The translations under genes were made by a program, and so were the position numbers. Below, piece by piece: positions 1-26,930 of a DNA stretch of 26,930 nt. How positions within the stretch are numbered: the stretch's first letter is position 1; the number at the start of each line of letters is the position of its first letter. The DNA is from Thermoproteota archaeon (GTDB lineage: Archaea; Korarchaeota; Korarchaeia; Korarchaeales; Korarchaeaceae), in NCBI GenBank assembly GCA_027491435.1, contig JAOZFG010000043.1, forward strand, positions 1 to 26,930, written 5' to 3'. The notes beneath the pieces are model-generated. The model worked only from the letters and a program-made list of their open reading frames with translations. It searched no databases and was not told where the DNA came from.

Positions 1-1
1 C

Positions 2-649
2 GAGTCAGCCGATCAGACAAGCCCTGAAGGTCAACCTCATACGAACAGGACCAGCGACTGGGCCCAGGTCAACAGGACTGAGACCCAGCCGGGGGGAGAA
101 GGTCAAGAGGAAGTGAACGAATCGAAAGAAGGTAGAGAGCCCAGTGAGACTCGCTCTAACGTCACAGCTGAGGACGTGGACGTGGAAATCACGTTAAGGG
201 GCGACAGGGAGGTCAACTCCACCCTGCAGGTGATTGTGACCGTGAGCGGTGGGGAGGAAGCTTACGTGTACGTGAGGGGTCCCGACCTAGAGGTCAAAGG
301 GAGCAAGAGGGTGAGGGGGTCTGGCCTACTGGAAGTCCTCCTCGACGAGCTAGGAACCTGGTCCGTCGTTGGGGTCGTGCCCAACAGGCTGATCAAAACC
401 TTGAAGTTCTCGGTGATCCCTCCAACGAGGACAGTCACTGAGAAGCCGGAAGGGTTGCAAAAGGAGGAGTTGTTAGTAAACAGCTCCGTAGCAAGCGTTG
501 ATAAGGTTATTCCACGTGAGATGGAGGTTAGGGAGTGGGGCTTCGGGGGCTGCATAATACCCAGGAGGGCTAGCAGGGTTCCGCCCCAGCTCACGGCAGG
601 CCTTCTGCTGGCAACCTTCATACTGGCCGTCTGGAGGTGGAAGCATTGA
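2..649 (+). CDS. 5'-truncated putative cell-surface protein with C-terminal membrane anchor
   Basis: The frame of ORF 113..649 is open back to base 2, so the gene starts before the window. It has a low-complexity E/T/S/P region, a beta-rich segment, then a C-terminal hydrophobic helix and basic tail (LTAGLLLATFILAVWRWKH). Confidence 0.65.
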   Translation, partial: ESADQTSPEGQPHTNRTSDWAQVNRTETQPGGEGQEEVNESKEGREPSETRSNVTAEDVDVEITLRGDREVNSTLQVIVTVSGGEEAYVYVRGPDLEVKGSKRVRGSGLLEVLLDELGTWSVVGVVPNRLIKTLKFSVIPPTRTVTEKPEGLQKEELLVNSSVASVDKVIPREMEVREWGFGGCIIPRRASRVPPQLTAGLLLATFILAVWRWKH

Positions 650-1239
650 GGAAGGCCCTCATCCTACCTTTCTTAGCGGGCGCCCTGATGGTGATGCTCT
701 CTCTGAGCTTTTACGGTACGAAAACCCTGCATCTAGAGGAGGGAACCTACGAGATCATTGGGAACCCATCGAACTTGCAGGTGACACCTGCAAACCTCTG
801 CATCTCAACTGTGGACCTAAAGCTCAGGGAGGTCCAGCTAAAAGAGGGCGTAAATGAGGGTAAGAGGTACCTCCTCTCCGTCAAAGGGAGAGGGGTTCTG
901 AAGGTAGTTGTGGGGAACGAGACCAGGGTATACAGCTTCGAGGACGGGGGCTACGTGCCGTTGCCAGAGGGGAGGTACAACTACTCAATAGAGGTATTCA
1001 ACGCATCTTTGAAGGCCTATGAGGTGCTTGATATGTCCCCTCGTCACGTAAAAGCTGAGGTAGATGGAAATTCGGTGTTTCTACCGGAAGGGGAGTACTA
1101 CGCGATCATATCCGGAAAGGGCAGGGCCTTGATCAGGAAGCACGAACCAAACGTCCTCATGCTGGTAGCAGGACTGGCCCTCATCCTCACCTCCCTACTT
1201 AAGGTGATCAGGGGTGCTAATTCTGGAAGGGGAAATTAA
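637..1239 (+). CDS. hypothetical membrane-anchored protein (N- and C-terminal hydrophobic helices, beta-rich middle)
   Basis: 200 aa ORF overlapping both neighbours. Hydrophobic stretches are ALILPFLAGALMVMLSLSFY and VLMLVAGLALILTSLL. Confidence 0.7.
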   Translation: MEALRKALILPFLAGALMVMLSLSFYGTKTLHLEEGTYEIIGNPSNLQVTPANLCISTVDLKLREVQLKEGVNEGKRYLLSVKGRGVLKVVVGNETRVYSFEDGGYVPLPEGRYNYSIEVFNASLKAYEVLDMSPRHVKAEVDGNSVFLPEGEYYAIISGKGRALIRKHEPNVLMLVAGLALILTSLLKVIRGANSGRGN

Positions 1240-2560
1240 ATCAAGGGAGTTGGCCGCTAAGGCCAAGGAGTGCTATAGGAACCCGCTGAATCCAAGTAGG
1301 CTTGACAGGATAAGGGCCAAGGTCAAGAGGTGCGGGGTTGAACTTCAAGTGGAGCCAGTCAGCCTGGATGGGATGGAGTTCCCAGGGGGCCTCCTCTCCC
1401 TGGAGAAGGGGCTAGCCATACCGCACAGCCTCACCAAGGGGCTGACCCCCCTAATAATCCTGCTGGCCGAGAGGTTGAAGGGGATATACGCCAAGGGGGA
1501 GGGACCAGGGGAGCTCCTGTGGAACTCCTACAGGTTGAGGGTTGAGAGGGCCGCAGAGATCCTATCTGAGCTTGGTTTGCACGATGAAGCCCTAGCAGAG
1601 GAAGCAGCTGCTAGATCAACGAAAATATGGCCTTTAATCTCGATGCTGATGATGGAAGACGTCACCGAAGGGTACACGTACATGGGAGGCCCCCTGTTCC
1701 TGGACCACGTCACCTTAGGCAGGGTCAAAATCAGGAACTACAGGCTGGACTCTGCCGACTTGGACAAGCTGATAACCCTGGTGGAGGCCGATCCTATAAG
1801 CTCTCTCGGCCTGGATAACCCATTTAACGAGGTGGACTTGCCGTTGGGGGACCACAGGTTCAGGATATCCCTGGACGTGCCCCCAGCCTCTCCCGGGGCC
1901 GTGGACATAAGGGCCCTATCGGCCATATCCAGGCTGAGCCTGCCGAGGCTAATTGAGCTGGGCACCATAAAGTTGGAGGAGGCCGCCCTACTCCTGGAGA
2001 AGTTGCTCAACGGGGACCCCGTGCTCATCTTCGGCAGGACAGGGGTGGGGAAGACCACCTTGTCTAACGCACTCCTGGCAACCCTCCCCAGGGACATGAG
2101 GCTTATCTCAATGGAGGAGGTCAGGGAGATAGAGGACATGAACAGGTATGGGATGCACCACACAGCTTACGAGGTTCCCAACGCTAAGATGGATCTCCTG
2201 ATCTCTTTACTGCACAGAAACCCAGATCTGGTCTTCATGGGGGAGATACTCACAGGAGACCACGTACTGGCCTTTGAATTTGCTGTCGAAAGCGGTTTTC
2301 CTGTTCTGGCCACCACACACGCCAGGTCTTACGAGCACCTCGCTAAGAAGTGGGAGAGGGCATCGCCTGACTCGCTGGAAGGGGTGACTGCAGTTCACAT
2401 GGCCTCTAAGAGGGTCCTCTCAATAATGGAGATGGAAGGCTCGTGGAGACAGCCAGGCGCCCCGTCGGAAGGTTGCTTAAGGTATCTCAGGGGGCTGAGG
2501 GGGGCTAAAACAAATGAGGACGTCTGGAAGAGGGTTAAAGAATTACCTGAGATCTGCTAA
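1214..2560 (+). CDS. type II/IV secretion or type IV pilus assembly ATPase (VirB11/CpaF/FlaI-like)
   Basis: Walker A GRTGVGKTT, Asp-box-like ISMEEVREI, Walker B region LHRNPDLVFMGEI and His-box ATTHA. Confidence 0.85.
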   Translation: MLILEGEIKSRELAAKAKECYRNPLNPSRLDRIRAKVKRCGVELQVEPVSLDGMEFPGGLLSLEKGLAIPHSLTKGLTPLIILLAERLKGIYAKGEGPGELLWNSYRLRVERAAEILSELGLHDEALAEEAAARSTKIWPLISMLMMEDVTEGYTYMGGPLFLDHVTLGRVKIRNYRLDSADLDKLITLVEADPISSLGLDNPFNEVDLPLGDHRFRISLDVPPASPGAVDIRALSAISRLSLPRLIELGTIKLEEAALLLEKLLNGDPVLIFGRTGVGKTTLSNALLATLPRDMRLISMEEVREIEDMNRYGMHHTAYEVPNAKMDLLISLLHRNPDLVFMGEILTGDHVLAFEFAVESGFPVLATTHARSYEHLAKKWERASPDSLEGVTAVHMASKRVLSIMEMEGSWRQPGAPSEGCLRYLRGLRGAKTNEDVWKRVKELPEIC

Positions 2561-3461
2561 CGTGGTTCAGAGGCTGGTGCTGGGCTGGACAGTCTCCCCT
2601 TCCTATGGACTCCTTAAATCCGATCCCTCAGCTTACAGAAAGGTAGCAGTTGATGGTGTGAGGCTTAAGGAGGCCATGAAGGATCTGAAGGTTAGCAGGG
2701 AAGTTAAGGGCATCCTGAAATCCCTGGCGGAAGGCGGTGAGAGGGTGAGGACTCTAGAATCCTCTCTCAGACTCATATCCCAGCTTATGGAGGTGGACCT
2801 TAACGTCAGGGAGAGGTGGGTTTACGCCTCCATAACCGCTAGCGTATCGGTGGCCATGATAGTGGCGGTGATGACAGCCCTGGGCAAGCTCACGAGCTTT
2901 CAGGCAATCCTTATAGCCCTCCTCTCCTTAGCAATTTACCCCCTCATTCCCTCAGCCTCTCCCCTGGCCGAGGTAGACCCCTCGATAGCTGACTCCATTG
3001 CAAGCTCTCTGGAGTCCGGAAGCGGTAGGGTTCACGCCCTATCGCACCTAGGGATATACGATGAGCTGGTGGTCGATCACACCCTCAAGGAGGTGGACCT
3101 CCCCGTCTGGGCTGAAGTCTTGAGGGACATAAGTGGCAGAGTTCACCTCTCCCAAGTGATGAGGAGGACGGCCTCCCTCCTTAGGGAGGTCAAGAGGTTA
3201 GAGGAGTACTGGAGGGCCAAAATAAGGGGGCTCAAAGCTACTGTGGTCGCTATGTGCGGCCTTCTGGGGGTAACTAACGCCTTTCTGATGAGGTCACTCT
3301 CCCTCCTACCAATTTCAGGTTTCATCTGGGATTTAAGACAGTCAATGCTCATTTTAGGCCTAGTTTACTCCCTGATAGCTTCGAAGCCCGTAAGATCCGA
3401 GCTGCCTTCCTCCATGGCCTATGTGGTGGCATTCCTAATGGCCGATTACATAATTCCCTGA
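2514..3461 (+). CDS. multi-pass membrane protein, probable TadB/TadC (T2SS F-like) platform partner
   Basis: Alternating soluble helical domains and paired transmembrane segments, directly downstream of and overlapping the secretion ATPase. The family call rests mainly on context and topology. Confidence 0.55.
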   Translation: MRTSGRGLKNYLRSANVVQRLVLGWTVSPSYGLLKSDPSAYRKVAVDGVRLKEAMKDLKVSREVKGILKSLAEGGERVRTLESSLRLISQLMEVDLNVRERWVYASITASVSVAMIVAVMTALGKLTSFQAILIALLSLAIYPLIPSASPLAEVDPSIADSIASSLESGSGRVHALSHLGIYDELVVDHTLKEVDLPVWAEVLRDISGRVHLSQVMRRTASLLREVKRLEEYWRAKIRGLKATVVAMCGLLGVTNAFLMRSLSLLPISGFIWDLRQSMLILGLVYSLIASKPVRSELPSSMAYVVAFLMADYIIP

Positions 3462-3472
3462 AATTTTTTAAT
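3460..3472 (+). promoter_or_regulatory. candidate BRE/TATA box for smc (the T-run may also terminate the upstream operon)
   Basis: GAAATTTTTTAAT lies about 22-34 bp upstream of the smc TTG, the spacing expected for a leaderless archaeal transcript. Confidence 0.4.
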
Positions 3473-3493
3473 GCCACTAGGTAAGTAGCACCG

Positions 3494-5788
3494 TTGATAG
3501 CCTCAATAAGGATAGCGAACTTCAAGTCGTTCAAGAGAGCTAGGATAGTAATCCCCGAAGGTTTTGTAGCCATAACAGGCCCAAACGGCTCAGGTAAGTC
3601 CAACGTGCTTGAGGCCATAGCCTTCGTGATGGGCTGGAGGGCCAAAAGGCTCAGGGCCGCCAACATGTCCCATCTGGTCAGGAGGGGGGCTGAAACGGCC
3701 AGCGTAACCCTTGAGCTGAGGCAAGACGGGGAGAAGGTTGAGATAACAAGGGAGATAAGGAGGAAAGGGGAGAGCGTGTACAGGATAAACGGTAAACGTT
3801 CTTCCGCCGAGGAGGTTCAGGAGCTCCTCAGGAAGCTCGGCTACTCCATGGACAACTACTCCTTCATAACCCAAGGGGACATAACCAGGGTGGTAGAGAT
3901 GTCAGCCAGGGAGAGGGCTAAGCTCCTTGAGGAGATAAGCGGGGTCAGCGTCTACGACGAGAAGAGGGAGAAGGCACTCAAGGAGCTGGAGGAGGCCAAC
4001 CAGGGGATAAGGGAGATAGGAGCGGTCCTCAGGGAGAGGAAAGCAGAGCTTGAGAGGGCTGAGAGGGAACTGGAGAAATTCAGGAAGTACCAGGAGCTTG
4101 TGGAGTTGAAGAAGAGGCTCATGGCCTCCTTACTCATCAAGAGGAGGGAAGCCATACTCAGGAGGCTCGAGGAACTGGAGAAGGTGGAGCCGGAGGTTAC
4201 TACCGACGAGAGGATAGAGGGGATAAGGGAAGAGCTGGAGAAGAAGGAGGCCGAACTCAGGCAGCTTGAGGAGCTGGTGAGGACCTCACCCCTCAGGAGG
4301 AGGAGAGACGTGGAGGCCAAGATAAGGTCCATCGAGGGGAGGGTCAGCGCCTTGGAGAAGGCAATAGAGGCCAAGAGGGAGAGCCTGAACATACTAATGA
4401 GGGGCAGGGACGTTCCCCCCAAGCTAAGGGAGGACCCCTCCTTCCTAGGCCTAGTTCACGAGCTGATAAAGCCCCTGCCCGGGTTTGAGGTGCCCTACTT
4501 CGCCCTAGCCCACAGCAGGCTGGACGACATAGTGGTAAGGGACCTAGAAGGGGCTCTAAGGATAGCCAAGTCGCTGAGGGAGGTTCCAGGCAGGTTCAGA
4601 ATAATCCCCCTGGATATGGTAGGTCACAGGGAGGTGAAGGAGCTCCCCTGGACTAAGGGACACATGTCAAACTTCCTATCCTACGATCCGGAGTTCCAGG
4701 ACCTGGCTAGGATGATCTTCAACGCCTACCTGGTCGAGAGCCTGGAGGACGTTCCCAGGGATCAGGTCGGCAAGGCCAGGTACGTCTCATCGCACGGGGA
4801 GGTAATGGAGAGGGAGTACATAGTCGCCGGGAAACCCGTCAAAGAGGCTGAGAGGATAAGGAAGATAAGGGAGGAAATAGGAGAGCTTGAGAGGGAGCTT
4901 AAGGAGGGAAGGGCGCAAATAAAAAGGCTGAAGGAGGAGCTTGAAAGGCTGCCACAGGAGGACAGGAACGTGGAGAGGCTTTCCTTAGTAAGGGAGGAGG
5001 TCAGGAGGTTAAGGAGGGAGTACGAGGCGGAGCTCAGGAAGAGAGAGGCGGTAGTGTCCAAGCTTAGGAGGATAAGCGAGGAGAGGGGAAGGCTTGAGAG
5101 GGAGCTTGAAGAGGTGGAGTCCAGGCTTAGGGAGTTCAGGGGTGTAGAGCCCCTCAACGTGGACGATCCAGCTAGTGAGCTCAAGAAGGTGGAGGTAGAG
5201 CTCAGGATCACGGGGCCAGTAAACCCTAAGGCCGAGGAGGAGTATGAGGTCAGGAAGTTCAGGTACAAGAAGGTGAAGGAAAACTACGACAAGTTCGTGG
5301 AGAGGAGGGACAAGATACTGGAGCTGATAAGGAAGCTGGACGAGGAAAGGGAAAAGGTGCTCATGGAGACTCTAAGGAGGCTTTCCAGGGAGTTCGACGC
5401 CTCCATAAAGGACCTGTTCGGAGGGGGAGAGGGATCGCTCAACCTAACTGATAAGGGCCTGGAGATGAAGATAAGGCTGCCTGGGAAGAAGGCAGTGGCC
5501 GTCGAGGCCCTTTCAGGTGGAGAGAAGAGCCTCAGCGCTATCGCCTTCATAATGGCGCTTCAAAGGTTAAGGCCCTCCCCTCTTTATCTGCTCGACGAGG
5601 CGGACGCCATGCTAGACGGGGTCAACTGCAAGAGGTTCGCGAGGGCCATGAAGAAGATGGCCAGGGAGCATGGGGTTCAGGTCATAGCCATCTCCCTTAA
5701 GAGGGAGACTCTGGAGGAAGCTGACTACCTCATAGGGGTGACCATGAGCGGAGGCGAATCCAAGGTGGTGGTAGTCAACATGGGGTGA
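3494..5788 (+). CDS. smc: chromosome segregation protein SMC, unusually short (764 aa)
   Basis: NFKSF, Walker A GPNGSGKSN, Q-loop ITQG, central hinge-like domain (about aa 305-447; GLVHELI, RLDDIVV, GRFRIIPLD), joint motif GPVNPKAEEEY, signature LSGGEKS and Walker B/D-loop YLLDEADAMLD. It is followed by scpA and scpB. Confidence 0.92.
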   Translation: MIASIRIANFKSFKRARIVIPEGFVAITGPNGSGKSNVLEAIAFVMGWRAKRLRAANMSHLVRRGAETASVTLELRQDGEKVEITREIRRKGESVYRINGKRSSAEEVQELLRKLGYSMDNYSFITQGDITRVVEMSARERAKLLEEISGVSVYDEKREKALKELEEANQGIREIGAVLRERKAELERAERELEKFRKYQELVELKKRLMASLLIKRREAILRRLEELEKVEPEVTTDERIEGIREELEKKEAELRQLEELVRTSPLRRRRDVEAKIRSIEGRVSALEKAIEAKRESLNILMRGRDVPPKLREDPSFLGLVHELIKPLPGFEVPYFALAHSRLDDIVVRDLEGALRIAKSLREVPGRFRIIPLDMVGHREVKELPWTKGHMSNFLSYDPEFQDLARMIFNAYLVESLEDVPRDQVGKARYVSSHGEVMEREYIVAGKPVKEAERIRKIREEIGELERELKEGRAQIKRLKEELERLPQEDRNVERLSLVREEVRRLRREYEAELRKREAVVSKLRRISEERGRLERELEEVESRLREFRGVEPLNVDDPASELKKVEVELRITGPVNPKAEEEYEVRKFRYKKVKENYDKFVERRDKILELIRKLDEEREKVLMETLRRLSREFDASIKDLFGGGEGSLNLTDKGLEMKIRLPGKKAVAVEALSGGEKSLSAIAFIMALQRLRPSPLYLLDEADAMLDGVNCKRFARAMKKMAREHGVQVIAISLKRETLEEADYLIGVTMSGGESKVVVVNMG

Positions 5789-5792
5789 TTTA

Positions 5793-6338
5793 TTGGAGCC
5801 CGAGCAGGTGTGGGAGAGGTTCACTCAGACTAGGGACATAGCTTGGGCTGGATCTATGGCTTACCTGCTGGCTAAGAGGTTGAAAGAGGAGGTGCTAACC
5901 TTCCTAAACAGGAAGAGGAGGGTGGAGAAGGTCCAGGTTAAAAGGGACAGGGAGGTCAAGCTCAAGGAGGCTAGAGTAAGCCCCATAATGGCCAGGCTCC
6001 CCAGGAAGCCTCCATCTCTGGCAGACCTGATAAACGCCTTCAGGTGGGTTGAGAAGAGGGTCGCTAAGATCCTCTCCATTCCAATAGCCAGGATATCCAG
6101 GTGGAGCCTTCACAACGAGATAGAGAGGGTCAGAAAGCTGCTAATGGGCTTGAAGGAGAGAGAGGTGAGCTTCTTCTCCCTGGTCAGAGATAGGGGGGAG
6201 ATAGCGCCAACTTTAATTTCCCTCCTCTACTTGGAGAGACAGGGGGAGGTGGAGCTCTACCAGGAGAGGCCGTTCTCTGACATAATTATTAGGGTGAAGT
6301 CGGTTGGTCGACAGGGAGGTCCTGAGGAAGTTGCTTGA
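5793..6338 (+). CDS. scpA: segregation and condensation protein A (kleisin), short form
   Basis: C-terminal kleisin winged-helix pattern TLISLLYLERQGEVELYQERPFSDIII and a central RxPxxPPSLADLINA segment. It sits between smc and scpB. Confidence 0.8.
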   Translation: MEPEQVWERFTQTRDIAWAGSMAYLLAKRLKEEVLTFLNRKRRVEKVQVKRDREVKLKEARVSPIMARLPRKPPSLADLINAFRWVEKRVAKILSIPIARISRWSLHNEIERVRKLLMGLKEREVSFFSLVRDRGEIAPTLISLLYLERQGEVELYQERPFSDIIIRVKSVGRQGGPEEVA

Positions 6339-6774
6339 GGCAGCCCTGTTCGCAGCTGGTAGACCAGTCAGCGATGAGGAGATCAAGGAGCTGCTGGGAA
6401 ACGTTGACGTGGAGGGGCTAGTGGAGGAGATAAACGAGTCCCTGGAGGGACACCCGTTCCACGTGGTCAAGGAGTACGGGGGCTGGTTCATGACCCTCAA
6501 GGAGGGCTACCTGGAAAAGGTGTCGCACTTCTACCCCGTCCCAATGCTCTCAAGGTCCGAGATGAGGACGTTAGCTGTGATAGCCGCTAACGAGCCAGTT
6601 CTCCTATCAGACCTGGTGACCGCTTTAGGGGGGAGCGCCAGGAGGCACGTCAAGAAGTTGAAGAGGCTAGGGCTGATCAGGGAGATTAGGGAGGGGAGGA
6701 AGAAGGTCCTCAGGACCACCACTAAGTTCGCCCACTTCTTCAAGCTCGGTGATGCGGATGACTCCTGGGATTGA
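6304..6774 (+). CDS. scpB: segregation and condensation protein B (kite)
   Basis: LEAALFAAGRPVS, LSRSEMRTLAVIAANEPV and TTTKFAHFFKL match the tandem winged-helix ScpB pattern. Confidence 0.88.
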   Translation: MVDREVLRKLLEAALFAAGRPVSDEEIKELLGNVDVEGLVEEINESLEGHPFHVVKEYGGWFMTLKEGYLEKVSHFYPVPMLSRSEMRTLAVIAANEPVLLSDLVTALGGSARRHVKKLKRLGLIREIREGRKKVLRTTTKFAHFFKLGDADDSWD

Positions 6775-7660
6775 GGTGGAGCTGGCCGGCTTGAGGTTGA
6801 GGAACCCCCTGATCCTGGCCTCGGGCATAATGGGAAATACTGCCTCAGCCCTGGTCAGGGTTTACAGGGCTGGGGCTGGAGCTTTAACCACAAAGACCGT
6901 CACTAAGGAGCCTGTGGAGGGTTATCGAAACCCTGTGGTCGTGGAACTGCCCTTCGGCCTTTTGAACGCCATGGGCCTGCCCAACCCGGGTGTAGACTAC
7001 TTCCTGGAGGAGCTGAGGGCCGTCAAGAGGGAGGTTCCGGAGGCTCCCTTGATAGTTAGCGTTGGGGGCAATTCGCCTGACGAAGTGGCTGACGTAGCTT
7101 CTGTAGTGGACGTGGGGGAGGCTGTGGAGATAAACGCCTCCTGCCCCCACGTCTCCGGTCACGGGGTTGAGATAGGGTCCACCCCCGAGCTGATAGGGGA
7201 GCTGGTCAGGAAGGTGAGGGAGAGCACCTCCAAGCCCTTGTTCGTTAAGCTCACTCCCATGACCCACGACATCAGGTCCTTGGGTGAAGCAGCCGTAGAA
7301 GCTGGAGCTGACGTGTTGGTGGCGATAAATACTATTAGAGCCATGGTGATAGACGTGGAGGCCATGAAGCCCGTCCTATCAAATAAGTTTGGTGGGCTCA
7401 GCGGTCCTGCCATTAGGCCCGTGGCGGTAAGGGCCGTGTATGAGCTCTCCGACTTGGCTCCCGTAGTGGGGGTTGGGGGCGTGGAGACCTGGAGGGACGC
7501 CCTGGAAATGATCATGGCGGGCGCCACAGCCGTGGGGATAGGCACCGCAGTGTACAAGAAGGGACTTAACGTCTTCGAGGAGATAAGTCAGGGCATAATC
7601 AAATACCTGGAGAGTAGGGGGCTGACCCTCAAGGAGGTTGTGGGGGCTGCTAAAAGTTGA
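6749..7660 (+). CDS. pyrD: dihydroorotate dehydrogenase, family 1 catalytic subunit
   Basis: NPLILASG, TTKT, LLNAMGLPNPG, EINASCPH (catalytic Cys), KLTP, INT and GGLSG. The true start may be the ATG at 6758. Confidence 0.93.
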   Translation: MMRMTPGIEVELAGLRLRNPLILASGIMGNTASALVRVYRAGAGALTTKTVTKEPVEGYRNPVVVELPFGLLNAMGLPNPGVDYFLEELRAVKREVPEAPLIVSVGGNSPDEVADVASVVDVGEAVEINASCPHVSGHGVEIGSTPELIGELVRKVRESTSKPLFVKLTPMTHDIRSLGEAAVEAGADVLVAINTIRAMVIDVEAMKPVLSNKFGGLSGPAIRPVAVRAVYELSDLAPVVGVGGVETWRDALEMIMAGATAVGIGTAVYKKGLNVFEEISQGIIKYLESRGLTLKEVVGAAKS

Positions 7661-8508
7661 TAGAGTTCAGGTTACTGGCCTTCGACAGCCTAGGAGTTAG
7701 GTCAATGGCTACGGTAGTTGAGACCTCCAGCTTAAAGGTCATGATAGACCCCAGCGTGGCCTTAGCCCCCAAGAGGTACGGGCTACCCCCTCACCCCAAG
7801 GAGGTGGAGCTTATGGAGGAGATGGCCTCCCTAATTTACGAGGAGGCCAAGGACTCTGACGTGATAGTGGTGACCCACTACCACTACGATCACTTCGACC
7901 TGGGGGATAAGATACCGTTGGACGTCTACGAGGGCAAACTGGTCCTGATAAAGGACCCGGTGAATAACATAAACGCAAGCCAGAAGTACAAGAGGGCTCC
8001 CAAGTTCTTGAAAGCGATAGAAGGACTGCCCGAACGGGTCATGATAGCTGATGGAAACTCGTTCAAGCTGGAGAGGACCACAATAACCTTCTCGCCCGCA
8101 GTGCCTCATGGCCTCAACGACAAGCTGGGTTACGTGGTCCAGGTTTTGGTGGAGGAGGGAGACGAGAGATTCCTATTTTCATCGGACGTGGAGGGGCCCG
8201 CCCTGGAGGAGCAGGCCAGCTTCATGTTGAAGTCTAAACCTCACTGGGCGGTTGTGGACGGGCCCATGACCTACATGCTAGGGTACAGGTACTCCAAGGA
8301 GGCCCTGGATAAATCGGTAAACAACCTGTTGGCCCTCTTGGATCAGTCGCAGCTGGAGCTCCTTGTTCTGGATCACCACCTCTGCAGGGAACTGGAATTC
8401 AGGGATAGGCTTAAATTGCTAGGTAACAAGTTTAAGACCGCAGCCCAGGCCTCGGGCAAACCCGAGAACTTGCTTGAGGCCAAGAGGAGGGACCTATACA
8501 GGAGTTGA
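7657..8508 (+). CDS. UPF0282-type metallo-beta-lactamase fold hydrolase
   Basis: DSLGVRSMAT, IDPSVALAPKRYGLPPHP, THYHYDH, PHG, SSDVEGP and LDHH. Confidence 0.85.
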   Translation: MIEFRLLAFDSLGVRSMATVVETSSLKVMIDPSVALAPKRYGLPPHPKEVELMEEMASLIYEEAKDSDVIVVTHYHYDHFDLGDKIPLDVYEGKLVLIKDPVNNINASQKYKRAPKFLKAIEGLPERVMIADGNSFKLERTTITFSPAVPHGLNDKLGYVVQVLVEEGDERFLFSSDVEGPALEEQASFMLKSKPHWAVVDGPMTYMLGYRYSKEALDKSVNNLLALLDQSQLELLVLDHHLCRELEFRDRLKLLGNKFKTAAQASGKPENLLEAKRRDLYRS

Positions 8509-8512
8509 TCTT

Positions 8513-10708
8513 ATGTTAGAGGACGCCGTCCTTGAGGCGATTAAGTACGGGGAGAGGAGGCTCTTCGTAATCTCTGGGGAAAGCTCTGAAGCCGGAAAGA
8601 GGGCATCTGAGCTACTCAGGGACTGGGCTGACAGGAAAGGGGGCAGGATGTTAGTGGCCAACTTGGAGGGGGTGATGCCCGAGGAGCTGGAAGGCCTTGA
8701 AGGGGAGGTCTCAACTATAAAATTCGATCAGAGCGAGGAAGTCATGGGGAGCACGTGGGATGCCCTATACATGGACTTCTCAAGGCAGATGCGTCCTAAC
8801 GACATGGGCAGGCTCATTGAGGTGGTCAGGGGAGGGGGAATAATCTTAGTAAAGATACCTAAGATCTCCGAATGGGTAAACTCCCTCACAGAGTTTCAGA
8901 AGAGGTTTCTGGTCCCGCCTTTCGAGGAAAGGGGGGTCAGACAGCTCTTCAAGAGGAGGTTCCTGAACAGCCTGGGTGAGCCGGGCACTTTCCTCCAGGA
9001 CCTGGAGAGGGGGGTCATAGGGGAGCTCCACGGGAAGCTCAGCAGGGACAGGGAGCCCAGGGAAGAGGTTGAAGACCCCCTGCTGAAGATGTGCGCTACC
9101 AGGGATCAGCAGAACGCCCTTAAAGCCATGATGAAGGCGTTGAGGGAGAGGAAGAGGTCCGTTATACTGACGGCCAACAGGGGAAGGGGGAAATCAGCCG
9201 TCCTAGGCATGTTCCTGGCCCATGCAGTCACCCAGGGCAGGTTCAAGAAGGTCCTGGTGACGGCCCCCAGCCTTCAGGGGGTTCAGACCCTGTTCGAGTT
9301 CTTGATGAGGGGGCTGGAAGCCCTGGGGGTCAGCTACAACCCTGTGGTCAGGGAGGGTAACGTGGTGGCCGTCCATTATCAAGGCGGGAACGTCTTCTAC
9401 ATGACCCCAGAAAGCGCCTCCAGGCTTGAGGTTAAATTCAAGGTGGTGGACGAAGCGGCAGCTATCCCAATACCTCTCCTCTTTAAGATGTTGAATGAGA
9501 GCAGGTTTTCCATCTTCTCATCCACGGTACACGGTTACGAGGGAGCTGGCAGGGGCTTCACCTTGAGGTTCCTGAAGAGAGTGCGGGAGTCCGGCGTCAA
9601 GCACGTGGAGATAAGGATGAGCGAGCCCATAAGGTATCCCCCAGGGGATCCGGTGGAAGCCTGGCTCTACAAGCTACTCTTGCTGGACGCGGAGCCTTCT
9701 GAACCCCCTCAGGACTTCAACCCGAAAAAGGTGAAGTACTTGAAGCTAGATATCTCTGAGATTAGGGAGGACTTCCTCAGGAAGTTCTACGGGATATACG
9801 TGCTGGCACACTACAGGAACAGGCCGAACGACCTCGCAACCTTGCTTGACGCCCCTCACCACTTCATAAGGGCCCTGGTTTATGGGAACGATCCGATCGT
9901 GGCGATCCACGTAGCAGAGGAAGGGGGCCTTCCATCGGACGTGCTGGAAGAGGTCTACAAGGGGATTAGGGACCTGCCGGGCCACATGATACCCAGCAGG
10001 GTGGTGGCCCACTACGGCTTCAAGTCCTTCGGGAAGCTCAAGGGCTGGAGGATCGTTAGAATAGCCACTCACCCGGAGCTTCAAGGCAGGGGCTTCGGTA
10101 CCCGAGCCCTAGAGGAGTTCGAAGACGAGGCCATGGAGGAAGGCCTGGATTGGATAGGGGCCGGCTTCGGCGTCTCAGAGGACCTGTTGAGGTTCTGGTA
10201 TAGGAACGGCTTCCTGCCCCTGCACATAAGTCCTAAGAGGAACCCAGTTACTGGGGAGTACAGCGTCCTAGTGGTTAAACCGTTAAACGAAGGGGCCAGG
10301 AATCTAATTTCAGAGATAAACAGGGAGTTCAAGAGGAGGTTGATGGACAGCCTTCACGACGTCTACTTCCCCCTGAATCCCATGGTGGCTAGGATGCTCT
10401 TGATTCCAGGGTCCACAGAGGTGAAGCTGAGGCTCAGCCAGTCTCAGAGGAGGAGGCTTCAGAGGTACCTGGAGGGGGAGAACGTTTACGAGCTGGCCTC
10501 CGACTCCATATACCAGCTGGCTAGGTACTACTTCTGGAGGGGGGAGAGGTGCCTAGCTCCAATAGAAGAAGCAATCCTGGTCGCCAAGAGCATGCAGGGA
10601 AAGGACTGGAACTCCATAAAGAGCAGGTTCCACCTGAAGGGCGATCCTTACGAGTTCTTCAGGAACGTAGTCACCGAGCTGATTAGGTGCCTCAACCTGT
10701 CCTTATAG
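8513..10708 (+). CDS. tmcA: tRNA/rRNA cytidine acetyltransferase TmcA/Nat10 (ac4C)
   Basis: TANRGRGKSA, VDEAAAIP, STVHGYEGAGRGF, PIRYPPGDPVE, LAHYRNRPNDL and GNAT RIVRIATHPELQGRGFG. The ATG at 8513, just after the upstream stop, is preferred over 8474. Confidence 0.95.
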   Translation: MLEDAVLEAIKYGERRLFVISGESSEAGKRASELLRDWADRKGGRMLVANLEGVMPEELEGLEGEVSTIKFDQSEEVMGSTWDALYMDFSRQMRPNDMGRLIEVVRGGGIILVKIPKISEWVNSLTEFQKRFLVPPFEERGVRQLFKRRFLNSLGEPGTFLQDLERGVIGELHGKLSRDREPREEVEDPLLKMCATRDQQNALKAMMKALRERKRSVILTANRGRGKSAVLGMFLAHAVTQGRFKKVLVTAPSLQGVQTLFEFLMRGLEALGVSYNPVVREGNVVAVHYQGGNVFYMTPESASRLEVKFKVVDEAAAIPIPLLFKMLNESRFSIFSSTVHGYEGAGRGFTLRFLKRVRESGVKHVEIRMSEPIRYPPGDPVEAWLYKLLLLDAEPSEPPQDFNPKKVKYLKLDISEIREDFLRKFYGIYVLAHYRNRPNDLATLLDAPHHFIRALVYGNDPIVAIHVAEEGGLPSDVLEEVYKGIRDLPGHMIPSRVVAHYGFKSFGKLKGWRIVRIATHPELQGRGFGTRALEEFEDEAMEEGLDWIGAGFGVSEDLLRFWYRNGFLPLHISPKRNPVTGEYSVLVVKPLNEGARNLISEINREFKRRLMDSLHDVYFPLNPMVARMLLIPGSTEVKLRLSQSQRRRLQRYLEGENVYELASDSIYQLARYYFWRGERCLAPIEEAILVAKSMQGKDWNSIKSRFHLKGDPYEFFRNVVTELIRCLNLSL

Positions 10709-11477
10709 CCCTGGCCACCAGGCTCAGATGGGCGCAGGGAGGGTTGAACCTTTCTAACTTCCTTATATCCCCGTAGACACTTTCCGCCCCCCAACCAGAC
10801 CTTCTAAGCATTTCGGCCAGCTCCGTCGGTGTATAAACTCTGATCTCCGTTTCCAACCTGAGAACCAGGGAAAGGCCGTCCCCCTCATCCCTGTAAAGGT
10901 ACCACTTGGAGTAGAGCTTCGACCATATGGGATCGAACTTCCTCTCCTCCAGGAGCACCAAGTTCCCGAACCTCTCGAAAACCTTGTCGCAGTACCTCCA
11001 GTTGGGGGTTTCCCTGTGAACCGTGTTGGCTATTATCAATATTGAGGTGTCTTTAGCCAAGTTCCTGAGCCTCTTGAAGACCTCCTCGTCGGAGGAACCG
11101 TCGTAGTAGCCTAGGGAGGTGGCCACGATGACGAAGGCGTCGAACTTCTCGTGAATTTCCTCGTCAATCCTCCTGGCGTCTGCCACCGCGAACCTAACCC
11201 TGTCCTCGACCCCGTACCTCTTAGCCTTCTCCCTAGCGTCCGTGATGAAGGGGAGGGAGAAGTCAACCCCCAACACGTCGTAGCCCATCCTGGCCAGGGG
11301 AATTGCGACCCTCCCATTGCCGCTGTAAAGTTCGAGGACCTTCCCGGAGGACAGGCCGTACCTCTTGAGGATTTCAGCAATTCCCTTGGCTATGGCCTCG
11401 CCCTCCGACCACATGGAGTTCATTATCTCCATGTAGATGTCTGCCCTCTCCACGAACAGCTTCTCTATCCAGCTCAA
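10692..11477 (-). CDS. class I SAM-dependent methyltransferase
   Basis: Motif I VLELYSGNGRVA, then GVDFS, ADAR and FDA...TSLGYY. Confidence 0.85.
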   Translation of the reverse strand: MSWIEKLFVERADIYMEIMNSMWSEGEAIAKGIAEILKRYGLSSGKVLELYSGNGRVAIPLARMGYDVLGVDFSLPFITDAREKAKRYGVEDRVRFAVADARRIDEEIHEKFDAFVIVATSLGYYDGSSDEEVFKRLRNLAKDTSILIIANTVHRETPNWRYCDKVFERFGNLVLLEERKFDPIWSKLYSKWYLYRDEGDGLSLVLRLETEIRVYTPTELAEMLRRSGWGAESVYGDIRKLERFNPPCAHLSLVARAIRTG

Positions 11478-12443
11478 TTATACCCCCCACTCCACCTCCT
11501 TACCAAGTCCCAGCTCCAGCGACTTATAATAAATGTGGGCGGCCGCGGCCACATCCAGGGCTGAGGTTCCCACCGACTTGTACAGGGTTATCTCATCATA
11601 GGACTCCCTACCAGGCCTCCTCCCAGCTACGATCTCTCCAAGCTCGTATATCTCCTCCGGATTTATTAGCCCCTTGGAGATGGGTATGGCCAGGTCCCCC
11701 GCCTTCAGGGAGTCCATGGTGTCCACCACTATCCTGTCGAACTTCTTGATGGCCGTGTCGTCAAGCTCCCTGGCGTCAGGGGTGTATGCCCCAACCGCGC
11801 ATACGTGGGATCCCTTGGCTAGGTGCTCCCCTGTGAGCACGGGAGTCTTGCTGGTGGTCACCGTCACCATGACGTCTGCCTGCCTAGGGGAGCTAACAAC
11901 CTCCGAGTCAATCCCCCTGGACTTTATGAGCTCCGACAACTTTCTAGCCTTAGCTTCATCTAGGTCCATCACGTAAACCTTCTTTATCGGGAGGACCTCC
12001 GGAATAAGCCTGCTGTGGGACCTCCCCTGGGTCCCAGCTCCCACCACCAACAGGGTCTCGGAGTCCCTCCTAGCAAGGTACTTGGCTGAGACGGCGCTGG
12101 CCCCTCCAGTCCTGTACTCGGTGAGGGTGAAACCGTCTATTAGAGCTAGAGCCCTCCCATCCTCGGCGTCAAGCAGGACTACCACTGCCGGCACGGTGGG
12201 CAGGCCCTTCTTGGGGTTTTCAGGGAAGACCCCCACTATCTTAACAGCCACGACATTGGATCCGGAGGAGAAAGCTGGCATAATGCCAATCCATCCTCTG
12301 GGGAGGTCTGTGGAAAGCCTAGAAGGATACCATCCCTCTTTAAGCGATTTCTCCTTCAGCCCTCTAGCTAAAGAGTCCAGGAAGGACTGGACGTCGCTCT
12401 CAACAGCCTTCCTCACGTCATCAGGTCCTATCAGGAGCATCAA
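11478..12443 (-). CDS. ornithine cyclodeaminase / mu-crystallin family protein (archaeal alanine dehydrogenase-like)
   Basis: MPA, KIVGVFPENPKKGLP, LTEYRTGGAS, Rossmann GAGTQG, AVGA...RELD and YKSVG...DVA. Confidence 0.9.
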   Translation of the reverse strand: MMLLIGPDDVRKAVESDVQSFLDSLARGLKEKSLKEGWYPSRLSTDLPRGWIGIMPAFSSGSNVVAVKIVGVFPENPKKGLPTVPAVVVLLDAEDGRALALIDGFTLTEYRTGGASAVSAKYLARRDSETLLVVGAGTQGRSHSRLIPEVLPIKKVYVMDLDEAKARKLSELIKSRGIDSEVVSSPRQADVMVTVTTSKTPVLTGEHLAKGSHVCAVGAYTPDARELDDTAIKKFDRIVVDTMDSLKAGDLAIPISKGLINPEEIYELGEIVAGRRPGRESYDEITLYKSVGTSALDVAAAAHIYYKSLELGLGKEVEWGV

Positions 12444-12457
12444 CTAATCCGCCAGAA

Positions 12458-13891
12458 CTAACTTAAATTCTTGGTTACGTAAAAGGAACCCTTCAACCTC
12501 TCGTAACCGAGCTTCCTGAAGTAGTTCCTGGCCCCGACCCCAGATATGACGAGCATCTTCTTGGAGTCAAACTCTTCCACGGCTATCCTTTCGGCCTCCT
12601 CCATAAGCCACTTCCCAAAGCCCCTGTGCTGAGCTCCCTCATTTGGTCGCTCTCCTACCGGTACCAGAGGGCCGTAAACGTGTATCTCCCTTATTATGGA
12701 GGTCCTCTCATCAACCTCCCACCTGTGAGCTAGTACTGAGGGAATCCTCAACCTGAGAACCCCCATGAGAACGTCTTTATCGTCTACAATTGAGAGGAAG
12801 ACCTCATGGCCCCCGCTGGCCTCGTAGTCTATCCTCTCTAACCTTACCGATCTGTAATTCGGCTTGACCCCCCTAGCCATGGCGTGTCCCACCTCCCTGT
12901 ACCTTATCTCATTTATCTTCTCGCCCCTTCTCTCCAGGTACTGCTCGACCATCTGCCTCAGGTTCCTCCTCTTGGGACCGTCCAATATGTACTCCTCCGG
13001 AATGTCCCTCTGTACGTGTTGAATCCTGACCCAACGGGGCATTATCCTGTAAACCCTTATCAGGTACTCCAGGGTCTCCTCCTCGCTCAGACCCCTGTAC
13101 TCGCCCCTCTTCCACATCTCGTAAAGCTCAGTTCCCTCTATCACCAGGGTGGGGTAGATCTTGAGCATGTCCGGCCTGAACCTGGGGTCCTCGAACACGA
13201 GCCTGAAGGCCTCCACGTCCCTGTCCAGGTCGGACCCGGGAAGGCCAGGCATCAGGTGGTAGCACACCTTGTAGCCGGCGTCCTTCAGTATTCTGGTGGC
13301 CTCCACCACGTCCTTGACCGTGTGCCCCCTCTTGACCCTCTCAAGGACGTCGTCGAAGGGGCTCTGAACACCTATCTCAACCCTGGTAGCTCCGAGGTAG
13401 AGCATCTTGTCTACGTGCTCCTCTTTGGCCCAGTCAGGCCTGGTCTCTATGGTCAGAGCTACGCACCTCGCTTTAGCTGACTCGTTCAGGGCATGGGCCT
13501 CCAACAGATTATTGGATGGGATCTCATCGCCGGGGAATGAGTTAAGGGCGTCGAAGGCCCTCTTTATGAACCACTCCTGGTAGGGGAAGGGCATGGCAGT
13601 GAAGGTCCCGCCCATCACTATCATCTCAACCTTTGAGGGGAAGAAGCCGGCCATGAGGTGCTGCTGAAGCCTCATCCACACCTGTTTAAAGGGGTCGTAG
13701 TTCACTTTAGCCGCCCTCATAACGGTGGGGCTCCTGTCAACGTAGCTCTGGGGAGTTTGCCCGCCTCCAGGACAGTAGATACACCTGCCGTGCGGGCAAG
13801 GGTATGGCCTGGCCATGACAGGAACTATCGCCACTCCCGAAGCTACCCTGGCCCTCCTGACGGGCCTTAGCTTCAACCCCTCCACCGTCAT
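12458..13891 (-). CDS. elp3: tRNA uridine(34) acetyltransferase Elp3 (radical SAM plus KAT)
   Basis: CPHGRCIYCPGG, MGGTF, IETRPD, EIGVQS, KIYPTLV, VQRDIP, QHRGFG and ISGVGARNYFRKLGY. The start is placed at the ATG at 13891, 1 bp after the upstream stop. Confidence 0.95.
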   Translation of the reverse strand: MTVEGLKLRPVRRARVASGVAIVPVMARPYPCPHGRCIYCPGGGQTPQSYVDRSPTVMRAAKVNYDPFKQVWMRLQQHLMAGFFPSKVEMIVMGGTFTAMPFPYQEWFIKRAFDALNSFPGDEIPSNNLLEAHALNESAKARCVALTIETRPDWAKEEHVDKMLYLGATRVEIGVQSPFDDVLERVKRGHTVKDVVEATRILKDAGYKVCYHLMPGLPGSDLDRDVEAFRLVFEDPRFRPDMLKIYPTLVIEGTELYEMWKRGEYRGLSEEETLEYLIRVYRIMPRWVRIQHVQRDIPEEYILDGPKRRNLRQMVEQYLERRGEKINEIRYREVGHAMARGVKPNYRSVRLERIDYEASGGHEVFLSIVDDKDVLMGVLRLRIPSVLAHRWEVDERTSIIREIHVYGPLVPVGERPNEGAQHRGFGKWLMEEAERIAVEEFDSKKMLVISGVGARNYFRKLGYERLKGSFYVTKNLS

Positions 13892-13892
13892 C

Positions 13893-14525
13893 TCAGACCT
13901 TCTCCGCCACCACCACGTGATTCTCAGCAAACCACCGATATTTAAAGCTCCTCCCGTAGGAGCGAACTATCTTCAGACCGGCCTTTCTCACTAACGACTC
14001 TAGCTCTCCCCTAGTGAAGAGGTGATAGTAGCGCTGGTAAACCCTGCCCTTCCTGTGCCAGGGGACCGTCAGATCCCCGAGCTCTCTACCCATCAACGGA
14101 TTGAGCAGCATAAAGGGTATCTTACTGAAGAAGCGGGGTTGTAAGAGGGCCCAGGCTGAGACAATAAGTCTCCCACCAGGCTTGAGCACCCTCCTGACCT
14201 CCTTTAGGGAACGCAAGCGATCCCCCTTAGGCAGGTGATGTATGGTCGCTAGGTAAAGGACTGTGCCGAAGGAGGAGTCCCGGAAGGGGAGGTAGGAGGC
14301 ATCGCACTGCACGAGGTCATTTACCCTCTTCTTGGCCACCATGAGCATGCCCCAAGAGATGTCAGCGCAAACGACCTGGTACCCTTTGTCCTTCAGGTAA
14401 CTTGCATGCCTCCCGTTACCGCATCCCAGGTCTAAGACGGGATCCCTCTCAACTAGGTCCACCTCAGGCCAGGGCCTTCCCCTTGTGTGATCGAACCCCT
14501 CAGCTATCTCATCGTATACCCTCAT
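13893..14525 (-). CDS. trm9: Trm9/ALKBH8-like tRNA carboxymethyluridine methyltransferase
   Basis: VYDEIAEGFDHTRGRPWPEV, LDLGCGNG, ATIHHL, VPW and YQRYYHLFTRGELESL resemble Trm9-family signatures. The gene is directly upstream of elp3. Confidence 0.75.
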   Translation of the reverse strand: MRVYDEIAEGFDHTRGRPWPEVDLVERDPVLDLGCGNGRHASYLKDKGYQVVCADISWGMLMVAKKRVNDLVQCDASYLPFRDSSFGTVLYLATIHHLPKGDRLRSLKEVRRVLKPGGRLIVSAWALLQPRFFSKIPFMLLNPLMGRELGDLTVPWHRKGRVYQRYYHLFTRGELESLVRKAGLKIVRSYGRSFKYRWFAENHVVVAEKV

Positions 14526-15003
14526 AACATCCCGCTTTATATTCAGTTTAACACCCCCACACTAGTTCGCAAATCCTCTTTTCCAGTGAGACGTTACACG
14601 TCTGAACTAAGAGCACCTATACTCTCCCCTTTATTCATTTATTTCGTTTAATCCTGCGTTCGAGCTTCAGCAGGGCCCAATCTCCTCAACCTCCCTGACA
14701 GATGCTTGTCAAGCAAAAGGCAGTTTGAGCCACATCACCTCTTCCCTACAACCCTATAATTCATAAAGAGACGCTAATGGCTTGTGAAACTAGCTGATAT
14801 GGACTTCGTCAACTCATGATATTGCAGAGCTAGATCAAGCTACTATTATAAGCTCAACCATTCGCTTCTTGGAAACGCCATCCATGCCCACCGACGATCT
14901 CGTTTGGACGTGCTGTTCACGGGTGCCCCAAAAACCTCGCTAACCCTAAGCATTAAAGTAACGTCTGTTGATCGATCCGCGATGGATTCCTTCAACAGCG
15001 TTG

Positions 15004-15414
15004 TCAACCGCCAACGCATGCTTCTATCACAACGACGCCTGAGCATCCGTCTACCACAAAATCCACCTCCTTTAACCACTCCACTCCCAAGAGGATCTCC
15101 TCAACGTTTGAAGCGGTCTCCACAAGACCCTCCACTCCTAATCTGATGTCAGGAAGCTCTATCACTGCATAGTTTCCCTTAAGCTCTATCTCCCTTCCAT
15201 CAGCAGTTTTCGCCACACTCCTCACGGGTTCTAGCTGGTTCAACCCCAGCTCCTCAAACACATCTTCGGGGACGAGCACAAAACCCGTATAACCTGTATC
15301 CAGAACAGCTAGGATCTCTCCCTTCTCATTCGGGTACCTTCCCCCAGTAAGGGGGCTTCTGATGATCACCGGCACGAGGATGGATTCCCCTAAAGGGAGC
15401 CTAAGGCCCGTCAA
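15004..15414 (-). CDS. clan AA (retropepsin-like) aspartic protease
   Basis: AVLDTGYTG catalytic motif, TADG flap and ILLGVEWL. Confidence 0.8.
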   Translation of the reverse strand: MTGLRLPLGESILVPVIIRSPLTGGRYPNEKGEILAVLDTGYTGFVLVPEDVFEELGLNQLEPVRSVAKTADGREIELKGNYAVIELPDIRLGVEGLVETASNVEEILLGVEWLKEVDFVVDGCSGVVVIEACVGG

Positions 15415-15752
15415 GTAAGCCTCCTCCCAAGAATCCTCAGCCCGATCCTTCTCTCTTTAGGAGGGGCGGGTTCTCGCACTATTCTAAGTCCTCTCATGGG
15501 CTCTCCCATCTCTTTGAGTTTATCAGCCAGCTCCTCCAGGTTAGGAGCCTCAGCGATCAGCCTTCCTCCCTTGAAGGCTTTGTACACCTTCCCACCAGAG
15601 CTCATCTCATTAGGGGTGGACGTCAGCCACGCCCTAATGGCCTCCTCTATCGCTTTTGAAAGGGCACCTCTTCTGGCCCCGTAGAGCTGAGCGGCCCTCT
15701 TCCTGAGGGCCCGTTCTACATCGTCGCTTATCCTTATGGTGAGCGTTCCCAT
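15411..15752 (-). CDS. ribbon-helix-helix protein with small C-terminal domain (antitoxin-like)
   Basis: GTLTIRISDDVERALR...LSKAIEEAIRAWL fits RHH. It overlaps the protease gene by 4 bp. Confidence 0.75.
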   Translation of the reverse strand: MGTLTIRISDDVERALRKRAAQLYGARRGALSKAIEEAIRAWLTSTPNEMSSGGKVYKAFKGGRLIAEAPNLEELADKLKEMGEPMRGLRIVREPAPPKERRIGLRILGRRLT

Positions 15753-15773
15753 ATGGAAAAAGCGTATGTAAGT

Positions 15774-15789
15774 AAATAAATATTTATTT
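15774..15789. promoter_or_regulatory. perfect 16-bp palindrome over the promoter region of the RHH gene
   Basis: AAATAAAT-ATTTATTT lies 22-37 bp upstream of the minus-strand ATG at 15752. Confidence 0.45.
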
Positions 15790-16224
15790 GTTGTTGGAGC
15801 TCTACGCTATACGTCCAGAAATTTAACTTAGGAAGTTACTTGAAGCTTAACAAGCCTTCGGGAGCGTGGGCCGTTAATCGAAAGGTTAACTCCGGATAAT
15901 TTTATTGTGGAAGACCTTATGGCCTACCAACAACTTGCCAAGAGCGCAGTCACTCTGATGTAAGATAGTCCCATAGCCTCCTATGGAAGGGGCACTCTTG
16001 GGGATTTCTTAAAGCCATGCTCACTCTTGGGCTGGGGCGTATCCTCATGAAGGTTAACCTAAGCCCCCTTTGGAGTAAATGTAAAGGGTAGGAAGGCCAT
16101 TCAGTACTTGGAATCCCCACCAGGGCAATACCTCACATGAAGTTTTCACGTCCAGGCGGTGAGAGCAAAACTTCCAGCGCTCTCTAAAGCCCCTCACTTA
16201 TATCTCTACAATAACTTCCTAAGT

Positions 16225-16998
16225 TCAGATCTCAAATTCGGCCACAAGTATCGTGTGATCCGAAGGCTTCTCGGCGAGCCTGGGCTTCAGGTCTATGTAG
16301 CTGTTCACCGACTTCTCGGCCAAAGGCTTCGTCGCTAGTATATGATCGACCCTCCACCCCAGCCCCCTCTCCACCGCCTTGGGCACCCTGTAGTCGTAGA
16401 AGGTGTACTGCTTAGGCTCCCCCGGGTGGTGCTTCCTGAAGACGTCCACGAATCCCCACTCCATCACCTTTTTGAACTGCTCCCTGGCCTTTATGTGGAA
16501 ACAGACGTGGTTTTTCAGCTTCTTGGGGCTATGAACGTCTATCTCTTCAGGGGCCACGTTCATGTCGCCGCACCACAGTATGAGGTCGTCGGGCGAGTAC
16601 TCCCTATCGAAGAGCCTCCTCAGGTCCTCTAACCACTTAAGCTTGTACTGGTACTTGGGATCGTCTATCTTATATCCTTGGGGCACGTAAGTGTTTATGA
16701 CCTTAACCCCTTTGTAGACGCCCCTGATGAGCCTGTCCTCGTCCCTCCCAAAGAGCCCAAATGAAACGTCCTCTAATTCCTCCTTGGAGGCTATGGCAAC
16801 CCCGTTGTAACGGCCGAATCCCCTGAACACAACCTTGTAGCCTATCTCCTCGAACTTGTCCTTGGGGAACTTATCGTCCGAGACCTTCGTCTCCTGCATG
16901 CATAAGAGGTCTGGCCGTTCCTTCTCAAGCCAGGGGATTACTATGTGAAGCCTGGACCTTATCGAGTTGACGTTGTAAGTGGCGACCTTTAACCTCAA
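16225..16998 (-). CDS. xth: exodeoxyribonuclease III / AP endonuclease
   Basis: TYNVNS, QETK, YNGVA, YVPQG, GDMN, GWRVDH and SDH. Confidence 0.95.
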
Positions 16999-17859
16999 CT
17001 TGTCACCCGGTCAGGAGGAAGGGCTAGAATAAAGGGTTTTCCTGGGGAGAGCTTACCGATTAGCGACCTCAATGTTGCAGTGTATGGGAGCGCTAATGCA
17101 CAAGTCCCTTCAAGGGCCCTACGGGCTAGCTGGCGAACGTTAACCGAGGGAAACTGAAATCCCAAGGAAGAGCTCAGTAGATTAGTGGCAATCTTCGCTA
17201 CATCTACACCTTCAGCCCACTGCTAGAACTGACGTCTCTCAAGCATCTTAAGTACTAACTCCCGGCGGCTGGCTAATCACCAGGGGCCAAATACGTGAAA
17301 ATACGCCAGAGGCCTTAAAGCGTTTCAACGACTCAACAGTTAAAAGGGAACATTAAACGGGCTGAGGACAGCTGGTGAAAACGTAAGGAGGTAATCAGCC
17401 CGCCTCCAGGAGCGCCTCTATGACCACGTCATGCAGGGCCGGGAATACTAGAGACAGGAAAAAGGAGAAAATAGTCTGGGGAAGGGCCATCACTGGGCAG
17501 AACCTCCCCCTTTAATTCACCTACGTGAAGGGAAAAGGAGGCAGATGCTGAAGGGGTACCAAGGCTACATCAATTCCTATAAACTGAAAACCCATCCCAG
17601 ATGCTCTATAAAGTTTAAAGAGAGGGCCGCCTGTCCCTCGCCAATAACTAGGTGAGTGACAGCCGTCGCCAGGTGACCTCCGTGAAGTGGAGGGAATACC
17701 TCATAGGCCTAGGTAGTATATTCAATCATACCACCCTCACCCATCACCCGTACATGCTGCCGGCTTACATGCTCATGACCGGGTAGACGAGTAACTGAAA
17801 GTAAAGCCCAGCGTAACCATCTAAAGGACGACTGGATAAACGGCCTAATAGTATTAGGG

Positions 17860-18145
17860 GTGAAATCGTTGGTGAGCCTCATGGACGAAGTAGCCAAGAG
17901 TCTGGGAGTCGAGCCTAAGCTTGTGGAGAGACTCGTTGAAGTTATGGCTGGAGAGGAAGCTAAGACTCGCCGAAGCAGGTATTCGAGATACTCGACATAT
18001 ATCATGTGGAAGTGTGGATGAGCTTGAGAGGAGGATGGCTAAGGGTGAGGCACCCAAGCACCCTGGCTGGGAGAACCTCATAACGCTGGAACGCCTGACT
18101 TAGGAGAGGAAGAGGATTCTGGAGGCTCTGAAGCGTGTTATATGA
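17860..18145 (+). pseudogene. decayed antitoxin-like partner of a DUF6516 gene
   Basis: MDEVAKSLGVEPK continues in another frame as LWRDSLKLWLERKL...SVDELERRMAKGEAPKHPGWENLITLERL. An in-frame TAG at 18101-18103 is followed by ERKRILEALKRVI-stop. Confidence 0.6.
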
Positions 18146-18166
18146 CCCCCTGCTCGAGATCCGCGA

Positions 18167-18518
18167 GTGGTTCACAAGACCGGTAAGCTCAAGTTCCGTG
18201 ATGTGATTGACGACGTGATCGAGATAAAGACGCCATCGGGCGTTTTAATCAAAGTTAGGATCGTCTTCATTGATGGCAGCTTCCTAGACATTTACTGGAG
18301 CGATTCGGAGAGGTATAGCCTAAACTACGAGAGGAGACATATAGATGGCGGGGTATACGGCATGACAACGCTCCACACGATAAGCATAGACATTTGGTCA
18401 CATTCCCCAGACACTTTCACGACGGCGATGAGGGGAAAGTGAGGGAAACCATCTCTCAGGTGGCCCCATAAAGGCCGTGGAAGAGTTCCTCTCGTTCATA
18501 CGAACCATAATACTGTAG
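18167..18518 (+). pseudogene. frameshifted DUF6516 (TumE-like) toxin family gene
   Basis: FIDGSFLDIYW...YSLNYERRH, then after a frameshift near 18358 HDNAPH...TFPRHFHDG, and after a second shift KAVEEFLSFIRTIIL-stop. Confidence 0.7.
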
Positions 18519-18565
18519 GTGAAGCTGTGAACTTACTCTAATAAGGCTCTATAGCTCTCTCAAAT

Positions 18566-18698
18566 GGTGCTGTCAACTTAAGGCCTATTTAAACAGGAGC
18601 CGCTGATGTCATCGGAGCTGAAAGGGAGCCTCCAACTCCGTCAGAGAGCGGATTCCTTGCTGGTAGTAGCCTATGATCTGTTCCTTACCTTCGGACCT
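18566..18698 (+). mobile_element. IS6-family relic (left end plus degenerate transposase start)
   Basis: Begins GGTGCTGTCAACTTAAGGC, identical to 26593-26611, and aligns by eye with 26593-26730 over about 130 bp (RERIP...LTFGP versus RERTP...LTFGP). Confidence 0.65.
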
Positions 18699-18753
18699 AA
18701 AAATCCCTAATTTTTACAAATAAGTTGAAGTAAATTATAAATTAGAGGTAGGC

Positions 18754-19320
18754 TTGGCGTTTAACGGAATGAAGATGAGTTCGCTAGACCTGCTGATGTT
18801 GATCTTACTCTCCCTTTTAGCCATTCTAGTGTACGAGTTCGTCAAGGTATGGGCGGAGCGCAACGCGCTCAGATCTAGAATGGAGCAGATAGCAACAGAG
18901 TATGCGAATGAGCTGTTTGAGAGATGGAGGGAGGAGGAAATGGAATACCAAAAGAGGCAGATAGAGGAGGTATTGAGAAGGGAGATGAATCTAAAGGTCA
19001 AGGAGTACTTGAGGCAGAAGGAAGCTGAGATAAGGGAAGATGCTATCAAGAGGCACGAAGCTGTTGTAACAGGAAAGGTGACGGAGCACCTCATCCCATA
19101 CCTGCCGGAGTTCAGGTACAACCCTAAAGACGCCAGGTTCATCGGCTCTCCCGTAGATTTCGTAGTTTTCGACGGGCTAAGTGAAGGCAGCCTAAGGAGG
19201 ATAGTTTTCGTGGAGGTAAAAGCGGGGAAGAGGCCGAGGCTCAACGAGAGGGAGAAGCAGGTAAGGGATATCGTTGAAAAGAGAAAGGTATATTGGGAAA
19301 TGATCCATAAGCGGCTTTGA
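18754..19320 (+). CDS. Holliday junction resolvase-like PD-(D/E)XK endonuclease with N-terminal membrane anchor and coiled coil
   Basis: GKVTEHLIPYLPEFRYNPKDARFIGSPVDFVVFDGL...IVFVEVKAG. The true start is probably the ATG at 18769 or 18775. Confidence 0.85.
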   Translation: MAFNGMKMSSLDLLMLILLSLLAILVYEFVKVWAERNALRSRMEQIATEYANELFERWREEEMEYQKRQIEEVLRREMNLKVKEYLRQKEAEIREDAIKRHEAVVTGKVTEHLIPYLPEFRYNPKDARFIGSPVDFVVFDGLSEGSLRRIVFVEVKAGKRPRLNEREKQVRDIVEKRKVYWEMIHKRL

Positions 19321-19339
19321 GGTGCGGTCAACTTAAGGC
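19321..19339 (+). repeat. solo IS6-like terminal repeat
   Basis: GGTGCGGTCAACTTAAGGC has one mismatch to the copies at 18566 and 26593 and the same orientation. Confidence 0.65.
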
Positions 19340-19433
19340 TTTAGTGCCTAGGTTACAAGGCTACAATCAAAGGGCGACTTTCTGTTAGCTTAACTAATTC
19401 ACTCTGCGAAACTGTCTAGTCTTGCCTGCGCGA

Positions 19434-19459
19434 CGTCGCCAACTGGCGTCGCCAACCGG
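19434..19459. repeat. 13-bp tandem duplication
   Basis: CGTCGCCAACTGG followed by CGTCGCCAACCGG. Confidence 0.6.
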
Positions 19460-19492
19460 CTCAAATAAAAGTAATGTGGTCGCATGTAGCTC

Positions 19493-20284
19493 ATGAAGTT
19501 GATGTTCACATCTGACGTCCATTACCCTCAATACTGGCAAAGGCTTTCCCTTAAACTGGAAAAGGAGAGGCCTGACCTCCTGGTAATAGCAGGCGACTTG
19601 ACTGCCAGCGGAAACATGAGGGAGTTTGATAAACTCTTTAAACTCGTTAAAAGGCATACCAACCTATGGTACGTTTTGGGGAATCACGATCTCTGGCTCA
19701 GCAAGAGGATGTTGAGGAAGGGGCTGAATAGCTTAGATAAGATGGAATCCGTGAGGAGGATGGCCTCAAACTACGGATTTCTAGACCTTCACCTGGAAGG
19801 GCCTCAGAAGCTCGGAAGCCTGAGCTTAGTCGGAGTTATGGGCTGGTATGATTACAGCTACGCTCAAGGTAAGCTGGAGCAGTTCCTGAGGGGCTCTCCA
19901 TACGAATGTGATCCCCTCTCCAAGTACAACCCCTGCTCCGAGTGGTGGAACGATAAGGTCTGGGTAAGGCTCCCCTTCTCAGACCCCGAGTTCGCTAGGA
20001 TAAACGCCGATCTTTTGAGGGAGAGGCTTTACAAAGTGGATAGGGCTGTAGTTGTCATGCACCACGTGCCAAAGGAGGAGTTGCTGGTCAAGGATAGGGG
20101 CTCCTTTTACAGCGCCTATCACGGGAGCCCTCTATTGGGCAAAGCCTTAGAGGATTTCAGGGAAAAACTCGTCTTCGTAGGCTACGGCCACGATCATGAA
20201 GGGAGAAAAGCTGAGATAAATGGCGTCAAGTACGAGCCCCTGGCAATCCCCTCCAGAGATCCTCTGGTTTTAGAGCTTCCCTAG
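19493..20284 (+). CDS. calcineurin-like metallophosphoesterase
   Basis: SDVH, AGDL, GNHD, MHHVP and GHDH motifs in the canonical order. Confidence 0.9.
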   Translation: MKLMFTSDVHYPQYWQRLSLKLEKERPDLLVIAGDLTASGNMREFDKLFKLVKRHTNLWYVLGNHDLWLSKRMLRKGLNSLDKMESVRRMASNYGFLDLHLEGPQKLGSLSLVGVMGWYDYSYAQGKLEQFLRGSPYECDPLSKYNPCSEWWNDKVWVRLPFSDPEFARINADLLRERLYKVDRAVVVMHHVPKEELLVKDRGSFYSAYHGSPLLGKALEDFREKLVFVGYGHDHEGRKAEINGVKYEPLAIPSRDPLVLELP

Positions 20285-20559
20285 ATCCTGGAGAGCATGT
20301 AGAGCAAGAAGGAGCCTATTAAACCTAAGCTGGATACTAGGAGCAGGGGTATCGCTACAACCTTGCCTATTCCCATGTAGGACCACTTAACGTAAGATAG
20401 CGCGAGTATAAGGGATTGGGCGAGGAATATTCCCGAGATCACCACCATTATCCTGCCTACAGGAGCTTCCTTAAGCTGAACGTAGTTCCTGAGAGTCAAT
20501 ATGAGAAAAACTGACTCTAAAAGCACTAAAATCAGATTTATGACCCAGAAGATACCCAT
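20281..20559 (-). CDS. small three-helix membrane protein
   Basis: 92 aa with three hydrophobic segments, abutting the HTH gene with no gap. Confidence 0.75.
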   Translation of the reverse strand: MGIFWVINLILVLLESVFLILTLRNYVQLKEAPVGRIMVVISGIFLAQSLILALSYVKWSYMGIGKVVAIPLLLVSSLGLIGSFLLYMLSRI

Positions 20560-20853
20560 CTAATCACCTCGCCTCGAAATCTCCTCGACTAGATGCCAGT
20601 TCTTCTCTAGAACTTCTGAAATGAAGTAGGGGGCCCCATAGTCATCTCCTAACCTCGATACAAGGCCATGTCTCTCTAAAACCTTTATATGGTGCATCAC
20701 AGTCCTATAATTCAGATTCAGCTCTCTAGCAAGCTGGTTAGCGTTCATAGGTATTCTCCTTAGACTAAGTAATATCTTCAACCTTGTTGGGCCTCCCCTC
20801 GTCCCTGTCAGCAGCCATAACAGGATCTTCCGTAGCTTTGACTCCATTCTCAA
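20560..20853 (-). CDS. ArsR-like winged-HTH transcriptional regulator
   Basis: WLLTGTRGGPTRLKIL...PMNANQLARELNLNYRTVMHHIKVLERHGLV...YGAPYF. Confidence 0.88.
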   Translation of the reverse strand: MRMESKLRKILLWLLTGTRGGPTRLKILLSLRRIPMNANQLARELNLNYRTVMHHIKVLERHGLVSRLGDDYGAPYFISEVLEKNWHLVEEISRRGD

Positions 20854-20959
20854 AGTGAAGGACCCTGAAATATCTTAAACTCAACTTGTCACCTAGGCTG
20901 ATCGAAGTACGTGATTAAAAAGCTTATGAATTTATCTGATCAGGGAACGGGCCAATTAT

Positions 20960-20980
20960 AAATTAATTTTCGATTAATTT
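20960..20980. promoter_or_regulatory. inverted repeat in divergent promoter region (candidate operator)
   Basis: AAATTAAT-tttcg-ATTAATTT lies between the divergent HTH and DOMON genes. Confidence 0.4.
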
Positions 20981-21035
20981 GTAGGCAATTTGTGCATTAA
21001 AGGCGAGAGATAATAGAATTTGTTTATATAACTTT

Positions 21036-21644
21036 ATGGGATCAATCCATATGAGGTTTAAGGTCACCCTAACCATACTAGTAATACTAGCTCTGGCTTT
21101 AGCGATTTTCCTCTCATCTCAAGGGGTTAAGAGGGAAGCAAAGCAGGAAAAAGAAAGGGTCGAGTGGTCGGCAGACGGCGTAGTCTCTCCCGGCGAGTAC
21201 GATAAGGAGTTGGAGCTGGCAGGTGGGAGGTTCAAAGTTTATTGGAGGGTTGAGGGAGGTTACGCTTACATAGCTTTGGTGGGCAAGACCAAGGGATGGG
21301 TTGCCATAGGCTTCGGCCCAACTGAGATGATGAAGGACGCTGACATGGTGATAGGCTGGGTTAAGGAAGGCAAGGTGACCGTAATAGACGCTTATTCTAC
21401 AGGGGTTACGGGTCCTCATCCACCTGATGAGAAGTTAGGCGGCCGCAATGACATAACGGAGTTCGGGGGAAAGGAAGACAACGGAATAACCACGATAGAG
21501 TTTAAAAGAAAGCAGGTCACCGGGGATAAGTACGATAGGGAACTAAAGGGAACTGTGAAGTTCATTTACGCCATGGCCGACGAGGACGTGTTCACTAAGA
21601 AGCACAACGTGGCCAAAGGATACGGTGAAATTACCTTAGGTTAA
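21036..21644 (+). CDS. secreted or membrane-anchored DOMON domain protein
   Basis: Signal/anchor helix, DGVVSPGEY, GWVAIGFG...MKDADMVIGWV and TTIEFKR...TGD. The start is probably the ATG at 21051. Confidence 0.85.
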   Translation: MGSIHMRFKVTLTILVILALALAIFLSSQGVKREAKQEKERVEWSADGVVSPGEYDKELELAGGRFKVYWRVEGGYAYIALVGKTKGWVAIGFGPTEMMKDADMVIGWVKEGKVTVIDAYSTGVTGPHPPDEKLGGRNDITEFGGKEDNGITTIEFKRKQVTGDKYDRELKGTVKFIYAMADEDVFTKKHNVAKGYGEITLG

Positions 21645-21652
21645 CTTAACTA

Positions 21653-21665
21653 GTTTTTTATTTTT
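21653..21665 (+). terminator. oligo-T terminator
   Basis: GTTTTTTATTTTT lies just after the DOMON stop codon. Confidence 0.45.
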
Positions 21666-21825
21666 AGTAAGAGAGCAGGGAACTCCGATAACTTAGGATC
21701 CCACATTGCCTCACGGTCTTCAGTCACGGGCGTAATAGATCCGACTCTCAAAATCACGAGATTTCACAAACCGAGTTTAGAAAACTTACCGATAAGGTTT
21801 TAATTTATGTTTACTCGTTCATTTA

Positions 21826-23010
21826 ATGAAGTTTAAGTTGCTTGTGGCCTTGTACTTCCTGTTAGCGCTGAGCGTGACTCAACTGAGTCCCTCATCCCTC
21901 AACCCCTCGCCTCCAGAGAAGCCGGTGAGGCTTGTGTTCATACACCACTCCGTGGGTGAGGATTGGCTGAATGAAGGCGGGTTAAGGAAGGCGTTAAACG
22001 TGAACAACTACTACGTCACCGAGACGAACTACGACTGGGGGCCCTACGATAAAGATGTCAGGGATGGAATGCAGGTGGGGTATCACACGGATATAGGCCA
22101 TTGGCACAACTGGTTCCTGGGCCCCCACAGTGACTTGTACCTCAAGGCCCTCTACAGGAGCAATTACACGACGGGCCCAAACTCGATACCTGATCCCGGA
22201 GGGGAGAACGTCATAGTGATGTTCAAGTCATGCTTCTCCTCGGCCCAGGTAATTTATGGAAACCCCGAGGACCCTCCCCTCCCAAGGGGGAAGCCAAACC
22301 CGCTGTGGGGGAAGGGGGTATGCGACGACCCTTCCTGCTCGGGAAGCGAGTACTACACGGTTAGCAACATTAAGGGGATGTATAGGGACCTGCTGGACTA
22401 CTTCGCCACCAGGAGGGATAAAGTGTTCGTCCTAATTACTACGCCGCCTTCAACCTCGCAGGCGGTTCCTGCCGAGATGATGGATAAGCTGAGGGCAATA
22501 AACAACTGGCTGGTTTACCACTGGTTGGACGAGTACCCCTACAATAACGTTTTCGTCTTCGATTACTACAACGTGCTAACCTCGAACGGGGGCAGCGCTA
22601 ACGTGAACGATTTGGGGGCTGAGACGGGCAATCACCACAGGTACAGGAATGGGAGGGTGGAGCACGTCATAGGTTTGAAGAACAACTTTCTAGCCTACCC
22701 GTCGGAGGGAGGCGACAACCACCCTACCACTGCTGGACATGAGAAGGCCACCGCCGAGTTCGTCCCCCTGCTCAACATAGCCTATCACTGCTGGATGGGC
22801 GATGGGGCATGTCCTTACTACATGGGAAGAAGTCCCGTCCCTGGAAGCTTAACTAGCTCAGTTACCAGGAAAGAAATTAGGGAGCATTCCACCGTCTCCT
22901 CAAGCGAAGTTTCGCCGGCCCCCTCCGAGGGAGCTTCATTCACGTGGATAGCCCTCATAGTTGCGCTGGCACTGGCATTTACATTATATAGTAGGAGGAG
23001 GGTCTATTAG
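21826..23010 (+). CDS. secreted hypothetical protein, possibly SGNH-like fold, with S/T-rich linker and C-terminal anchor
   Basis: Signal peptide, FIHHSVG, MFKSCF, VFDYY and DNHP..AGH, then a terminal hydrophobic helix followed by RRR. Confidence 0.7.
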   Translation: MKFKLLVALYFLLALSVTQLSPSSLNPSPPEKPVRLVFIHHSVGEDWLNEGGLRKALNVNNYYVTETNYDWGPYDKDVRDGMQVGYHTDIGHWHNWFLGPHSDLYLKALYRSNYTTGPNSIPDPGGENVIVMFKSCFSSAQVIYGNPEDPPLPRGKPNPLWGKGVCDDPSCSGSEYYTVSNIKGMYRDLLDYFATRRDKVFVLITTPPSTSQAVPAEMMDKLRAINNWLVYHWLDEYPYNNVFVFDYYNVLTSNGGSANVNDLGAETGNHHRYRNGRVEHVIGLKNNFLAYPSEGGDNHPTTAGHEKATAEFVPLLNIAYHCWMGDGACPYYMGRSPVPGSLTSSVTRKEIREHSTVSSSEVSPAPSEGASFTWIALIVALALAFTLYSRRRVY

Positions 23011-23020
23011 TCAGGGGCTC

Positions 23021-23341
23021 ATGTACGACGTAAACGAGTTCTGGAAGTTCGACATGAGGGTGGGGCTTGTAAAGAGGGCTGAGAGGATTCCTAACTCTAG
23101 AAAGCTGATAAAGTTGGAGGTAAGTTTTGGGAACTATGAGAGGGTGGTAGTGACGGGAATAGGGGATCAGTACTCACCTGAGGACTTGGAGGGCAAGAAG
23201 ATGATATTCGTCGTCAACTTGAAGCCCAAGAAGCTCATGGGAGTCGAGAGTCAGGGAATGTTGATACTGGCTGAGGATGTGGGAGGGAAAGTCTACCTGA
23301 TAACGACGCCTGAAGCTCCCGTGGGTGCCAGAGTATGGTGA
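23021..23341 (+). CDS. OB-fold tRNA-binding protein (Trbp111/CsaA/MetRS C-terminal-like)
   Basis: DMRVGLV, KLIKLEV and VVNLKPKKLMGVESQGMLI. The ATG at 23021 is preferred over 22961. Confidence 0.9.
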   Translation: MYDVNEFWKFDMRVGLVKRAERIPNSRKLIKLEVSFGNYERVVVTGIGDQYSPEDLEGKKMIFVVNLKPKKLMGVESQGMLILAEDVGGKVYLITTPEAPVGARVW

Positions 23342-23664
23342 GGGTTAGGGTCGAGGTATACCAGGTTAAGGGGAATTGTGCCGCGGGCCTGAAGCCTGGA
23401 GATTGGTTCGAGGTTGAGGGTTTCTACATAACTGGTATGGAGGGCAGGATATGCCTGCACGCCCTGGCGGCCATGTCCACCCTATTGACCCTGATGAGCC
23501 ACGGCCACTCTGCCAAGGAGTTGGGCATAGGGGAGGAGCACGGGTTCCTTCAGTGCCCTGACCCTGGGCCCCCTCTAACGTGTGGCGGGACTGTGACCTT
23601 CAAGTTGAAGGAGGTTGAAGCCGGCAGGGGATATTCAGCAGCGCCTAAAACCCCTCACGGCTAA
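23335..23664 (+). CDS. TIGR04076-like small Cys-containing protein
   Basis: VKGNCAAGLKPGD, ICLHAL and QCPDP...GGTVTF. Confidence 0.8.
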   Translation: MVRVRVEVYQVKGNCAAGLKPGDWFEVEGFYITGMEGRICLHALAAMSTLLTLMSHGHSAKELGIGEEHGFLQCPDPGPPLTCGGTVTFKLKEVEAGRGYSAAPKTPHG

Positions 23665-23829
23665 TATACATGACGCTTAACAGTTCATCACGTAGAAGGT
23701 CACAGACGAAACTTCACTTTCGCTCTCAAGTAACCAGAATTAGGTTCGTTAGGCGGTTAGGGAAGGCCTCATTAAAGTCAAGCGGAAGATCTAGCGTCGA
23801 CCTCAATCACCTTTTTTAGTTACAGTGAG

Positions 23830-25476
23830 GTGGTAAAGAATGTGATCAGGAAAGTCGTTTTAATTCCCCTTTTGATAACGCTTTCCCTCTTAGCTCAGCC
23901 TGTTAAACCTAAACCAAATGCTAGGGTTCCCCTGTACCTGATGGGCCCACCATCCAAGGAGAAGATGAAGATAGCCTTGATGTCAGAAGTTGTGGAGGTG
24001 GAAGGCGAACACTCCCAGCTGATAAGGGCTGGAGTGAAGCCCATATTCTACGATTGGCTGTTTGCTAGGTACGGGGATGAGATGAACTCCTCCTACCTCG
24101 TGCCCTTCCAAGGCCCCTACGGGAAGGCTTTAGCCTACGATTACGGGAGCGAGAAGGTGAGGAGGTGGAGGGTCAGGGAGCTCGTGGACAGGATGGTCAG
24201 GGAGAACTACACCGGAGTCTTCTTCGACTGGTTCCCCAACGCCTGTAACGAGGAGCTGGCAGAGGAGGAGGCTCCAGGCTACCTGGAGGAGTTCAAGAGG
24301 AGGCACCCCAACCTGACTTTAAAGGAGGCCCTGCTCTCCTTCATAAGGGAGCTCAGGGAGGAGGCTAAGAAGAGGGGAATAGACATTATTATAGTCTCAA
24401 ATCAGGCCTACAGGTGTGACCCCGAGGCAATGGCCTCGGTGGATTGGGACATAAGCGAATCCTACTTCACCGACGTAAGAGAATCTCATTTCACCACCGT
24501 CGATGGGAGGACTGTGCTCTTCCCATGGGAACAGAGCTGGGATAGCCCAGCCCTCTACGTACCCCTGTTGGTGAGCAGCAAGTTGGAGGAGGCGAGGAAG
24601 CTTAATTTCAGGCTCGGGTTCACCCACCTCAGTTACGCCATACCGGGAGACGTGGACGCCGCCTTTTACGCCTTCGCCGGGGCCATGGTGTTCGGGCACG
24701 ATGGTATAGCCCAAAGCCCCTTTGAAGGTGACGTGGTCTATTACCCACCCCCAAACTCCTACTGGCTCGGGTGCATGAGGAAGAGGATTAACTCCTCACA
24801 ATGGGCTATGTCAGCCTACGATTTAGGCCTAGTAGCCGCCGGCCAGGTTAGGTTCGTCTCCCCCTTTAAGTGGCTGGTCTACGATTTGAAAACCGGCGAG
24901 GTAAAGAGGCTAGGGTTGATAGGTGGGGAGAAGCCTTGGGGCTCCGTTTTCCTCAGAGTTCCCGAGAAGGTAGCCTATGTAAGCTGTAAGAAATTGAACC
25001 TACCTCTTTGGGACGACATGCTCACGGAACATCTACTCAAATCGCTCAGGTGTCCGGTAAAGGTTAGGAAAGCCAGCGTCAGCGACCTAAAGTGGTGGTC
25101 CTCCTGGAGGGAACCTAACAAGGAGGTTCTAATAGTGGCCAACGACATAGACTGGGAGCTTAGTGGCAGGGCCCTTTACGAGGAGTTGACCAAGGAGGGA
25201 ATTAAGGTGGATAGAGCCCCTTTAAACGGTAGCTTGATGATAATGCTGGATTACAAGGCGGTAATAGTGCTAGGAGGACCTAAAAGCCCCGTCATAGGAG
25301 AGGTCCTAAAGCCCTTGCTGTCACACGCCAAGGAAAAGGGGATTTTAGGTCCTGGAAGGCTCTTCATCTGGATCTGGGGTAAGGATAGGTTCGAGACGAG
25401 GAAGAAAACGCTAGATAGGATGGAGGAGGTTAAGGGGGACGTGAAGAAAGTTCTGGTGAGACCTTGTAGGTGGTAG
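23830..25476 (+). CDS. secreted protein with putative glycoside-hydrolase-like TIM barrel and C-terminal cell-wall-binding-like domain
   Basis: Signal peptide, YTGVFFD, VSNQAY and ISESYF. The C-terminal region carries VIVLGGPKS and GKDRFET. The functional call is tentative. Confidence 0.6.
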   Translation: MVKNVIRKVVLIPLLITLSLLAQPVKPKPNARVPLYLMGPPSKEKMKIALMSEVVEVEGEHSQLIRAGVKPIFYDWLFARYGDEMNSSYLVPFQGPYGKALAYDYGSEKVRRWRVRELVDRMVRENYTGVFFDWFPNACNEELAEEEAPGYLEEFKRRHPNLTLKEALLSFIRELREEAKKRGIDIIIVSNQAYRCDPEAMASVDWDISESYFTDVRESHFTTVDGRTVLFPWEQSWDSPALYVPLLVSSKLEEARKLNFRLGFTHLSYAIPGDVDAAFYAFAGAMVFGHDGIAQSPFEGDVVYYPPPNSYWLGCMRKRINSSQWAMSAYDLGLVAAGQVRFVSPFKWLVYDLKTGEVKRLGLIGGEKPWGSVFLRVPEKVAYVSCKKLNLPLWDDMLTEHLLKSLRCPVKVRKASVSDLKWWSSWREPNKEVLIVANDIDWELSGRALYEELTKEGIKVDRAPLNGSLMIMLDYKAVIVLGGPKSPVIGEVLKPLLSHAKEKGILGPGRLFIWIWGKDRFETRKKTLDRMEEVKGDVKKVLVRPCRW

Positions 25477-25888
25477 AGAGAATTGGTAGCGCGTCCCTGG
25501 TGAGTTAAGACATAACGTCAGGGTAATGGCTTTGTGAGGTTAGTAGTAGGTTCCAAAACCGGCCTAGGGAGACGGCAGAAACCTTAAGAAACTACACGAC
25601 CTTTTAAGGCGGTTCATGGGGCTTCTCAAGGCTTCTCCCCTCCAGTTCGTTAAGGGCTAAGGGACGAACTCTAAAATCAAAGAAACCTGTTCCGGAACCT
25701 TGAGACGTTGAGAAAAGAGGAGCTCTCTTAAGCGAGTTGAGAGATAAGCGATGTGAGAGGTTTGGATTGAACCGCCGAGGTATGGGGCCGCACCTCGATG
25801 GGACGGACATGATGTCAAGGAGGCTAGGGCTTGTAAGGGTTCAGGGATAAAGTCATTAAAAGGTCCTCTGGAGGAGAGAAACAATTCG

Positions 25889-26392
25889 GTGGTGATCATG
25901 GAGAAAGTTAAGAGGAGGTTCTTCATATGGCTCGGGGTCCTGCTGACGGCTTTGCTAATAGGGACTTACCTGGACTCTATGGTGGGAACGTGGTCTCCAA
26001 TTTACCTGCGAGTCCTAGCCGTCTTAGGGATGACCTTCTCCTTCCTTCTGCTTAGAGTATCGGGGAGAACATTGAAGACCTTAGGAGAGCCTGAGGAGTG
26101 GGGATGGACCACAAAGCTCGTTACTGAGGGCCTGTACTCTTGTGTAAGGCACCCTCACCACCTGGGGATCGGGCTATTCGTCACCTTTCTATCTATGCTC
26201 GTAGGCCTGTTCACTACCTTGGTAACAGCCCTACTCATGTGGATCAGCATATACTTGTTTTTGGTGAGGGTGGAGGAGCCTGAAGCCCTTGAGAAATTCG
26301 GGCAGGAGTACCAAAGGTACAGGGAGAGAGTTCCCATGTTGTTAGGGAACCCTATCTGTCTAGTGAGGGAGGTTATTAACGGCTTGAGGTAA
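25889..26392 (+). CDS. isoprenylcysteine carboxylmethyltransferase / PEMT family membrane protein
   Basis: LVTEGLYSCVRHPHHLG and EEPEALEKFGQEYQRYRERVP, with four hydrophobic segments. Confidence 0.88.
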   Translation: MVIMEKVKRRFFIWLGVLLTALLIGTYLDSMVGTWSPIYLRVLAVLGMTFSFLLLRVSGRTLKTLGEPEEWGWTTKLVTEGLYSCVRHPHHLGIGLFVTFLSMLVGLFTTLVTALLMWISIYLFLVRVEEPEALEKFGQEYQRYRERVPMLLGNPICLVREVINGLR

Positions 26393-26583
26393 CTTTAATT
26401 TCAATATTTTTGGTGATTTAATTTTCATGAATTTAATTTGTAAATACAATATAGAGTTTGATGTTGATATATTTTTACGTTAATCTGTGTCCAGAGAGGA
26501 CCCTTATTACAACTGAAAAAAGGACTCTGAGTACGATGGAACCGACGGCTACTATGCTTTCAACCTATGTCCAGAGAGGACCC
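26393..26583 (+). CRISPR. candidate CRISPR remnant: AT-rich leader, one full repeat, one spacer and a half repeat
   Basis: AT-rich 26393-26488; GTCCAGAGAGGACCCTTATTACAACTGAAA at 26489-26518; about 50 nt of unique sequence; GTCCAGAGAGGACCC at 26569-26583, ending at the IS boundary. Only 1.5 repeats are present. Confidence 0.5.
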
Positions 26584-26930
26584 GGTGCTGTCGGTGCTGT
26601 CAACTTAAGGCAAGGCTATGGTTATAAGCAGGGTTGCTGATGTCATATGGAACTGAAAGAGAGTCAATTCAACTCCACCAGAGAGCGGACCCCTGCAGTC
26701 ATAGCCCACTCCCTGCTTACTTTTGGGCCTGCTAGGCGTGTCAGCCAGCTTAGCCTTGCTAGGCGTTAGGGGCCATGAAGGTAAGTAAGGTACAGGTTTA
26801 GGCAGGATGAGCGAGATCATGGCTGTTAAAAGCAAGGGAGTGGCTGTCGTGGACGAGACAGTTGTGAACTTCGCTGTAAGGTTTACTGGGGTGGCGCTGG
26901 ACCCTGAGACAGGCTTTCTAGCTTGAGCTT
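26584..26930 (+). mobile_element. degenerate IS6-family element (transposase pseudogene), running to the window edge
   Basis: Terminal GGTGCTGTCAACTTAAGGC with the first 9 bp tandemly duplicated. Fragmented frames read RERTP..., LALLGVRGHE and AVVDETVV...VALDPETG, resembling the first DDE motif of archaeal IS6 transposases. Confidence 0.7.

Follow-up and report, generated by a model that had tools for sequence, protein, structure and literature searches.

A probable remnant of the trailer end of a CRISPR array, cut inside a repeat by an insertion sequence, in an archaeal genome

Orphan arrays, mini arrays and solitary repeat units on viruses and plasmids carry repeats that match the active arrays of the host, and they are thought to be expressed. 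The locus described here resembles them in having one or two repeats, a single spacer and distant cas genes, whereas its repeat differs from the two active 24-nt types of its genome and its leader side is gone. Damaged and split arrays form another described group. According to the CRISPRidentify paper (PMC7913763), arrays disrupted by an insertion sequence (IS) have been described, and damaged 3'-end repeats are frequent, substitutions being present in 10,425 of 39,378 arrays (27%); IS-split arrays and mutated terminal repeats are common enough for array-finding software to handle them. The present locus likewise has an IS inside the array and a heavily substituted last repeat. In contrast to the disrupted arrays described there, only one side of the IS is assembled here, the rest is missing, and the pieces cannot be merged. 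The third group consists of arrays with a 37-nt repeat, found here in related genomes. The locus shares with them the 37-nt slot, the period of about 80 nt, the GAAGCA... and ...TTGAAAG ends, a co-varying stem and a degenerate terminal repeat. The arrays of the relatives (five genomes, periods of about 72–90 bp) contain 20 to more than 200 repeats, whereas the locus has one spacer and two imperfect repeats, which are 62–74% identical to the nearest family repeat. Unlike the arrays of the relatives, it has neither a leader nor adjoining cas1-cas2-cas4 or cas6 genes, and it lies among housekeeping genes (those for SMC, ScpB, dihydroorotate dehydrogenase and TmcA). The best explanation is that the locus is a dead trailer-end remnant of a CRISPR array on the minus strand, truncated inside a repeat by an IS, and we put the probability of this reading at about 0.78. 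The features are listed in Table 1.

Table 1. Features of the locus, with coordinates in the window
Feature	Position	Strand	Remark
Methyltransferase gene, membrane PEMT/ICMT type	25889..26392	+	PF04191 6.9e-08, PF04140 1.2e-05 (Pfam)
AT-rich intergenic DNA, plus-strand T-runs	26393..26476	.	Trailer-side flank, not CRISPR leader
Copy 1, full-length 37-nt terminal (trailer-end) repeat	26477..26513	-	...AGATTAACGT replacing ...AGATTGAAAG at degenerate 3' end
Sole surviving spacer, 43 nt	26514..26556	-	80-nt period minus 37
Copy 2, 3' 27 of 37 nt	26557..26583	-	Ends GGTTGAAAG; 5' 10 nt replaced by IS-related DNA
9-nt tandem copy of IS terminal-repeat tip, GGTGCTGTC	26584..26592	.	Read from sequence
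IS left 338 nt, to contig end	26593..26930	+	19-nt terminal inverted repeat 26593-26611; frames broken

The window, that is, the whole stretch of DNA analysed, is the entire 26,930-bp contig C12 of a 1.64-Mb genome in 43 contigs. A search for sequencing runs that contain this DNA listed none. The initial annotation had described about 95 bp of very AT-rich sequence followed by a repeat that recurs in part 80 bp further on. Both observations were reproduced. The G+C content is 18.9% at 26393-26487 vs about 53% for the contig, and the exact 16-mer TGTCCAGAGAGGACCC is located at 26488-26503 and at 26568-26583, with a spacing of 80. The direct repeat extends to 22 nt (26482-26503 vs 26562-26583), of which 20 are identical. 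The stretch that is actually repeated is therefore 15–22 nt, and the boundary of the previously proposed 30-nt unit ending ACTGAAA was inferred, not observed. When the window was shuffled, a mean of 0.06 matches was obtained at two mismatches or fewer, and at least two matches appeared in 1 of 100 shuffles. A search of the whole 1.64-Mb genome for exact direct repeats (16 nt or longer, 20–150 nt apart) gave 56 diagonal hits at about 25 loci, most of which are genuine CRISPR arrays, repeats in coding sequence or tRNA genes. According to the shuffles and the rarity of short-range repeats in the genome, the 22-nt pair is not a product of chance. No copy of the 22-mer beyond these two was found in the genome at up to four mismatches. 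Between the two copies, all three plus-strand frames are open, including the one quoted earlier. The two mismatches between the copies both fall at third codon positions in one frame, an observation that is not used as evidence. A reading of the repeat as the start of a gene (ATG/GTG-TCC-AGA-GAG-GAC-CC) was tried and rejected; no such gene start is present elsewhere in the genome. Direct repeats separated by a unique spacer are present at the minimum number, as two copies with a period of 37 + 43 nt. Array finders, which usually require at least three repeats, would miss the locus, as had been anticipated.

The related repeat family was found by searching the translated region in 36 genomes of the same taxonomic family. 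Weak hits at chance level (E 0.15-0.6) were clustered in one 12-kb stretch of a sister-genus genome, G043. This stretch is a CRISPR array, with 188 identical 37-nt repeats in the 16 kb fetched. Its spacers are 35–53 nt long with one outlier of 107 nt, and 21 of the 187 spacers belong to the 43-nt class. On the strand matching the plus strand of the window, the G043 repeat starts with CTTTCAATCT, and five bases upstream of where the direct repeat recurs, at 26557, the window carries CTTTCAACCT. Using a search for periodic CTTTCAAY, related 37-nt arrays were obtained in three sister-genus genomes (G021, G041 and G043) and in two of the same genus (G002 and G019), and less similar long-period arrays were detected in a third genus. 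In the transcribed orientation, the family repeat begins with GAAGCA, forms a stem of 4–5 bp with a loop of 3 or 5 nt, and ends with GATTGAAAG. An exact pattern scan over one genome per species (185,579 species) returned 16 loci. Eight are arrays, all in two records corresponding to G043 and G041, and the other eight are single bacterial hits, a number expected by chance. The 37-nt repeats of the relatives have no match in Rfam, and the family appears to be uncatalogued. A pattern of the 5' half of the family repeat, at up to two mismatches in the 36 genomes, matched the arrays, one site in G049 and the present site, the last by construction since the pattern was built in part from the window copy. 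No second copy lies close to the G049 site, and the DNA around it resembles normal unique sequence, so this match is read as chance. With the pattern reversed as a control, there were no matches.

Both copies can be placed on the minus strand of the family alignment (A4) without gaps. Copy 2 (26583..26557) reads GGGTCCTCTCTGGACATAGGTTGAAAG and corresponds to the last 27 of the 37 repeat positions, and copy 1 (26513..26477) reads GTTGTAATAAGGGTCCTCTCTGGACACAGATTAACGT. The reverse complement of CTTTCAA at 26557-26563 provides the canonical ...TTGAAAG end. Against the G043 repeat, copy 2 has 20 of 27 identical residues in register from the repeat end, and copy 1 has 23 of 37; against the same-genus G019 repeat, copy 1 is identical at 10 of its first 13 nt. 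The raw identity of the same-genus and G021 repeats to the window copies is a weak fit. The window period of 80 (37 + 43) is within the family range. It speaks against the CRISPR reading that there are no more than two copies, one cut and the other degenerate, and that their mutual similarity begins 5 nt inside the proposed 37-nt repeat. No further 37-nt unit is present in the genome, the next best site having 23 of 37 identities, which is background. The initial annotation had placed a 30-nt unit and a 50-nt spacer on the plus strand. The fit to the family instead gives the minus strand, a 37-nt repeat and a 43-nt spacer, and the ACTGAAA previously taken as the repeat end becomes the junction of copy 1 with the spacer.

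On the minus strand, copy 2 contains the stem-loop GUCC-UCUCU-GGAC followed by AUAGGUUGAAAG. Columns 13-16 of the alignment pair with columns 22-25 in 32 of 32 cells. At pair 14-24, the six family repeats have C-G and the two window copies have U-A, which is a compensatory change. The covariation score was reached by none of 500 shuffles, and slid registers pair in only 25-41%. The hairpin of copy 2 is present in the minimum-energy fold and in the centroid fold alike; compared with shuffles, the RNA of the minus strand does not fold more stably (z = +1.22). The same palindrome could be read differently, as a pair of sites for a dimeric regulator (GTCC-N5-GGAC) placed eight helical turns apart and controlling a plus-strand gene that lost its body to the IS. 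Each copy does contain a 13-nt inverted repeat, all three plus-strand frames are open across the junction with ATG/GTG codons at the start of the repeated 16-mer, and AT-rich, promoter-like DNA is located upstream. However, the CRISPR hairpin explains the palindrome equally well, and regulator sites leave unexplained both the CTTTCAA end and the likeness of the copy 1 tail to the family repeats. Moreover, the region is not conserved in relatives, and the open frames have no homologue in the 36 family genomes other than the CRISPR repeats. We regard the regulator reading as highly improbable.

In order to place the pair in the genome, a scan in phase was performed, in which a full copy and a 27-nt copy 72–90 nt downstream were scored at all genome positions on both strands. 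With the G043 repeat, the site ranks first with a score of 43 (next 39, background 37 or less), and with the G041 repeat it scores 41 (next 38). With the trailer-variant repeat of G041, the site is absent from the top scores and there is no signal. In a decoy test, the repeat was permuted 20000 times while the local duplication was kept. The observed score was reached by none of the 20000 decoys of the G043 repeat and by one of the G041 repeat, and by 1262, 710 and 2990 of 20000 in the cases of G002, G019 and G021, respectively. As the search leading to G043 started from this site, the decoy p-value needs correction for the possible repeat types; after a roughly 100-fold correction, it is estimated to be about 1e-3 to 5e-3. 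A covariance model was built from five family repeats with no window sequence. In the window, copy 2 is the first hit (18.6 bits, E 0.005) and copy 1 the sixth (9.9 bits, E 0.75). In the whole genome, copy 2 is the fourth of nine hits at E of 10 or less (E 0.31), and the three comparable or higher hits (27.1, 20.4 and 18.5 bits), all located within long open reading frames, have the appearance of noise. Each copy alone is thus not significant genome-wide; the evidence lies in the combination of pair, register, hairpin and period.

These results bear on the alternative that the pair is a local duplication unrelated to CRISPR, an 80-bp tandem or slippage event later cut by the IS, whose likeness to the family arose by chance. 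The genome holds about 20 other short-range direct repeats that are not CRISPR, equal or better single-copy hits are found inside open reading frames, and the family was itself found starting from this site. In addition, the rest of the second 80-bp unit is absent from the assembly. Against a plain duplication are boundaries that fit in register, a hairpin at the same columns with a compensatory change, and first rank in the scan with 0 and 1 of 20000 decoys, as well as a period in the family range and a terminal repeat decaying at the same end as in G002 and G041. A local duplication is therefore considered unlikely.

The orientation of the remnant follows from the relatives. The flank on the GAAGC side is conserved between G041 and G043 and bears a TATA-like box, and in G019 a TTTATATA box is located about 90 nt upstream of the first GAAGC repeat. 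The trailer-end repeats of G041 and G002 are degenerate at the TTGAAAG end, and they are located at the end opposite to the leader-like flanks. Copy 1 of the window, the left-hand copy, is degenerate at the same TTGAAAG end. According to this shared decay, the left side of the locus is the trailer. The AT-rich DNA is therefore the trailer flank together with the terminator region of the converging methyltransferase gene, and not a leader as the initial annotation had it. On the upstream side of copy 2 on the minus strand, the IS is found and not a leader. A search of this genome with the leaders of G041, G043 and G019 gave no match. AT-richness as a mark of a leader was considered and rejected: 33 stretches of the genome are as AT-rich, and none of the 33 is on contig C4 or C15, where the true arrays are located. 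The AT-rich stretch has no similarity to the rest of the genome or to 35 family genomes.

The plus-strand arrangement of leader, 30-nt repeat, 50-nt spacer and repeat, possibly functional, has the AT-rich stretch upstream in its favour. Another point for it is the likeness of ACTGAAAA to the ATTGAAAG end of the genome's repeat (6 of 8 nt). The evidence largely refutes this arrangement, and its probability is very small. No further copy of the 30/31-mer is present in the genome when up to six mismatches are allowed, and none of its second half when up to one is allowed. The copies remain similar for 7 nt upstream of the proposed unit, the repeat family fits on the opposite strand and with other boundaries, and the true leaders of the genome are not among the AT-rich stretches. 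A likeness of the 30/31-mer to the two repeat types of the genome was rejected; for the best case, 111 of 2000 shuffles were as good, and the match was to the non-transcribed orientation. An exact search for the 30-mer gave 0 and 0 matches in metagenome and viral contigs, with a pattern that included spacer bases and could not match a real array. The 15-mer occurring twice 40–70 nt apart was found in none of the genomes, one per species.

The right-hand end of the locus is IS-related. The terminal inverted repeat GGTGCTGTCAACTTAAGGC has 41 matches in the genome at up to three mismatches. The initial annotation stated that the repeat ends where the IS begins. Copy 2 does abut IS-related DNA, but the terminal repeat itself starts only after an extra tandem copy of its first 9 nt, and among the 41 IS ends listed, a full copy of the 9-nt tip precedes this one only. 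The covariance model of the family aligned this tip copy to the 5' end of the repeat, and a symmetric TTATAA box is present about 30 nt inside the left-end terminal repeat of the IS. The length of the element is about 704 bp, as calculated from 338 + 474 nt minus the 108-nt overlap with the end of contig C16, and the copies within contigs are 693–698 bp. BLAST of the tail against the genome detected many copies, mostly at contig ends. The reading frames are interrupted in every copy examined, and the element is found only in this genome and in G020 among the 21 genus genomes and 43 phylum genomes searched, as are homologues of its protein among the 43. In Rfam, the region gives only a sub-threshold C/D-box hit, inside the IS.

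The element had been named an IS6 element, and profile and homology searches did not confirm the name. It contains a presumed DDE-like motif, which we take to be IS6-like, and it resembles the IS6 family in its length of about 700 bp, its 19-nt GG-initiated inverted repeats, its many copies and, at the two copies compared, the lack of visible target duplications. An 8-bp target duplication is a trait of IS6, and target duplications are often lost after recombination between copies. None was seen by eye at two in-contig copies (C31 and C32). Different from the family, its frames are broken in the examined copies, and the genome has no match to PF13610, the IS240-type DDE profile. Four translated pieces of the IS gave no family in Pfam and NCBIfam at E of 10 or less, and no longer homologue of the IS protein was found in a collection of 5.8 billion proteins. 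Thus, the IS6 label is unconfirmed.

The position of the pair, abutting an IS end and 350 nt from the contig end, and the odd 9-nt duplication of the IS tip at the junction are also what a by-product of IS activity or of assembly might look like, be it through target duplication, through nested insertion or through an artefact of the assembly graph close to the end of the contig. A target duplication, however, would flank the IS and would not sit 80 bp to one side. Neither the 22-mer nor the family repeat is present at the flanks of the other 40 IS ends, and the 58 nt between the copies are not like the IS above shuffles; when they were tried as a decayed IS end, 304 of 1000 and 569 of 1000 shuffles scored as high, and the idea was rejected. 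Such a by-product is scarcely probable.

The genomic context gives further information on the remnant. At five same-genus loci, the gene downstream of the methyltransferase orthologue is AIM24-like; in this genome, the AIM24-like gene is located on contig C16. Therefore, the gene order breaks right after the methyltransferase stop codon. The same-genus methyltransferase orthologues are about 70% identical at the DNA level, and the downstream DNA is unrelated. The methyltransferase protein detected six loci in metagenome contigs, all at 61% identity or less. A 200-nt region around the site gave only short chance hits in the DNA of the 36 family genomes, and recurrent hits around 26522-26552 sit in unrelated contexts. 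No Cas family was detected among the 31 window ORFs scanned, in agreement with the initial annotation. The genome's own arrays, with 24-nt repeats and spacers of about 40 nt, are on contigs C4 and C15. Its two cas1 loci are likewise on other contigs, one on C43 (cas6-csa1-cas1-cas2-cas4, with cas6 at 618-1427) and one on C4 beside the 24-nt array. The cas1, cas2 and cas4 products are 27-46% identical to those encoded beside the 37-nt arrays of G002 and G043, and the cas6 product is 26% identical. These low identities and the lack of cas genes in the window count against the CRISPR reading, as does the absence from the assembly of a matching leader and of further repeats of this type.

The surviving spacer adjoins the degenerate terminal repeat and the AT-rich stretch on the trailer side, and so it is the oldest spacer. 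The initial annotation had proposed an array truncated after its leader-proximal spacer; the truncation within a repeat by an IS most likely holds, and the spacer belongs to the trailer end instead. The spacer has no second copy in the genome. Against 50,697 phage records it gave only AT-rich chance hits, and an exact search with one 24-mer of the spacer found no match in viral contigs; archaeal viruses of this lineage may be missing from these phage and viral sets, in which the suggested search for a protospacer found none, another point against the CRISPR reading.

On the minus strand, the layout would be read as the IS end, copy 2, the 43-nt spacer, the decayed copy 1, then the AT-rich DNA, and finally the methyltransferase gene, which converges on the remnant with its 3' end. 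The ancestor would have been a longer array at this place, with its leader further to the right. The IS presumably landed inside the second-last repeat and left 27 of the 37 nt of copy 2. The leader-side part of the array is absent from the assembly; it may lie beyond the IS in unassembled DNA, or it may have been deleted by recombination between IS copies. The production of guide RNA from the array would have been lost with these events.

The initial annotation had also suggested that the locus could still yield one guide, and the results lend this no support. The leader side is replaced by the IS, the processing end of copy 1 is lost, and the cas genes beside the relatives' arrays have only counterparts of about 30% identity here. 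A repeat 3' end of the ATTGAAAG type gives an 8-nt crRNA tag. Compared with this end, copy 2 ends with GTTGAAAG (7 of 8) and copy 1 with ATTAACGT (4 of 8). A bold reading, which we consider very unlikely, is that transcription from the left end of the IS runs through copy 2, the spacer and copy 1 and gives one matured guide RNA. The intact hairpin of copy 2 and its GUUGAAAG tag would then be used by the resident Cas6 and effector, whose own tag is AUUGAAAG. If this were true, the IS would have converted what was once the oldest spacer of an array, now lost, into a single-guide unit with constitutive expression. In a related bold reading, the tip of the IS would resemble the 5' end of the repeat, and the element would home to such repeats.

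As a dead trailer-end remnant, the locus is an ordinary, known kind of genome scar and involves no new mechanism. A two-copy stump of this kind can be assigned to a family and a strand using the arrays of relatives, where array finders and exact searches fail; the register, the covariation of the hairpin and the decay of the terminal repeat are useful features for the comparison. For the organism, comparison with these arrays suggests that the lineage once had a second type of array, whose 37-nt CRISPR repeats resembled those of the relatives, and that it may have lost this array through IS activity. Such a loss would fit a genome with about 40 IS ends and a broken gene order at this site.

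A solitary 37-mer lies on another contig (C26) of the source genome G000. It is identical at 27 of 37 positions to the CRISPR repeat of G043, a genome of the sister genus, and is the best single match to that repeat in G000. Its score is 20.9 bits under the covariance model built from five repeats of the 37-nt family in relatives. It is intergenic, with converging genes on either side and an AT-rich stretch immediately before it, and a partner copy is absent. The 37-mer may represent another relic, besides the one in the window, of the 37-nt CRISPR repeat family.

The top match of the covariance model in G000 is located elsewhere, on C23 (27.1 bits, E 0.002). It falls within a minus-strand ORF of 143 aa that adjoins a small AbrB-like ORF, and the hairpin of the 37-nt repeat family is absent from the match. 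We take this match as noise; it illustrates that the E-values of the model are rough.

Two other repeat pairs were found in G000. Directly after a three-repeat array on C15, the sequence GCTTACTTGATAAAATC followed by CTTTCTAAA occurs in two copies with a spacing of 68 nt. These copies may represent a third repeat type, or else repeats that have become degenerate. On C40, a 24-nt exact direct repeat, with copies 62 nt apart, is positioned where a gene on the minus strand has its 3' end, and an AT-rich stretch lies about 300 nt away. The geometry of the C40 pair is CRISPR-like, yet the pair falls within a coding region or at its end.

Features of G000, of the window and of the G041 array
Feature	Sequence	Coordinates	Pfam match
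Three-repeat array, second 24-nt repeat type	G000 C15	574-722	
Two-copy repeat (L028)	G000 C15	752-840	
24-nt direct repeat	G000 C40	34169-34254	
Solitary 37-mer	G000 C26 (L093:133-169)	10732-10768	
Top covariance-model match	G000 C23	14194-14224	
Two oldest repeats, trailer end of array	G041 C1 (L056)	1350-1537 of L056	
Two IS terminal repeats (at 18566 and 19321)	window	18566-19339	
Endonuclease gene	window	18754-19320	PF10107, 2e-57
Tip copy of IS terminal repeat	window	26584-26592	

In the array of G041, also of the sister genus, the two oldest repeats are a variant of the G021 type (stem GCCGC/GCGGC), whereas the remaining repeats have the G043-type stem. This difference suggests that the repeat type was replaced within one single array.

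Inside the window, an endonuclease gene related to archaeal Holliday junction resolvase is bracketed by two IS terminal repeats that share one orientation; the IS sequence after the first of these repeats amounts to only about 90 nt. At the window end, a 9-nt tandem copy of the terminal-repeat tip stands immediately before the IS, and among the 41 IS ends listed the full copy is unique to this end. The tip copy could have been left by an insertion into the tip of an older IS copy. In the covariance model it aligns loosely with the 5' end of the repeat.

The genome of G000 as a whole carries one IS, about 700 bp in length, with about 40 ends, most of them at contig ends. All reading frames examined are broken, and among the 21 genomes of the genus and 43 of the phylum searched, the IS is shared with G020 only. 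These results suggest that the element spread in a recent burst and then decayed, or that it is mobilised in trans.
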